Source: a virus. Taken from it: a DNA stretch of 16,539 nt. Positions 1-16,539 of the stretch are shown here, one piece after another; within the stretch, counting starts at the first letter, position 1, and the number at the start of each line of letters is the position of its first letter. The notes beneath the pieces were generated by a model. The model was given only the letters and a program-made list of their open reading frames with translations, made no database searches and was not told the origin of the DNA. Made by a program: the position numbers and the translations under genes. Where the stretch lies: the UHGV virus genome UHGV-0073462. The stretch is one strand, 5' to 3'.

Positions 1-45
1 CGCACCACAGACCACCAGCAGAATAACGGTAAACGCGGAAAGCAT
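1..45 (-). CDS. 5'-partial small hydrophobic ORF running off the window edge (possible membrane protein; function unknown)
   Basis: Minus-strand ATG at 45 followed by codons M-L-S-A-F-T-V-I-L-L-V-V-C-G-A, all hydrophobic, continuing past position 1. Only a weak SD-like GGGGTGAG upstream. Very tentative. Confidence 0.2.
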   Translation of the reverse strand, partial: MLSAFTVILLVVCGA

Positions 46-56
46 TCGGTTTATGC

Positions 57-188
57 TCACCCCACCAGCCCTGCTGAAGTCAACGCCATCCAGGTTATGG
101 AAAGAAAAAGAGCAACCAGCATTAGTGAAAATGAAATACCGACGATTACACAAAGGCCCTTCGCCAGCATTATGAGTTTGTCTGACAT
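57..188 (-). CDS. small hydrophobic protein (43 aa), putative membrane peptide of unknown function
   Basis: Minus-strand ATG at 188 preceded by a strong Shine-Dalgarno (AAGAGGT, about 5-nt spacer). Translation MSDKLIMLAKGLCVIVGISFSLMLVALFLSITWMALTSAGLVG is almost entirely hydrophobic. Absent from the ORF track only because it is under 60 aa. Confidence 0.3.
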   Translation of the reverse strand: MSDKLIMLAKGLCVIVGISFSLMLVALFLSITWMALTSAGLVG

Positions 189-282
189 CTTTACCTCTTA
201 ATAGCAGTAATTAACCGGGCAACCACCCATAAAAACGGAATCAGCCAGACCAGCAAAAATTTCCAGTCCATTTTTATCATCT

Positions 283-978
283 TCATGCTGCGGTAGCTCT
301 CCATGCAGCAAGCAGACCAGCAATCCACTGAACACCTTTTGGGGTGAATTTAACCTGCGTAAAAGCATGACCATTGCCCGCCTCGCCCGTTTTCACGCTA
401 AACCGCCCCGCATCCAGGTGATACGAGTAAGGCGTCATTTTTCCAGCGAGGCGATACATTATTCCGTTCTCCAACAAAAACAGCCGGAAATCGGTTTCTT
501 TGATACCGAGTAACTTAGCAACTTCCCGGAATCCCATCAGACCAGATGCTTCAACATAGTTATCAACAAATTCAGCCTTCGGCGCTGCTATTGCCAGTTG
601 ATTTTCCAGCACTGCTTTCTGTTCAGCCAGTTTTGCCGCAAATCGCAACGCCTCAGGTAAAGTCCGGGGGATCTGAATACCATGCATCGCTTTGAGTCTT
701 GCCAGCACAGAACGACGAACGGCCTTTGACTCCCTCATGCCAACGAGCATCATCTGGTCAAAATCCAGATCATAGTATGCCGTTCTTGTCTGGTTATTGT
801 TTAACCGGAATTTTTTTCCGGTTCCATCAAGCTCTAGCTCATCCTCAATTTTTGCAAGAAACTTACGCGGTTCATGAGGGACTTCTCCGGCTTCTGCCCG
901 GGCTGGATTAATAATGTTATTCAGAAAATCCAGACTACTCATGGATATTTCATGATCGACAGAAATCATCTCTTTCAT
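283..978 (-). CDS. phage antirepressor-like protein with KilAC (ANT) type C-terminal domain
   Basis: 231-aa ORF with ATG at 978 and SD AGGA 7 nt upstream. The C-terminal half (LPEALRFAAKLAEQKAVLENQLAIAAPKAEFVDNYVEASGLMGFREVAKLLGIKETDFRLFLLENGIMYR) resembles the KilAC/ANT domain of phage antirepressors. Assignment from memory of the family, not a search. Confidence 0.65.
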   Translation of the reverse strand: MKEMISVDHEISMSSLDFLNNIINPARAEAGEVPHEPRKFLAKIEDELELDGTGKKFRLNNNQTRTAYYDLDFDQMMLVGMRESKAVRRSVLARLKAMHGIQIPRTLPEALRFAAKLAEQKAVLENQLAIAAPKAEFVDNYVEASGLMGFREVAKLLGIKETDFRLFLLENGIMYRLAGKMTPYSYHLDAGRFSVKTGEAGNGHAFTQVKFTPKGVQWIAGLLAAWRATAA

Positions 979-1110
979 GGTTGATTCCTTTTAGTGATGA
1001 ACCCTGCGCACAGGAATAACCAGCCCAAAGAGGGTTAACCAGACCACTGCCGGTTATCCACCAGGGCTCATCCTGAAAGGTTCTTTGGTTTATTTACGCT
1101 TGTGCGAAGC

Positions 1111-1141
1111 GCAGAAATGACAAAGGCACCATTACGGTGCC
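1111..1141 (-). terminator. putative intrinsic terminator downstream of the endolysin gene
   Basis: On the minus strand, GGCACC-GTAAT-GGTGCC hairpin (plus 1125-1141) followed by TTTGTCATTT. The T-tract is modest. Confidence 0.4.
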
Positions 1142-1251
1142 TCTGCGTGAAATAATCTGCCTAACTTTATTCACTTACATTTTGCCAGTTCGCAGGATTT
1201 CGTGTTATCCGCCCGCGCTGGCCAACGTCATTTTTCAGCAAAATATTCTGC

Positions 1252-1785
1252 TTATCTGTCGATTCCCCAGCACGCCAGAGCGCTCTCCTGGTCACGACGG
1301 GATACCTGACCATAACAGTTATTTGAGCGAATACGGCAGTCCCTGCCACCGTCCTTAATCCACCAGCGAATCGCCTCACACGCTCCCCTGCGATCGCCTG
1401 CATTAATTCGTTTATAAAACGTCGACGGGAAACACTTACCGGGACCAATGTTATACGGACAGAATGACGCGATCCCCGCTTTCTGGGGTTCGGTCAGCGG
1501 CACTCTGATGTTTTTCTCCACCCACGCCAGCGCTTTATCACGCTCAATGGCGTTAACCTGGTCGCATTTTTCCTTCGACAACTTCATGCCCGGAACGACA
1601 GGTTTGCCATCCACCACCGTGGCACCCCGGCAGATGGTCCATATACCAGAACCATCACGGTATGCTGTGGTGTGGTTACCTTCTTTTTCATCCAGAAACT
1701 GGTCGAGAATGTCAGGCGCAGATGCGCCTGCAGTAATCAGCGCCAGAATGGCAGCCGACAGGCCGTATCTGATTTTTGCGTTCAT
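1252..1785 (-). CDS. R: SAR endolysin, T4-type lysozyme (GH24), phage 21 R-like
   Basis: 177-aa ORF with ATG at 1785. N-terminal hydrophobic signal-anchor-release segment (MNAKIRYGLSAAILALITAGASAPD). E-x8-D-x5-T catalytic spacing in EGNHTTAYRDGSGIWT, typical of T4-like lysozymes. Sits in a lysis cassette with a pinholin. Confidence 0.85.
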   Translation of the reverse strand: MNAKIRYGLSAAILALITAGASAPDILDQFLDEKEGNHTTAYRDGSGIWTICRGATVVDGKPVVPGMKLSKEKCDQVNAIERDKALAWVEKNIRVPLTEPQKAGIASFCPYNIGPGKCFPSTFYKRINAGDRRGACEAIRWWIKDGGRDCRIRSNNCYGQVSRRDQESALACWGIDR

Positions 1786-2018
1786 GGATATTTATCAGGA
1801 TTTATCGGTTCCGAATCCCTGGATATGTTAAGTCTTCAGCCCGCCAGTGGTGGGCACTGGCGTAAACTCAACAATGCGAGATGGCTGCCTCGCAAAGATA
1901 ATCAAAGCAATGGATGCACTAAGTAAAAATAACGCTGTGTCAGATTACCTGATCGCCGAAATGGAACATCTAATTAAAGAAATACCAAAGACAGTTGCTC
2001 GTGATGATAAAAGATTCC

Positions 2019-2549
2019 TCAAGGCTGCTGAAGATGCTCTTTCAACAGTGAAGCGCAGCTTAGATGCGCCGCGCGATCAAGAATAGTTTCTTTCATTTCA
2101 TCTGCTGCAAGCACCTCATTTTTTGTTGGGGTGCTTTTTTTCAATTCAGCGATATAGCACTCCAGTTTTTCAATGCGTGATTCAATATCATCGTTTTCTG
2201 ACCGCAATGCCGTCGGTGGCGTCTTCAGAGAACCAGTAATTATTCCCGGTAGTTTTCCTCTGTAGGTTATCAACACATCCTGCGCCTCTAAAATTATGGG
2301 GCGCTTTTCCGGCGACTGCTCATCCCCTTCACATAACCCGGCAGCAATATCCATGAAAAACTGCTTCGCCTGCTTTTTCGCCTCAGCTTCGTAAAATTCC
2401 AGCGTGGCACCTTCAGTACGGTCAAGACTAATCGCCACATATGGCGACAACAACGACGGCTGCCCGGCAATTTCCAGTGCCACAGTAACAGTAATCTTAT
2501 CCGGGTAATTATTTATCCCTTTAACAACCAGTTCGTATTGTTTATTCAT
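2019..2549 (-). CDS. hypothetical protein (176 aa) encoded between holin and endolysin
   Basis: ATG at 2549 with SD GGAGAG 6 nt upstream; this SD overlaps the holin stop (TAG at 2553-2555), so it is likely co-translated with S. No motif I recognise; C-terminal part predicted helical. Possibly related to small prophage proteins found between holin and lysozyme in some E. coli prophages, but I cannot verify this. Confidence 0.6.
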   Translation of the reverse strand: MNKQYELVVKGINNYPDKITVTVALEIAGQPSLLSPYVAISLDRTEGATLEFYEAEAKKQAKQFFMDIAAGLCEGDEQSPEKRPIILEAQDVLITYRGKLPGIITGSLKTPPTALRSENDDIESRIEKLECYIAELKKSTPTKNEVLAADEMKETILDRAAHLSCASLLKEHLQQP

Positions 2550-2552
2550 CGT

Positions 2553-2768
2553 CTACTCTCCACGCGCCGCCTTACGCCGGTCTTCTTTAATTTTGAAATA
2601 CAGGTTCGTCAGATATGTCAGCAGACCAAACAGCAGACTCCCCAGCACGCCTATTGCCGCCCACTGAGACGGGGAAACCCTGTCCAGCAACTGCAGGAAC
2701 CAGTAGCCCGTTCCCACCGCTGACGTGGTGTATGACACACCTGTTGTGATTTTTTCCATCTGGTACAT
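2553..2768 (-). CDS. S: class II holin (pinholin), phage 21 S-like, with dual-start motif
   Basis: 71-aa product [71 protein letters not shown] closely resembles the S21 pinholin (two TMDs, charged C-terminal tail). Met1/Met4 dual starts fit the antiholin/holin pair. SD GGGAG upstream. Confidence 0.85.
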
Positions 2769-2843
2769 ACCCCGTCTCCCGCAATCCGGAAGCTCACAAC
2801 AACAAGAGGGGCATCAGCTCACACCGACAGCCCCTGCGCATGG

Positions 2844-3113
2844 TTACATCATCATTTCGCCGTCAGGCTGAGGCTCACTGCCACCATCAGGCTGAGACAC
2901 GACACCATCTGAAACAGCACTGTCACCCGCACCGTCTTCAGGCCCGTGAGCAGCCGTTACCCCCAGCAGTTCATCAAGAATGGCATCCACTTCAGCATCA
3001 AGACGCGCCTCAAGATTCTGACGAAGTTGCTGTTTCAGTGCGCTCCTGACTTCTTCAGAGCGCAGAACATCCTTCACTGCTTCAGCAGTGACCAGCGATT
3101 TTATTTCTGACAT
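2844..3113 (-). CDS. hypothetical acidic, helical protein (about 89 aa) upstream of holin
   Basis: The track ORF 2844..3227 begins at a TTG; the first ATG (MSEIKSLVTAEAV...) is at 3113. Product is helical with an acidic, Gly/Asp/Pro-rich tail. No recognised domain; start uncertain. Confidence 0.4.
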   Translation of the reverse strand: MSEIKSLVTAEAVKDVLRSEEVRSALKQQLRQNLEARLDAEVDAILDELLGVTAAHGPEDGAGDSAVSDGVVSQPDGGSEPQPDGEMMM

Positions 3114-3150
3114 GGTATTTTCTCGTTGAAAGGTGTTGTTAAGAAAGTTG

Positions 3151-3333
3151 CTACGGAATGAGAGGCTCTTCGGGTTTTGTTCCGGCTGACTGACTGGCGC
3201 TGATTTTCTCAGCGGCCCTTTTGTCAATCTGTCTGCACCAGAAATCTCTCACGACTCTGTACCCACCAGAAAGAAGATACAGCACACAAACTGCTGTACA
3301 GAAATACAATAAAATAAGCTGTAAAAATGTCAT
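3151..3333 (-). CDS. small membrane protein (60 aa), unknown function
   Basis: ATG at 3333 with strong SD GGAGGG about 5 nt upstream. N-terminal hydrophobic helix (LQLILLYFCTAVCVLYLLSGGY) followed by a charged tail. Confidence 0.5.
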   Translation of the reverse strand: MTFLQLILLYFCTAVCVLYLLSGGYRVVRDFWCRQIDKRAAEKISASQSAGTKPEEPLIP

Positions 3334-3418
3334 TATCCCTCCCAGTTATTGATATGGTGTTGACATCGTTAATACCTGTTGGTTAAAAAAGCGTCCTGCA
3401 TGTTTTGCTTTGGATGTG

Positions 3419-3470
3419 ACAACCTTTGCCGCCGGTTTCTTGTTTTCCCTTTCCCGGCGGCATTTTTTTA
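3419..3470 (+). terminator. plus-strand intrinsic-terminator-like hairpin inside the minus-strand late operon
   Basis: GCCGCCGG...CCGGCGGC 8-bp stem with an 18-19-nt loop, followed on the plus strand by ATTTTTTTA. On the minus strand it is not followed by a T-run. Confidence 0.4.
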
Positions 3471-3476
3471 TCCTGC

Positions 3477-5420
3477 TTACGCGTTATTCACTTCCACCAC
3501 AATGCTGTCAATCAGCACCGGGTATGTTGCACCGTTAGTGATATCGGTCACGCGCAACTTGTCTGCCGTAAACGTGCCGACCGGAGACTGCGACAGCATG
3601 AACGGTGTCCCGTCCTGTCCATCAATCACCGGCGTCACCTGAATGCTGTTATTACCGGCAAAACGGAATGCCAGCGTATGCCATTCGTTATTAAATGCAC
3701 CGAATGAACCCAGCTTCGTGTTCTGGCCTGGATTACCCTTGTGGTACATCACGTTAAGGTCTGTGGCATCGCTCTGAACATAAAACGATGCCAGCAGGTT
3801 ATGACCGGCATTACCTTCCAGGGTAACCCCTTGTGGCAGGGCAGAAACCGGCCAGTACAGCGCCAGTGCGTACTGATTAGCCGTCAGTGTGCCGTCAACC
3901 TTAAACCGGCAGCTGACAAGACCACCTTTACCCAGCAGGTCTGCACCATTACCGGCATCATGCTCAAGGTACCAGGAGGATTTACCTGTTTCCTTGGTCA
4001 GTTTCATTGCCTTACCCCCGCTGGCTCCGGCATCATCCACGATTTGAGACTTGCCACCACCGGCAGTCCAGCCCTGTGGTGCCAGCTGTCCTTCAGACTC
4101 TGATGCCCGGTAAGCAAGCAACGTGCTCATTGTCGTTGTGTCAGCCGGTGGTGTGGACGGTTTTGATGGTGTATCAGGTGACGGCTTCTCATCCGGTGGT
4201 GTCACGGTCTGCCCGCGCATCAGTTCAGCCGTGCGCCCTGCATGGAGCATAATAGCTGAGGCCAGACGGTCTGAAATGACGCCCCTGCGTGCCCATGAGC
4301 TGAAATGGCTGTCACGCTGTGTCGAAACAAAACTGCCCTGGGTTCGGGATGCCGCACCGTAATACCCGACAGCCACAATATCCGGGTCTTCCGCCGGAGC
4401 ATTCGTTGGCGTGTTCTGTCCATTCTCATCCGTCAGGAACGGTACAAAGAAAATATTCTGTGCGGTCAGATTTTTATATGCGCCATAGACTGTTTCATAC
4501 TGCGTGGCATACGTGTTTTTCCAGTAATACGTGGTATCACCACAAATCCACGGCACCGTGCCAGCATTTCCACTCACGCACTGCGCTGCAAGTGGAGACA
4601 GGTCGGTTCTGAACTGCTGAACCATGGCTGTGAATAAACCATTATGCTGCTGACTTCCTGAAGCAAGGTCTGCCTCTCCCTGCATCCATACCACAGCCAG
4701 AAGTTTATTTTTCGGGTTCTTCGCCAGCGCCGCTCTGGTGCGACTGAGCAGGTCCTGATACAGGGGTTTACCGGCTCCCCAGCGTGAAGAATCAGCGGAA
4801 GCACCGCTGACCTCACTGAATGAGCCGTCGGCTCCGGTGGTAAATGCCGAACTGCCACGGCAACAGGACACCAGAAGTATACCGGCATTCTGCGGGATAT
4901 AAGGCAGCAGTTTTTTGGCAATATGCAGCCCCTGACCGACAGTCCCGTACTGGCCCTTACTCAGGTCTGCATGAGGATGGTTAAGTGCGCTCATGTCCTG
5001 AACATCATGCAGACAGTGGTCTGCCGGAATAACGTCATTGTATGCACAGGTATCACCACCCGGCGTCACAGTGCTGCGACGGGCCAGCTGCTTAATACGG
5101 GAGTCAGGTCGATCATAGGTCTGCGGCAGAGGAAGCCCCTCACCATAGGCCATACCGTTCGACTGCCCGGCCAGGGGAATAACGTAGTAATACTCCGGTT
5201 CAGTGATAGCCACTCCCGGAGAGCCACCAGCCCCTGTGTCGGGCACAACCACAGGCGTGGTCACATCACCCTCTGCGGCAATAGCCTGCATCAGTGTATA
5301 AGGAGTGATAGCCACAGGACTGCCAAATGGCTGCCACCCCTCCTTCAGTTTTTGAGTCAGTCGCTCCGCAAGGTCTGACGGCGACGCCGCCCTGACCACA
5401 TCGTAGTGTTTAAATGTCAT
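3477..5420 (-). CDS. nanS: prophage sialate O-acetylesterase (NanS-p / YjhS family; DUF1737 N-terminus plus SASA/SGNH esterase domain)
   Basis: 647-aa ORF with ATG at 5420 and SD GGGAGG. N-terminus MTFKHYDVVRAASPSDLAERLTQKLKEGWQPFG is DUF1737-like. Esterase motif YYYVIPLAGQSNGMAYGEGLPLP contains the GQSN catalytic-serine block. Position between Q/late leader and the holin matches NanS-p genes of Stx-type lambdoid prophages. Confidence 0.85.
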   Translation of the reverse strand: MTFKHYDVVRAASPSDLAERLTQKLKEGWQPFGSPVAITPYTLMQAIAAEGDVTTPVVVPDTGAGGSPGVAITEPEYYYVIPLAGQSNGMAYGEGLPLPQTYDRPDSRIKQLARRSTVTPGGDTCAYNDVIPADHCLHDVQDMSALNHPHADLSKGQYGTVGQGLHIAKKLLPYIPQNAGILLVSCCRGSSAFTTGADGSFSEVSGASADSSRWGAGKPLYQDLLSRTRAALAKNPKNKLLAVVWMQGEADLASGSQQHNGLFTAMVQQFRTDLSPLAAQCVSGNAGTVPWICGDTTYYWKNTYATQYETVYGAYKNLTAQNIFFVPFLTDENGQNTPTNAPAEDPDIVAVGYYGAASRTQGSFVSTQRDSHFSSWARRGVISDRLASAIMLHAGRTAELMRGQTVTPPDEKPSPDTPSKPSTPPADTTTMSTLLAYRASESEGQLAPQGWTAGGGKSQIVDDAGASGGKAMKLTKETGKSSWYLEHDAGNGADLLGKGGLVSCRFKVDGTLTANQYALALYWPVSALPQGVTLEGNAGHNLLASFYVQSDATDLNVMYHKGNPGQNTKLGSFGAFNNEWHTLAFRFAGNNSIQVTPVIDGQDGTPFMLSQSPVGTFTADKLRVTDITNGATYPVLIDSIVVEVNNA

Positions 5421-5520
5421 GAATCCTCCCGGTCGGGATAATGTTGTGAGTCAGATAAGGAGCGAGCTGAAGTCCGGAAGTTACAGGACAATGGCAGGAG
5501 GAAGACTACAGCCCGCAATA

Positions 5521-5547
5521 CGAAAAAGGCCGCGCAGTTGCGCAGCC
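5521..5547 (-). terminator. putative intrinsic terminator about 100 bp upstream of nanS-p on the coding strand
   Basis: Minus strand: GGCTGCGCAACTGCGCGGCC (8-bp stem, 4-nt loop) followed by TTTTTCG. Confidence 0.45.
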
Positions 5548-5602
5548 TTATGAATTCTGGTTAAAATCCATTCGATTATAAAAATGTATATCTCATGCTG
5601 TT

Positions 5603-5628
5603 GCCCGAACCCACTCGGGCTTTTTTTT
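5603..5628 (+). terminator. plus-strand intrinsic terminator (hairpin plus T8)
   Basis: GCCCGA-ACCCAC-TCGGGC hairpin followed by TTTTTTTT on the plus strand. Lies back-to-back with the minus-strand hairpin at 5641-5658. Confidence 0.5.
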
Positions 5629-5633
5629 GCCCA

Positions 5634-5658
5634 CAAGAAAGCCCCTCCGGAGAGGGGC
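5634..5658 (-). terminator. intrinsic terminator at the end of repeat module B
   Basis: Minus strand: GC-rich palindromic hairpin GCCCCTCTCCGGAGGGGC followed by TTTCTTG. Confidence 0.5.
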
Positions 5659-5870
5659 TAAAGCCGCGTATCTGTATCATCATGCACATGGTGCCGGGTG
5701 CCTCCCGGTGAGTTCAGCCAGGTGCCACTAAACCCGCGTCATTCTCGTTTTGATAATCAGAGATTATACCGTCACCAGTCGCCCCTCCGCTCAGGGGGAT
5801 TCACCATGCGAAATTTTTTTAACAAATGCCCAGTCTGACAGGCAACTGTCAACTTACTGAATTGTGAGCA
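5634..5870. repeat. late-leader repeat module, copy B (direct repeat of 6116-6352)
   Basis: Blocks shared with copy A at a constant offset of about 482 bp: palindromic hairpin GCCCCTCCGGAGAGGGGC, CATGGTGCCGGGTGCCTCCCGGTGAGTTCAG, GCCCCTCCGC(T/A)CAGGGGGATTCACCATGC, and TTGAC(A/T)...CTGAATTGTGAG. Minus-strand reading runs from a TTGACA -35-like hexamer to the terminator hairpin about 200 nt downstream. Confidence 0.6.
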
Positions 5871-5903
5871 ACATAGCATTTAACGGGGAACCTGTTTTCT
5901 GCA

Positions 5904-5932
5904 GTAAAAAGGCCCACCGGAGCGGATGGGCC
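5904..5932 (-). terminator. putative intrinsic terminator between the two repeat modules
   Basis: Minus strand: GGCCCA...TGGGCC hairpin followed by TTTTTAC. Confidence 0.45.
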
Positions 5933-6115
5933 TGGAAGGATAGCGGTCATGTGATGCCGGTTTCCCGGTAACTCAGCACCGGTATCTGAGTCAACGTTTT
6001 CTCTACTGGGTCATTTCCGATACACCTGCCTGCTGACAGGCTTTCATCACATCTGAAAATATAGCACCCTGACTGATACTGTAGTACCCAAGGTTCCAGA
6101 AACTGTGATGTATCC

Positions 6116-6352
6116 GGCACAGAAAAGCCCCTCCGGAGAGGGGCTGGAGAGTGGCGCTATGTGCCATTGCATGGTGCCGGGTGCCTCCCGGTGAGTTCAG
6201 TATCAGCACCTGAACCCGCACAGAAAGGATAAGGGTCGGTGACAAAACACCAGTTGCTGATTGCCCCTCCGCACAGGGGGATTCACCATGCCAGTTTCTT
6301 TTAACAAACTCCCCGCAAACCAGACAACAGTCAACCGCCTGAATTGTGAGGT
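6116..6352. repeat. late-leader repeat module, copy A (direct repeat of 5634-5870)
   Basis: Same conserved blocks as copy B in the same order. The TATAAT present in copy B is replaced by CTTATC here. Flanking sequence on the Q side (about 6353-6400) is still weakly similar to the inter-module spacer, so the duplicated unit is roughly 480 bp. Confidence 0.6.
6120..6144 (-). terminator. intrinsic terminator at the end of repeat module A
   Basis: Minus strand: GCCCCTCTCCGGAGGGGC hairpin followed by TTTTCTG. Confidence 0.5.
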
Positions 6353-6474
6353 ATTTAAAAATTTCAACGGGTAACTGATACCCTGCTAATCGCCTGATGC
6401 TTTCTTTTTCAGCAACGGGAAAGCAACAACCACCACACCCACCAGCCGCCCATTTACCACAAATAAAAAAGCCT

Positions 6475-6672
6475 TCACTGCGGAAGGCGTCTGTAACAAC
6501 CGAACTGATAGTCTGCCAGACCCGCCATAACCAGCTGGGTCAGTATTAACTGGCAGCGTTCGCGTGAAAGGTAAGTATTCTGCGCTATCTCCCCGACTGT
6601 CGCCGGTTCGGTGACGCTTAATTCATTAAACACCACTCTGGCGGTTTCTGTCATATCCTGCTGTTTTAGCAT
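6475..6672 (-). CDS. small hypothetical protein (about 65 aa), possible helix-turn-helix DNA-binding protein
   Basis: First ATG at 6672 (MLKQQDMTETARVV...); upstream SD is weak (AAGGG). The segment TVGEIAQNTYLSRERCQLILTQLVMAGLA looks HTH-like. The longer track ORF (to 6762) would run into the terminator after Q. Confidence 0.35.
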   Translation of the reverse strand: MLKQQDMTETARVVFNELSVTEPATVGEIAQNTYLSRERCQLILTQLVMAGLADYQFGCYRRLPQ

Positions 6673-6790
6673 GTCTTTTTCCCTTTTCCGGTTAACGTGA
6701 CATACCAATAACTCTTGTCTAAAAAGCCAGCAAGCTGAAAGACAGGTATTCACCACCAGCACGTTTACTGTACTGATGCGATTTCAGTCA

Positions 6791-6813
6791 TAAAAAACCC
6801 GCCAGGCGGCGGG
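6791..6813 (-). terminator. intrinsic terminator about 60 bp downstream of Q
   Basis: Minus strand: CCCGCC-GCCT-GGCGGG hairpin followed by TTTTTTA. Confidence 0.55.
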
Positions 6814-6873
6814 TTTAAGTTGTGTGGCGTAGTAACCACTCTTAACATACTGACATACTTTTTGCGGACCGCG

Positions 6874-7266
6874 CTAATCATTTTTTACTTTTTTGGGCAG
6901 CCAGTCGTCCATCTCCAGCCTTACACCCAGCATCGACAGACATCCGTCAATAAATCCTTCAGCAATCTGCATCTCAATTCGTATTGCCTTTTCGCTCTTC
7001 TTTCTTGTTCTGGCAATCTGCCTTTTTGATATGCGCAGCAGATAATGAGCTACCAGCAGCGAATACTCGTCCGGTTTTTTCTTCTTCAGGCGCGTAAGGC
7101 AGTTTTCGATGATAAGGCCGTCATCATCGCTGCAGGCCGGGCGAGGTTTAGCGGTGGATGGTAAAAGGCCTTTAAATCCAGCAGCTATCGGAGAATAGTC
7201 CACCCCGGCGTTACCACTTGCCGCCCATGCCCCCCAGCGTTCGAGAACCATCTGAATATCACGCAT
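6874..7266 (-). CDS. Q: late-gene antitermination protein Q (phage 82 / QuuD-like family)
   Basis: ATG at 7266 with SD GGAGA 7 nt upstream. Product begins MRDIQMVLERWGAWAA..., the N-terminus I recognise from 82-type Q / E. coli QuuD. Immediately upstream of the late leader and lysis genes. The track's longer start at 7281 is a non-ATG start I reject. Confidence 0.8.
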   Translation of the reverse strand: MRDIQMVLERWGAWAASGNAGVDYSPIAAGFKGLLPSTAKPRPACSDDDGLIIENCLTRLKKKKPDEYSLLVAHYLLRISKRQIARTRKKSEKAIRIEMQIAEGFIDGCLSMLGVRLEMDDWLPKKVKND

Positions 7267-7283
7267 CAACTTTCTCCACAAAA

Positions 7284-8273
7284 TCAGGACAGCACACCAA
7301 TCGCCAGCGCGCGATCGATAAAACGAAATATCAGCTCCAGCTGGGAGCCATACTTCTCTTCAAATGCCACGGTATCCGCATGCAGCTCGTCGTGATGCTT
7401 TCTGCACAAAGGCAACACAAAGAGGTCATGCGCTTTTGTACCCATTCCGCCCTGACCGTGACCTATCAGGTGGTGGGGATCATCAGCAGGTTTTCCACAA
7501 CATGCGCACGGCTGCGTCTTAACCCAGCGCGTGTACTTTTCATTAACCCAGCGGCGACGTTTTGGGCGTAACATAAAAGACTCCGGCGACTCCGGATCCA
7601 CTTTCAGCGCCAGCACCTTTTTCGCTTTATCCTGGATGATGCTGGTGGCAGGAACCGAAGGCACAAGGTCACTTTCCCGGGTGACAGACGGCACAACAGG
7701 CTTCGGTAATCTCAGTGCCTTACGGGCTGCGCTTTCCGGTAAGGCATCCGCCAGGTCATTACGAACCAGCCACCAGCACAGTTCCGGCATTGTCACAACG
7801 TGACTGTCATCAAAACCGAGATCCCGACGCACGACAGACAACACCCAGCGGGCACAGTTATCCGTTGCCATTGATTCCAGCCGTTCCGTGAACTGGTCAC
7901 GGAGGAGATTGTCACAGTGCCAGCACAGACGGATTGCGCCTGGCGCGTGCCGCATTGTGGTCATGTTCTCGCTGTGCCAGTCGGAATGAGGCCACTGACA
8001 GCCCTTTTCACGAAGTAACCAGCTCTCAAGGCATTCCACGCCACCAGCACGACGGATCACCGCCTCATTGCGGAACACGGCCCGAACGGCAGGATCATCC
8101 GCCAGCGGTTGTGATGCCGCCGGAACGGCACCACTGGCGAAAGATGAATAACGCTCCGGCTCAGGCTCCAGCAGGACACGCCCCTGCATAAACAGGGGCA
8201 TCAGCTCTGAACCTGGCCTGAACAATACGATCCCCATACGCGGGGCAATTTCAGGGGTCAGTAGTGCTCTCAA
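7284..8273 (-). CDS. nin-region protein with C-terminal DUF968 / HNH-like motif (YdfU-like)
   Basis: 329 aa. C-terminus CACCGKPADDPHHLIGHGQGGMGTKAHDLFVLPLCRKHHDELH carries the Cys/His pattern of DUF968 (HNH-like) prophage proteins. Probable TTG start at 8273 with SD GAGGT 6 nt upstream. Position directly before Q fits nin-region proteins. Confidence 0.65.
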   Translation of the reverse strand: MRALLTPEIAPRMGIVLFRPGSELMPLFMQGRVLLEPEPERYSSFASGAVPAASQPLADDPAVRAVFRNEAVIRRAGGVECLESWLLREKGCQWPHSDWHSENMTTMRHAPGAIRLCWHCDNLLRDQFTERLESMATDNCARWVLSVVRRDLGFDDSHVVTMPELCWWLVRNDLADALPESAARKALRLPKPVVPSVTRESDLVPSVPATSIIQDKAKKVLALKVDPESPESFMLRPKRRRWVNEKYTRWVKTQPCACCGKPADDPHHLIGHGQGGMGTKAHDLFVLPLCRKHHDELHADTVAFEEKYGSQLELIFRFIDRALAIGVLS

Positions 8274-8282
8274 CGTAGAACC

Positions 8283-8798
8283 TCACAGCACAATCTGTTT
8301 CAGTTTCTGTACCGCTTTCCCCATATCCGCCATAGCATCAACAAACTCATCAAATTTACGACTTGCCATTCCATACGCCTGGAGGATTTCCAGTTTCAGA
8401 GGATCCAGTTGCTTTTTAATTTCCGCACGATCATTAAATTTCTTCTCTGCTTCTTCCGCAGCCCTGATCAGCTCCTCAGCATGCCTGCGTAATTCATCCG
8501 GAGTAACGGTCTTTTTAATCACAACGGGTTCCTCTGTTTTTACTGGTATTTCACTATTTACTGCCTGATGTCCAAATTTAGGATGATGTAACGTTGTAGT
8601 TCTTCCATCATTCGCAACGACCAGAAGTCCACTGTCGCGGATAATGCCAATGAGTATCTCCTTATCCCTTTTATTCAGTAGACTGTACGCCTGCACTTTC
8701 TGTGATATCTGGGTCAGTGTTGCGCCTTCCGGCATTCGTTCAACAAAACGTTTAACCCTGGATAAAACTGGCTGCAGATGGGGTGGTGTAATTCTCAT
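8283..8798 (-). CDS. hypothetical protein (171 aa), possible winged-helix N-terminus and helical C-terminus
   Basis: ATG at 8798 with SD GGGAGG 8 nt upstream, overlapping the stop of the KilA-N gene. No domain recognised. Confidence 0.6.
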   Translation of the reverse strand: MRITPPHLQPVLSRVKRFVERMPEGATLTQISQKVQAYSLLNKRDKEILIGIIRDSGLLVVANDGRTTTLHHPKFGHQAVNSEIPVKTEEPVVIKKTVTPDELRRHAEELIRAAEEAEKKFNDRAEIKKQLDPLKLEILQAYGMASRKFDEFVDAMADMGKAVQKLKQIVL

Positions 8799-8813
8799 GC
8801 TCCACGCCTCCCA

Positions 8814-9629
8814 TCAGTGAACGGTATCGAGCAGCTTTAACAGCTCAGGGAATCGGGATTCGAAGAAATGCGGCTGCGTCTCGCGCGGATTTGCAGGACT
8901 GGTGATGTTCTTGCCGAACATGCAGCCTTTCGCTGTCAGCGACCAGAATTTTTTGATGTTGTTAATCGCGGTACGGCTGTATCGTTCGCGCTGCTCGACG
9001 ATCCCCAGTTTCACCATCTGGTGATATGCCTGATTAGCCGTCAGGCGGATACCATACTGCTTCAGCAGTGCACTCAGCGACAGCGTAGGGCGGCTTGAAC
9101 CATCTGGCGCATCAGCAGGTGCATCAATGGCATAGATCGGCATAAGTTCAGGAAGACCAGCTACCTTTGATAATTTCTGGTATGCACCAAGTTTCGAGGA
9201 GTTTGACAGATTTAGAGTCTTTGCTGCTGATTCAAGCAGAATGACCCCGGATTTAATTTTGTCGGATGTGGTTTCTTCTGGTGATGAATTATGAAGCGCA
9301 TCGAAAGTACGTATCACTTTTAAGCTGAATGCCGGGCTGATCCACATTGCATATGCATAGACCAGCTCTTTACAGACATACGTCCCACCATTGCGCCCCT
9401 GAATGGTGATGACAGGAATACTACGGGAATCTCCCGTAGTTTCTTCTTCCAATAATTCCACAAGAGCCTTCGTTTCAGGACGACGCATAAACTCGTGAAC
9501 TTCCAGCGAACGGGAGGAGCGATTCTCACCAGCGGCAAGAAGAGCAGCTTTCTGAAGGTCGTTAAGACAGTAGTTAGATTCGAAGTACTGGCGCACAGAA
9601 ACGCCATCAATTACAAGCAACTGATTCAT
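8814..9629 (-). CDS. KilA-N domain protein, antirepressor-like (KilA-N N-terminus with ANT/KilAC-like C-terminal region)
   Basis: ATG at 9629 with SD GGAGA about 5 nt upstream. N-terminal region ...YCLNDLQKAA...GTYVCKELVYAYAMWISPAFSLKVIRTFD matches the conserved core of the KilA-N (APSES-like) domain. The C-terminal half resembles antirepressor C-domains, less certainly. Confidence 0.7.
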   Translation of the reverse strand: MNQLLVIDGVSVRQYFESNYCLNDLQKAALLAAGENRSSRSLEVHEFMRRPETKALVELLEEETTGDSRSIPVITIQGRNGGTYVCKELVYAYAMWISPAFSLKVIRTFDALHNSSPEETTSDKIKSGVILLESAAKTLNLSNSSKLGAYQKLSKVAGLPELMPIYAIDAPADAPDGSSRPTLSLSALLKQYGIRLTANQAYHQMVKLGIVEQRERYSRTAINNIKKFWSLTAKGCMFGKNITSPANPRETQPHFFESRFPELLKLLDTVH

Positions 9630-9727
9630 TGGTTTCTCCACAAATTTTTATCCACGAGCGGGACTGCACTCCCTTTTCGTTGATGCAGGATGAACTTACT
9701 GCGATTTTTAATAGTTATCAAGGATAC

Positions 9728-9745
9728 ACTGTTCATAAATACAGT
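9728..9745. promoter_or_regulatory. LexA-binding site (SOS box) in the promoter region of the KilA-N gene
   Basis: aCTGT-TCATAAAT-ACAGt fits the E. coli LexA consensus CTGT-N8-ACAG with an AT-rich spacer and correct flanks. It is the only such site I found in the window. Lies 80-100 bp upstream of the KilA-N start, next to -35/-10-like hexamers on the minus strand (TTGAGC-17-TATTAC, and TTGATA-17-TAAGTT). Confidence 0.6.
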
Positions 9746-9791
9746 ATCTTTAACGAGGTAATACCCAAATTTAGGGTGTTGCTCAATTCCG

Positions 9792-10187
9792 TTACCGAGT
9801 TGCTAATTTGCAACTCGCTTTTTCGTACTTACTGATAGTGATCTCGACCTTCCCTTCCGGGATAACCGGTCCCCACTCCACCAGCATTCTTTTCACCTGG
9901 CTGTCGTCTTCCCACACACCCGCGTGGGTCAGAACGTCAAACAGCGCCTTGTTATAGTTGTCCAGATCGCGGATCCTGTTATCCGGAGGAAACAACACAA
10001 TCTCTACTGAAGCAGGTGCCGACGTTGGTTTCGGCAGACGACGTAACTGCTCAACTATTGCTGCACACGCCGCGCTCTGGAATTTTCGCCCCGCCGCGCT
10101 TATCAGGCTCTTACCAGCAAACGCCCCTTTGTTAGGGTGTCGCCAGTACGTGTTCACGCTGGGCGGAAAAGGCAGTATTAGCTTCAT
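9792..10187 (-). CDS. rusA: Holliday-junction resolvase RusA (crossover junction endodeoxyribonuclease)
   Basis: 131 aa, MKLILPFPPSVNTYWRH...DLDNYNKALFDVLTHAGVWEDDSQV matches the RusA family pattern (PPS.N..Y; DLDN; D-D). ATGA overlap with the upstream gene. Confidence 0.85.
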   Translation of the reverse strand: MKLILPFPPSVNTYWRHPNKGAFAGKSLISAAGRKFQSAACAAIVEQLRRLPKPTSAPASVEIVLFPPDNRIRDLDNYNKALFDVLTHAGVWEDDSQVKRMLVEWGPVIPEGKVEITISKYEKASCKLATR

Positions 10188-10510
10188 ACTTTCAGGCCCC
10201 TCTCATGTAACCAGTGGGCTGCACGCAGCCTGGCGTTTGCCTCACCGGCAAGCAGGGCGCGGATAATCCCGACCGCCTCGCTGTCGTCGTCCTTCACCGC
10301 GGTATGAAGAGTGATACCCCGGGCCACGCCACGCTTTATCGTGATGACACCTTTTTTCTCCAGTGCTCGAAGATGCTCCACCGCTGCATTCACCGAACGG
10401 TATCCCAGCATGGTTGCCACCTCCTGATTGGTTGGCGGGAAGCCACGTTCTTTCTGATAAGAAATCAGCATATCCAGCACCTGCTGCTGGCATTGAGTTA
10501 ATGTCGTCAT
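10184..10510 (-). CDS. LexA N-terminal DNA-binding-domain-like protein lacking the S24 peptidase domain
   Basis: 108 aa. MTTLTQCQQQVLDMLISYQKERGFPPTNQEVATMLGYRSVNAAVEHLRALEKKGVITIKRGVARGITL aligns by eye with E. coli LexA residues 1-70, including recognition-helix residues (S-x-NAA-x-EHL). No catalytic Ser/Lys domain follows; a short helical tail instead. ATGA overlaps on both sides. Confidence 0.75.
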   Translation of the reverse strand: MTTLTQCQQQVLDMLISYQKERGFPPTNQEVATMLGYRSVNAAVEHLRALEKKGVITIKRGVARGITLHTAVKDDDSEAVGIIRALLAGEANARLRAAHWLHERGLKV

Positions 10511-11158
10511 GCCGCCATCTCCCTGACCAGTTTTTCCGCCTGCTGGCGAACCTGCGCCAGAAAGGCCTCACCACATGCCTCAAGTTCATCGCGCCCGATG
10601 TAGCTGATTGCCGCTCCCTTCCAGGTCTTGTCGAAAACAGCAATAGCACCAGCGAAGAAAGCACCTGTTGGCACCTGCTTTTCGTCTTTCGGGATAAACC
10701 AGGCTGGCAGTTCAAAACCAATACGCCCGCGAATAAAAGCAATATGATCTGCATCTTCCGGCCACCACACTTCGCTGGTGGCCGCTTTGATCAGGAAAAC
10801 ATAGCGCCCGCCTTTATCACGCATGGCACTGGCATGCTTCATGATGTAACGCATGCCGGTGATGTATTGTCCCTCATGCTGACTGGCGCGGCTGTACGGG
10901 GGATTACCAAAGGCAGCACCTTTAAGCTCCGCAAGACGTTCTGACCAGTCATGTGCCAGCGCGTTGTCTTCCGCCGTGTAATACGCGGCACATTTGGCGT
11001 TATCACCGTCAGTAAACAGATCCAGAACAAACGGGCCAAACAGGGTGTTAATTCCCCAGAAAATGTTGTCCGGCGTGCGCCACTGATCGCCCACTTCCTT
11101 CAGTTCATGGGCTGGTTTGTTCCGTAGTTCCACCAGCGCCTGGCAATATTTATTACTC
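10507..11158 (-). CDS. phage orphan N6-adenine DNA methyltransferase (Dam-type)
   Basis: 216 aa from ATG 11158 (MSNKYCQ...). Contains the NPPY catalytic motif (GAAFGNPPYSRAS). TAATG overlap with the upstream gene stop. No adjacent restriction endonuclease candidate. Confidence 0.8.
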
Positions 11159-11159
11159 A

Positions 11160-11648
11160 TTAAGCCCCCACGTAATTCCCTGACAGATACCACTCATCAC
11201 CCGCTACAGCGCGCTTTCTGCTTTTCCGTAAGCACCGCTCACGACGCGCCAGAAAATTGTTTCGTTCTGGCTGGGAGTGGCTTTCACGGAATGCCGCCAT
11301 CCACACGGTTGCAGCACGACGGTATAAGCCCCTGGACTCCAGTTCTTCCGCCTGGCGGGTCAGGCACAAAATCACCCGGGGATCGTTAGTGCCGACATAG
11401 AAATTGCGCACAGGTATGGTTTCAAGAACAGGTTGCAGTTTCTCCTCCTGCGATATCTCAGCCTGGTGTGGGAAATGTCTGCGTGTTTTCCCTTCACAAC
11501 AGTGAGCCACACGGCCACTCTGACGTAACTTGCTTGCTGACTGCAGAACGCACTGTCGTGAGTAACCAGCAAAAGCATCCGCAATGTCACCTGAAGTACA
11601 CCCCGGATGGGCTTCAATGAATTTCTGTACATCGTTCATCAGACTCAT
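11160..11648 (-). CDS. putative transcriptional regulator with PerC-like C-terminal motif and HTH-like N-terminus
   Basis: Segment RGLYRRAATVWMAAFRES...RRERC resembles the PerC-family signature (GLWRRAA..W) of PerC/Pch prophage regulators. N-terminus DVQKFIEAHPGCTSGDIADAF looks HTH-like. Start ATG 11648, or GTG 11654 overlapping the upstream stop. Moderate confidence in family. Confidence 0.5.
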   Translation of the reverse strand: MSLMNDVQKFIEAHPGCTSGDIADAFAGYSRQCVLQSASKLRQSGRVAHCCEGKTRRHFPHQAEISQEEKLQPVLETIPVRNFYVGTNDPRVILCLTRQAEELESRGLYRRAATVWMAAFRESHSQPERNNFLARRERCLRKSRKRAVAGDEWYLSGNYVGA

Positions 11649-11650
11649 GA

Positions 11651-12634
11651 TCACCCCCTGAATCCTGTCGGGATCTGGCTGTAGTCCACGTTGTCGTAAC
11701 TGGCTTTGAAGTACGGGTCCTCGCGTCTGGCTGCAGATACCGCAGGAACTTCCCAGGATTCTTCGAAATGACGATCCGGACCAAAGAACGTGACAGCCTG
11801 TTTCACAAATTGTGTGCCGCTATTGCCCATCGCAGATACCCAGCCCGCGTAGCGTTTCACACCTTCCAGCATGGTTTCGGGGTTTACCCCCTCGTTCAAA
11901 CGGGCTTTCCAGGCTTTGAAGGCTGCTGATTTTGAATTGCCACCAGCACGTTTGGGATATTCCTGCCAGGCCTGTTCAAATTCCGGTGAATATTCCTGTC
12001 GGGCAGAACGCGCTGGCGCAGACGCGTCAGCGGATGCATCAATAGTGTTTTTAGTCTCCGTTGTAATCTCTGTAGTAATCTCTGTATTTGTATCAACATT
12101 CGGCGTATCCCCTGTTCCGTTATGACGTCGGGGGGTGTTCCGTTTTAACGTAATAGCTGTATCGCTGATTGCATTATTGCTGTTACTTTCTGGCGAAACA
12201 GAAGAAGGTGTGGTGATGGCCGCAATTGCCTGTGGGTTGATCCCGACAAACAAAATATTGCTGCATTTCACCCCATCGAGCATTTCCACCGTGCGTAAAT
12301 CCAGAGTAATAAACCCTGCATCGCGCAGACGCTTCAGCGCATCTGCGGTTTCCCTTTTCCCGAAACCAAACTGCTCAGCAAACGCCTGGTAGCTTCTTTG
12401 CAGTTTGTCGCCCTGAAAACGCTTGCGATATCCCAGCAACGCTCCGGTGTGCTCATCCCTGACCTCTGTCGGGCGGTACCAGTAAACGATCTCTGAAAGC
12501 AGAGCGATAGCCGTCGCATCCGGACGCCCACTGGGTAGTCGAATATATTTCCACCAGGTCGCAGGTGTAACATTGCCGGAAATATTAATTTGACCAATAG
12601 CCATAACTTCCGGTGTGGGGGCGTAACGGCTCAT
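11651..12634 (-). CDS. putative replication initiation protein (lambda O-like position; family not firmly identified)
   Basis: 327 aa. Gene contains a tandem DNA repeat encoding TEITTEITTET, reminiscent of iterons embedded in lambda O. Conserved-looking C-terminal block EFEQAWQEYPKRAGGNSKSAAFKAWKARL. Sits in the cII-to-nin interval. Family call is inference. Confidence 0.5.
   Translation of the reverse strand: MSRYAPTPEVMAIGQINISGNVTPATWWKYIRLPSGRPDATAIALLSEIVYWYRPTEVRDEHTGALLGYRKRFQGDKLQRSYQAFAEQFGFGKRETADALKRLRDAGFITLDLRTVEMLDGVKCSNILFVGINPQAIAAITTPSSVSPESNSNNAISDTAITLKRNTPRRHNGTGDTPNVDTNTEITTEITTETKNTIDASADASAPARSARQEYSPEFEQAWQEYPKRAGGNSKSAAFKAWKARLNEGVNPETMLEGVKRYAGWVSAMGNSGTQFVKQAVTFFGPDRHFEESWEVPAVSAARREDPYFKASYDNVDYSQIPTGFRG
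12063..12086. repeat. tandem 12-bp direct repeat (2 copies of GTAATCTCTGTA) inside the O-like gene; candidate iteron / origin element
   Basis: Perfect tandem copies at 12063-12074 and 12075-12086, with degenerate flanking copies (TTTGTA, CCGTT). Confidence 0.5.
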
Positions 12635-12930
12635 ACAACCTCCTTCCGCAGCATGAGAATTGTGTAGCCACGCGCAGGTTGTAGTCTGGCTTTTGCATCA
12701 ATAGTAAGCGTTGCAATTTTTCGGATATGAAGATAACCAGCTCTTTCCAGTGCCAGGGTTTCCCTGAATATCGCTTGCTTAGAACAACAGCAGAAATCAG
12801 CAAGCACCTGATGATCAATAACTCTCTCGCCTTCACCGTCTGAAGAACCCGACATCAAAACGCGCAACATAATCAGGCGCTGAATCGGGTTATCGAAAGC
12901 ACATCCGCACACAAACTGAAAACAGTTCAC
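12631..12930 (-). CDS. hypothetical protein (up to 99 aa), possible winged-helix DNA-binding protein
   Basis: GTG start at 12930 overlaps the stop of the upstream gene (GTGA); stop overlaps the O-like start (ATGA). Segment QVLADFCCCSKQAIFRETLALERAGYLHIRK looks HTH-like. Start uncertain (first ATG at 12870 has no SD). Confidence 0.4.
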   Translation of the reverse strand: MNCFQFVCGCAFDNPIQRLIMLRVLMSGSSDGEGERVIDHQVLADFCCCSKQAIFRETLALERAGYLHIRKIATLTIDAKARLQPARGYTILMLRKEVV

Positions 12931-13151
12931 GCCACACCTCCCAGACGCTTAAACATTTTTCCGGAGCAAAAGGCTATAAGCGGCATACTGATGCGGTAAT
13001 TACGGCCCAGCGGTTCACAAATCACCTTCTGACATTCACGGTCAACCAGGCTGACACGTAGAACATGCCCTGCAGGCGTGGTGTACCACTGACCAGGACG
13101 AGGACAACGGAAAGTCTGATTGGTAAACCGTTTGAAAATATTCCGGATCAT
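12927..13151 (-). CDS. hypothetical small protein (74 aa)
   Basis: ATG at 13151 overlaps the stop of the Rha gene (ATGA); basic, Cys-containing. No domain recognised. Confidence 0.45.
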   Translation of the reverse strand: MIRNIFKRFTNQTFRCPRPGQWYTTPAGHVLRVSLVDRECQKVICEPLGRNYRISMPLIAFCSGKMFKRLGGVA

Positions 13152-14308
13152 TTGCGCCCCCTTACCTCTGAAGGGTTCAGCGACAAATTTATGAGACTGG
13201 CCAGTAGCGCCGCGTCGTTGATGCGGTCATACAGACTTACAGCCAGCGGGGATTCGGCTTTTGCCAACATGGGATAAAGCTGCTGCAGCCAGACCTTGTG
13301 GATTACCGACAGGTGGGAGTAAAGCACGCTGGCGTTATCTGCGGCATCGCTCAGCGTGGATGGCTTTGAAAGCAGTTTTTCCATCTGGTTAAAGGCATTG
13401 ATGTATGCCTCTTTGAACCGGGCAGCACGTTTACCCGTGAAACCCATAGCAAGAAACGCAAAACCGTCTCGTGTGATTTGATAGCAAGGGAGCTTGCGTG
13501 TACCACCGTTCGGTTGATTTACCGAAATCGATGTCTCCGCAAAATTGCGGGCACAAAACTCTGGGGAACAATCCAGAGTGCGGATCTTTTTCAGCACATC
13601 GTCGTGACGCTTGGAGAAGGAGTTGGCAACAGCCAAAGAAGTGGTAACGGCCTGGCCGTTGTCAATGGTGATTTCAGGTTGAGTGAGGGCTGGGTTCGTA
13701 GCCATGATGGCAGCCTCCGTTGACAGTGAAAAACTTCCACCACCGGAAACGCCAATTTCACTGGTGGTGAACTGGACGGGGTTGGCGTAACCGGCGTCAA
13801 CGGAGACCGGCGCACCTTTCGGTGCCCCCGCCCAGCCCACCATAATCTGGATGTGAGCAAATGCGGACGATAAAAAAGACGCTGGCGCGTCATACATCGC
13901 CGTTGACAATTTCAGGACGCCAATCCCGGCACCCGCTTTATAAGGTGCCTGAACAGTGTAACGTCCCGGAATGGCAGAATCAATATGCTGGTGGTCCTTC
14001 ACACTCAACAAAATCACGCCTGAATTTCCACAAAGGACTAAAGCACTCATGCGGGTAGTCTTTGCGAAGATAGATAACGCGCTGTGTTTCTGGCTCCCAA
14101 CGAATAACATGGACATAAAGCCCTCTTCCGTCACGAAACCAGCGGTTAAGTTCCTGCACAACTCGCCCCCCACAGTCAGGTAAAGTTCTCTGTGGTTACT
14201 TACAGCCAGGTGATTTGGTAATCTGCATTCATGCCGTAACAACAGGTGTTCAGCGACGCTGACCACCAGCTGTTGCGACAAACGGTTATTTGCCGTTAAA
14301 CTATTCAT
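13148..14308 (-). CDS. Rha-domain phage regulatory protein with a roughly 200-aa N-terminal extension of unknown nature
   Basis: Residues about 205-315 (MATNPALTQPEITIDNGQAVTTSLAVANSFSKRHDDVLKKIRTL...YQITRDGFAFLAMGFTGKRAARFKEAYINAFNQME) match the Rha (Phage_pRha) domain. The ORF stays open about 600 bp upstream to an ATG at 14308 that overlaps the CII-like stop (ATGA). No other long ORF covers 13750-14308. Confidence 0.6.
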   Translation of the reverse strand: MNSLTANNRLSQQLVVSVAEHLLLRHECRLPNHLAVSNHRELYLTVGGELCRNLTAGFVTEEGFMSMLFVGSQKHSALSIFAKTTRMSALVLCGNSGVILLSVKDHQHIDSAIPGRYTVQAPYKAGAGIGVLKLSTAMYDAPASFLSSAFAHIQIMVGWAGAPKGAPVSVDAGYANPVQFTTSEIGVSGGGSFSLSTEAAIMATNPALTQPEITIDNGQAVTTSLAVANSFSKRHDDVLKKIRTLDCSPEFCARNFAETSISVNQPNGGTRKLPCYQITRDGFAFLAMGFTGKRAARFKEAYINAFNQMEKLLSKPSTLSDAADNASVLYSHLSVIHKVWLQQLYPMLAKAESPLAVSLYDRINDAALLASLINLSLNPSEVRGRK

Positions 14309-14862
14309 GCGTTAGTTTCTCCACAACCAGAAGCAATCGACGCCACGACGCCCGGAGCTGCACACTCGCGGGCGTTACTATTTTCTGGAGCGCAAAAGAT
14401 TTTGTAGACCAGTGCTGCATGCTCCTGGAGCTTCGAAATTGAAAGATACAGTTCGTCGTTAATTGCTGTCTTCTCATGCGGTTCCACTACACCGTCTTCG
14501 ATTGCTGAACGAATCTGTCTGGAATAACTGCCGATCTGTTCAATGACTTCCAGCAGGCGCTGGTTTATATCGGCGTTCTCTACTGCCTCAATTTCAGGAA
14601 GCGATACGAACACCCCACCAGCAGACTGTGCGACAGCATCCGCAATGTAGTGAGTGCCAGCCGCACGCTGTAAAACCATTGCCCATCCCAGCGGGAAAAT
14701 CTGATCGCCATCTGCACGAAGGCGGTTGAATAAAGCGTTCTCTGTTACATCCAGCCAGTCAGCAGCTTCAGCGTACCCCCCCGGCAACGCTGCGATAGTT
14801 TTTCTGACAGCTTTCACGTACCACTCAGGCTGTTTTTCTACTTTCCAGTGATGCTTACCCAC
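14305..14862 (-). CDS. putative CII-like early regulatory protein (185 aa), family assignment tentative
   Basis: GTG start at 14862 with strong SD AGGAGGT 5 nt upstream, overlapping the end of cro. Position directly after cro is that of cII-type regulators; sequence has a helical DNA-binding-like N-terminus. Function is inferred from position. Confidence 0.5.
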   Translation of the reverse strand: MGKHHWKVEKQPEWYVKAVRKTIAALPGGYAEAADWLDVTENALFNRLRADGDQIFPLGWAMVLQRAAGTHYIADAVAQSAGGVFVSLPEIEAVENADINQRLLEVIEQIGSYSRQIRSAIEDGVVEPHEKTAINDELYLSISKLQEHAALVYKIFCAPENSNARECAAPGVVASIASGCGETNA

Positions 14863-15115
14863 GGTTCACCTCCTGTTCCTGTGGTTTAAACCCATTCTGG
14901 TTTTGGCTAGATTGAAAACGTGCCGGATAAAGAATCTGCATTTCGCTGATTTCACCCTTAAAAAAATTGGCCAGACGTTCTGCAAGATCGATAGATGGAA
15001 TTTGTTCCAGTCTTTCAATACGACTCAGCGTCGCTGGATTGACCTGAACGCCCGCAGCAACATGCTGCAAAGTAAATCCGTGCGCCTTACGCACATTCCG
15101 TAATGGTGATTGCAT
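14855..15115 (-). CDS. cro: Cro-like HTH (XRE family) repressor
   Basis: 86 aa, ATG at 15115 with SD GGAGG 5 nt upstream. HTH segment FTLQHVAAGVQVNPATLSRIER. Divergent from cI across an operator-containing spacer. Confidence 0.75.
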   Translation of the reverse strand: MQSPLRNVRKAHGFTLQHVAAGVQVNPATLSRIERLEQIPSIDLAERLANFFKGEISEMQILYPARFQSSQNQNGFKPQEQEVNRG

Positions 15116-15129
15116 ATAACCTCCACATA

Positions 15130-15192
15130 TTGCGTGATGAGCATATTATTTCACGCAAATATTTTGCGCAAGTTGATTTGCTTAACGCGCAA
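15130..15192. promoter_or_regulatory. cI/cro divergent promoter-operator region (OR-like) with two inverted-repeat operators
   Basis: TTGCGTGA-N13-TCACGCAA (15130-15158) and TTGCGC-N17-GCGCAA (15164-15192). Candidate minus-strand pR is -35 TTGCGC / 17 bp / -10 TAATAT. Candidate plus-strand pRM is TTGCTT / 17 bp / TGTAAT ending just before the cI ATG. Confidence 0.5.
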
Positions 15193-15212
15193 TAAAGAAA
15201 TGTAATAAACGC

Positions 15213-15905
15213 ATGAACATAGGAAATCGAGTCAGACAACTTCGCCAGGCGAAGAACATGAAAATCGCCGATCTCGCTGAAGCAATAGGAGTGGATGCGG
15301 CGAATATCTCGCGCCTCGAAACAGGTAAGCAGAAACAATTCACTGAACAAGCCCTGAGTAATATTGCCAGGAGCTTAGGTGTTGATATTGCTGATCTCTT
15401 TACCTCAGACCTCAAAAGTAATACTGTATGTAAAAACAGTATTAGTGAGGATGTTGCGCAGGTGAAGGATGTATTCCGTATTGAAATGCTGGATGTCAGT
15501 GCCAGTGCGGGAAATGGCCTTATCCAGGGCGGTGATGTCATTGATGTGATTCATGCCATTGAATACAGAACTGATAATGCTGTATCGATGTTTGGTGGAC
15601 GACCAGCAAATCACATTAAAGTTATCAACGTTCGTGGGGACAGTATGTGTCCAACCATTGAGCCAGGAGATCTCATCTTCGTTGATATCAGTATCAATCA
15701 GTTTGATGGGGATGGTATCTATGTGTTTGGTTTTGATGATAAAATTTATGTCAAACGACTGCAAATGATACCTGACAAACTACTGGTAATTTCTGATAAC
15801 CAGATTTACCGTGAATGGGGAATTACCAGCGAAAATGAACACCGGTTTATGGTCTTTGGAAAGGTCTTAATCAGCCAGTCACAAACCCTTAAGCGACACA
15901 ATTAA
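15213..15905 (+). CDS. cI: CI-type prophage repressor (N-terminal HTH plus C-terminal S24 LexA-like autopeptidase domain)
   Basis: 230 aa. HTH (MKIADLAEAIGVDAANISRLETGKQ), S24 peptidase motifs (GDSMCPTIEPGDLIFVD; downstream KR in IYVKRLQ). Little or no leader before the ATG, as for lambda cI from pRM. Confidence 0.9.
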   Translation: MNIGNRVRQLRQAKNMKIADLAEAIGVDAANISRLETGKQKQFTEQALSNIARSLGVDIADLFTSDLKSNTVCKNSISEDVAQVKDVFRIEMLDVSASAGNGLIQGGDVIDVIHAIEYRTDNAVSMFGGRPANHIKVINVRGDSMCPTIEPGDLIFVDISINQFDGDGIYVFGFDDKIYVKRLQMIPDKLLVISDNQIYREWGITSENEHRFMVFGKVLISQSQTLKRHN

Positions 15906-15925
15906 CCCTTACCTCCTCATCAATT

Positions 15926-15950
15926 AGCCACCCGAAGGTGGCTTTTCATT
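15926..15950 (+). terminator. intrinsic terminator immediately downstream of cI
   Basis: AGCCACC-CGAA-GGTGGCT hairpin followed by TTTTCATT, starting about 20 bp after the cI stop. Confidence 0.6.
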
Positions 15951-16434
15951 ACTCATCAAATTGCATATCTCGCAACAAAAATACTTGCATAATGCGCAAC
16001 TTCATTTTATCTTTCTTTCCAGACCAACAAACAAGGTACTAACAAAATTTGGTTGTAACACGGCGTATGGCACATGCGTCGTTAGCGGTCTGGGGACGTT
16101 AAAGGAGACAATCCACTCCTTGCTCGGGCAAACAAACCAGGTAGCCGGAATGTGCAAGTCAATGATGATGCTGATAAGACGCCTAACCAGCGTGGCGATT
16201 CGGTTTGACGCCTGGGAAGAGACCAGGGTGCAACGATGAGGGCATTTATGGAACCGCGACAAAGTGTGGTGCCGTAACTGGCTAAGTGCTCTCAGTGTTG
16301 TGGTGAAGGCGCAGGCTGATGCGCGAAAGACATTGCAGCTATTGCGGAAAAGAGCTGTTCGGCGGGGCAATTAAACGCCCGTGAGAGTCTGAAATAACCG
16401 CAAGCCGGAGATCAGCACCGGTCACCACAACAGC

Positions 16435-16481
16435 CACTGCTTTGGCGGTACCAGTTTGTACACTTGCTTCCGGCTGGTACC
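16435..16481 (+). terminator. terminator-like long hairpin with T-tract at the end of the ORF-poor region right of cI
   Basis: GCGGTACCAG...CTGGTACCGC 10-bp stem with about 19-nt loop, followed by TCTTTTTA. The T-tract together with preceding stem bases (CGCTCTTTTTACAA) also loosely resembles a boxA element. Confidence 0.4.
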
Positions 16482-16539
16482 GCTCTTTTTACAAAACAGA
16501 GAAGAGCATCACCGGACGACGGGCTCATAACCCAATCCA

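Follow-up and report, generated by a model that had tools for sequence, protein, structure and literature searches.

The question raised by this locus is what gene stands between the holin and the endolysin of a phage lysis cassette, and what it does there. The stretch of DNA analysed (hereafter the window) comprises 16,539 nucleotides of the UHGV virus genome UHGV-0073462, in which the original prediction had placed an unknown 176-aa ORF, taken as a novel insert, between pinholin S and SAR endolysin R. As listed in Table 1, the ORF does lie between an S21-type pinholin and a SAR endolysin, and its strand, which had been left unstated, is the minus strand, as for the whole lysis cassette. The order of transcription is SASA/NanS-p-like esterase, DUF1378, DUF826, holin, the 176-aa ORF, a gap, the lysozyme and the KilAC antirepressor. 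The holin has a dual start (Met1/Met4), and the endolysin shows a Gly/Ala-rich, SAR-like N-terminus and an E-x8-D-x5-T motif (read from the translation). No spanin genes were found in the first 280 bases of the window; in phage 933W ant separates R from Rz, and the window likewise has its Ant gene downstream of R. The mechanically called DUF826 ORF overlaps the DUF1378 gene; its Pfam match starts at aa 39, RefSeq relatives are annotated with 89-96 aa, and the ATG at 3113 (MSEIKSL...) is the probable true start.

Table 1. Features of the lysis cassette in the window, in order of transcription of the minus strand (features of the gap are given before R).
Feature	Position	Strand	Basis or remark
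SASA/NanS-p-like esterase	3477-5420	-	
DUF1378 gene	3151-3333	-	
DUF826 gene	within 2844-3227	-	mechanical 127-aa ORF with TTG start
S21-type class II holin (pinholin), 71 aa	2553-2768	-	PF04971 E=7e-33; phrog_9876/phrog_20 holin
Shine-Dalgarno GGAGAG of the ydfR-like ORF	2556-2561	-	the holin's last two sense codons; read directly
Holin stop TAG	2553-2555	-	
YdfR/DUF1327 gene, 176 aa + stop	2019-2549	-	PF07041, phrog_2091
ATG of the ydfR-like ORF	2547-2549	-	3 nt past the holin stop
Conserved DUF1327 core, aa 1-76	2322-2549	-	aligns without gaps to distant stand-alone proteins of 72-76 aa
Linker/extension, aa 77-112 (EQSPEKRPIILEAQDVLITYRGKLPGIITGSLKTPP), 36 aa	2214-2321	-	alignment; 114-aa alleles end here
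C-terminal helical modules A (LRSENDDIESRIEKLECYIAELKKSTPTKNE) and B (VLAADEMKETILDRAAHLSCASLLKEHLQQP)	2022-2213	-	common to 211-, 325- and 329-aa alleles
Stop codon TGA	2019-2021	-	first three bases beyond the recombination joint
Intrinsic-terminator-like hairpin (10 pairs) + T7	2109-2143	+	terminator scan
Gap between the ydfR-like ORF and endolysin R	1786-2018		233 bp
Putative antisense gene remnant (phrog_18136 type, 87-91 aa in relatives)	1847-2086	+	phrog_18136 E=5e-41
Deletion scar, single copy of CAAAGATAA	1893-1901	.	alignment with L005, L011, L024
Conserved R leader, 76 bp, with hairpin GCCAGTGCCCACCACTGGC (1843-1861)	1786-1861	-	alignment
SAR-type endolysin R (lysozyme), 177 aa	1252-1785	-	PF00959 E=1e-24
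KilAC-domain antirepressor (Ant) gene, downstream of R	283-978	-	

On the minus strand, the holin/ORF junction reads 5' ...GCG CGT GGA GAG TAG ACG ATG AAT AAA 3', and the Shine-Dalgarno sequence that had been noticed at the holin end is indeed there, inside the coding part of the holin gene. This arrangement would place the ydfR-like ORF for translational coupling to holin S, and the ORF is presumably transcribed with the late operon; expression around the time of lysis, as had been proposed, is a fair inference from this position and placement. In a consensus scan of the minus strand from 2550 to 3300, the sole promoter-like site was upstream of DUF1378, and no minus-strand terminator was found after the ORF by the same kind of scan.

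The ORF belongs to the YdfR/DUF1327 family, an assignment that we regard as near certain. It matches PF07041 with 136.3 bits (cutoff 25; E=4e-40), with aa 1-112 lying on profile positions 1-92 of 93, and it matches phrog_2091 over its full length (E=1e-80); these scores are far beyond chance. A search against DUF1327-type proteins had been suggested at the outset, and this was exactly the right place to look. The gene is therefore not an unknown one: the gene, the family and the position are already catalogued, and NCBI lists the identical 176-aa sequence, on 33 contigs, under the name 'DUF1327 domain-containing protein'. The DNA of the ORF is 100% identical in E. coli PM4-5 (where PGAP calls a pseudogene) and identical in other strains too; JNEC-KY202 is another carrier of the allele. 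The core shares 45% identity, without gaps, with aa 1-74 of K-12 YdfR, and Y53 and E54 are invariant across 28 sequences, down to 26% identity; Y5 and V21 are further conserved positions.

The 176-aa product matched no Pfam family other than DUF1327, and NCBIfam gave no match to it. No lysozyme, holin or spanin family was matched in Pfam, PHROG or NCBIfam, in agreement with the original prediction, and no toxic or enzymatic domain was found in Pfam or NCBIfam. The product is of a soluble type and acidic (pI 5.0, GRAVY -0.33, maximum Kyte-Doolittle(19) 1.05), with no TM segment and no signal peptide by hydropathy analysis. Among the PADLOC-DB defence HMMs, 0 families matched at E<=1, and an Rfam scan of 1200-3500 returned nothing near gathering scores. 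The only hit of a PDB sequence search was a GCN4 coiled coil (E=0.75, aa 116-164), which we rejected, and fold searches gave no useful lead. The 90%-identity cluster of the window protein also lists many proteins of 149-173 aa named 'terminase small subunit (partial)' by NCBI, probably a clustering or naming artefact.

The S-ydfR-R order turned out to be common in this prophage lineage and not a novel insertion. In our sample of 80 viral contigs encoding relatives, the order holin-ydfR-lysozyme is found in 80/80 loci, and the spacer from the holin stop to the ydfR start is 3-4 nt in every locus with the holin end on the contig; the distance to R is variable. The Qin prophage of K-12 has YdfR (b1555, P76160) in the same place (essQ holin, ydfR, rrrQ lysozyme). 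K-12 YdfR is soluble and cytoplasmic and has a core like that of the window protein, with a shared EFYEA motif, but it is only 103 aa long, with another short tail and a stop codon overlapping the rrrQ start, whereas the window has 176 aa, a linker, two helical modules and a 233-bp gap. DNA homologous to ydfR was found in 2896 out of 5426 complete E. coli genomes; the ORF is covered by at least 80% in only 135 of these, because its 3' part varies. Clear homology to a lysis-cassette component, which had been named as a refuting outcome, was found in the sense that the gene matches a known and regular occupant of such cassettes, while no holin, endolysin or spanin homology was seen.

A comparison with relatives without the gene had also been proposed, and 933W provides it. 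The cassette of 933W and Stx2a phages (S-R-ant-Rz) has the same surroundings (SASA esterase, S21-type holin, R lysozyme, and ant downstream), but there R follows S after a spacer of just 4 nt, in the adjacent order that had been given for canonical phage 21-type cassettes, and ydfR is an extra gene with respect to that layout. Of 369 phage records with the window's S-R DNA, 100 have the core; Stx1a and Stx2c phages make up most of these, and Stx2a phages are few. By these comparisons ydfR is a common but optional occupant of the cassette, and lysis does not depend on it, since the 933W cassette lacks it. The family has few members (96 representatives at 50% identity in a set of 1.84 billion proteins), and its most distant ones are stand-alone cores of 72-76 aa in lambda-like tail clusters, not in lysis cassettes, where they are placed between M-like and L-like tail genes or after an I-like gene. 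Such positions point to a late-operon cargo role of the DUF1327 core that would be independent of position.

Given the adjacent S and R of 933W, the presence of the core in only part of the phage records, the lack of a TM segment in the product and the distant cores in tail clusters, we infer that ydfR is accessory late-operon cargo and not lysis machinery; ydfR has no TM segment, lipobox or muralytic domain, and it is not present in every functional cassette. Optional genes at variable spots of the late region are familiar in lambdoid phages as 'morons', e.g. lambda bor and lom, and HK97 gp15. The ydfR gene is like them in being optional and in sitting at a variable late-region spot, and antisense small genes near ydfR (see below) resemble bor in orientation (bor is antisense in 933W). 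Unlike morons, ydfR showed neither a promoter nor a terminator of its own in the scans; it runs in the direction of the late operon and is placed for coupling to S.

Our best explanation as a whole, to which we assign a probability of about 0.4, is that the gene encodes a YdfR member carried as accessory late cargo, with a core that acts on RNase E or RNA. The lead comes from a study of K-12 YdfR (PMC13232886, 2026), in which bacterial two-hybrid signals were obtained for YdfR and Rne 1-597, Strep-YdfR eluted from lysates together with Rne 1-598, aa 1-72 of YdfR were sufficient as the interaction region, and DNase-resistant nucleic acid / RNA co-purified with YdfR; overexpression of YdfR changed few transcripts and was not toxic, and ydfR was silent under standard growth. 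The contact could be RNA-bridged, since the evidence for YdfR is co-elution from lysates rather than direct binding after nuclease treatment (PMC13232886). For the window protein, the RNase E link is an analogy drawn from this one paper on a 45%-identical homologue. We suggest, tentatively, that the core would associate with the catalytic half of host RNase E and/or with RNA, and that this association would adjust RNA decay late in infection (e.g. by changing how stable the long late transcript is). Oligomerisation or partner choice might be the task of the helical C-terminal modules, which would be dispensable, given that alleles of 103-116 aa are the commonest. Phages are known to encode RNase E modulators, such as T7 gp0.7, T4 Srd and phiKZ Dip, which are small proteins that target RNA decay in the host. 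If YdfR does associate with RNase E (PMC13232886), it would be a functional analogue of these proteins.

The placement of the gene might instead suggest a cytoplasmic regulator of lysis timing, made in step with the pinholin, which would bind the cytoplasmic tail of the holin, or the SAR endolysin before its release, and tune membrane depolarisation. The invariant S-R position with its 3-4 nt spacer and a Shine-Dalgarno sequence inside S (in the 80 viral loci, where the junction is on the contig, in the window and in K-12) fits such a role, as does the overlap of the K-12 ydfR stop with the rrrQ start, but the cassette of 933W and most Stx2a phages lacks ydfR while otherwise matching, the holin already has a dual-start antiholin, the ydfR product has no membrane segment, and the core is also found among tail genes, away from any lysis genes. 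According to a screen cited in PMC13232886, a ydfR mutant has an envelope-integrity phenotype; polarity on rrrQ could, however, explain it, and the main text of the cited screen paper does not mention ydfR. We consider a timing role unlikely. More generally, the roles first proposed (lysis regulator, released effector or abortive-infection factor) find no support in a product with no signal peptide or TM segment and no PADLOC match, in a family with distant homologues in tail clusters, and in a comparison with 933W, which lyses without ydfR.

Returning to the proposed RNase E/RNA core, its predicted structure combines three beta strands with a single long helix and contains the EFYEA motif (AF2 pLDDT 80-96, from a 28-sequence alignment), and a conserved (E/S)(F/Y)YE motif is found at the start of the core helix. 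Compared with a dsRBD (alpha-beta-beta-beta-alpha), the core is without the first helix. The linker is kept within the E. coli S-R subgroup and is predicted to be disordered (pLDDT below 50). Helices at aa 122-138 and 143-173 are predicted with low confidence and only in the full-length model built from 16 sequences, which was left out of structure searches because of its mean pLDDT of 55. The pN/pS ratio is 0.51 in the core, falls to 0.31 over aa 113-153 and reaches 1.19 over aa 154-176; these values hint weakly at only moderate purifying selection on the core, and the last 23 codons (aa 154-176) look unconstrained. The pN/pS frame test separates reading frames poorly, and for the C-terminal modules of ydfR it cannot prove coding, because out-of-frame ratios are as low as that of the true frame (the sequences are too similar and too recombinant).

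At least 10 length classes of ydfR were observed, including alleles of 114 aa (gap to R of 50 bp; 26 loci), 296 aa (36 bp; 16 loci), 329 aa (42 bp; 6 loci), 268 aa (42 or 452 bp; 7 loci), 176 aa (233, 321 or 333 bp; 12 loci including the window) and 211 aa (319 bp; 2 loci), and frameshifted or IS-disrupted long alleles (various gaps; 8 loci). Core-only alleles of 103-116 aa are the commonest form (27 sampled loci). Long YdfR alleles (296-330 aa; P0007, P0112, P0245, L013/L014) have the same architecture as the window through codon 176, and continue with module C (EKKRRDEQFAAFYDYC...) and a C-terminal domain of ~120 aa, ending 36-55 bp before R, where the window has foreign DNA instead. One database protein (P0173) has an unrelated N-terminal segment of ~80 aa fused to the ydfR tail and to modules A and C, which suggests that the C-terminal modules can move independently of the DUF1327 core, unless the gene call is a chimera.

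Such extreme C-terminal mosaicism, together with a patchy distribution among close relatives, a relatively high pN/pS (about 0.5), a location in known variable spots of late operons and the recurrence of different antisense small genes beside ydfR, would also be expected of an arms-race accessory factor (anti-defence, superinfection exclusion or host takeover) whose variable C-terminal modules track variable targets. The product has, however, no PADLOC match and no toxic or enzymatic domain; with no promoter of its own detected and with coupling to S, it would be silent in the lysogen, the state in which exclusion factors work, and K-12 ydfR is silent under standard growth (PMC13232886). An arms-race role is improbable in our view.

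The window allele itself has a traceable history. Its identity to long alleles (L013, L014, L002) stops right after ...CAGCAGCCT (CAG CAG CCT, codon 176), and at the position of the window's TGA the long alleles run on with GAA AAA AAA CGC... (EKKRRDEQ...). By this alignment, the window allele is a long allele (329-aa type) with its last ~150 codons replaced by foreign DNA. The possibility of residual module C hidden in the gap was rejected, as identity to the long alleles ends at the stop codon. This replacement accounts for the label that PGAP gives to copies with the identical sequence ('YdfR family protein, incomplete, missing C-terminus'), in which only the first 112-114 codons are annotated. 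PGAP pseudogene calls lie on the intact 176-aa ORF in L001 (4892-5233), L004 (1923-2264), L005 (2023-2364) and L006 (2326-2661), whereas GenBank submissions, unlike RefSeq/PGAP, hold the full 176-aa protein (EGD7622984.1 and others). For annotation, this means that the NCBI pipeline labels an intact 176-aa allele as a pseudogene.

Whether the ORF is a degraded pseudogene had been raised at the outset, and the answer is divided: the allele is truncated with respect to the 329-aa alleles and carries the PGAP pseudogene calls, but it has no frameshift and no internal stop, and it is longer than the commonest intact alleles (103-116 aa). The 176-aa architecture stays open in haplotypes that are only 84% identical (L024-L027), and proteins 78-92% identical to the window's also end in QQP. 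Because core-only alleles are the commonest and the 176-aa architecture is open in diverged haplotypes, truncation need not inactivate the window protein. That the window copy is a functionless relic, a truncated pseudogene left open by chance in a decaying prophage, is the least probable of the alternatives: the 'missing C-terminus' label, the missing C-terminal part of ~150 aa with a stop derived from the recombination joint, the frameshifted or IS-disrupted C-terminal parts in 8/80 loci, the pN/pS of 1.19 for aa 154-176 and the deletion in the neighbouring antisense gene speak for it, but the core and linker are intact, core-only alleles are the commonest form (27 loci), diverged relatives keep the same architecture open, and neither the holin and endolysin genes nor the coupling signals are damaged. 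Lysis timing, arms race and relic are all less likely than the RNase E/RNA reading.

The gap before R, which had been put at 230 bp, measures 233 bp; it is not empty, as it holds an antisense remnant and a conserved R leader. Most of it is a decayed antisense small gene that the replacement DNA brought in. Intact copies of the antisense gene, with a Shine-Dalgarno sequence and an ATG (AAGGA-N5-ATG), are found in L005, L011 and L024, and PGAP annotates the copy in L005 (WP_021565043.1); no consensus promoter site was seen for it in L005. In these relatives, two copies of the 9-bp repeat CAAAGATAA flank 100 bp containing the antisense Shine-Dalgarno sequence, ATG and N-terminus, and the 100-bp deletion in the window took the Shine-Dalgarno sequence, the ATG and the first ~28 codons. 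The last 22 codons of the remnant are the reverse complement of ydfR module B. In a comparison of two diverged versions, the antisense frame is the only open one, with 7 synonymous versus 5 non-synonymous changes (pN/pS 0.19, binomial P=0.005) and a 12-nt indel that is in frame, so the antisense ORF is probably a real gene. The terminator-like hairpin, whose position is also given as 2109-2136, lies 23 nt past the antisense ORF stop, inside ydfR module A (KKSTPTKNE on the other strand). It may be a chance feature, since it is also present in long ydfR alleles without the antisense gene.

The R leader is common to other haplotypes and, in part, to the 114-aa alleles with a 50-bp gap, and it forms the shared R-proximal boundary of all antisense-ORF (large-gap) haplotypes. 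Other antisense ORFs occur at the same place, with phrog_2572 in PhiR5_1 and phrog_1853 in L062. The S-R interval behaves like a cassette site flanked by CCACC repeats, and it makes a tidy case of a cassette-swapping hot spot in phage evolution. We rejected the idea that the antisense partner ORFs form one family, as all fall in different PHROGs, BLAST found nothing, and only a helical look is shared; a 'DUF1823' label for the PhiR5_1 antisense ORF was likewise rejected (Pfam E=0.023, below the cutoff).

A convergent or antisense partner accompanies the gene in three E. coli S-R haplotypes and in 4/5 distant tail-cluster loci. Swapped C-terminal modules and a recurrent convergent partner could mean that the unit is a two-gene sense/antisense module and not a lone gene. 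As a broader proposal, which we put forward as speculative and rather improbable, DUF1327 cores would be phage late proteins that dock on the catalytic half of RNase E (or on RNA) and reprogram decay at the end of infection. Many prophages of the Shiga-toxin and related kinds carry a ydfR gene in their late operon, and about half of E. coli genomes contain homologous DNA; should the association with RNase E be real, YdfR could affect how stable the late transcript is, and in Stx phages this transcript includes stx.

Some further observations concern the partners and the boundaries. At the distant tail-cluster loci, a convergent small ORF (70-186 aa) lies directly after the DUF1327 gene in 4/5 distinct loci; the partner ORFs, in L087, L088, L089 and L092, are assigned to phrog_25324, phrog_10490, phrog_18578 or no PHROG, and L090/L091 are without a partner. 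No homology was detectable among these distant-locus partners; by position they echo the antisense ORFs behind E. coli ydfR. Three unrelated antisense-ORF haplotypes have one R-proximal boundary in common, in which GGGCTGAAGACTTAAC comes after a hairpin GCCAGTG..CACTGGC. The 3' end of the 114-aa allele (..AAGACTCCACCGCTGGCCTGAAGACTTAAC) resembles a join of ydfR codons 108-111 to the R-proximal boundary (window 1843-1861, 2214-2230; loci L002, L065, L073).

Follow-up and report, generated by a model that had tools for sequence, protein, structure and literature searches.

The stretch of DNA analysed here (the window; 16,539 nt, UHGV virus genome UHGV-0073462) corresponds to the late part of an E. 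coli lambdoid prophage and is read here along its minus strand. Between a NanS-p-type esterase gene and an S21-type pinholin gene it carries two small genes, which are almost certainly genuine accessory genes of the families DUF1378 and DUF826, co-transcribed and very probably expressed late. DUF1378 and DUF826 form a two-gene module that was found together in three different arrangements, and DUF1378 can also stand alone. It is tied exclusively neither to the S21 pinholin nor to the esterase and, as it appears, not to SAR (signal-anchor-release) endolysins either. In E. coli the module mostly accompanies the NanS-p esterase, the three genes forming a cargo cassette that ends in a terminator-like hairpin; this cassette sits at late-operon junctions, which lie upstream of S in lambdoid prophages and downstream of tail-fibre genes in Mu-like ones. 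Both families were already known and the members in the window differ in nothing from them; what is added here is that DUF1378 extends beyond Escherichia-type lambdoid prophages to Mu-like prophages, BUCT709-like phages and a lysis cassette of the holin_8/GH19 type.

Both small open reading frames (ORFs) lie on the minus strand, co-oriented with nanS-p, S and R, and the order along this strand is NanS-p-type esterase, DUF1378, DUF826, S21-type pinholin, YdfR/DUF1327 and lysozyme (Table 1). This gene order bears out the placement between nanS-p and S, in the late region, that was given in a preliminary description of the DNA, and the coordinates reported there for the two ORFs proved exact. The lysozyme, which has a hydrophobic N-terminus, is read as a putative SAR endolysin. 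The DUF1378 gene starts with ATG and does possess the strong Shine-Dalgarno sequence claimed for it, GGGAGGG located 3 nt upstream of the start codon, and the ribosome-binding site of the DUF826 gene is weak (GAG at -11 to -9). A terminator-like hairpin, detected by folding, begins 8 nt past the DUF826 stop codon, upstream of S, and marks the 3' edge of the esterase-DUF1378-DUF826 unit. A hairpin was present 3' of DUF826 in nearly all contexts examined, with differing stem sequences; it is canonical in Mu-like loci (A-tract, GC stem, T-tract) and carries a T6 run in VT2-Sakai-type loci. A consensus scan found no sense-strand promoter upstream of the DUF1378-DUF826 pair.

Table 1. Features of the window around the DUF1378 and DUF826 genes.
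Feature	Position (nt)	Strand	Description or basis
NanS-p-type sialate O-acetylesterase gene	3477..5420	-	DUF1737+SASA+DUF6645; Pfam; synteny
Antisense promoter-like and terminator unit	3360..3469	+	Fold; recurring layout
Shine-Dalgarno sequence of the DUF1378 gene	3337..3343	-	Read from sequence
DUF1378 gene	3151..3333	-	60 aa; PF07125; phrog_494; RefSeq 'DUF1378 family protein'
DUF1378/DUF826 intergenic spacer	3114..3150	-	37 nt; gap measured
DUF826 gene	2844..3113	-	89 aa, acidic, predicted cytoplasmic; PF05696; phrog_311
Terminator-like stem-loop (2807-2836) and U-rich tract (2795-2806)	2795..2836	-	Fold
S21-type pinholin gene	2553..2768	-	Dual start M1/M4; neighbour outside the pair; PF04971, E 7e-33
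YdfR/DUF1327 gene	2019-2549	-	Gene order
Lysozyme gene	1252-1785	-	Hydrophobic N-terminus; gene order

ORFs of this size are common by chance in this DNA, 75 ORFs of at least 30 aa being present in its first 6.5 kb. The 60-aa protein matched Pfam DUF1378 with 123.5 bits (E 3.9e-36), residues 1-59 aligning to positions 1-59 of the 59-position model, and the 89-aa protein matched DUF826 with 112.1 bits (E 1.4e-32; residues 1-73 on positions 1-73 of 75), the gathering cut-off being 25 bits for both families. Each protein also matched one PHROG (Table 1), and RefSeq names the two genes DUF1378 and DUF826 in genomes that are 99.6-99.7% identical to the window over this kilobase. The earlier remark that no motif was recognised in either protein is understandable, but both belong to catalogued Pfam families. 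Median pairwise dN/dS, calculated from 51 distinct coding sequences for DUF1378 and 44 for DUF826, was 0.14 in the transmembrane domain (TMD) and 0.24 in the juxtamembrane helix of DUF1378, and 0.21 in the helical head and 0.45 in the tail of DUF826, with the tails of the two proteins at 0.45-0.55. Both genes are under purifying selection in their conserved cores, and ratios well below 1 in both short ORFs argue against chance reading frames. In homologous prophages both frames are kept, the lack of conservation that the preliminary description named as a refutation being clearly absent, and the homology and synteny checks that had been proposed gave, besides Pfam membership, an order and a spacing kept in about 80 viral contigs.

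Longer versions of DUF826, with 127-139 aa, are annotated in some records (e.g. VT2-Sakai orf43, phrog_8301 profile); they result from the chance absence of stop codons upstream in the DUF826 frame. This upstream extension comprises 5-66 codons, mostly without an ATG, and runs over the DUF1378 3' end in the +1 frame, and stop codons interrupt it in the copies from Citrobacter and L153. The correct length of DUF826 is 89 aa and the longer versions are an annotation artefact. A single longer gene of this type would account for the 139-aa ORF annotated across the region in VT2-Sakai, for the match of phrog_8301 to both proteins and for the rare fused proteins P0201 and P0234. However, the extension and DUF1378 are read in different frames, the extension is variable in length, mostly ATG-less and closed by stop codons in the copies just mentioned, and the fused proteins are near-singletons (P0201 has one member sequence). 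It is hardly credible, then, that the region holds chance ORFs or one long gene instead of two short ones. A programmed frameshift or a single ORF joining both genes was rejected on the same grounds, namely an extension that is not conserved, fused proteins that are near-singletons and a +1 frame. A hidden element was also discarded: the reduced synonymous variation in the second half of the DUF1378 gene that might have pointed to it was patchy and came from 16 sequences, a sample both too small and too closely related.

A further unit lies on the plus strand in the 143 nt that separate nanS-p from DUF1378; it is composed of TTGACA (3360-3365), 17 nt, TTAAAA (3383-3388), a body of about 40 nt, and a 9-bp GC stem (3427-3435/3454-3462) followed by T7 (3463-3469), with a fold z-score of -4.5. 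The layout was observed again in lambdoid and Mu-like loci (34 distinct spacer sequences), where the stems differ and the bodies are of several unrelated kinds, and the unit in the window had no match in Rfam. It is probably a small RNA gene, separate from the two ORFs. The prophage sRNAs PasA and PasC have been reported between esterase and holin (10.64898/2026.05.13.724894), and the unit may be one of them. In the representative PasA phage, NC_011356, the gap between esterase and holin is 447 nt and both ORFs are absent; because of this, the sRNA region and DUF1378-DUF826 appear to be alternative occupants of the esterase-holin interval.

The description of the 60-aa protein (6.8 kDa, pI 8.6) as a membrane peptide is in agreement with its single hydrophobic stretch, in which Kyte-Doolittle hydropathy peaks at 2.37 over residues 3-21. 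No charged residue lies N-terminal to this stretch, and residues 26-45 include six K/R versus three D/E. Given this charge distribution and the positive-inside rule, DUF1378 is predicted to be a single-pass inner-membrane protein with a TMD at about residues 3-25 and an N-out/C-in orientation. AlphaFold2 modelled it, with moderate confidence (pLDDT 68), as one helix covering residues 3-49 and then a disordered tail. In the predicted layout, two residues would remain outside, a basic amphipathic juxtamembrane helix (residues 26-45) would lie in the cytoplasm and a variable tail would follow. The conserved core of the family reads MT..(L/M)LYF..V..LYL(V/L)(S/A)GGY(K/R).(I/V)R....D.A..K. Since purifying selection is strongest in the transmembrane helix, it is reasonable to suggest that this helix could be a specific interaction surface, beyond a mere anchor.

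The 89-aa protein (9.4 kDa) is acidic and helical, as had been proposed: it has a pI of 4.13, with 19 D/E versus 7 K/R, and AlphaFold2 places helices at residues 4-7, 10-17 and 20-49 (pLDDT above 90 for residues 21-50) and disorder at residues 50-89. The disordered tail is acidic and rich in Pro, Gly and Ser, and ends in MMM in the window and in MMM, MML or TML across copies, its last two or three residues thus being hydrophobic. Conservation is limited to the helical head of about 50 residues (1-51), and in distant members the acidic tail is variable in length or absent. The DUF1378 tail and DUF826 are thus oppositely charged, which may suggest an anchor-partner relationship between the two proteins.

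Comparisons with Pfam, PHROGs, NCBIfam, PADLOC, PDB sequences and PDB folds revealed no characterised protein that resembles either of the two. Searches of Pfam, PHROGs and NCBIfam assigned them to no holin or antiholin family and returned only DUF1378, DUF826 or PHROGs of unknown function. NCBIfam, PDB sequence profiles and Foldseek provided no usable match, the PDB profile matches being found only at E 0.2-0.25, which is chance level, and PADLOC-DB gave no family at E<=1 for the two proteins and their Mu-like and BUCT709 relatives. DUF1378 does present generic holin or antiholin traits, in that it is small, has a TMD and a charged C-terminus and adjoins lysis genes, and such traits are non-diagnostic.

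Of 5426 complete E. coli genomes searched at the DNA level, 1059 carry the pair, the copy number having a median of 2 and a maximum of 7. Among phage records, tblastn identified 309 with DUF1378 and 307 with DUF826, almost all of them from Stx-converting or related lambdoid phages. Clustering at 90% identity yielded 140 clusters for DUF1378 and 106 for DUF826, and the DUF826 profile had 52 matches at E<=1e-3 among 1.84 billion representative proteins. Patterns of both families, which were strict, had no match in GTDB with one genome per species, and this null result therefore indicates only a narrow, patchy distribution. Members of either family are few and come essentially only from Escherichia, Shigella and close relatives; in a Citrobacter braakii prophage, the order esterase-DUF1378-DUF826-S21-R-Rz is preserved and DUF1378 is about 45% identical. 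In the one paper found to name the two families, DUF1378 and DUF826 are listed as unknown proteins between nanS-p and S (PMC10462455). Literature searches with the locus tags of the genes returned only unrelated matches, and one apparent further mention of DUF1378 was a typo for DUF1738.

The genomic context was compared in about 180 loci. Some 80 IMG/VR contigs show an essentially constant order of esterase, DUF1378, DUF826, S21, (YdfR) and R; across them esterase identity ranges from 46% to 92%, and the combinations of identities in these contigs indicate that DUF1378 and DUF826 recombine independently of each other. Nearly all copies in lambdoid, Citrobacter and Mu-like loci have a gap of 19-40 nt between the two genes and, as the spacer stays short, we take the two to be co-transcribed. 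An S21-type holin was found in 436 phage records, the C-terminal domain of the esterase in 342 and the pair in 307-309. The pair is absent from about 130 of the 436 records with an S21 holin, among them mEp332, Stx1_132418 and YYZ-2008, which have S21 with or without the esterase, and it is therefore dispensable for pinholin lysis.

The Mu-like prophages of E. coli carry a SASA/DUF6645 esterase gene together with DUF1378 and DUF826 in the interval from the tail-fibre assembly gene to com/mom, where no holin gene is close by. The small proteins are intact in these prophages and only about 40-50% identical to those of the window; their DUF1378 variant, P0278, accounts for 861 indexed blocks in the contig collection. 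In another myovirus type (L151, L152 and L154) the pair follows the tail-fibre genes in reversed order and with no esterase, a 56-aa DUF826 devoid of the acidic tail being followed by a hairpin and then by a 50-aa DUF1378. Two further contexts contain DUF1378 alone. In BUCT708/709 and 24 IMG/VR contigs it ends an S21-R-Rz/Rz1 cassette; its ATG overlaps the Rz stop codon (ATGA), and a variable tailspike gene comes next. This phage type was unmatched in E. coli genomes. In L155, DUF1378 comes after Rz/Rz1 in a lysis cassette that has two holin genes, Phage_holin_8 and Phage_holin_3_7, and a GH19 endolysin gene, and this locus led us to reject a specificity of DUF1378 for the pinholin and, at least provisionally, for SAR endolysins. 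Distant relatives of DUF826 also occur alone, directly after Rz or before terminase, beside a methyltransferase cassette. Altogether, the pair or DUF1378 accompanies three different holin/endolysin types.

The evidence linking the pair to holins is mixed. In favour of a link with lysis, DUF1378 alone ends the lysis cassettes of two unrelated phage groups that have different holins, and distant DUF826 relatives are found directly after Rz. Against a role specific to the pinholin, the pair has travelled together with the esterase to Mu-like prophages, where it is distant from any holin, and lies beside tail-fibre genes in the L151/L163 loci, far from lysis genes. Moreover, the positions of the pair are classic sites for unrelated cargo, and adjacency to lysis genes may therefore mean little functionally. 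The idea that the two genes modulate lysis timing or exclusion, put forward in the preliminary description from holin adjacency, is a reasonable hypothesis; position alone does not justify assigning the pair to the pinholin system, and 'pinholin partner' should be loosened to 'portable late membrane module'.

Late expression at the inner membrane is the well-supported part of the picture; it is inferred from the placement of the pair within late operons or at their ends in all contexts examined, and from the fact that no sense promoter was found and that often there is no room for one. Start/stop overlaps or very short gaps join the genes of the pair to late genes, as in BUCT709-type phages and in L151, where the first of them starts 28 nt after the tail-fibre assembly gene. 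The upstream neighbour in lambdoid prophages, nanS-p, has been reported to increase 1-2.4 log after mitomycin C (PMC10462455).

The same contexts bear on the possibility that the pair is superinfection-exclusion or lysogenic-conversion cargo, in which DUF1378, helped by DUF826, would block from the inner membrane the entry of incoming phage DNA or some other step, much as other small membrane proteins of prophages do. Every location of the pair is a known 'moron' junction, either from Q/stx/esterase to S, from Rz to terminase, or after the tail-fibre genes at the prophage end. The pair displays moron traits, since the unit is closed by its own terminator-like hairpin downstream of DUF826 and the two genes are missing from the same junction in related phages (L097, L098, NC_011356). 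Its neighbours are cargo as well (esterase, acetyltransferase, Mom/Dam methylases), and a single genome can harbour up to 7 copies. On the other hand, no sense-strand promoter was found in front of DUF1378-DUF826, expression looks strictly late, rather than coming from the repressed prophage, in view of the overlap with the Rz stop codon in BUCT709-type phages and the 28-nt gap in L151, and the PADLOC defence models were unmatched. Taken together, we consider exclusion or conversion cargo a possible role, albeit a rather unlikely one.

The NanS-p-type esterase is the gene that most often travels with DUF1378-DUF826, in lambdoid as well as in Mu-like loci, and it has no signal peptide; the two small proteins might be its accessory factors, acting in membrane tethering, release or regulation. 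The three genes do move as a block between unrelated lambdoid and Mu-like backbones, the block staying intact at only 40-50% identity of the small proteins, and the number of phage records with the pair (307-309) can be set beside that with the C-terminal domain of the esterase (342). Nevertheless, the pair occurs without any esterase in L151, L152 and L154, DUF1378 stands alone in lysis cassettes and DUF826 relatives are found alone, whereas phages such as L097 and NC_011356 have the esterase plus S21 and no pair. Additionally, the pair is kept in Mu-like prophages, in which the esterase is devoid of the DUF1737 domain. A dedicated function in support of the esterase is, in our view, improbable.

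DUF1378 could also be a membrane toxin that inhibits or depolarises a target in the membrane, in the style of Hok or of phiX174 protein E, with DUF826 as an antidote or chaperone holding it until late. The size and architecture of DUF1378 (50-60 aa, a conserved N-terminal TMD and a basic tail) would suit this role, and an acidic partner is encoded immediately downstream. However, DUF1378 occurs stably without DUF826 in BUCT709-like phages and in L155, and known toxin families were unmatched, making a toxin and antidote pair very improbable.

Our preferred reading, which we hold tentatively and regard as plausible rather than probable, is that DUF1378 is a late membrane anchor and DUF826 its acidic partner, with a non-essential role in the terminal, lysis-related phase. 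DUF1378 would insert into the inner membrane N-out/C-in, and its conserved helix would bind a conserved membrane target or self-associate. The basic tail of DUF1378 would then tether the acidic DUF826 to the membrane, and both proteins would modulate the membrane state or the timing of lysis late in the lytic cycle. Such a modulator would be dispensable and independent of the holin type, being neither an essential lysis component nor an S21-specific antiholin. A physical pairing of DUF1378 and DUF826 may be supposed from the short spacing that is kept, from the three joint arrangements, one of which is esterase-less and reversed, and from the complementary charges. It would go further, and seems to us doubtful, to regard DUF1378 (together with DUF826 where present) as a new, holin-type-independent class of late lysis regulator that is portable between phages; a minimal N-out/C-in peptide, an unrelated analogue of the Mu releasin or of T4 RI/RIII, would in that case tune when the inner membrane fails, and would be portable among lambdoid, Mu-like and other phages.

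There is nothing anomalous in the pair, which is widespread and located beside stx and lysis genes; in hundreds of sequenced Stx phages it lies between the Shiga-toxin/esterase region and the lysis genes. If the pair tunes lysis timing or membrane state, it would affect the toxin and phage output of an induced EHEC cell, and if DUF1378 belongs to a class of late lysis regulators, the timing of Shiga-toxin and esterase release would be influenced in Stx phages. If the two proteins are exclusion factors, they would shape which prophages accumulate in one strain. DUF1378, found alone in the lysis cassettes of unrelated phages, is probably the informative experimental handle.

Among known systems, a membrane and a cytoplasmic protein are combined in phage T4, where RI, a membrane-tethered small protein, and RIII, a small helical cytoplasmic protein, act on lysis timing. 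The likeness to DUF1378 and DUF826 is one of predicted layout, with no sequence similarity between the two pairs. T4 RI works through its periplasmic domain, whereas DUF1378 is devoid of such a domain and the DUF1378-DUF826 pair is not bound to one holin type. HK97 gp15 is an example of a small inner-membrane exclusion protein encoded by a moron. Proteins of this kind and DUF1378 are alike in being small and single-pass (predicted for DUF1378), located at late-operon junctions and patchily present, although their sequences are dissimilar and, in the case of DUF1378, no promoter was found and the layout implies late expression. A third comparison is with the releasin gp25 of phage Mu (DUF2730), an N-out/C-in late protein whose gene is at most five genes away from that of the endolysin and whose endolysin partners are diverse (PMC9239132, Chamblee et al. 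2022). In BUCT709-like phages and in L155, DUF1378 likewise lies close to an endolysin gene. Homology of DUF1378 to gp25 was rejected, as none was detectable (hhalign probability 0.2%) and the Pfam match to DUF2730 (PF10805) was absent. The two also differ in length (99 aa in gp25 versus 50-60 aa in DUF1378), and DUF1378 lies upstream of the holin gene in the window. Both are nonetheless small and, in the case of DUF1378 very probably, late proteins, and the orientation predicted for DUF1378, N-out/C-in with few periplasmic residues and a C-terminal part in the cytoplasm, is that of gp25. Mu gp25, T4 RI/RIII and the moron exclusion proteins would be the nearest functional analogues of DUF1378 and DUF826, and analogues at most.

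The two small genes upstream of the pinholin gene S, encoding DUF1378 (a 60-aa predicted membrane protein) and DUF826 (an 89-aa acidic protein), also accompany an esterase gene in Mu-like E. coli prophages, where the three genes are flanked by the tail-fibre assembly gene on one side and com/mom on the other, and the esterase is composed of SASA and DUF6645, without DUF1737. In several of these loci the C-terminal part of the esterase shares 89% identity with its counterpart in the window, against only 40-50% for the small genes, which indicates that recombination inside the cassette has taken place between backbones of the lambdoid and Mu-like types. In three loci (L161, L165 and L173), DUF826 breaks off after residue 51 and is directly continuous with a fragment like the C-terminus of another esterase type (36% identity), a junction that looks like an intragenic recombination scar.

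Distant DUF826 relatives (59-79 aa) adjoin a conserved four-gene block between Rz and terminase, encoding proteins of ~178 aa, 287 aa, a Methyltransf_23 protein and one of 212 aa, and both relative orders of the relative and the block occur. One DUF1378 member gave a sub-threshold match to Pfam OAD_gamma (PF04277; E 1e-3, 20 bits, with the cut-off at 27). OAD_gamma, a single-TMD subunit, serves to anchor soluble partners, and the resemblance is probably compositional only.

Coordinates of the features discussed
Feature	Location	Strand	Remark
AsxR	window 5573-5625	+	Rfam, exactly at its 63-bit cut-off
STnc100 copy	window 5629-5838	-	Rfam gathering level; upstream of nanS-p
STnc100, second copy	window 6115-6320	-	Rfam gathering level; upstream of nanS-p
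C4 antisense RNA	window 13760-13847	-	Rfam gathering level; further upstream
isrK	window 13872-13948	-	Rfam gathering level; further upstream
Antisense promoter-like, stem and T7 unit	window 3360-3469	+	nanS-p/DUF1378 spacer, opposite to late genes
YdfR/DUF1327 gene	window 2019-2549	-	between holin and endolysin
Terminator-like hairpin with U-rich tract	window 2795-2836	-	between DUF826 and pinholin gene
Esterase, DUF1378 and DUF826, Mu-like	L085 2594-5246; L088-L093 2781-5473
Non-coding gap, 447 nt	L097 3092-3538; L183 (NC_011356) 2474-2920		between esterase and S21
Distant DUF826 relatives, four-gene block	L086 2898-5180; L180 4001-6944; L182 1155-4098
Truncated DUF826, esterase-like fragment	L161 4974-5433; L165 5221-5680; L173 1674-2133
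DUF1378 member resembling OAD_gamma	L155 5001-5162

A counterpart of the hairpin preceding S was found in nearly all related loci examined, with a different stem sequence, and this recurrence suggests that, unless modified by Q, transcription ends before S. A further uncharacterised gene within the lysis cassette, YdfR/DUF1327, encodes 176 aa in the window; related loci match only ~112-176 residues, and some lack the gene.

Rfam matches in the window were taken at gathering level. ARAGORN detected no tRNA genes in the window; a relative 99.7% identical has, upstream of the esterase, two tRNA-Arg genes and one tRNA-Ile gene.

The antisense unit in the nanS-p/DUF1378 spacer, which had no match in the Rfam search, consists of TTGACA-N17-TTAAAA followed by ~40 nt, a 9-bp GC stem and the T7 run, with a fold z-score of -4.5. 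The same layout was seen in 34 distinct spacers of lambdoid and Mu-like loci, whose bodies are unrelated and whose stems differ. The unit is probably a small RNA gene, and it may correspond to a Pas or EcOnc prophage sRNA that has already been published. Two phages possessing the esterase and S21 (L097 and L183) lack DUF1378 and DUF826 and have in their place the non-coding gap, which begins with this same antisense unit and ends, just upstream of S, with a sense-strand hairpin and T6 run. Since a 2026 preprint (10.64898/2026.05.13.724894) locates the sRNAs PasA/PasC in this interval of NC_011356, it looks as if the interval is occupied either by the sRNA region or by the two ORFs.

Follow-up and report, generated by a model that had tools for sequence, protein, structure and literature searches.

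The window analysed here is the whole of a 16,539-nucleotide stretch of viral DNA (UHGV virus genome UHGV-0073462). The region of interest lies, as the earlier note had placed it, between the antiterminator gene Q (7281..6874, PF06530) and the nanS-p gene (5420..3477). Its features are as follows, given in order of late transcription.

6874..7281, minus strand: antiterminator Q gene, 135 aa (PF06530, E 3.3e-52)
6840..6876, minus strand: probable late promoter pR', with a start at about A6840, from homology to the mapped Sp5 PR'
6792..6813, minus strand: GC hairpin with U-run, a candidate leader hairpin or tR', at about +28..+49 of the putative pR' transcript, read from the sequence
6471..6488, minus strand: second leader terminator, from the scan, just past a 65-aa ORF (6672..6475)
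6292..6352, minus strand: putative promoter region of unit B, from the 17-unit alignment and the PasD2 alignment
6119..6291, minus strand: STnc100-B sRNA gene, first of the array in transcription order (Rfam RF02076, alignment, terminator scan, fold)
6054..6107, minus strand: putative promoter region of unit M, read from the sequence
5905..6053, minus strand: STnc100-M, the diverged middle unit (weak Rfam match, compensatory changes, recurrence)
5810..5870, minus strand: putative promoter region of unit A, from the alignments
5633..5809, minus strand: STnc100-A, third sRNA gene and EcOnc27/sRNA103 ortholog (Rfam RF02076, identity to Sp5; PMC12711010, PMC7873438)
5573..5625, plus strand: AsxR-like anti-sRNA gene, convergent with unit A (Rfam RF02703, 63.0 bits, equal to the gathering score of 63)
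5526..5549, minus strand: further intrinsic terminator in the gap between the array and nanS-p (terminator scan; conserved in Sp5)
3477..5420, minus strand: nanS-p-type esterase, 647 aa (SASA, DUF1737, DUF6645), the first long late gene past the array

The Q protein is a distant relative of 21Q (PDB 6JNX/6P18; E 1.4e-7), and the homologs of nanS-p in related loci are annotated as SASA family carbohydrate esterases. No tRNA or tmRNA genes were found within the window.

The earlier note described two direct, collinear copies, at 5634-5870 (copy A) and 6116-6352 (copy B), and both a repeat search and BLAST confirm them. The repeat blocks are 88 nt (80% identity), 31 nt (100%) and 28 nt (93%) long, at a spacing of 482-483, and the pairwise alignment proposed in that note as a check is collinear, with about 249 columns in BLAST at some 70% identity. 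Chance similarity is excluded, because each copy matches one and the same Rfam covariance model (E 1e-37 and 9e-32). The period, however, has to be revised. A third, diverged copy is located between A and B, at 6076..5904, so that the unit is about 240 bp long and present three times, in the order B-M-A, rather than a module of about 480 bp present twice. The ordered blocks that had been described, a TTGAC(A/T) hexamer, conserved hairpins and a GC-rich hairpin, are all present, but they are all read on the minus strand. The hexamer is TTGACA at 5852..5847 in copy A and TTGACT at 6334..6329 in copy B, and the GC-rich hairpin with its U-run follows about 190-210 nt further on, at 5659..5640 (A) and 6145..6126 (B). 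The hexamer had been read as a -35-like element; in the family alignment the hexamer at promoter distance is instead TTGCCT or TTGTCT, 7 nt downstream. A perfect TATAAT had been assigned to copy B, and is in fact in copy A (5768..5763, minus strand), where it falls within the variable region of the RNA and not at promoter distance.

The suggestion that the copies encode short structured RNAs was correct: A and B are sRNA genes of the STnc100 family. Both match RF02076 over model positions 1-206, unit A with 164.5 bits (5838..5629) and unit B with 141.4 bits (6320..6115), well above the gathering score of 47. Unit M spans the full model (6076..5904) with 33.1 bits and an E-value of 4.5e-5, which is below the gathering score, and it is best called a diverged relative. 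The predicted RNA of B is about 173 nt long, from G6291 to the U-run past the terminator stem 6145..6126, and that of A about 177 nt, from G5809 to the U-run past the stem 5659..5640. For M the prediction is about 149 nt, with a terminator at 5933..5910; its elements include a closing helix (AUGUGAUG/CAUCACAU), a P4 hairpin (CCGG-GAAA-CCGG) and the variable stretch V2 (GACCGCUAUCCUUCC).

The family structure is supported by covariation. It comprises 29 pairs in 5 helices, and 90.7% of the cells are paired, as against 38-50% when the partners are slid. Compensatory (double) changes occur at 16 of the 29 pairs, and none of 500 shuffles attained the observed value. Folded as single sequences, A, B and M adopt this same architecture with V2 unpaired, the fold of unit A being only weakly better than its shuffles (z -1.5). 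The predicted 5' domain has a closing helix P1 around P2, P3 and P4, with the single-stranded V2 just before the terminator. Comparison of A with B gives identities of 97%, 80% and 93% for the scaffold but 44% for V1 and 52% for V2, and V2 alleles are found at differing array positions in different phages. It is possible that the four-helix scaffold is a protein-binding or stabilising platform. A tRNA-like four-helix junction was also considered and dropped: ARAGORN was negative, and the loop sizes and linkers are unlike those of a cloverleaf.

Promoters were assigned by comparison. Across 17 aligned units of Escherichia and Enterobacter, the -35 and -10 elements vary in sequence but keep a constant distance to the base at which P1 begins, and this geometry agrees with the mapped 5' end of PasD2. 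A consensus promoter scan of the minus strand of the units gave no site, and the assignment therefore relies on comparison within the family and with the 5' end of PasD2. In each unit the terminator is detected by the scan, and the promoter is a putative one. The 5' ends of A and B are anchored solely on the PasD2 end, and are uncertain because the Rfam model begins 29 nt upstream of the predicted start. In unit B the aligned elements are a -35 TTGTCT (6327..6322), an 18-nt spacer and a -10 TAAAAG (6303..6298), with a conserved upstream block, CTCACAATTCAG. In unit A they are TTGCCT (5845..5840), an 18-nt spacer and TAAAAA (5821..5816), and the region includes a palindrome, TGACAG-TTGC-CTGTCA (5851..5836); it differs by 1 base from the region upstream of EcOnc27 in Sp5. 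Both pairs are poor against the consensus, the -10 elements lacking the final T. Unit M has an extended -10, TGC-TATATT (TG 6066..6065, TATATT 6063..6058), and an upstream block, TCACAGTTTCTGG, homologous to those of A and B. A remark on ChIP-exo data (PMC10794520) suggested an RpoN-type promoter, and its GG-N10-GC pattern was not seen by eye.

The repeats are most likely three related sRNA genes of the STnc100/EcOnc27/PasD family, a kind often located downstream of the late promoter and ahead of the lysis genes in lambdoid prophages. The closest relative is EcOnc27/sRNA103 of the EHEC Stx2 phage Sp5/933W, of which unit A is the sequence and positional ortholog, with the moron site upstream, nanS-p downstream and AsxR convergent; the region 5867..5319 is 84% identical to the EcOnc27 region of Sp5 over 555 nt. 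The Sp5 locus has a single copy, whereas the window has three in tandem, with V1 and V2 unlike those of EcOnc27. In Sakai Sp5 the copy-A ortholog is just downstream of stx2B. The earlier remark that Stx phages have stx and tRNA genes at this position is approximately correct, the point of insertion being upstream of that ortholog. Hfq binds EcOnc27/sRNA103, which is also detected on northern blots (PMC7873438 Table 1, PMC4104026, PMC12711010), and this RNA affects fimZ and espA without an established mechanism (PMC7873438). Discrete Hfq-bound transcripts are known for homologs (PMC4104026, PMC8550237, PMC5331693).

It is worth adding that an AsxR-type gene on the opposite strand abuts the 3' end of unit A, upstream of the esterase ORF. 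Its terminator is at 5603-5620, and its 3' end is a few nucleotides from that of unit A. This is exactly the arrangement of the convergent sRNA dyad at the moron site of lambdoid prophages, between pR' and a conserved esterase ORF, described by Tree et al. 2014 (PMC4104026) and Sy and Tree 2021 (PMC7873438), and the Sp5 layout is identical; no description of B and M upstream of the dyad on the same strand was found in the accessible dyad literature.

A second comparison is with PasD1 and PasD2 of EPEC E2348/69 (Pearl Mizrahi 2021), which are about 172 nt long, northern-verified and Hfq-dependent, with RIL-seq targets (PMC8550237), and which Zhu, Shabalina and Storz 2026 judged homologous to STnc100. 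PasD2 scores 41.4 bits on RF02076, just under the gathering score. The PasD RNAs have in common with the array units the 5' start GCAUGGUGAAUCC, the closing-helix architecture and the promoter geometry. They too are located after Q and DUF3927 and before a SASA esterase, and have their seed just before the terminator. The likeness is at the level of the scaffold only: the PasD seed CCUUGUGAG is absent from V2 of A, B and M, and at the level of BLAST similarity the esterase alone matched the window. According to the PasD study, PasD copies are on average more than 1.5 Mbp apart in a genome and PasA has no tandem copies.

Unlike the PasD genes, B, M and A are adjacent. Adjacent paralogous sRNA genes with their own promoters and terminators and with sequence that is in part shared and in part divergent are familiar from OmrA/OmrB in E. 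coli and PrrF1/PrrF2 in Pseudomonas. Both of these pairs belong to the core genome and conserve the seed, whereas in the array it is the scaffold that is conserved and the presumed seeds that diverge, and the genes are phage-borne and shuffled.

The arrangement recurs. The full B-M-A module is present in 352 of 5426 complete E. coli genomes, and its carriers include ABU 83972 (NC_017631.1, about 1,187,960-1,188,670), STEC2018-607, E. albertii, CRE1493 and the phages PhiR5_2 and vB_EcoS-733R4. Adjacent pairs of units are located between Q and holin/lysozyme genes in two Enterobacter species. An exact scan of genome contigs with the 23-nt P4 core gave 9 loci, a small cross-genus sample because the exact P4 pattern is too strict for Salmonella copies.

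Taken together, we consider it likely that 6352..5630 on the minus strand is an array of paralogous sRNA genes, B, M and A, in the moron zone between pR' and nanS-p, whose products act as trans sRNAs. Each unit of about 240 bp would be a complete gene, with a sigma-70-type promoter (-35 TTGnnn and, after 17-18 nt, an A-rich -10 or, in M, an extended one), the four-helix 5' domain, V2 and an intrinsic terminator. Judging from the homologous EcOnc27 and PasD1/2, the lysogen would make these RNAs without Q; they would bind Hfq and pair with targets in trans through their variable stretches. Because V1 and V2 differ among the three units, a separate target set is expected for each. On induction, Q-modified RNA polymerase that started at pR' would pass every one of the unit terminators and go on to transcribe nanS-p and the lysis genes.

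The alternative that survives best, though we think it unlikely, is that A, the EcOnc27 ortholog, is the only working gene, with M in decay as a pseudogene, B carried along redundantly and the array left over from recombination between prophages. The low score of M and the loss of its canonical P2 and P4 sequences are consistent with decay, as is the poor U-run of the third unit in CRE1493-type arrays, and the presence of B's V2 allele at another array position elsewhere shows that recombination occurs. However, M retains P1 and P2 by compensatory changes, and it retains its extended -10. Window-type and CRE1493-type alleles of M, which differ by 9% (about 91% identity overall), have identical V2 and promoter sequences, including GGGTGCTATATTTTC in the promoter region, and where they differ in P2 the pairing is kept by compensation (U-A to C-G). 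M-type copies occur in 673 of the 5426 genomes, a count based on megablast and the inspection of 7 loci, and in 7/7 of these (the window and 6 others) M is between two full canonical units. Unit B, for its part, has every helix intact in addition to its high Rfam score.

It is rather improbable that the units function mainly in cis, either as a stack of co-directional terminators that in the lysogen insulates nanS-p and the lysis genes against read-through from the moron and from pR', or as elements for processing or stability of the Q-antiterminated late mRNA, with any free RNAs as by-products. Within 1.3 kb the minus strand has five scanned intrinsic terminators (6488, 6145, 5933, 5659 and 5549) plus the hairpin at 6813..6792. 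Terminator-like sites number 10 on both strands, compared with 1.9 +/- 1.5 in shuffles; among the 10 are the AsxR terminator on the plus strand and, on the minus strand, four stems that are nested or weaker. All units in every locus seen are oriented with late transcription, and they may therefore have a role within the late transcript. Yet a terminator stack needs neither a covarying, conserved 120-nt four-helix domain nor a promoter for each unit, and in uninduced cells the homologs accumulate as separate RNA species that are bound by Hfq and have numerous RIL-seq partners (PMC8550237, PMC4104026). It should be noted that cis and trans roles are not mutually exclusive.

The earlier note favoured a different reading, namely that A and B are duplicated late promoter/terminator units comparable to the lambda 6S unit; they would then be of the pR'-qut-tR' type, and Q would load onto RNA polymerase there. 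The location between Q and the lysis genes fits this, as does a TTGAC(A/T) some 200 nt before a terminator, near the length of lambda 6S; moreover, short terminated pR' transcripts can bind Hfq, as StxS does (PMC7547250). This reading is nevertheless largely refuted already, and we regard it as very improbable. A late leader is expected directly after Q and to change with Q type, and the array does neither. A near-identical module (99.3-99.7%) is located behind Q proteins of three families: Q belongs to PF06530 in the window, to PF03589 in ABU 83972 and to DUF1133 in STEC2018-607. The module is therefore not a Q-matched pR'/qut. In ABU 83972 some 2.7 kb, with a methylase, three tRNAs, TerB and DUF3927, lie between Q and the module. 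The Q-specific DNA ends at 6813, upstream of the array, and only from that point on are phages with a different Q type homologous to the window; behind such Q genes the block 6813..6435 shows 96.6-97.4% identity. In Sp5, the mapped PR' is upstream of stx2A (PMC7547250, PMC4104026), whereas the ortholog of A is on the far side of stx2B. The lambda Q-S interval (43800-45600) has no STnc100 match at E<=10. Lambda 6S and StxS are, like the units, short terminated RNAs of the Q-to-lysis interval, but they start at the Q-loading promoter directly after Q, whereas the units are 550-1030 nt downstream of the likely pR', have no sequence or structure homology to them and are unlinked to Q type.

The true late promoter is most likely located immediately behind Q, with its start near 6840. 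The sequence TAAGAGTGGTTAC at about 6844..6832, which does not occur in the repeats, is identical to the Sp5 sequence that precedes the mapped 3' end of StxS by 258 nt (PMC7547250), on an assumed offset of +142 between the v1 and v2 coordinates, which is supported in that it makes the mapped 3' end the last T of the terminator. The candidate promoter has a -10-like CAGTAT at 6852..6847. An 8-bp-period direct repeat (AGTATGTC/AGTATGTT, 6859..6844), which may be compared with the direct repeats of the 21Q QBE (PMC6606751), is a candidate Q-binding element outside the units. The hairpin at 6792..6813 has a homolog in Sp5, and is not among the sites listed by the terminator scan.

Least probable of all is that the repeats encode small proteins: mechanical minus-strand ORFs of 54-80 aa (6203..6367, 6003..6245 and 5947..6120) overlap the units, PGAP calls pseudo-CDS fragments here and some EDL933 STnc100 copies have ribosome footprints (PMC5331693), but all the starts are TTG or GTG, the length and frame of the open frames vary between alleles, indels between the copies have lengths not divisible by three, and conservation follows helices rather than codons.

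Returning to the array of trans-acting sRNA genes, a more specific and more tentative proposal, which we hold somewhat short of an even chance, is that B-M-A is a conserved three-gene cassette of sibling sRNAs, with a constant, covarying scaffold and exchangeable V1 and V2 stretches for target recognition, shuffled among prophages by recombination, and with M as a functional subfamily with the seed CUAUCCUUCC. This seed would be anti-Shine-Dalgarno-like, and M would be a previously unrecognised functional subfamily.

The STnc100-type family is known, and it is the tandem arrangement and the diverged middle copy that are modestly new; otherwise the array is an expected feature of a moron region. 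RNAs of the STnc100/EcOnc27 type are among the most abundant prophage-encoded Hfq ligands in pathogenic E. coli, and variants adjoining stx2 are statistically tied to HUS outcome (PMC12711010). Here three diverged copies, each with its own variable stretches, are present in some widespread prophages, including those of stx-less ExPEC and ABU strains, and they provide a natural allelic series for finding the targets of the variable regions. The M-type copy is missed by annotation pipelines, and some caution is called for, in that such units should not be taken for late promoters. If the cassette proposal is true, the array would be a modular route by which temperate phages diversify their control of the host.

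A search for direct repeats in 5000-7200 found three collinear families linking the intervals 5634-5870 (copy A) and 6116-6352 (copy B) at a spacing of 482-483 bp (88 nt at 80%, 31 nt at 100% and 28 nt at 93% identity), and a BLAST cross-match of the two spans about 249 columns with about 70% of positions identical. The intervals form a collinear duplication, as the earlier note had claimed, and not a pair of REP-like palindromes. An Rfam scan of the window at gathering thresholds (47 bits for RF02076) identified both copies, on the minus strand, as RF02076 (STnc100): copy A at 5838..5629 (164.5 bits, E 1e-37) and copy B at 6320..6115 (141.4 bits, E 9e-32). The note's fallback reading, two short structured RNAs, is thus correct. 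A third, weaker member of the 28-nt family lies at 5902-5929, and a permissive scan of 5400-6900 revealed one more STnc100 match, weak but covering the whole model, at 6076..5904 (33.1 bits, E 4.5e-5). The duplication therefore stands but its proposed period does not: rather than a 480-bp module present twice, there is a unit of about 240 bp present three times, in the order B (canonical), M (diverged), A (canonical) along transcription. All three are complete STnc100-family units, with structural support. The neighbours are Q and nanS-p, as had been proposed, and no tRNA genes were found in the window.

Features of the array and its neighbours
7281..6874, minus strand: antiterminator Q (135-aa ORF, PF06530)
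6813..6792, minus strand: GC hairpin and U-run after the putative pR' start
6334..6329, minus strand: TTGACT of copy B, hexamer of the earlier note
6327..6322 and 6303..6298, minus strand: putative unit B promoter, -35 TTGTCT and -10 TAAAAG, predicted start G6291
6145..6126, minus strand: GC hairpin and U-run of copy B
6066..6058, minus strand: putative unit M promoter, extended -10 TGC-TATATT needing no -35, predicted start about 6053
5852..5847, minus strand: TTGACA of copy A, hexamer of the earlier note
5845..5840 and 5821..5816, minus strand: putative unit A promoter, -35 TTGCCT and -10 TAAAAA, predicted start G5809
5659..5640, minus strand: GC hairpin and U-run of copy A
5573-5625, plus strand: AsxR-like anti-sRNA (63.0 bits, exactly the gathering score), abutting the copy A 3' end
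5420..3477, minus strand: nanS-p-type esterase (647-aa ORF, DUF1737, SASA and DUF6645)

STnc100 was found in Salmonella as an Hfq-associated RNA. Rfam annotates 11 copies in EDL933; these have RNA-seq reads, and one was positive on a northern blot (PMC5331693). In EHEC, the copy that follows stx2B directly overlaps EcOnc27 (sRNA103), an Hfq-binding sRNA detected by experiment (PMC12711010, PMC7873438). PasD1 and PasD2 of EPEC, which Zhu, Shabalina and Storz (bioRxiv 2026) concluded share ancestry with STnc100, are Hfq-dependent, northern-verified RNAs of about 172 nt with many RIL-seq partners (PMC8550237). Eight Sakai prophages carry convergent sRNA pairs, such as AsxR and EcOnc27, in the stretch from the moron insertion site, which follows the late promoter PR', to a conserved phage ORF (Tree et al. 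2014, PMC4104026). The array studied here likewise has a convergent AsxR-like partner. Window 5867..5319 matches the stx2B-to-nanS-p spacer of Sakai Sp5 at 84% over 555 nt; copy A and the AsxR-like gene are therefore the ortholog of the EcOnc27/AsxR dyad.

Some further observations concern this dyad. The AsxR-like gene also has a sub-threshold AgvB match (43.4 bits), and its 5' half is unlike that of Sp5 AsxR; its RNA may sponge a different host sRNA. A strong extra terminator at 5549..5526 (minus strand), also kept in Sp5, has a perfect TATAAT upstream of it at 5580..5575; this could be an RNA of about 45 nt antisense to the AsxR promoter, or a mere backstop terminator. HUS-associated variants have been reported at +90 and +103 after stx2B (PMC12711010). 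If EcOnc27 starts at +104, as PasD2 suggests, these map approximately to -15 and -2..-4 relative to its start (3938-3952 of the Sp5 locus), which puts them in the promoter and discriminator and not in the body of the RNA. An 888-bp contig of Xanthomonas pisi DSM 18956 carries an STnc100/AsxR dyad scoring as that of Sakai Sp5 (207.7 and 88.1 bits); very likely the contig comes from an E. coli O157 phage that contaminated the assembly. Elsewhere in the prophage, the Rfam scan placed C4 antisense RNA (81.4 bits) next to isrK (62.2 bits) at 13760-13948 (minus strand), a P1 immI-like or IsrK-type anti-repressor control region.

Seventeen units, each with 45 nt upstream, were aligned, from the window, Sp5, E2348/69 PasD2, E. 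albertii, E. ruysiae, Shigella and two Enterobacter species. In PasD2 the 5' end maps to GCAUGGUGAAUCC, and TTGACT, an 18-nt spacer, TAAAAA and 7 nt stand in front of it. Counted from where the closing helix begins, every aligned unit has a -35/-10 pair at the same distance as PasD2, with varying hexamers (TAAAAA, TAAATT, TAGATT, TAATTT). The hexamers and terminator hairpins of the earlier note are present, though all on the minus strand, and its TTGAC(A/T) precedes the aligned -35 by 7 nt. The perfect TATAAT that it assigned to copy B alone is instead in copy A, at 5768..5763, within the transcribed variable region. The unit A -35 region is overlapped by a perfect palindrome, TGACAG-TTGC-CTGTCA (5836-5851, minus strand), found in Sp5 too and not in unit B, which may be an operator for some regulator.

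RNAalifold on 14 transcribed regions gave a consensus of five helices: P1 closing the 5' domain, P2, P3 and P4 within it, and the terminator. In this structure 90.7% of cells are paired, against 38-50% with slid partners, and double changes occur in 16 of the 29 pairs, compared with 4-11 with slid partners; none of 500 shuffles matched the observed pairing values. Folded singly, A, B and M show the same architecture, with the variable stretch V2, between P1 and the terminator, unpaired. Between A and B the scaffold is well conserved (97% identity in the P1 5' arm and P2, 80% in P3, P4 and the P1 3' arm, 93% in the terminator), against 44% in variable stretch V1 and 52% in V2. The RIL-seq-derived seed of PasD is located in V2 (PMC8550237 fig. 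S5). V2 alleles change array position between phages: that of window unit B, CAAUGGCACAUAGCGCCACUCUCC, is found in the third unit of the arrays of the CRE1493-type prophage, E. albertii and phage vB_EcoS-733R4, the first units of which have an EcOnc27-like V2. The array is therefore the product of assembly and reshuffling through recombination between prophages, and not of a recent duplication in place.

The 861-nt module 5560-6420 is present at 80% coverage or more in 352 of 5426 complete E. coli genomes, and an M-type copy in 673. The M alleles fall into two classes, one with about 95-99% and the other with about 91% identity to that of the window. M is flanked by two canonical units in all seven loci inspected (window, ABU 83972, STEC2018-607, E. 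albertii, CRE1493, phage PhiR5_2 and phage vB_EcoS-733R4). Its P1 is kept through GC-to-AU changes (AUGUGAUG/CAUCACAU), P2 changes in a compensatory way between the two alleles (CUGUC/GGCAG to CUGCC/GGCGG), and both share the extended -10 and a CU-rich, anti-Shine-Dalgarno-like V2, GACCGCUAUCCUUCC. This looks like purifying selection on a putative RNA gene rather than decay. Two Enterobacter species have directly adjacent STnc100 pairs between a PF03589 Q and holin/lysozyme genes, and therefore the tandem arrangement recurs in the family. In the CRE1493-type prophage (3446-3781 of its locus) and vB_EcoS-733R4 (1802-2137), the B-M-A array is followed by an opposite-strand iraM, encoding an anti-adapter that stabilises RpoS, in place of AsxR and full-length nanS-p.

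The main claim of the earlier note, a duplicated pR'-tR' leader, fails on four independent arguments. First, one module is common to three Q families. ABU 83972 has a module 99.3% identical to that of the window, following a 273-aa PF03589 antiterminator, a methyltransferase, three tRNAs, TerB and DUF3927, and in STEC2018-607 it follows a DUF1133 protein. Since a Q protein functions only with its own promoter-embedded binding element (PMC6606751), the module cannot be that element; the array is independent of Q type. Second, homology to phages with other Qs starts at 6813 or 6797, and therefore the Q-specific DNA is 6873..6814. Third, in Sp5 the 3' end of StxS, the terminated PR' leader RNA, has been mapped and PR' placed 258 nt upstream (Sy et al. 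2020). Converting between record versions by +142, an offset of our own inference, puts that 3' end exactly on the final T of GGCTGGCTTTTTT, and the PR' start at the A of TAAGA|GTGGTTAC. The window has the same TAAGAGTGGTTAC, so that pR' fairly probably starts at about 6840, 34 nt past the Q stop codon, and we rate this placement no higher because the -35 match is poor. Fourth, no STnc100 match was found in the lambda Q-S interval at E<=10, making the similar length of lambda 6S RNA a coincidence.

Just upstream of the putative pR' start is a direct repeat of 8-bp period, AGTATGTC/AGTATGTT (6859..6844, minus strand). It resembles the binding element of the distantly related 21Q, two 6-bp subsites (TGAGCA repeats) centred 8 bp apart, and is a candidate binding element for the PF06530 Q. 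The first ORF past pR' (6475-6672, minus strand, 65 aa) has no Pfam match, and the block 6813..6435 recurs with 96.6-97.4% identity in ABU 83972 and E. albertii, where it follows Qs of unrelated type.

The Rfam family, the dyads and PasD are already known. The PasD copies were reported as not tandem in the PasD study, unlike the units here, and no description of a tandem three-unit cassette or of the M subtype was found in the available literature.

A scan of both strands found 10 terminator-like sites, where shuffled sequences gave 1.9 +/- 1.5; the 10 include the AsxR terminator on the plus strand as well as stems that are nested or weaker. An insulating terminator stack is plausible as a secondary role, compatible with the sRNA role. 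As sRNA genes, and judging from their homologs and textbook Q biology, each unit would in the lysogen be transcribed from its own promoter and stop at its own terminator. The RNAs would bind Hfq by the U-tail and neighbouring single strand and pair with targets through V2, possibly also V1, so that three siblings would have different targets. On induction, Q-modified polymerase from pR' would pass the 6813..6792 hairpin as well as the terminators at 6488, 6145, 5933, 5659 and 5549, and this read-through would allow nanS-p and the lysis genes to be expressed.

Follow-up and report, generated by a model that had tools for sequence, protein, structure and literature searches.

A LexA-like box adjoining a candidate promoter upstream of a KilA-N domain gene in lambdoid prophages

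Gene organization and features of the gap between rusA and the KilA-N gene

The window, by which is meant the whole stretch of 16,539 nt that was analysed, carried the early-right operon of a lambdoid prophage on its minus strand. The order on this strand was cro-like, ymfL-like and Rha-like genes, replication genes, PerC, Dam methylase, a LexA_DNA_bind gene, rusA, a gap, the KilA-N gene, an ORF of 171 aa, a DUF968/HNH gene and the antiterminator gene Q, the last two being co-oriented with the KilA-N gene and tightly packed downstream of it. The nearest relatives of the phage were SfIV, PhiR49_1, Stx2a/2c phages, mEp460, SfII and SfV. A tRNA scan of the window found none. The genes considered here were as follows.

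15213-15905, plus strand: cI, with HTH and Peptidase_S24 domains
10507-11193, minus strand: Dam methylase
10184-10510, minus strand: 108-aa LexA homologue, DNA-binding domain only (PF01726)
9792-10187, minus strand: rusA
8814-9629, minus strand: KilA-N domain protein, 271 aa (PF04383)
8283-8798, minus strand: 171-aa protein, between the KilA-N and DUF968 genes
7284-8273, minus strand: DUF968/HNH gene
6874-7281, minus strand: antiterminator Q

The gap at 9630-9791 (162 nt) was the only one longer than about 20 nt from the replication genes to Q, in agreement with the original prediction, in which it had been called the sole sizeable gap of the nin cluster. The KilA-N gene started with the ATG at 9629, and a Shine-Dalgarno sequence, GGAG, was located at 9636-9639. 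The following features were found in the gap or at its edge.

9796-9817: hairpin at the 3' end of rusA, CGAGTTGC-N6-GCAACTCG (-13.5 kcal/mol, z = -4.4), at the left edge of the mosaic module described below
9741-9768, minus strand: weaker alternative promoter, -35 TTGGGT (9763-9768), 16-nt spacer, -10 TACTGT (9741-9746)
9727-9746: LexA (SOS) box, a candidate operator, TACTGTATTTATGAACAGTG on the gene strand, matching the consensus TACTGTATATATATACAGTA at 16 of 20 positions
9693-9721, minus strand: best sigma-70 promoter candidate, -35 TTGATA (9716-9721), 17-nt spacer, -10 TAAGTT (9693-9698)
9660-9673, minus strand: leader hairpin GGGA-gtgcag-TCCC in the predicted 5' UTR, about 20 nt upstream of the Shine-Dalgarno sequence

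The near-consensus LexA palindrome that had been predicted directly upstream of the KilA-N gene was present in this gap. It read CACTGTTCATAAATACAGTA on the plus strand and possessed an exact CTGT-N8-ACAG core at 9729-9744, as in LexA operators, with TCATAAAT as the spacer, which is A/T-rich in such operators; the KilA-N start codon lay 97 nt beyond its end. Its heterology index (HI) was 5.45, compared with 1.1 to 9.8 for the 28 E. coli operators used for training; the matrix was rebuilt from these literature operators, and this and all other HI values calculated here are approximate. The score lay within the range of proven E. coli operators and bore out the predicted quality of the site; when the window was shuffled 300 times by a first-order Markov procedure, the best HI obtained was 7.05, so that no shuffle reached it. 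The published HI cut-off for LexA-bound sites is about 12.6, and the box falls within this range. On the published scale, whose matrix differs from the one used here, the boxes of the Gifsy dinI-antirepressor operons have HI values of 3.9 to 5.3 (PMC8072944). The literature, searched by the exact box sequences and by LexA in combination with KilA-N, antirepressor, Stx or SfIV, yielded no report of the 9727-9746 site and no experiments on LexA binding, start sites or induction there. Judged by its letters and position, the palindrome is supported as a putative LexA box of high quality adjoining promoter-like sequence.

In a -35/-10 weight-matrix scan the best promoter candidate scored 10.2, compared with a background 90th percentile of 7.75 and a background maximum of 11.1, while the alternative, TTGGGT-16-TACTGT, scored 5.7, about the background median. 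A stricter promoter scan reported nothing in the gap at 9630-9791, and on the plus strand of the gap only weak antisense candidates were found; because of the blank stricter scan, the promoter is treated as putative, with support mainly from the comparison of orthologues given below. The box had been described as lying in the promoter. This was correct insofar as it abuts the best candidate, ending 5 nt upstream of the TTGATA -35 with its centre at about -50 relative to a predicted start at about 9686; an overlap with a -10 was found only for the background-level second candidate, where the box would also cover the start site. With the best promoter, it covers neither the -35, the -10 nor the start site, an arrangement atypical of LexA, since chromosomal LexA boxes usually overlap one of these elements. 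Repression from a site centred near -50, off the core promoter, could therefore be weak.

Distribution of the box in E. coli, Shigella and other genera

Alignment with Lys8385Vzw delimited a mosaic cassette that takes in the final codons of rusA, spans the complete gap and extends about 165 codons into the KilA-N gene. In Lys8385Vzw, rusA abuts another N-terminal allele of KilA-N, with a gap of 19 nt and neither box nor promoter. The records of SfV, SfII, mEp460 and Stx2a/2c phages covered only about 54% of the region and carried the same box-less allele as Lys8385Vzw; most KilA-N orthologues in E. coli phages (those of SfV, SfII, mEp460, Stx2a/2c and Lys8385Vzw) were thus without gap, box and promoter. 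The C-terminal part of the gene was near-identical between box-bearing and box-less alleles. The box-bearing cassette was found in SfIV, PhiR49_1 and 186 of 5426 complete E. coli genomes, including those of O104:H4 C227-11, S88 and O157:H7 and O111:H8 strains. The most divergent copies shared 91.6% to 95% identity and had an 11-nt deletion in the leader; their flanks differed and the box was unchanged. Throughout the aligned E. coli and Shigella copies the box was kept, with variation only at position 20 (G or A, of which A is nearer the consensus).

Eighty loci, one genome per species, were retrieved with the N-terminal half of the KilA-N protein. In Enterobacterales the order rusA, gap, KilA-N, (p171), DUF968 and Q was conserved. 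Where the gap was about 90 to 160 nt long, the top promoter was usually found at a fixed distance from the ATG, with the -35 near -90 and the -10 near -65, and this equivalent position scored highest in the majority of gaps scanned from orthologous loci (L011, L012, L014, L017, L018, L028, L029 and L031). A LexA-like palindrome was located beside or over the equivalent promoter in orthologous gaps; the spacers differed and CTG-N10-CAG persisted. The arrangements observed were as follows.

Box 4 to 5 nt upstream of the -35: Citrobacter L028 (HI 7.4), Raoultella L018 (HI 9.05), Atlantibacter L011 and Phytobacter L012
Box over the candidate -35: Pantoea L034 (HI 9.75) and Rosenbergiella L032 (HI 10.05)
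Box in the spacer or over the -10: Edwardsiella L029 (HI 6.5), Buttiauxella L014, Serratia L007 and Erwinia L031 (HI 8.4; box over the -10 of a promoter scoring 13.0)

The LexA match exceeded shuffles of its own gap at p<0.05 in 14 of the 23 gaps, with a combined Fisher value of 3e-16 that is to be read with the homology of some gaps in mind, the loci being not all independent. An HI below 10 was obtained for 5 of the 80 upstream regions versus 1 of 1002 background windows of 310 nt from the same loci. In Kluyvera, Leclercia, Atlantibacter, Phytobacter and Buttiauxella, the promoter-distal half-site had a C-to-G change (GTGG or GTGT) and the HI was 12 to 15. Since this half-site is altered in several of the closer relatives, LexA control would not be kept across the whole clade. 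Proteus, Morganella and the SfV-type E. coli phages had no gap at all before the KilA-N gene. Taken together, a high-quality box by promoter-like sequence and the recurrence of such boxes at orthologous promoters make SOS control of the KilA-N transcript likely.

A stronger box within cI and a phage-encoded LexA homologue

The palindrome in the gap had been predicted to be the only LexA site in 16.5 kb. This was not the case, since exact CTGT-N8-ACAG cores were also located at 14190 and 15424, and the box around the latter outscored the one in the gap.

15422-15441: second, stronger LexA box, TACTGTATGTAAAAACAGTA, inside the cI frame, HI 2.7

The cI product had been described as a self-cleaving repressor of the S24 type, which agreed with its domains, HTH plus Peptidase_S24 (E=5.9e-19), and its GDSM and KRL motifs. 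In all 65 distinct cI genes of the family (68% to 100% amino acid identity), a box occupied nt 210-229 of the coding sequence. These genes were taken from IMG/VR, where a single cI query returned near-identical copies only and an alignment query reached divergent members, and come in addition to ST64B, Klebsiella P7641 and Eeyore. The box was represented by 24 different sequences with HI values of 0.46 to 7.3. At codon 70 the residue varied and the third base was T in 64 of the 65 genes; codons 71 and 76 were always ACT and AGT, in a linker that was otherwise variable. The distance from TTTACN (the codons for Phe63-Thr64) to TACTGT was always 17 nt. This spacing resembles that of a sense-strand promoter whose -10 would be covered by the box. 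An alternative-frame ORF and a downstream in-frame start codon were considered as explanations of the box and rejected, neither being conserved.

The gene for the 108-aa LexA homologue lies two genes upstream of the KilA-N gene, with rusA in between. Its product matched PF01726 (E=2.9e-19), shared 43% identity with E. coli LexA over residues 1-91 (91 aa), and retained the RSxNAAxEHLxAL recognition helix and the RG wing motif, along with an AGE motif where LexA has its cleavage site. It ended before the S24 autoprotease/dimerization domain, with a tail of 38 aa; the match to TIGR00498 reached 70.7 bits, compared with a cut-off of 110.95, and covered profile positions 1-91 only. Without the S24 domain, the protein should therefore be unable to cleave itself. 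Genes similar to lexA clustered with rusA and KilA-N in E. coli, Citrobacter, Kluyvera, Cedecea, Leclercia, Atlantibacter, Buttiauxella and Raoultella, and in Edwardsiella a LexA gene of 72 aa, comprising only the DNA-binding domain, was located directly 3' of the KilA-N gene, within the operon predicted to be controlled by the box. The lexA-like gene and the box were not coupled: the gene was carried by box-less loci (L002 and L050) and by the box-less phages SfV and mEp460, and no lexA-like gene was detected in the 2.5-kb flanks of four box-bearing loci (L031, L034, L006 and L007).

In view of the box within cI and the phage protein with a LexA DNA-binding domain only, the two parallel SOS inputs of the original prediction appear an understatement: the inputs named there stand beside further ones. 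Both elements suggest that this phage group may be wired to LexA at several points, beyond the RecA-stimulated cleavage of cI. They may outweigh the site in the gap in importance, and constitute the more unusual lead.

Predicted regulation, alternative explanations and hairpins

The KilA-N protein possessed a PF04383 domain at residues 10-114 (E=1.3e-15, 57.6 bits against a cut-off of 23.8). Its AlphaFold model (AF2, mean pLDDT 75) had a KilA-N/APSES-like domain at the N-terminus, followed by a helical middle section and a C-terminal part, and its matches were viral KilA-N proteins, at E 2.6e-10, and, weakly, Mbp1; a Foldseek search of the model against PDB gave nothing better than E 0.3, and a PDB sequence search with the protein nothing meaningful. 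Fold matches of residues 182-269 were only weak and winged-helix-like. Pfam at E<=10 gave no match for the C-terminal 145 aa, KilAC/ANT included, and NCBIfam none for the protein. The KilA-N family had 2728 members, PHROG 129 was labelled 'transcriptional regulator', and the 120 of the 2728 homologues listed were named 'KilA-N domain-containing protein' and once 'DNA-binding protein'. A search with PADLOC gave a weak match of the KilA-N domain to the candidate system PDC-S22.

The DNA-binding domain and the weakly winged-helix-like C-terminal part therefore make a DNA-binding regulator, rather than an antirepressor, the more probable role of the product. From 9629 to 6874 all genes shared one orientation, with gaps of at most 15 nt. 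The gene for the 171-aa protein was an optional insert, absent from SfIV, PhiR49_1, O104:H4 C227-11, S88 and FRIK944. The minus strand showed no convincing intrinsic terminator from 9629 as far as Q, the nearest good ones being located past Q at 6488-6471 and 6145-6126; read-through to Q is therefore predicted to be possible.

The reading that we favour, with a probability of about 0.65, is that the 9727-9746 box is an operator of host LexA by a sigma-70 promoter, inserted together with a distinct N-terminal allele of KilA-N between rusA and the KilA-N gene in a subset of SfV/mEp460/Stx-like lambdoid prophages. A promoter repressed by host LexA is the best reading because the box is invariant in the aligned copies and recurs at orthologous KilA-N promoters. 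Host LexA is the simplest candidate ligand, since box-bearing loci exist with no lexA-like phage gene detectable in the 2.5-kb flank, and the 108-aa protein is kept as a possible secondary, non-exclusive ligand. In a lysogen, a LexA dimer bound to 9727-9746 would occupy about -40 to -60, abutting the TTGATA -35, and would hinder binding of RNA polymerase. Upon DNA damage, RecA-stimulated cleavage of LexA would free the KilA-N promoter. Transcription from the predicted start would then take in the KilA-N gene and, where present, the 171-aa gene, perhaps extending into DUF968 and Q, with no need for cI inactivation, pR or N.

The original prediction had placed the KilA-N gene among the LexA-repressed antirepressors, acting on the cognate cI or on the repressor of a co-resident prophage and thus providing a second SOS-coupled route of induction. 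The architecture is indeed that of the Gifsy dinI-antirepressor operons, with a LexA box before a nin-region gene; the KilA-N gene would be expressed before, or without, cleavage of cI, and KilA-N domains are present in some proteins annotated as antirepressors. The protein itself spoke against this role, as it showed neither a domain, a name nor a fold match to a known antirepressor: ANT/KilAC, AntA, BRO and DinI/Tum-like domains were lacking, no such name occurred among the homologues listed, and homology to DinI/Tum-like, GftA-like, Ant/KilAC, AntA or BRO-N proteins was not observed. The box together with the KilA-N module was furthermore found with at least three immunity regions.

Immunity type 1: mEp460/SfII-type cI, in the window, O104:H4 and S88
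Immunity type 2: SfIV/PhiR49_1-type cI, with a GDSM motif
Immunity type 3: O157:H7 FRIK944 repressor, annotated as 'LexA family protein', S24-family

Conversely, in mEp460, SfII and Stx2a_1447 the cI type of the window accompanied the KilA-N allele that lacks the box, so that no coupling was observed between KilA-N types and cI types. All three partner repressors appear to be of the self-cleaving S24 type and, as they carry S24 self-cleavage domains, an antirepressor would not be required; the cI of the window differs in this from the repressors served by the Gifsy and 186 Tum modules, which are not inactivated by RecA-mediated self-cleavage. Moreover, most orthologues are delayed-early genes without a promoter of their own, made when the repressor has already gone. 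An antirepressor is therefore unlikely.

It is likewise improbable that the 108-aa LexA homologue is the main, or an additional, user of the box, either for re-repression of the KilA-N promoter and SOS boxes or for activation. The LexA recognition helix and wing RG of this protein are retained, such genes occur in the rusA/KilA-N cluster across genera (with the Edwardsiella copy inside the KilA-N operon), and a box upstream of the -35 is an odd position for a repressor; against this, gene and box are uncoupled among loci, and the DNA-binding domain of LexA alone binds weakly without the dimerizing C-terminal domain. A precedent that counts for the phage protein is gp6 of GIL01, which is a truncated homologue of LexA and acts, centred at -43.5, on a promoter of the phage (PMC6182141, PMC4551915). 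It is quite unlikely that Q is the key output of the promoter, with SOS feeding the late antiterminator and bringing faster late expression or a partial bypass of cI, pR and N. The tight packing of the co-oriented genes from 9629 to 6874 and the missing terminator before Q would permit this, but Q made from an unexcised, unreplicated prophage at mild SOS would be suicidal without phage production, and the feature conserved across genera is a box before KilA-N, irrespective of the type of Q. Least probable is a chance or decayed LexA-like sequence without regulatory role, or the operator of an unrelated dimeric regulator, a reading favoured by the decayed half-site of several relatives and the position off the core promoter; against it, no shuffle reached the score, the aligned E. 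coli copies differ in their flanks and not in the box, and CTG-N10-CAG boxes with differing spacers recur independently at orthologous promoters.

A speculative extension, which we regard as doubtful, is that the nin region encodes a circuit mimicking LexA, in which induction or infection would lead to synthesis of the non-cleavable 108-aa protein from pR, and this protein would take over SOS boxes after the loss of host LexA. Its targets would be the KilA-N promoter box, the box within cI, host SOS genes and the LexA-controlled antirepressors of rival prophages; KilA-N would then be shut off or re-timed, transcription within cI altered, the host SOS response dampened and competing prophages suppressed. 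The 9727-9746 box would in that case be a node of a phage-controlled SOS sub-regulon, beyond a simple target of host LexA.

Under the favoured reading of a promoter repressed by host LexA, the site can be compared with several known systems. The chromosomal SOS operators of E. coli (recA, uvrA, sulA and umuDC) are reportedly the subject of Lewis 1994 and Fernandez de Henestrosa 2000. The box resembles them in its 20-bp TACTGT-N8-ACAGTA palindrome, its A/T-rich spacer and an HI in the range of bound sites, but chromosomal boxes usually overlap promoter elements, whereas the one in the window ends 5 nt upstream of the candidate -35. P1 KilA and the KilA-N domain family (PF04383) are said to be treated in Iyer, Koonin and Aravind 2002; with P1 KilA the protein shares an N-terminal KilA-N DNA-binding domain and differs in its C-terminus, for which no KilAC/ANT match was found at E<=10. 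In coliphage 186, a P2-like phage, Tum is under the LexA-repressed promoter p95 and is a DinI-like antirepressor of a non-cleavable repressor. There, as predicted here, one LexA-repressed phage promoter ties a phage regulatory gene to SOS, but Tum and the KilA-N protein share no homology and the genome context is another one.

The closest architecture is that of Gifsy-1, -2 and -3 in Salmonella, which carry the LexA-controlled dinI-antirepressor operons gfoA, gftA and gfhA (Lemire et al. 2011, PMC3121763). In each case the SOS-induced operon is driven by a LexA box that follows a palindrome and lies on the downstream side of the replication genes, and induction proceeds via the LexA-repressed antirepressor and not via RecA-mediated inactivation of the repressor (PMC3121763). 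The window is similar in being a lambdoid prophage with a box between replication genes and Q, a palindrome before the box and a predicted SOS operon independent of the phage repressor; as in the Gifsy and 186 Tum modules, the box is predicted to control a prophage gene outside the immunity region. It differs in its product, a dissimilar 271-aa KilA-N protein instead of a DinI homologue and a small antirepressor, in the complete S24 self-cleavage domain of its repressor, and in a palindrome without a U-tract on the gene strand. Thus, LexA-controlled prophage genes of the nin region are of an already known kind, which the KilA-N site very probably joins as a new case. GIL01 provides the likeness of a phage-encoded LexA homologue with the DNA-binding domain only, together with host-LexA boxes at phage promoters, LexA/gp7 acting at P1 and P3; it is, however, a tectivirus of a Gram-positive host, and gp6 recognizes a distinct sequence and activates a late promoter (PMC6182141, PMC4551915).

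Should the promoter be under LexA control, a prophage gene coding for a DNA-binding protein would be switched on at the first stage of SOS, before and independently of prophage induction, in about 3% of the complete E. coli genomes. The KilA-N gene would then be a new member of the SOS regulon and might influence the host, co-resident prophages or the onset of Q-dependent late expression.

The two hairpins flanking these elements were considered separately. The one at the 3' end of rusA was rejected as a terminator on the gene strand, as no U-tract follows; on the opposite strand the T-run is coding sequence, and such matches were equally frequent in shuffles. It was not seen in the orthologous gaps that were read. 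For the leader hairpin, an Rfam scan of 9400-10000 at E<=5 returned nothing, and MAFFT with RNAalifold on 24 orthologue leaders placed the hairpins out of register and predicted no pairs. In a loop-anchored alignment, the loop (G/T)TGCAG was invariant across orthologues and the stems changed in a compensatory way (GGCGG/CCGCC, GGGC/GCCC, GTCGG/CCGAC and TCAT/ATGA), with double changes at all 5 pairs and 92.7% of cells paired among sequences pre-selected for at least 3 pairs. The leader hairpin was also present in box-less phages and orthologues, and Proteus, Morganella and Providencia possessed a hairpin in the same place with a different loop.

LexA boxes within cI and at other sites

Candidate boxes were scored by heterology index (HI), with lower values denoting better matches, on an approximate matrix rebuilt from 28 E. 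coli LexA operators of the literature.

15422-15441, inside the cI repressor gene (15213-15905, + strand): near-consensus LexA box TACTGTATGTAAAAACAGTA, HI 2.7
3292-3311: borderline LexA-like site TGCTGTACAGAAATACAATA, HI 10.6
3738-3757 of L097, a related prophage of E. coli O104:H4 C227-11: additional good LexA box AACTGGATATTTTTACAGTA, HI 4.2

The box embedded in cI was located in the HTH-S24 linker, and it occupied nt 210-229 of the coding sequence in all 65 distinct genes of this cI family, sampled from E. coli, Shigella, Salmonella ST64B and Klebsiella (loci L086-L089 and L181-L260). It occurred in 24 sequence variants across the family, and the pattern of codon usage suggests that selection has acted on the DNA sequence itself. 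Since the spacing from TTTACN to the box was always 17 nt, an internal SOS promoter on the sense strand of cI is suggested; no conserved ORF or start codon was observed downstream of the box in this family.

Beyond the antiterminator gene Q, in the downstream direction, L097 has a gene for a DNA methyltransferase, and its box lay at the 5′-end of that gene; no counterpart was found within the window. The borderline site, situated between the lysis genes and the downstream side of a 647-aa ORF (3477-5420) taken to be a putative esterase-like gene, may be a chance match.

A phage LexA homologue with a DNA-binding domain only

10184-10510, - strand: 108-aa phage-encoded LexA homologue, DNA-binding domain only, 43% identity to residues 1-91 of E. 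coli LexA
1232-1450 of L029, an Edwardsiella prophage: 72-aa version of the homologue

The 108-aa protein lacked the S24 domain but retained the recognition helix, together with an AGE motif resembling the LexA cleavage site. By tblastn, homologues were encoded in 61 phage or prophage records, about 50 of which shared at least 95% identity in the context Dam-LexA-like-RusA. In the Edwardsiella prophage, the shorter version immediately followed KilA-N within the box-controlled operon. GIL01 gp6 was the sole functional precedent found for such a phage LexA homologue.

Hairpins and box variants around KilA-N

9796-9817: 8-bp hairpin CGAGTTGC-N6-GCAACTCG, -13.5 kcal/mol, z = -4.4
9660-9673, - strand: leader hairpin upstream of KilA-N

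The stable 8-bp hairpin lay where the mosaic cassette has its left junction and overlapped the stop codon of rusA. It was terminator-like on the + (antisense) strand only, and was not seen among the orthologous gaps read. Several relatives (L011, L012, L014, L092 and L096) had in common, in the gap upstream of KilA-N, an asymmetric box with GTGG or GTGT instead of CTGT as the promoter-distal half-site, the proximal (A/C/T)CAG being retained. These boxes could reflect either a decay of LexA control that goes back to a single ancestor or a change in specificity.

The leader hairpin, which has no Rfam entry, was found in many genera (orthologous leaders in L006-L057) at about 20-45 nt 5′ of the start codon of KilA-N, with an invariant (G/T)TGCAG loop and covarying stems, and was present also in phages without the SOS box. 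Proteus, Morganella and Providencia carried a hairpin at the equivalent position with another loop (TGTACGG, TATACGG or AATGCGG).

Follow-up and report, generated by a model that had tools for sequence, protein, structure and literature searches.

A stand-alone LexA-type DNA-binding domain with a conserved helical tail is a common, optional nin-region cassette of lambdoid prophages

In LexA, the residues of helix III that contact DNA are Ser39, Asn41, Ala42, Glu44, and Glu45 (PMC3091678). The only characterised phage protein that consists of a LexA DNA-binding domain alone is gp6 of the Betatectivirus GIL01, a truncated LexA homologue that binds a non-SOS palindrome, GaCACAnnTGTGaC, and activates the late promoter P3 (PMC6182141). 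In addition, the fusion experiments described in PMC7595419 indicate that the LexA DNA-binding domain represses sulA-lacZ when fused to any dimerising partner but not on its own. In the LexA-gated antirepressor modules of the Gifsy phages, coliphage 186 (Tum), and N15 (AntC), as outlined in PMC3121763, an SOS box lies at the promoter of an antirepressor-like gene and host LexA acts as the sensor.

Here, we analyzed a stretch of 16,539 nucleotides from a virus genome (UHGV-0073462), hereafter the window, whose minus strand encodes a LexA-like protein of 108 aa. The features relevant to its comparison with the systems above are given below by window position.

6874-7281, minus strand: Q, placed as in the lambdoid early-operon order.
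8814-9629, minus strand: KilA-N domain gene (PF04383), downstream of the SOS box.
9727-9746, no strand assigned: SOS box CACTGTTCATAAATACAGTA, an exact CTGT-N8-ACAG match (PWM score 21.7) in the 150-bp untranslated spacer between rusA and the KilA-N gene.
9792-10187, minus strand: RusA Holliday-junction resolvase gene (PF05866), whose start overlaps the stop of the LexA-like gene (ATGA).
10184-10510, minus strand: the LexA-like gene, encoding an N-terminal LexA domain only (108 aa; ATG start, TGA stop at 10184-10186).
10187-10303, minus strand: codons 70-108 of that gene, the tail, comprising a short linker and two predicted amphipathic helices (residues 74-88 and 93-103; AlphaFold2 and family alignment).
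10304-10510, minus strand: codons 1-69 of that gene, the LexA-type winged helix-turn-helix (AlphaFold2 model, Foldseek match to 3jso, and LexA alignment).
10507-11163, minus strand: phage Dam, an N6-adenine methyltransferase gene (PF05869, E=6.4e-45), whose stop overlaps the start of the LexA-like gene (ATGA).
11160-11654, minus strand: PerC-like (YfdN) gene (PF06069), an overlapping ORF of the same early operon.
11651-12634, minus strand: O-like replication gene, at the head of the chain of overlapping early genes.
15213-15905, plus strand: cI, S24-containing and divergent from the early operon.
15422-15441, no strand assigned: a second strong SOS box, TACTGTATGTAAAAACAGTA, inside the cI ORF (PWM score 25.8), a site that LexA or the paralog might bind.

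The Pfam profile PF01726 (LexA_DNA_bind) matches residues 1-65 of the 108-aa product over its entire length (positions 1-65 of 65; E=2.9e-19; bit score 69, cut-off 23.7), and a phmmer search of PDB sequences returned E. coli LexA as the best match (1lea, 1jhh, and 3jso; E ~1e-15), with ~50% identity across residues 2-70. The AlphaFold2 model, a monomer computed from 25 family sequences with a mean pLDDT of 83.5 and a pTM of 0.56, folds into three helices and a wing of two strands (H6-22, H28-35, H40-52, E56-58, and E66-68), and its top Foldseek match is the LexA-operator complex 3jso (rmsd 1.1 Å over 68 columns, 50% identity). [quoted passage not shown]

The same annotation had stated that the S24 autocleavage domain is missing and that the protein would be uncleavable under SOS. 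Indeed, the Pfam profile search of the 108-aa protein gave no match to the S24 peptidase family (PF00717), and the NCBIfam lexA equivalog TIGR00498 covered model positions 1-91 of 203 only, scoring 70.7 against a cut-off of 110.95. PHROG 362, on the other hand, aligns from end to end with the tail included (residues 1-108 on profile positions 1-106 of 106; E=4.2e-59). The gene belongs to PHROG 362 and not to the canonical LexA family, since tests for an S24 domain and for a cleavage site found neither. Because it has neither an S24 domain nor a conserved cleavage site, the protein cannot be inactivated by RecA-stimulated autocleavage, and the earlier expectation on this point is thus supported.

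We analyzed 89 copies of the gene, comprising 49 distinct nucleotide alleles, and obtained a pN/pS of 0.05; the frame is intact at 108 aa in 86 of the copies. The reading frame is therefore under strong purifying selection, and it represents a real coding frame and a functional gene.

The recognition helix of the LexA-like protein (residues 40-52, SVNAAVEHLRAL) and its flank match LexA at four of the five contact positions: S39, N41, A42, and E45 are present, whereas E44 is replaced by Val. The wing residues R64-G65-I66 are retained as well. The claim that the recognition-helix residues are kept thus holds for those four positions and fails at residue 44. As a control, we used 80 genuine proteobacterial host LexAs whose divergence from the query is similar; these are the products of host lexA genes recovered from genome contigs by a profile search with the family alignment, and 79 of them are full length with an S24 domain. 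Glu44 occurs in 78 of these LexAs (98%), while Glu or Asp at position 45, Ala42, and His46 occur in all 80. Across 13 members of the phage family, in contrast, residue 44 is Val, Ala, Phe, Thr, Leu, or Tyr and is Glu in none; Glu45 is found in ~60%, and Ala42 and His46 likewise vary in the diverged members, with helix III of a Citrobacter member (P0086) reading NTIAGH. Helix III is thus LexA-like in the E. coli clade, yet in the family as a whole it does not follow the constraint seen in LexA. Since Glu44 is replaced throughout the phage family, a specificity for SOS boxes identical to that of LexA is not to be assumed, and the DNA specificity of the family may be relaxed or shifted.

Beyond the winged helix, the AlphaFold2 model gives the tail a pLDDT of 87-89 over residues 81-100. 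An exhaustive HMMER search provided diverged full-length relatives from other Gammaproteobacteria (40-52% identity, 105-135 aa), and in the alignment of 13 members spanning 40-86% identity a hydrophobic stripe is conserved in the tail at positions 79, 80, 82, 83, 86, 87, 93, 97, 100, and 101, with A97 and L101 invariant. The tail is attached at the point where the dimerising C-terminal domain of LexA begins. Given the predicted helices, the conserved stripe, the attachment point, and the precedent of the LexA fusions, we infer that the two-helix tail (residues 74-103) probably acts as a dimerisation element.

Part of the tail resembles the LexA cleavage site. HMMER aligned 'LLAGE' (residues 86-90) with 'VAAGE' of LexA ('RALLAGE' against the cleavage site 'GRVAAGE'), and the equivalent sites elsewhere in the family read RAMVERESD, RALLTRKEN, and QEMIDDQPG. 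A relic of the cleavage site, or a substrate cleavable in trans, was rejected because the family does not conserve 'LLAGE', which falls within a predicted helix; we regard the resemblance as a coincidence. A MAFFT match of the tail to LexA residues 108-117 was taken as an alignment artefact.

The minus-strand genes of the window follow the layout of a lambdoid rightward early operon. The series starts with cro and continues with YmfL/CII-like, Ash/Rha-like, small ORFs, O-like, PerC-like/YfdN, Dam, LexA-like, and RusA; after RusA come the 150-bp spacer, KilA-N, a 171-aa ORF, DUF968/HNH, Q, a nanS-p-like esterase, and the lysis genes. All genes between the O-like gene and rusA are joined by 4-bp overlaps of the ATGA type, including those at 10507-10510 and 10184-10187 on either side of the LexA-like gene, whose start is preceded by a GGAG 8 nt upstream. 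A consensus scan from the O-like gene to rusA found no promoter-like site. Based on the chain of ATGA overlaps, the GGAG, and the lack of a promoter-like site upstream, the LexA-like gene is most simply read as a delayed-early lytic gene, expressed after induction or infection and not in the quiescent lysogen. The SOS box had been placed in the same translationally coupled operon; in fact, it sits in the spacer before a separate, uncoupled KilA-N gene. The latter likely starts at ATG 9629 and not at GTG 9641, as a GGAG lies 7 nt upstream of ATG 9629 and the RefSeq gene in relatives measures 816 bp.

Among complete E. coli genomes, the gene is present in 2233 of 5426 (41%), in 2855 copies of 90-100% nucleotide identity; strain STEC2018-607 carries a 100% match. 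RefSeq labels the product 'LexA family transcriptional regulator' or 'LexA family protein'. Proteins that are 95-100% identical are encoded by SfV (orf42, 'unknown'), SfII, SfIV, mEp460 (gp46, 'LexA DNA binding domain protein'), the cdtI phage, and Stx2a, Stx2c, and Stx2k phages, and the family is equivalent to pham 237 of a Stx phage survey (PMC8136144). BFVD matches show that stand-alone LexA DNA-binding-domain proteins are frequent in unrelated phages as well. Our literature searches for functional studies of the PHROG 362 family gave annotation-level mentions only. The gene had been presented as part of an unusual module for a lambdoid prophage, a view that does not survive its presence in 41% of the complete E. 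coli genomes and in the phages named above: as a feature, it is already known, widely annotated, and ordinary.

Its gene neighbourhood is largely constant. In the 80 IMG/VR loci examined, rusA lies directly downstream in all 80, and it also adjoins family members at 44-52% identity, while Dam lies directly upstream in 60; it is absent in 19, where the PerC-like gene abuts instead. The order of replication genes, LexA-like gene, and rusA, followed by DUF968 and Q, recurs in SfV, vB_EcoM-720R4, mEp460, mEp390, and metagenomic loci. In three further loci (L182, L194, and L217) and in Salmonella phage ST64B, Dam runs straight into the same RusA through an ATGA overlap and the LexA-like gene is missing; Klebsiella phage ST846-OXA48phi9.1 and Edwardsiella phage EPP-1 carry the LexA-like gene and lack an adjacent rusA. 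The LexA-like gene is a discrete, optional cassette of the nin region of lambdoid prophages.

We then asked how the SOS boxes relate to the gene. They were scored with a PWM from 21 E. coli boxes, for which sites scoring at least 17 occur at 0.005 per shuffled window. The TACTGTATGTAAAAACAGTA box is kept at the same codons in cI homologs of 70-76% nucleotide identity, and the CACTGTTCATAAATACAGTA box is conserved in variant spacers along with a downstream TTGATA-N17-TAAGTT element. However, the box-bearing rusA/KilA-N spacer occurs in 186 genomes versus 2233 with the LexA-like gene, and most relatives lack the box, with ~20 bp separating rusA from the KilA-N gene. Conversely, L182 and L194 have the box and the KilA-N gene together with Dam joined to rusA, and they lack the LexA-like gene; box-bearing modules without it are also found in ST64B and in Klebsiella phage P7641. 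The strong SOS box upstream of a KilA-N gene, which thus occurs also in the absence of the LexA-like gene, can be compared with the LexA-gated antirepressor modules. Within ~8 kb, 51 of 80 loci with the LexA-like gene have at least one strong SOS box and 29 have none. The boxes near the gene belong to three separate mosaic modules, namely inside cI, in the rusA/KilA-N spacer, and at a methylase gene after Q. The 9727-9746 box, ~440 bp away, is therefore incidental to the LexA-like gene; it is a candidate target at most and no dedicated partner. The functional pairing with this box that the first-pass annotation had proposed is unsupported, given the 186 versus 2233 genomes, the two loci that have the box and not the gene, and the 29 boxless loci.

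In loci anchored on Q, a box upstream of Q was found in 16 of 21 with the LexA-like gene versus 2 of 40 without it. An association of gene and box drawn from these counts was rejected, as the loci fall into two phage lineages (Q 99% versus 92% identical) and are not independent. The two exceptions, in which the box is present and the LexA-like gene is absent, are the informative ones.

Taking the fold, the contacts, and the operon context together, we favor a reading in which the gene product appears in lytic growth, dimerises, and binds CTGT-type operators in a RecA-proof manner, and we give it a probability of roughly 0.4. The protein comprises a stand-alone LexA-type winged helix (residues 1-69), a short linker, and a predicted amphipathic helix pair (74-103), and the tail would stand in for the C-terminal domain of LexA as the dimerisation element. 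The dimer would bind CTGT-type (SOS-box-like) palindromes, RecA would be unable to reverse this binding, and the phage could in this way re-occupy LexA operators, whether of the host or its own, after cleavage of host LexA. Possible targets include the two very strong boxes in the window (scores of 21.7 and 25.8, versus 0.005 sites expected by chance). A non-inducible LexA mimic had been suggested before; it is the most plausible single mechanism because the protein keeps the fold, the wing R64-G65-I66, and four of the five contact residues, and what falls away from the suggestion is the dedicated pairing with the 9727-9746 box. The loss of Glu44, the variable helix III, the boxless loci, the box-bearing modules that lack the gene, and the non-SOS precedent of GIL01 gp6 are points against a mimic.

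The main alternative, which we consider possible, though with some doubt, is a regulator of changed specificity in the style of GIL01 gp6, in which the LexA fold would recognize a phage-specific, non-SOS site and activate or repress some phage promoter, for example to set delayed-early or late timing. Such a change has a precedent in gp6, which as a truncated LexA homologue acts on GaCACAnnTGTGaC to activate P3, and it would fit the family-wide loss of the contact Glu44, the variability of helix III in diverged members, and the many gene-bearing loci (29 of 80) with no SOS box nearby. Helix III of the E. coli clade, however, departs from LexA at one contact residue only, whereas gp6 differs at nearly all contacts and gives no BLASTP alignment with the LexA-like protein. 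Moreover, an unbiased scan for 4- and 5-mer palindromes with spacers of 4-12 bp, run on the window and five diverse loci, revealed no recurrent alternative operator and recovered only SOS arms, immunity operators, and a GC-rich hairpin repeat. The constancy of the neighbourhood raises another option, that the protein is not a transcription factor at all and instead binds DNA as an accessory factor in recombination or replication, working with RusA, for instance by targeting or modulating the resolution of junctions. The stop/start overlap with rusA in 80 of 80 loci, the persistence of this adjacency in members at 44-52% identity, and the position of the gene among DNA-metabolism genes (O-like, Dam, RusA, and DUF968/HNH) all speak for it. 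Nevertheless, the same RusA does without the LexA-like gene in L194, L182, L217, and ST64B, the LexA-like gene does without an adjacent RusA in ST846-OXA48phi9.1 and EPP-1, and the retained base-specific contact residues indicate sequence-specific binding, so that we consider a role of this kind quite improbable.

It is still less probable that the gene serves the lysogen, i.e., that the prophage expresses an uncleavable SOS repressor to damp host SOS or prophage induction. The uncleavable architecture would suit this function, and the SfV record annotates a putative dam promoter inside orf40; in the window, however, the gene is one of a series of overlapping early genes, and the scan found no promoter-like site upstream of it. 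Constant repression of a box-controlled KilA-N gene would also render the box pointless, and the box and the LexA-like gene are not co-inherited, which tells equally against the earlier proposal that the protein keeps the SOS-box gene repressed. The remaining proposal of the first-pass annotation, a dominant-negative that titrates LexA through mixed dimers, follows from the homology of the N-terminal domain alone and strikes us as barely credible. The C-terminal S24 domain, through which LexA forms dimers, is missing from the 108-aa protein, and the tail is predicted to be a family-specific helical hairpin unlike that domain.

The favored reading, a RecA-proof binder of CTGT-type operators, can be extended to a bolder one that we regard as unlikely in its full form: a tail-dimerised mimic made early in lytic growth that re-silences LexA operators once host LexA is lost, amounting to a phage override of SOS in ~40% of E. 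coli strains. If that were true, host SOS functions, the LexA-gated antirepressors of co-resident prophages, and colicin and lysis operons would be shut down, and the SOS-boxed genes of the phage itself would be silenced too, including transcription through cI. Whatever its targets, this uncleavable LexA paralog is strongly conserved and occurs in 41% of the complete E. coli genomes, many Shiga-toxin prophages included. Binding of SOS operators would make it a phage-encoded brake on the SOS response, with a bearing on prophage competition, on the antibiotic induction of Stx phages, and on SOS-driven mutagenesis. A specificity shifted as in GIL01 gp6 would instead provide an independent second example of a LexA fold that phages have reused to regulate their own genes.

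Compared with what has been described, the protein is of the same family, with no difference in sequence, as PHROG 362, SfV orf42, mEp460 gp46, and pham 237, which are annotation labels. To these labels our analysis adds the conserved tail, the systematic substitution of Glu44, the strength of selection, the prevalence, the rusA adjacency, and the finding that the nearby SOS box is no partner of the gene. The LexA-gated antirepressor modules differ in that no phage LexA paralog is among, or needed by, the components described in PMC3121763. With GIL01 gp6, the protein shares a phage-encoded LexA DNA-binding domain, the lack of a catalytic domain, and, as far as the operon layout suggests, early-operon expression. 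In contrast, gp6 is a tailless activator of 66 aa with a rewritten recognition helix and an essential K38, the equivalent of which is Asn41 in the LexA-like protein. The helix III of the latter is LexA-like and not gp6-like: SVNAAVEHLRAL is far nearer to the recognition helix of LexA, SPNAAEEHLKAL, than is that of gp6, SHKTAHRYLMQL. The two proteins come from unrelated hosts and virus types and reach ~35% identity in a forced alignment with no BLASTP alignment, and the palindrome scan of the window and five loci found no enriched motif of the GaCACAnnTGTGaC type; the LexA-like gene is not an orthologue of gp6.

The LexA two-hybrid fusions, as described in PMC7595419, share the principle of a LexA DNA-binding domain with a heterologous dimerisation module at its C-terminus. 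They are artificial and contain the authentic LexA helix III, whereas the phage module is natural, measures ~35 residues, and would dimerise by virtue of its predicted helices. Finally, E. coli LexA (1JHH, 3JSO; TIGR00498) has in common with the phage protein the winged-helix fold, S39, N41, A42, E45, and the RGI of the wing. The phage protein differs from it in lacking the S24 peptidase/dimerisation domain, the Ser119/Lys156 dyad, and the conserved Ala-Gly site, in the replacement of Glu44, in a two-helix tail in place of the C-terminal domain, and in being the product of an early lytic operon gene.

The window carries a strong SOS box within the repressor gene cI and another between rusA and the KilA-N gene, together with two further SOS-like sites, where scores denote the match to a matrix built from 21 E. 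coli SOS boxes:

15422-15441, near-consensus SOS box TACTGTATGTAAAAACAGTA inside cI (15213-15905, + strand), matrix score 25.8
9642-9791, rusA/KilA-N spacer, in which a strong SOS box is followed by TTGATA-N17-TAAGTT and then by a GGAG-ATG start at 9629
3292-3311, weak SOS box, score 16.0, grouped with the boxes found downstream of Q in other phages
14190-14205, third exact CTGT-N8-ACAG, CTGTGGTTACTTACAG, within an Ash/Rha-like gene

The cI-internal box differs at one position from the umuDC box, and it lies ~210 nt into the ORF, in the region coding for the linker. Homologous cI genes from mEp460, Salmonella ST64B, Klebsiella P7641, and a phage of metagenomic origin have a box at the same codons (T-V-x-x-N/H-S), even at a nucleotide identity of only 70-76%; the counterparts are found in the compared phage loci L009 (31970), L010 (ST64B; 11611), L011 (11136), and L004 (836). 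Since the codons of the box are kept while the flanking linker residues differ among homologs, the alignment suggests that the box is under selection as DNA. It could serve as a LexA roadblock or as an internal promoter, both being candidate roles. A literature search on an SOS box internal to cI found no paper. The CTGTGGTTACTTACAG site, which is identical in SfV (L001, 9714), is probably a coding-sequence coincidence, because its spacer contains GC and its matrix score is < 12.

Judging from its layout, the rusA/KilA-N spacer looks like a LexA-responsive gate on the KilA-N gene, whose product is a possible antirepressor. Among 5426 E. coli genomes, 186 carry the spacer with its box, O104:H4 C227-11 and S88 being two of them. 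A second antirepressor-type gene, with an ANT/KilAC domain, lies past the lysis genes (283-978, - strand).

Strong SOS boxes also recur in the late region downstream of Q (L001, 2886; L002, 12905; L009, 41021). In one type, the box and the opening codons of a "DNA methylase" gene overlap; another, TACTGTAAAAATATCCAGTT, lies ~+967 bp (~1 kb) from the Q start in L203-L256, a lineage without the LexA-like gene. In mEp460, two boxes (23255 and 23283) precede a dinI-like gene. The locus of P0137, a distant relative of the LexA-like protein (42% identity), has a strong box, ACCTGTACATTCATACAGTA, at 5560-5579 of L007/L008 (score 21.0), which precedes the LexA-like gene by ~440 nt and directly follows an inserted toxin/immunity pair in reverse orientation; the paralog of this lineage may be LexA-controlled itself. 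Proteins of 140-220 aa (P0131, P0133, P0151, P0156, P0160, and P0164) carry LexA_DNA_bind twice in tandem and lack an S24 domain.

Natural variants that cleanly miss the LexA-like gene were found in L194 (6978-8023), L182, L217, and ST64B (L010, 6544-7823), where dam joins the same rusA directly through an ATGA overlap; these could be used as deletion controls for the LexA-like gene.

The region downstream of Q has the following features:

5642-5657, 5782-5797, 6128-6143, and 6264-6279, copies of the GC-rich palindrome CCCCTC-N4-GAGGGG
3477-5420, - strand, nanS-p-like gene (647 aa; DUF1737, SASA esterase, and DUF6645 domains)

The four palindrome copies, versus 0.38 expected (≤1 mismatch), all fall within the ~1.45-kb stretch separating Q from the nanS-p-like gene. 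Neither tRNA nor stx was present in the window; this Q-downstream position is the one at which Stx phages carry their tRNAs and stx.

Follow-up and report, generated by a model that had tools for sequence, protein, structure and literature searches.

In the satellite phage P4, whose immunity region runs seqA - CI RNA - seqB/seqC, the CI RNA acts mainly via premature transcription termination of the replication operon. In phages P1 and P7, the immI region is arranged in the order a1 b1 - c4 - a2 b2 - icd - ant, and the mechanism of c4 has been summarised elsewhere (PMC12197685). Moreover, Gifsy-1 of Salmonella carries the cassette PisrK-isrK-orf45-anrP, with a leaky terminator and a processed RNA of about 80 nt, STnc1160, which has been likened to P4 CI (Hershko-Shalev et al. 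2016, PMC4825925).

Here, we compare these systems with a locus of the virus genome UHGV-0073462, using "the window" for the whole 16,539-nucleotide stretch of DNA analyzed. An open reading frame of 386 codons with an ATG start was confirmed on its minus strand (13148..14308 (-), 386 aa). The original prediction had described it as a Rha-domain protein with a long N-terminal extension, its ATG overlapping the stop codon of a CII-like gene. The ORF is indeed present in the ORF listing, and the overlap was read as ATGA, formed by the ATG of the long frame (14308-14306) and the TGA of the upstream gene (14307-14305), which belongs to Pfam Phage_CP76 / CII and is named YmfL. The Rha domain does lie far from the N-terminus (Pfam aa 222-311, E 1e-27; TIGR02681 aa 213-315) and, from the coordinates of the domain and of an internal Met, it follows that an open frame of about 200 codons precedes it; such a frame is also found in relatives at 78-88% nucleotide identity. 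Sequenced E. coli prophages match the feature at 99.9% identity, and in a genome of that identity PGAP annotates only a 300-aa version of the long ORF, together with a separate DUF4222 gene. Start-site annotation is thereby discordant between pipelines, with 386 aa in some records and 300 aa in another. Overall, we hold with high confidence that an RNA cassette of the P1 immI / P4 immunity / Gifsy-1 isrK type lies directly before a Rha-type (antirepressor-like) gene, and the long frame is best described through its parts, as follows:

14305..14862, minus strand: upstream CII-like gene YmfL (Phage_CP76 family), 185 aa; Pfam PF06892, E 5.5e-15; PGAP name ymfL
13148..14308, minus strand: long open frame, a composite of several parts and not a single gene (ORF listing, PGAP and substitution pattern per segment)
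14160..14304, minus strand: spacer from the ymfL stop to the DUF4222 start; open in the long frame, without positive coding evidence, left blank by PGAP
13980..14159, minus strand: gene for a small DUF4222 protein, 59 aa, GTG start, in a frame other than that of the long ORF; Pfam PF13973 E 9.4e-14; PGAP WP_001379286.1
13955..13983, minus strand: putative sigma-70 promoter, TTGATT, 17 nt, TACACT, read from the sequence
13872..13948, minus strand: isrK-like / P4 seqA-like sRNA; Rfam RF01394, 62.2 bits, E 2e-12 (gathering score 50)
13923-13917, minus strand: C4 target a1 in the isrK-like RNA; sequence complementarity and covariation with C4
13907-13900, minus strand: C4 target b1 in the isrK-like RNA; sequence complementarity and covariation with C4
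13891-13872, minus strand: intrinsic terminator of the isrK-like RNA, with stem GACGCGCCAGCGTC at 13891-13878 and a U6 run at 13877-13872
13760..13847, minus strand: C4 / P4 CI-like antisense RNA; Rfam RF01695, 81.4 bits, E 5e-15 (gathering score 45), full length over model positions 1-87
13843-13841, minus strand: AUG embedded in the C4 5' end, codon 156 of the long frame
13806-13795, minus strand: C4 b' loop of 12 nt, UCUCCGUUGACG
13788-13782, minus strand: C4 a' junction, ACGCCAA, a single-stranded element
13714..13755, minus strand: target leader with a2, GGTGGTG box, b2 and Shine-Dalgarno sequence; coordinates from sequence, three-way allele covariation
13755-13749, minus strand: a2, UUGGCGU, 7-nt pairing with a' (13788-13782)
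13744-13738, minus strand: conserved GGTGGTG box
13724-13715, minus strand: b2, GUCAACGGAG, 10-nt pairing with b' (13806-13795), overlapping the GGAGG Shine-Dalgarno sequence (13718-13714)
13148..13705, minus strand: Rha-family regulator and probable antirepressor, 185 aa plus stop, most likely the true CDS (Pfam, TIGR02681, substitutions, Shine-Dalgarno sequence)

The order of the elements is the same in the window and in P1/P7 immI. As in those phages, a C4-family RNA (RF01695) with single-stranded a' and b' elements has complementary boxes on either side of it, the downstream b box covering the ribosome-binding site of the gene that follows. The allele specificity of a and b in the window also parallels P1/P7 heteroimmunity, and the cargo is of the antirepressor class in both cases. 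Unlike P1 immI, however, the window has no separate icd ORF and b2 lies directly on the Rha Shine-Dalgarno sequence, an Icd-like cargo being present only at another, P4-like locus (L006). In addition, the a1/b1 region is isrK-like and has an intrinsic terminator of its own, and the c4-a1b1 family (RF03163) gives only a weak, overlapping match of 21.6 bits on the isrK-like RNA, which is under the threshold. A further difference from P1 is that the cassette occupies a lambdoid early-right operon, flanked by the cII-like and the replication genes.

Gifsy-1 and the window share a 77-nt isrK RNA closed by a leaky intrinsic terminator, followed about 25 nt on by a C4-like RNA (STnc1160 / orf45'), beyond which lies an antirepressor-like gene; they also have in common an AUG at about +107 and the complementarity of IsrK to the downstream RNA. 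In Gifsy-1, the orf45 stop and the anrP start overlap as AUGA; the frame in the window runs into Rha without a stop, as the authors of that study noted for S. dysenteriae, and the AUGA form was found in only one of 99 modules (L127). The genomic position differs as well, as the Gifsy-1 cassette adjoins antQ. Since the Gifsy-1 locus was not found when the Rfam isrK consensus was searched against the phage collection, this comparison rests on the coordinates given in PMC4825925.

With regard to P4, the Rfam C4 and isrK models fall on the CI RNA and seqA regions, in the order and on the strand seen in the window, and Pfam Ash matches the historical 'cI protein' ORF where this overlies the CI RNA, as its match in the window overlies the RNA leader. 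Replication genes are found downstream of the cassette in both. The seqA-to-CI spacing is about 107 nt in P4 as compared to 24 nt in the window, and in the P4 record the cassette is followed by the annotated cI gene product ORF and then by epsilon, where the window has the Rha gene. Altogether, the cassette is of a known type (P1 immI / P4 / Gifsy-1 IsrK), a standard representative of an RNA-immunity system that has already been described.

We then focused on the C4 RNA and its targets. The minimum-energy fold of C4 has the shape of the Rfam family, with a long closing stem and two hairpins (-52.2 kcal/mol, z = -5.07), and its 3' end, CACCACCA, forms a tRNA-like end of the stem. Helices 1-3 were paired at 95-100% among 88 sequences, with 13 pairs changed on both sides. 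Regarding the pairing with the targets, 92.2% of the cells were paired in the 88-sequence alignment, against 76.7% in shuffles (none of 500 reached 92.2%), and only 34-47% when the partners were slid; compensatory changes were observed in 8 of the 10 b'-b2 pairs and in all 5 core a'-a2 pairs.

The alleles follow the same pattern. Close relatives have six b alleles and two a alleles, which change in step at b1/b'/b2 and at a1/a'/a2, and a set of 121 unique modules contains 74 b' alleles and 28 a' alleles, co-varying at all three places in many phages and species. In that set, the longest b'-b2 complement had a median of 9 nt in cognate and of 4 nt in non-cognate pairings. A b'-b2 complement of at least 7 nt was present in 86% of cognate versus 5.7% of non-cognate pairings, and a b'-b1 complement of at least 7 nt in 79% of modules (cognate) versus 4.9% of non-cognate pairings.

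The isrK-like RNA is closed by a Rho-independent terminator (13891-13872), and the isrK and C4 pair was detected with Rfam in 14 of 14 comparison loci. When folded alone, the isrK-like RNA (z = -1.2 versus shuffles) and the a2/b2 leader (z = -1.5) were not significant; both draw their support from Rfam and covariation. Upstream, the putative promoter ends 6 nt before the isrK +1, its last hexamer base being -7, and an alignment across diverse phages shows that its position and its TTGA and TA...T cores are conserved. A sigma-70 promoter at 13983-13955 may drive the RNA cassette; we treat it as putative because the sigma-70 consensus scan, in which it has 8/12 consensus matches, did not report it.

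To place the start of the Rha gene, several observations can be combined. The internal Met is codon 202 (ATG 13705-13703), with the Shine-Dalgarno sequence GGAGG (13718-13714) located 8 nt upstream, and in the resulting 185-aa form the Rha domain is N-terminal (Pfam PF09669 aa 21-110, TIGR02681 aa 12-114). The Rha protein of ArgO145 aligns with this form residue 1 to residue 1, from MAT..., with 53% identity, and the frame of ArgO145 rha is closed 8 codons upstream of its start. In the window, the Rha ATG is found 9 nt past the end of b2 and Rha is the first ORF after it. Irrespective of the cargo, 38-62 nt separate the C4 3' end from the gene ATG, with only a few modules falling outside 49-62 nt, and in most modules about 10 nt remain between the end of b2 and this ATG; at other loci, Ant, Bro-N, ORF6N, P22_AR and P4-epsilon-type genes follow the same leader. 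An ATG occupies the corresponding place in the majority of modules, and the strong Shine-Dalgarno sequence and ATG (13705) are kept in aligned relatives. In mosaic relatives, homology stops at nt 611-628 of the long ORF, approximately 10-25 nt past the ATG (nt 604). Moreover, the in-phase frame is closed 2-37 codons before the ATG in 54 of 99 modules, all distant phages included, and in the distant phages the equivalent region is an intergenic stretch without annotation, ahead of Ant, Rha or Bro-N genes.

The substitution patterns give a similar picture. In three comparisons, substitutions by codon position were third-position-biased in the Rha segment (29/20/66, 23/16/53 and 35/29/63) and flat in the leader, nt 330-603 of the long ORF (34/36/39, 30/30/38 and 13/15/14), and codon periodicity was confined to the DUF4222 frame and to the part downstream of 13705. 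The GC1/2/3 values are flat in the leader (0.57/0.58/0.56) as compared to Rha (0.54/0.43/0.59). The codon-usage log-likelihood of the long frame, trained on 1172 codons from the other genes of the window, did not discriminate the leader (0.19) from real genes (Rha, 0.12), probably because the leader frame is stop-free and GC-rich and the training set is small. On these sequence comparisons, translation of Rha most likely starts at the internal Met (13705); codons 1-201 would most likely be an open frame without a protein function of its own, and Rha a protein of 185 aa from M202. From its context, Rha is a probable antirepressor / lysis-lysogeny regulator.

Part of the extension could nevertheless be translated, if ribosomes also started at the AUG embedded in C4 (13843-13841), the equivalent of the first AUG of orf45. 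The same sequence would then serve as RNA regulator and coding sequence at once, and, as the frame from this AUG is fused in frame with Rha, ribosomes would yield a 231-aa Rha isoform and/or couple translation into Rha through melting of a2/b2. We regard such a partial extension or uORF coupling as unlikely. In Gifsy-1, the first AUG of orf45 is at +107, tagging shows that orf45 is translated and it is required for anrP translation, and an orf45-anrP fusion was noted in S. dysenteriae (PMC4825925); as orf45 is translated there through the C4-equivalent RNA, ribosomes may to some extent pass through part of the extension. The AUG of the window, at +106 relative to the isrK start, shares its frame with Rha and no stop intervenes, and the frame reading it, that of Ash, is open over the module in 23/74 cases at the species level, versus 5/74 and 3/74 for the other frames. 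The invariance of this AUG in the species-level set is partly circular, because the search pattern for that set included ATGGTGGG. However, no Shine-Dalgarno sequence precedes 13843, the stretch after it lacks codon periodicity, and the ORF it opens is conserved across species neither in length (3, 8, 15, 27, 32, 37 ... codons) nor in its end, while the strong Shine-Dalgarno sequence and ATG at 13705 are the conserved ones in aligned relatives.

A related possibility concerns the SfV-like clade, in which the approximately 140 nt from 13843 to the Rha ATG might be dual-use, serving as C4 and a2/b2 targets and coding for an extended Rha. We assign this a low probability; the extended protein would have 231 aa, or 386 aa via ATGA coupling from ymfL. 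Ribosome transit would in that case unfold C4 and the duplex occluding the Shine-Dalgarno sequence, making C4 biogenesis and Rha translation mutually exclusive. Dual use would explain why the long frame is open in 26/26 close relatives, ST64B and mEp460 included, although 36-40% of the leader positions in these two are not those of the window, with indels of 3 and 6 nt only.

That the annotated protein is a genuine Ash-Rha fusion, of 386 aa or of the 300 aa given by PGAP, translated as annotated in SfV-like phages and with Ash as a real Bro-network protein domain holding an embedded RNA gene, appears highly improbable. Pfam PF10554 Phage_ASH does match the long ORF at aa 117-212 (71.6 bits, cut-off 26, E 9e-20), the long ORF is annotated in several phage records, Rha/Ash proteins have been treated as real in published work (PMC8951638) and the P4 CI RNA has been described as inside a Bro-network gene (PMC10111431). 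In addition, the frame is open in close relatives and the ATGA overlap with ymfL is typical of translational coupling. However, the Ash footprint coincides with the conserved RNA module and the first codons of the cargo gene, and its substitution pattern is flat. Stops interrupt the Ash frame in 51 of the 74 species-level modules, and in all six distant phage modules with intact a/b RNA pairing. The long ORF also contains a putative promoter and an intrinsic terminator, and the pipelines disagree on where it starts. The evidence indicates that the Pfam Ash signature arises from conceptually translating the isrK/C4 RNA leader; as the matched stretch behaves as RNA and not as protein, the ORF of the window was not filed as a Phage_ASH domain member.

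The DUF4222 gene, which overlaps the long ORF in another frame, also stands against a fusion protein. When this segment was compared with ST64B, substitutions were 3/14/4 in the numbering of the long frame, with the maximum at the third position of DUF4222 itself, and amino-acid identity was 90% in its own frame versus 71% in the long frame; judged by these substitutions, selection in the segment acts on the DUF4222 frame. For the spacer (long-ORF nt 1-149, 14308-14160), the comparison with ST64B was ambiguous, with 33 substitutions distributed as 7/12/14 per codon position and a 6-nt gap.

The original prediction had seen no recognisable motif in the N-terminal region, which the Phage_ASH match contradicts, and had offered a novel fused domain or about 600 bp of in-frame read-through. 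The absence of codon periodicity, DUF4222 in another frame, two Rfam RNAs and stops in most distant modules all speak against a novel domain. The read-through proposal was essentially right, but the DNA is not inert, as it holds an RNA regulatory cassette and a small gene. In substance, both observations named beforehand as contradicting a fused domain were made: orthologs with a closed frame begin at the position matching the internal Met and have non-coding DNA before it, and there is a break at about residue 202, visible in GC1/2/3 and in substitution periodicity; from the proposed codon-usage/GC3 profile, the break came from GC1/2/3, while the codon-usage likelihood did not separate leader from genes. 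Structure prediction of the 386-aa ORF (AlphaFold2, single sequence) was uninformative either way, with a mean pLDDT of 34 and values below 50 in every segment, the genuine Rha domain included.

Mobile-element insertion and a frameshifted pseudogene were rejected as origins of the extension, the region being syntenic and intact in hundreds of genomes. Separately, the Edwardsiella-type loci L176 and L202, with very long upstream frames, first seemed to favour a genuine long protein; apart from a short common stretch at the very start, there is mostly no relationship between their upstream parts, and these frames look like shadow ORFs.

Coming back to an RNA cassette preceding a 185-aa Rha, its functioning can be proposed by analogy with P1 c4, P4 CI and Gifsy-1 IsrK/STnc1160. 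The cassette would be transcribed from a constitutive promoter at approximately 13983-13955 and by read-through from the early operon, with the isrK terminator ending most transcripts. Read-through transcripts would be processed, probably by RNase P at the tRNA-like ...CACCACCA stem, giving a stable C4 RNA. Pairing of C4 with a2/b2 would hide the Rha ribosome-binding site and may, by polarity, also halt transcription before the downstream replication genes. The outcome would be a sequence-specific second immunity, in which the antirepressor is off in the lysogen, and the isrK RNA bearing a1/b1 could compete for C4 and turn Rha on.

For the window itself these results have little consequence, and their practical value lies in annotation. 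Hundreds of E. coli genomes carry annotations of 'Rha/Ash' fusions and 'ash family proteins', and the Stx-phage literature treats Rha/Ash regions as domains of unknown function. If the leader is read as RNA, a fixed ATG approximately 10 nt after b2 is the start of the cargo genes, be they Rha, Ant, Bro-N, Icd-like or others. Moreover, SfV-like and Stx-related prophages would be predicted to carry an RNA-based, allele-specific second immunity, for which 74 b alleles were seen, and which may gate the antirepressor and the downstream replication genes.

A 386-codon ORF is listed at 13148..14308 on the minus strand of the window, and its ATG (14308-14306) shares bases, as ATGA, with the stop codon (TGA) of a 185-aa gene lying upstream, a Phage_CP76/CII family member in Pfam that PGAP names YmfL. 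The long ORF and its overlap with a CII-like gene are thus present as originally predicted, on a strand then left unstated. In Pfam, the Rha domain covers aa 222-311 (E 1e-27), and Phage_ASH matches aa 117-212 (E 9e-20), within the N-terminal region previously described as lacking any motif. Codon 202 is an internal ATG (13705-13703), with GGAGG 8 nt 5' of it. The open frame is real, but its N-terminal "extension" does not represent a new protein domain, one of the readings first offered for it: it is made up of a spacer, a DUF4222 gene read in a different frame, and an isrK/C4 RNA immunity cassette of known type. The 185-aa Rha gene most likely begins at 13705, and its ribosome-binding site is covered by the b2 target of the cassette.

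An Rfam scan run at curated thresholds detected two RNA genes inside codons 120-183, on the same strand as the long ORF. These RNAs, the C4 pairing elements (a' and b'), their upstream copies (a1 and b1) and targets before Rha (a2 and b2), and the DUF4222 gene are as follows:

13980-14159, minus strand: ORF of the 59-aa DUF4222 protein, in a frame different from the long ORF (Pfam E 9.4e-14)
13948-13872, minus strand: isrK (RF01394), Rfam 62.2 bits
13923-13917, minus strand: a1, the same box as a2, inside the isrK-like RNA
13907-13900, minus strand: b1, the same box as b2, inside the isrK-like RNA
13847-13760, minus strand: C4 antisense RNA (RF01695), Rfam 81.4 bits
13806-13795, minus strand: b', the 12-nt loop of C4, UCUCCGUUGACG, with a 10-nt complement to b2
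13788-13782, minus strand: a', at the C4 junction, ACGCCAA, complementary to a2
13755-13749, minus strand: a2, UUGGCGU, complementary to a'
13724-13715, minus strand: b2, GUCAACGGAG, overlapping the GGAGG at 13718-13714

The isrK-like RNA, over which a c4-a1b1 match was sub-threshold in Rfam, is closed by an intrinsic terminator (stem 13891-13878 and U6), while C4 folds into the family structure (-52.2 kcal/mol, z = -5.07). The layout, a1 b1 - c4 - a2 b2 - gene, is that of P1 immI. Just 3' of a2 lies a nearly invariant GGTGGTG box (13738-13744, minus strand; alignment A2 columns ~117-123), complementary to the CACCACC of the 3' strand of the C4 closing stem (13762-13769, minus strand), so that an alternative hairpin could form with a2 in its loop, rivaling the C4 stem; this may resemble alternative structures A and B of Gifsy-1.

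Existing annotations differ over the same region. In an E. coli chromosome 99.9% identical to the window, PGAP calls ymfL, the DUF4222 gene and a 300-aa "Rha" from long-frame codon 87, leaving the first 149 nt of the long ORF without annotation, whereas several phage records carry the full long ORF; pipelines therefore disagree on the N-terminus. Compared with the close relative ST64B, the DUF4222 segment shows 90% amino acid identity in its own frame and 71% in the long frame.

The window was compared with three diverged relatives, and substitutions were binned by long-frame codon position (1/2/3; nt 1 of the long ORF being 14308). The Rha part (nt 604-1161) is coding, with 29/20/66, 23/16/53 and 35/29/63, while the RNA leader (nt 330-603) is flat and not coding, with 34/36/39, 30/30/38 and 13/15/14. 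Against ST64B, the DUF4222 segment gave 3/14/4, its peak being DUF4222's own third position, and nt 1-149 gave an ambiguous 7/12/14, plus a 6-nt gap. The GC profile by codon position, proposed as a check in the original prediction, does change between segments, from flat in the leader (0.57/0.58/0.56) to gene-like in Rha (0.54/0.43/0.59). A codon-usage likelihood score did not tell the leader and real genes apart, and single-sequence AlphaFold2 returned pLDDT <50 at essentially every residue, the genuine Rha domain included.

Regarding where Rha starts, in distant phages (Stx2a_WGPS8, phage 2851, ArgO145, phiV10, a Klebsiella phage and APSE-2) the isrK and C4 pair lies in unannotated intergenic DNA directly 5' of an antirepressor-type gene, and the frame of that gene, followed upstream, closes 4-10 codons before its ATG. 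ArgO145 Rha, annotated from the equivalent ATG, aligns with the window protein read from M202 residue 1 on residue 1 (MATNPALTQPEITI... vs MATIPVLSQPEITI...; 53% identity, E 3e-43). Hence, a start at the internal Met with non-coding DNA upstream, which had been named as an outcome to look for among orthologs, is what these phages display; it also puts the Rha domain at the N-terminus, its usual place. In the 99 unique modules whose downstream (cargo) gene could be identified, the cargo ATG lies 38-62 nt past the C4 3' end (49-62 nt except in a few) and, in most, ~10 nt from the end of b2; in 54 of the 99, the in-phase frame closes 2-37 codons before this ATG. In mosaic relatives, homology to the window stops at long-ORF nt 611-628, ~10-25 nt past the ATG (nt 604), and the cargo is instead a 77-aa protein (SfV-type loci), another Rha or an Icd-like protein. 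Closed upstream frames, aligned starts and swapped cargo therefore indicate that the leader is a portable cassette, and that cargo starts at the internal Met.

For 74 proteins encoded downstream of the module (that of the window and 73 from related loci), Pfam matches comprise Rha (7), Bro-N (6), ORF6N (5), P4-epsilon-type "Derepression" (4), P22_AR_C (3) and SymE (2); ~45 had no Pfam match, a recurrent ~150-aa class among them. Within the species-level loci (L097-L216), a SymE-type type I toxin directly follows the C4 module in two, and a P4-epsilon-like derepression protein in four. In SfV-type phages, the 77-aa protein (MATVPALTRLNDEDLHKL...) replaces Rha after the same leader (L005, 3104-3337; SfV itself, L095, 1786-2019, the latter being orf37, "immunity region"); it has no match in NCBIfam, and only its first ~8 codons are in common with the window Rha.

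The pairing boxes also covary. Close relatives carry six b alleles and two a alleles, each shifting in step at all three sites. A species-level search of one-genome-per-species contigs, with a DNA pattern of the C4 core that took no account of reading frame, yielded 120 loci, with the whole module in 99 of 121 matches. In the 121 unique modules, b' loops come in 74 distinct forms and a' in 28 alleles; the median length of the longest b'-b2 complement is 9 nt in cognate and 4 nt in non-cognate combinations, complements of at least 7 nt occurring in 86% vs 5.7% for b'-b2 and in 79% vs 4.9% for b'-b1, and a1 and a2 complements are 7 nt almost everywhere. In an 88-sequence alignment, 92.2% of cells were paired against 76.7% in shuffles (0/500 as high), falling to 34-47% with slid partners, and both sides had changed in 8/10 b'-b2 pairs and 5/5 core a'-a2 pairs. 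At the sequence level, a/b pairing is supported as an evolutionarily maintained feature. Separately, E. coli AVS0753 (L007) carries complete isrK and C4 modules in tandem (2539-2727 and 3195-3383), each followed by a Rha-like ORF and with different alleles (first, a TTGGCGT and b GTCAACGG; second, a GTGGAAA and b TCAACATAG), which look like stacked, independently addressed RNA immunities.

Beyond the anatomy of the elements and their covariation, which were observed directly, we infer a switch by analogy with P1 c4 (summarized in PMC12197685), P4 CI and Gifsy-1 IsrK. A putative promoter at ~13983-13955 (TTGATT, 17 nt, TACACT), conserved in position and not reported by the promoter scan of the window, would drive cassette transcription, with early-operon read-through as a further source. 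Most transcripts would stop at the isrK terminator, and those passing it would be processed to C4 RNA, which would bind a2/b2 and block the Rha ribosome-binding site, possibly also causing polarity on downstream replication genes. Competition for C4 by isrK RNA, through a1/b1, would then activate Rha. In Gifsy-1, the corresponding ~80-nt RNA (STnc1160) and a leaky terminator have been observed, and IsrK in trans raised antirepressor translation 140-fold (PMC4825925). Systems of this kind are already known, and the window copy is both recognized by the curated Rfam models and nearly identical to a large number of sequenced prophages.

The long frame is nevertheless open in 26/26 close relatives, although 36-40% of leader positions in ST64B and mEp460 differ from the window; the indels are 3 and 6 nt. 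Moreover, the frame of the C4 AUG is open in 23/74 species-level modules, against 5/74 and 3/74 for the other two, an excess that is probably in part compositional, as conserved bases may put stops in the other frames. Gifsy-1 orf45, starting from an AUG at +107, is translated and required for anrP translation (PMC4825925); the equivalent AUG of the window lies at +106 (13843), in a frame fused to Rha, so that a 231-aa Rha isoform, or a coupling role, is conceivable. We consider it improbable, however: the AUG has no preceding SD, the stretch that it opens lacks codon periodicity, and ORFs from the C4 AUG conserve neither length nor end across species, while the invariance of that AUG among the species-level modules is in part circular, the AUG having been included in the search pattern. 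Two Edwardsiella-type loci have very long open frames upstream of the module, but these look like shadow ORFs of largely unrelated sequence and were set aside.

Elsewhere in the window, three ORFs lie 3' of Rha on the minus strand (11651-12634, 12631-12930 and 12927-13151; 327, 99 and 74 aa), with no Pfam match; relatives have replication protein O annotated at the equivalent place, and the 99.9% identical E. coli genome has DNA matching the 327-aa ORF annotated only as a partial pseudogene. At Rfam gathering level, a match to AsxR, the anti-Stx2 sRNA (5573-5625, plus strand; 63 bits, exactly at threshold), and two STnc100 copies (5629-5838 and 6115-6320, minus strand; 164 and 141 bits) suggest a Stx-phage-like sRNA cluster.

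Finally, the Phage_ASH match has a counterpart in phage P4, where this Pfam family matches aa 22-85 of the ORF historically named "cI gene product (AA 1-137)", exactly where the CI RNA (Rfam C4 match, 8420-8507) is located, with isrK/seqA upstream at 8615-8692. The regions concerned are 13709-13960 in the window and 8330-8521 in P4 (L096), both on the minus strand. The Ash-translation frame contains stops in 51/74 species-level modules and 6/6 distant phage modules, in which the RNA pairing elements are intact. Our conclusion is that the signature called Ash is the conserved RNA leader in conceptual translation; both PF10554 ("Ash protein family") and the NCBI "ash family protein" appear to be built on the translated isrK/C4 (P4 seqA/CI) leader. 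Nevertheless, the P4 RefSeq record still carries a 137-aa "transcriptional repressor" CDS over the CI RNA region, "Rha/Ash" proteins of Stx phages are still described as fused domains whose function is unknown (PMC8951638), and PF10554 has been employed as a P4 epsilon profile (PMC8628076), when epsilon in fact matches another family, PF25738, and not Phage_ASH. As a by-product, this analysis thus yields evidence that "Ash", a protein annotation in wide use, is translated RNA.

Follow-up and report, generated by a model that had tools for sequence, protein, structure and literature searches.

Lambdoid phages that lack an N gene are common, and how they carry transcription past their early terminators is a standing question; for the related phage LLS, only a 'put-like' mechanism has been guessed (PMC12315714, 2025). 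The locus described here raises the same question. It lies at the right-hand end of a phage sequence of 16,539 nucleotides (the window), in which a sequence-only reading had recognized an immunity region without an obvious N/nut system. That reading proposed that early antitermination may be N-independent, possibly through a put-like RNA, unless an N-like gene was located beyond the window.

The immunity region and the early-left operon

The right-hand part of the window encodes two regulators on the minus strand, a CII-like protein (YmfL; 14305-14862; Pfam Phage_CP76 PF06892, E=5.5e-15, and the RefSeq annotation of a near-identical locus) and a cro-like HTH repressor, which is the first gene of the pR-side operon (14855-15115; Pfam HTH_3, E=5.9e-10). 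The ORF list confirmed the earlier observation that these two genes overlap by 8 bp (14855-14862), which leaves no intergenic space for nutR/tR1. A divergent pR/pRM control region, assigned from an operator pattern search and the sequence, occupies the gap between cro and cI (15116-15212) and is followed on the plus strand by a cI-type repressor with HTH and S24 autopeptidase domains (15213-15905; Pfam Peptidase_S24, E=5.9e-19, plus HTH families). The terminator previously noted downstream of cI was recovered by a terminator scan at 15926-15943 (plus strand), where a 7-bp stem with five G-C pairs precedes a T-run. The operator-like TTGC...GCAA repeats described at 15961-15999 proved to be two exact TTGC-N7-GCAA copies (15961-15975 and 15985-15999). 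A third exact copy was found in the cro/cI gap (15178-15192) together with a one-mismatch copy (15130-15144), and beyond these three the whole 16.5-kb window holds a single further exact copy. The two operators downstream of cI overlap a candidate plus-strand promoter, and we assigned this region (15961-16013) as oL/pL; the hexamers read as TTGCAT (15985-15990) and TATCTT (16008-16013) with a 17-nt spacer, and transcription from pL would start near 16020.

To follow the pL operon beyond the window, we used an E. coli prophage (L001) with 99.9% identity. Its first coding sequence beyond the window end is yfdP, at a distance of 89 nt, and then come yfdQ, yfdR, small ORFs, an Ea22-like gene, a DUF4222 gene, xis and int. 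The same layout is present in mEp460, Stx2a_WGPS2, cdtI, lambda_2H10 and E. coli O104:H4. The suggestion of an N-like gene to the right of the window was thus not borne out: this extension holds the yfdP operon, with no N-like ORF before int and no conserved boxA/boxB. None of the pL-operon proteins matched an antiterminator family in Pfam or PHROG, and an N-terminal Arg-rich motif was absent from the 28 plus-strand ORFs scanned from pL to int. YfdP, the first product of the operon, is acidic and belongs to no Pfam family and to a PHROG of unknown function; it likewise has no Arg-rich motif at its N-terminus.

No conserved boxA/boxB pair was found in the pL leader, and no boxA-like octamer occurred in the first 2.2 kb of the pR operon. 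The sole boxA-like octamer of the leader, CGCTCTTT at 16481, was rejected as a boxA candidate; it forms the 3' shoulder of a terminator (D1, described below) and is not conserved, with relatives carrying CGCCC, CGACC or CGTCC at this position. We also rejected the only K/R-rich plus-strand candidate for a small N, a 36-aa ORF at 16264-16374, which starts with GTG, lies inside conserved RNA helices and falls within a module that is swapped in relatives sharing the same operon. The earlier statements that the region between cI and the window end (15906-16539) has no convincing ORF and no Arg-rich N-like ORF therefore held. No reading frame there stays open across 20 diverged homologues, the two longest leader ORFs had no PHROG match, and the ORFs annotated at this place in mEp460 and cdtI are not conserved, so a protein-coding leader was discarded. 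The pL operon of this SfV/mEp460/cdtI-type lambdoid prophage has neither an N gene nor a nut site.

The remaining part of the earlier proposal concerned put. We built a covariance model (R1) from 11 known putL/putR sequences and ran it with filters off. It recovered put sites at 66-94 bits in the loci searched, whereas its best score in the window and the L001 extension was 9.2 bits (E about 0.6-1), in coding DNA. The absence of N and nut was upheld, but the put-like RNA, in the form in which it was proposed, was not.

Structured RNAs of the pL leader

The sequence-only reading missed that the 600-bp stretch described as having no convincing ORF is made up of conserved structured RNAs. Its upstream component is a new RNA family of 164 model positions, hereafter the 5' domain, at 16059-16235 of the plus strand (alignment A6, covariance model R2). 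In particular, the 5' domain comprises a P1 hairpin (CGGCGUAUG-GCA-CAUGCGUCG), a long-range helix (AGCGGUCUG/CAGGUAGCCG), an H-type pseudoknot around a (U)UCACCA loop and a P5 hairpin with a GAAGAGA loop. It carries 19 invariant nucleotides, and its GGUAGCCGGAAUGUGCAAG strand is invariant. A reading of GGTAGC in the invariant strand as an RfaH ops-like element was considered, and its flanks seem to depart from the ops consensus. In alignment A6, the 32 pairs were 98.3% canonical and 11 of them had compensatory changes, a result reached in 0/500 shuffles and against 30-42% in slid controls, the structure having been derived from the same 31 sequences in which covariation was scored. The 3' part of the upstream RNA is a P6 stem-loop (GAUGAGGGCAUU...AGUGCUCUCAG; 16236-16295, plus strand) with a variable apical insert, represented by helix 8 of alignment A4 with six compensatory pairs; copies of this module recur in phage P1, SfV, LLS and mEp390. 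For the 5' domain together with P6, two alignments gave 99.2% and 98.3% canonical pairs, with compensatory changes in 17 and 11 pairs, respectively (0/500 shuffles). The case for structure rests on this covariation, since the thermodynamic z-score of the whole leader was only -1.6. R2 detected a single site in the window (148.6 bits, E=4.5e-44) and scored 143.7 bits in phage P1. Rfam gave no match in the leader, either at the gathering threshold across the whole window or at E<=10 across the immunity region and leader.

The downstream component, at 16296-16489 of the plus strand, is a cloverleaf-like module ending in terminator D1. Its acceptor-like closing stem (GUUGUGGUGA/UCACCACAAC) encloses a 5' hairpin with a 4-bp stem and an 8-nt loop (GCGC-AGGCUGAU-GCGC), a variable centre and a 3' hairpin with a 4-bp stem and a 9-nt loop (CCGG-AGAUCAGCA-CCGG). 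The closing stem and both hairpins are conserved with covariation, and the 18 pairs of the terminal helices included six compensatory changes (0/500 shuffles). At default settings, ARAGORN identified neither a tRNA nor a tmRNA in the leader, and relaxed thresholds yielded only implausible intron-containing candidates; the Rfam tRNA model did not match the 3' module at E<=10.

As evident from folds and alignments, the terminator-like hairpin noted earlier at the window end is an intrinsic terminator (D1; 16444-16490, plus strand) with an 11-bp G+C-rich stem, a 19-nt loop and a U-tract (GGCGGTACCAG...CTGGTACCGC followed by TCTTTTT). The length of the loop is the reason that a simple terminator scan missed it. 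D1 is conserved with compensatory changes in lambdoid and epsilon15-like contexts, and a terminator lies 3' of the element in most representatives outside the phage P1 context. A second hairpin, D2, begins adjacent to D1; it measures about 90 nt, its lower stem (ACAAAACAGAGAAGA/UCUUCUCUGUUUUGU) has about 20 bp, and it was identified in the fold of L001 10575-10775 (z=-5.8). Its 5' half occupies 16491-16539 of the plus strand; the 3' half lies past the window, ending about 50 nt before the yfdP start codon. D2 is conserved in SfV and shows compensatory changes in LLS, and it may be an RNase III site or a second terminator.

The downstream component has been detected experimentally. Sun et al. 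(2020, Front Microbiol 11:574833; PMC7719688) described sRNA-17 of E. coli K1 strain RS218, a 193-nt RNA defined by 5'/3' RACE and Northern blotting in an mEp460-like prophage, for which those authors likewise found no Rfam homologue. We placed it on the window through the primers and probes in their Table S2. All of the RACE, Northern and full-length oligonucleotides mapped to 16296-16489 with 0-2 mismatches and as plus-strand RNA, the 5' end falling at the foot of the closing stem and the 3'-RACE end within the D1 U-tract. The qRT-PCR amplicon of the same study corresponds to 16047-16442 and spans both leader RNAs, which indicates that the upstream RNA and sRNA-17 are co-transcribed. In the wild-type RS218 lysogen, yfdP gave 0.49 reads while sRNA-17 was visible on the Northern blot (PMC7719688), which suggests that leader transcription largely ends at D1; the cultures were uninduced, a state in which pL should be repressed. 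The K-12 prophage CPS-53 was set aside as a source of expression data, as its yfdO-yfdP spacer contains no leader module.

Of 5,426 complete E. coli genomes, 1,833 carry the 5' domain, O104:H4 and ST95 ExPEC strains among them; RefSeq leaves it unannotated. Among GTDB species representatives, the leader RNA was found almost only in Enterobacteriaceae, in addition to one Erwinia species and one short Bacillota-labelled contig. The 5' domain also occurs in P1-like phages (plasmids) and epsilon15-like phages, beside tRNAs or tRNA-like modules, and the leader unit is conserved in three phage types whose cargo genes downstream of it are unrelated. Both phiV10 and an epsilon15-like prophage of E. 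coli carry a true tRNA-Arg where the cloverleaf-like module would otherwise stand, and this tRNA starts exactly at the GUU|GUGG junction. In phage P1, the 5' domain begins directly after the CCA end of tRNA-Ile; it is kept alone there, just upstream of ban, in an operon with long untranslated stretches and with no terminator following it. In another locus (L136), the end of a 3' module immediately precedes the 5' domain. SfV and LLS share the yfdP operon and the D1/D2 design and lack the 5' domain.

Possible functions of the leader

With a structured-RNA leader and a terminator in place of N, nut or put, the early-left operon of this very common type of prophage is run differently from that of lambda. 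The explanation that best fits these data, to which we give an even chance, is that pL produces an array of stable structured RNAs and that most transcription then terminates, which would make the operon N-independent and attenuated. The first roughly 470 nt from pL would form an array of non-coding modules that abut like the genes of a tRNA cluster: first the pseudoknotted RNA made up of the 5' domain and P6 (about 240 nt), then the cloverleaf-like RNA that corresponds to sRNA-17 and terminates at D1 (about 190 nt). Upon derepression, RNA polymerase would transcribe the array, endonucleolytic cleavage at the foot of the acceptor-like stem, presumably RNase P-like, would separate the two RNAs, and the majority of transcription would halt at D1. 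Only the fraction passing both D1 and D2, probably a small one, would reach yfdP-yfdQ-yfdR and the genes beyond. The leader would thus serve as a stable early RNA cassette and as an attenuator or insulator of the accessory operon, and early-left expression would be N-independent because it relies on terminator leakage and not on dedicated processive antitermination. Overexpression of yfdQ-yfdR-yfdS-yfdT reportedly inhibits the initiation of chromosomal replication (PMC4776307), which would account for tight attenuation.

A promoter separated from its genes by two strong hairpins that are conserved along with the upstream RNA is also the design expected of regulated antitermination. There is a minor but real possibility that the 5' domain is a cis-acting, factor-independent processive antiterminator, analogous in function to HK022 put and not homologous to it; the nascent 5' domain would bind the transcribing polymerase and carry it past D1, D2 and Rho-dependent sites. 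Consistent with this, the domain begins, like nutL and putL, about 40 nt past the inferred pL start, and HK639, with a putL-like site only, offers a precedent for a single copy. It is found in N-less lambdoid phages with differing immunity regions, and in mEp390 with differing cargo as well; in most lambdoid and epsilon15-like representatives, it is followed by strong terminators and, beyond these, by genes in the same orientation. Its long invariant single-stranded segments are kept across phages without common proteins, which suggests a partner supplied by the host, for instance RNA polymerase. Its retention in phage P1 in front of ban, within an operon that has long untranslated stretches, fits as well, and the question of antitermination was left open for the related N-less phage LLS (PMC12315714). 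In contrast, SfV and LLS have the same operon and D1/D2 design, yet no 5' domain, and the tight linkage to tRNA and tRNA-like modules would be unexpected for an antiterminator. The 5' domain is unrelated to put in sequence or structure. Additionally, in RS218 the RNA stops at D1 and yfdP is essentially silent even though a transcript runs through both the 5' domain and the 3' module, and these data, although indirect, speak against constitutive read-through. In more general terms, we tentatively suggest, with only a modest chance of being correct, that the 5' domain represents a new RNA class with a conserved host machine as its binding partner, in the boldest version a factor-independent anti-pausing, antitermination or anti-Rho element that binds the transcribing RNA polymerase and is unrelated to put.

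It is unlikely that sRNA-17 is an independent gene which acts in trans on host mRNAs, the role put forward by its discoverers, and has its own ArcA-repressed promoter within 16047-16296, the upstream "RNA" being promoter DNA. Phosphorylated ArcA bound a fragment mapping to 16047-16296 by EMSA, and expression was ArcA-dependent with a 5'-RACE end near 16296 (PMC7719688). However, the protein was used at 20-80 uM, and the amplicon measured by qRT-PCR starts at 16047 according to the published primers (PMC7719688). The strongest "targets" of sRNA-17, yfdP and yfdR, are located immediately downstream of the inserted cat cassette. Furthermore, the "promoter" fragment shows plus-strand base-pair covariation across 31 sequences that represent many genera and three types of phage, which is not how promoter DNA behaves; no reasonable -35/-10 pair can be read upstream of 16296, and this junction is the 5' end of a true tRNA in phiV10.

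We regard as quite unlikely a conditional attenuator of the riboswitch or protein-sensing kind, in which the formation of D1 would depend on whether the 5' domain has sensed a ligand, a tRNA or a host protein. The 5' domain resembles riboswitch aptamers in its complex pseudoknotted fold with invariant unpaired nucleotides, a terminator is conserved 3' of it, and its invariant AGCGGU, which is similar to the D1 5' strand GGCGGU, could pair with the D1 3' strand. However, mutually exclusive helices are hard to reconcile with the 80 to >300 nt of interchangeable modules between the 5' domain and D1, and phage P1 has the domain without any terminator.

Very improbable is an unrecognized protein antiterminator, such as YfdP or a product of the pR operon, that would act on a leader hairpin as a counterpart of N unrelated to it in sequence. 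In its favour are the small size and great diversity of N proteins, the lack of an assigned function for YfdP, and the P5 loop, which starts with GAAGA, as does the lambda nutL boxB loop. However, YfdP is acidic without an N-terminal Arg-rich motif, the 7-nt P5 loop lies within a larger fold with no boxA upstream, and conservation of the RNA in P1-like, epsilon15-like and lambdoid phages of very different gene context makes a dedicated phage partner unlikely.

Whichever of these explanations applies, neither N/nut nor put was found in this prophage type, and a modular structured-RNA leader was defined instead, with testable coordinates for its modules. The leader is tied to the experimentally detected sRNA-17, whose supposed promoter we reinterpret as a conserved RNA domain. 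A function of the 5' domain, if any, in transcription control, tRNA biology or counter-defence would matter widely, as about a third of complete E. coli genomes carry it. If the domain does bind transcribing RNA polymerase and act as such an element, this would explain early-left expression in N-less lambdoid phages.

Relation to known systems

The N/nutL-nutR system of lambda is similar to the leader in position, being likewise the first thing transcribed from pL and upstream of a terminator. In contrast to lambda, the prophage lacks an N-like protein and a conserved boxA/boxB, and a nutR would not fit between cro and the CII-like gene. The put sites of HK022 (putL and putR) and the putL-like site of HK639 are closer, since these are also non-coding RNAs located just past pL in lambdoid phages without N. 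In HK639, cro and cII are likewise closely packed and only the left operon has a putL-like site; the 5' domain, at its put-like distance of about 40 nt from the inferred pL start, is also single, with no second copy on the pR side by nhmmer or the covariance model. The folds differ, as the 5' domain has 164 positions and a pseudoknot, whereas put has about 70 nt in two stems, and the 5' domain lacks the invariants of put (GAACGGC, GUCGG and GGCG.GG). The put RNA acts in cis, via the beta' zinc-binding domain, to let polymerase pass terminators, whereas the published RS218 data on the leader show termination at D1. Membership in the put family was rejected: the ACGGCG...CAUGCGUCG that the P1 hairpin has in common with put stem I is confined to this one hairpin, and a seeming CAAU match sits in a variable loop.

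sRNA-17 was published as a free-standing, ArcA-regulated, trans-acting RNA. In the present prophage, which is lambdoid and N-less, it follows the upstream RNA as module two of the pL leader and has its 3' end at the leader terminator, and the DNA published as its "promoter" is that of a conserved structured RNA. The 3' module can also be compared with STnc100/PasD (RF02076), a short leader RNA downstream of Q in lambdoid prophages, of which the window contains two copies. The closing stems are alike (GCAUGGUG/CACCAUGC against GUUGUGGUG/CACCACAAC), hairpins lie directly on the inner side of each stem strand in both RNAs, both finish in an intrinsic terminator, and the SfV version of the 3' module bears the STnc100 hairpin CCGGGAGGCACCCGG. 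The likeness is architectural only, as Rfam did not score the 3' module as STnc100 at the gathering threshold or at E<=10, and the promoter contexts differ, the 3' module being under pL and STnc100 downstream of Q.

The species 1 and 2 RNAs of phage T4, which are stable and co-transcribed with tRNAs, and the large prophage RNAs GOLLD and ROOL are structured RNAs of unknown function that are found beside tRNAs or tRNA-like units. The leader RNA has such neighbours as well, and its variable regions carry tRNA-like inserts, but it is much smaller than GOLLD or ROOL and has no sequence or Rfam relation to either of them or to the T4 RNAs.

The immunity region and the pL operon

The window is part of an E. 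coli lambdoid prophage. Its immunity region (14855-16539) showed 99.9% identity to a prophage of E. coli CP55_Sichuan and 96.6-98.5% identity to phages PhiR63_1, mEp460, phiSTEC1575-Stx2k, 1720a-02 and Stx2a_1447/WGPS2 and to the prophages of UTI89, S88, APEC O1 and NU14. All of the elements in the first description of this region, the sequence-only reading, were present. The ORF list contained a cro-like gene (14855-15115, minus strand; Pfam HTH_3) and a CII-like gene (14305-14862, minus strand; Pfam Phage_CP76, 'phage regulatory protein CII'), which reproduced the described overlap of 8 bp. The cI gene (15213-15905, plus strand; Pfam HTH and Peptidase_S24) was followed by an intrinsic terminator (15926-15943), two exact TTGC-N7-GCAA repeats (15961-15975 and 15985-15999) and the hairpin at the end of the window. 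Two more copies of this repeat lie between cro and cI, one exact (15178-15192) and one with a single mismatch (15130-15144); across 16.5 kb, a single further exact copy was present besides these sites. A promoter candidate read from the sequence, TTGCAT-17-TATCTT (15985-16013), overlapped the second repeat, and the repeats and this candidate make up the expected oL/pL layout downstream of cI.

The sequence-only reading had also considered that an N-like gene might lie beyond the window. Extension through L001, a 99.9%-identical E. coli prophage locus (L001 coordinate = window coordinate - 5854), did not bear this out: the first coding sequence past cI was yfdP, which starts at the equivalent of window position 16628, and an N-like ORF with a nut site was not found to the right of the window. 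The pL operon is therefore truly N-less, which is typical of this phage group. The gene order in L001 was yfdP, yfdQ (DUF2303), yfdR (HD-type 5'-deoxynucleotidase), small ORFs, Ea22-like, DUF4222, xis and int, and was identical in mEp460, Stx2a_WGPS2, cdtI, lambda_2H10 and E. coli O104:H4; cdtI and lambda_2H10 shared the order from yfdP to int but carried different immunity regions. Pfam and PHROGs placed none of the pL-operon products in an antiterminator family, and YfdP was acidic and lacked an N-terminal arginine-rich motif. In the stretch from pL to int, 28 plus-strand ORFs reach 35 codons or more, and none of them had an Arg-rich N-terminus, in agreement with the earlier remark that no Arg-rich N-like ORF is visible on the plus strand. 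The sole boxA-like octamer in the leader (the non-coding RNA region between pL and yfdP), CGCTCTTT at 16481, was rejected, as it is the 3' shoulder of a terminator and relatives read CGCCC, CGACC or CGTCC; in the pR-side operon, the initial 2.2 kb contained no boxA-like sequence. A 36-codon GTG ORF (16264-16374, plus strand) ending in ARKTLQLLRKRAVRRGN spans the apex of the P6 stem-loop and the 3' module of the leader; it is K/R-rich, yet the rich stretch is C-terminal, and relatives replace its host module.

The put family and the structured 5' domain of the leader

An N-independent, RNA-based mechanism resembling put, the HK022-type antiterminator RNAs, had been proposed as one possibility. 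Its N-independence stood, given that neither N nor nut was found, while homology to put did not. The rpoC Y75N mutation blocks put. Known put elements (HK022 putL and putR, HK639 putL-like, phiEt88, CobraSix, UPF_BP1, PDP110P2 and PdC23) were gathered and aligned, and a covariance model (R1) was built with the stem I and stem II pairs of the cryo-EM description (PMC9378689). R1 recovered the put sites in the searched loci at 66-94 bits; on the window and L001 with filters off, its top matches reached 9 bits (E ~0.6-1) and lay in coding DNA. Both the leader and put stem I contain ACGGCG...CAUGCGUCG, but the put invariants GAACGGC, GUCGG and GGCG.GG are missing from the leader. An apparent CAAU match to put was discarded, since the loop of the hairpin that holds it is not the same in P1 and phiV10. 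Membership of the leader in the put family was rejected.

BLAST against phage genomes revealed that the cI-yfdP spacer of ~720 nt is made up, mosaic-like, of segments with a wide distribution. Homologues of 16041-16290 were found in P1 (71010-71194), directly after tRNA-Ile and upstream of ban, and in phiV10, on the opposite strand in the portal-terminase interval, where tRNA-Arg follows directly. Homologues were also present in at least 120 IMG/VR contigs and in 22 contigs from GTDB species-representative genomes, whose genera include Kosakonia, Citrobacter, Klebsiella, Kluyvera, Phytobacter, Enterobacter and Superficieibacter, and also in Erwinia dacicola. One of these, a 1.75-kb contig of a metagenome-assembled genome labelled Bacillota, bears a 5' domain of the usual enterobacterial kind; mis-binning or contamination is its most likely origin, and it is not taken as evidence for the RNA outside Enterobacterales.

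We found the autonomous unit to be the 5' domain (16059-16235). It combines two hairpins, P1 and P5 (the latter with the loop GAAGAGA), with a long-range AGCGGUCUG/CAGGUAGCCG helix, a single strand of invariant sequence, GGUAGCCGGAAUGUGCAAG, and an H-type pseudoknot formed around the loop (U)UCACCA. The following pair counts are biased towards structure because the structure was derived from the very sequences scored: RNAalifold on an alignment of 20 sequences (55-93% identity to the window) gave 46 pairs, 18 with compensatory changes; with the pseudoknot added, 48 pairs were 99.2% canonical and 17 compensatory (0/500 shuffles reached the observed value; slid controls, 30-44%); and across 31 sequences the 5' domain alone showed 32 pairs, 98.3% canonical and 11 compensatory (0/500 shuffles). 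We argue that the structure is nevertheless real, in view of both kinds of control (slid and shuffled) and of how many independent pair types occur. A covariance model of the domain (R2) matched the window at 148.6 bits and P1 at 143.7 bits, and revealed no second copy in the window and none in SfV, LLS, HK639, HK022 or K-12 CPS-53. Rfam gave no match to the 5' domain in the leader, even at E<=10, and no reading frame was conserved in the leader RNA, which upholds the earlier impression of 'no convincing ORF' downstream of cI. Of 5,426 complete E. coli genomes, 1,833 contained the 5' domain, with 2,467 copies in all; 554 of the copies were on plasmids, where the sampled matches were at P1-like identity; among the matches listed, no annotation lay beneath the copies.

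Three contexts were observed among 31 representatives clustered at 93% identity. In the lambdoid context, the 5' domain lies right after a cI-like gene and pL; downstream come further modules, strong terminator-like hairpins (one or two) and then the pL operon, which mostly begins with yfdP/yfdQ (mEp390 carries different cargo). In the epsilon15/phiV10-like context, it occupies the portal-terminase gap on the opposite strand; next come a module that is either a tRNA or tRNA-like, then terminators and an ORF that is small and variable. In the P1-like context, it lies after trnI, upstream of ban or other genes, and P1 itself retained the 5' domain alone. The modules abut without spacers and in varying order; in one locus (L136), the end of the 3' module immediately precedes the 5' domain. 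P1 (L004) also contains three P6-like modules after trnT in the ban operon (1993-2084, 2188-2317 and 2491-2578, plus strand), which end in GUUGUG(A/G)UGAA and carry the T-arm-like inserts GGGUUCGAAUCCC and GGGGUCAUAUCCC. These modules underlie the annotated minus-strand ORFs plp and upl, and the reality of both ORFs may merit rechecking.

The pL leaders of SfV (L158, 1650-2690) and LLS (L159, 2040-2670) contain P6-like and 3'-type modules and the D1 and D2 hairpins without the 5' domain, and share a conserved AUGCUGUGUGUAGUC box with the window leader. The LLS leader has an additional early terminator-like hairpin, GCUGGCUG...CAGCCAGCUUUUU, and orf33 and another annotated terminator are inserted in that of SfV. 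The cryptic prophage CPS-53 of K-12 (L160, 5248-5604) kept yfdP-yfdQ-yfdR and entirely lost the immunity region and leader, with homology to the window leader in only the final ~30 nt upstream of yfdP; K-12 data sets are therefore uninformative on the leader.

The 3' module, sRNA-17 and expression of the pL operon

The 3' module (16296-16443) is enclosed by a stem GUUGUGGUGA/UCACCACAAC. Inside it, a centre that varies over ~30-200 nt separates a 5' hairpin (GCGC-AGGCUGAU-GCGC) from a 3' hairpin (CCGG-AGAUCAGCA-CCGG), the latter adjoining the closing strand; 6 of 18 pairs in its terminal helices were compensatory (0/500 shuffles). The layout is cloverleaf-like; neither ARAGORN nor the Rfam tRNA model accepted it, so 'tRNA-like' is an architectural description only. 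A real tRNA-Arg fills exactly this slot in phiV10 and in an E. coli epsilon15-like prophage, starting from the same GUU|GUGG junction. The terminator D1 (16444-16490; hairpin GGCGGTACCAG...CTGGTACCGC and then TCTTTTT) is kept, with compensatory changes, in the lambdoid and epsilon15-like contexts. In the D2 hairpin (16491 to the equivalent of ~16580; z = -5.8), a lower stem of ~20 bp is topped by a conserved apex; ~50 nt separate the end of D2 from the start codon of yfdP.

Sun et al. 2020 used 5'/3' RACE and Northern blotting to describe sRNA-17, a 193-nt RNA from an mEp460-like prophage of E. coli K1 RS218, for which they reported no Rfam homologue (PMC7719688). Mapping of their Table S2 primers assigned it to plus-strand positions 16296-16489: the Northern probe and the 5'-RACE primers are complementary to plus-strand RNA, and the 3'-RACE primers are sense. 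sRNA-17 is therefore the 3' module plus D1; it starts at the foot of the closing stem and stops within the U-tract of D1. The ArcA 'promoter' fragment used for gel shifts corresponded to 16047-16296, the structured 5' RNA, and the qRT-PCR amplicon (16047-16442) covered both RNAs. The GTTA direct repeats read as ArcA sites coincide with conserved RNA helices and strands. The published deletion (16322-16439) left D1 standing, and RNA-seq reads changed from 0.49 to 47 for yfdP and from 0 to 8.5 for yfdR (PMC7719688); we infer that the inserted cassette acted in cis or was polar, and not that a trans target responded. The RS218 data show that the leader plus strand is transcribed, that a discrete RNA whose ends are exactly those of the module accumulates and that transcription largely halts at D1 in that condition.

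In the best-supported reading, to which we give about an even chance, expression from pL is N-independent and attenuated. pL would first yield an array of stable structured RNAs, which may be split by endonucleolytic processing at the acceptor-like stem, presumably RNase P-like; D1 would end most transcription, and the downstream accessory operon would be expressed solely through read-through. Overexpression of yfdQ-yfdR-yfdS-yfdT is reported to inhibit initiation of chromosomal replication (PMC4776307).

The 5' domain lies at +40 from pL with terminators and then co-oriented genes downstream, its invariant strands are common to phages of very different gene contexts, and P1 retains it alone, as would suit a functional analogue of put; the lack of the domain in SfV and LLS, the RS218 termination data and its linkage to tRNAs make this unlikely. 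That sRNA-17 is an independent ArcA-regulated sRNA gene, as its authors hold, is improbable, as the supposed promoter shows covariation and a tRNA-Arg occupies the same junction. A riboswitch-like attenuator is very improbable, the spacing to D1 being variable, and we attach the least probability of all to an unrecognised protein factor.

Other RNAs in the window and comparison with known systems

The STnc100 leader RNA was found twice in tandem on the minus strand, at 5629-5838 (164 bits) and 6115-6320 (141 bits), both copies closing with an identical GCCCCUCUCCGGAGGGGC terminator, and the AsxR anti-sRNA gave a match on the plus strand (5573-5625; score exactly equal to the gathering score). 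All lie downstream of the region annotated as the antiterminator Q gene in the near-identical locus. STnc100 is reported to be related to PasD sRNAs (2026 preprint). Rfam also revealed C4 antisense RNA (13760-13847, minus strand; 81 bits) and IsrK (13872-13948, minus strand; 62 bits), both within a 386-codon ORF (13148-14308) that RefSeq and PHROGs treat as a single Rha-family or antirepressor protein. The N-terminal ~190 codons of this ORF may therefore be untranslated regulatory RNA of an antirepressor switch of the P1 immI/Gifsy IsrK type. If so, a short terminator-like hairpin inside the IsrK match (13878-13891) would be the first terminator-like site noticed on the pR side.

In comparison with known systems, the N-less layout is of a known type, found in SfV, mEp460, cdtI and LLS, and sRNA-17 is already published. 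The exclusion of the leader from the put family is new, as is the definition, by two leader-RNA alignments (A4 and A6) and R2, of a widespread unannotated pseudoknotted RNA family, whose motif may be listed anonymously in a large catalogue of candidate viral structured RNAs (PMC10690425). Also new are the reinterpretation of sRNA-17 and its 'promoter' and the view of the leader as a modular RNA array common to P1-like and epsilon15-like phages.
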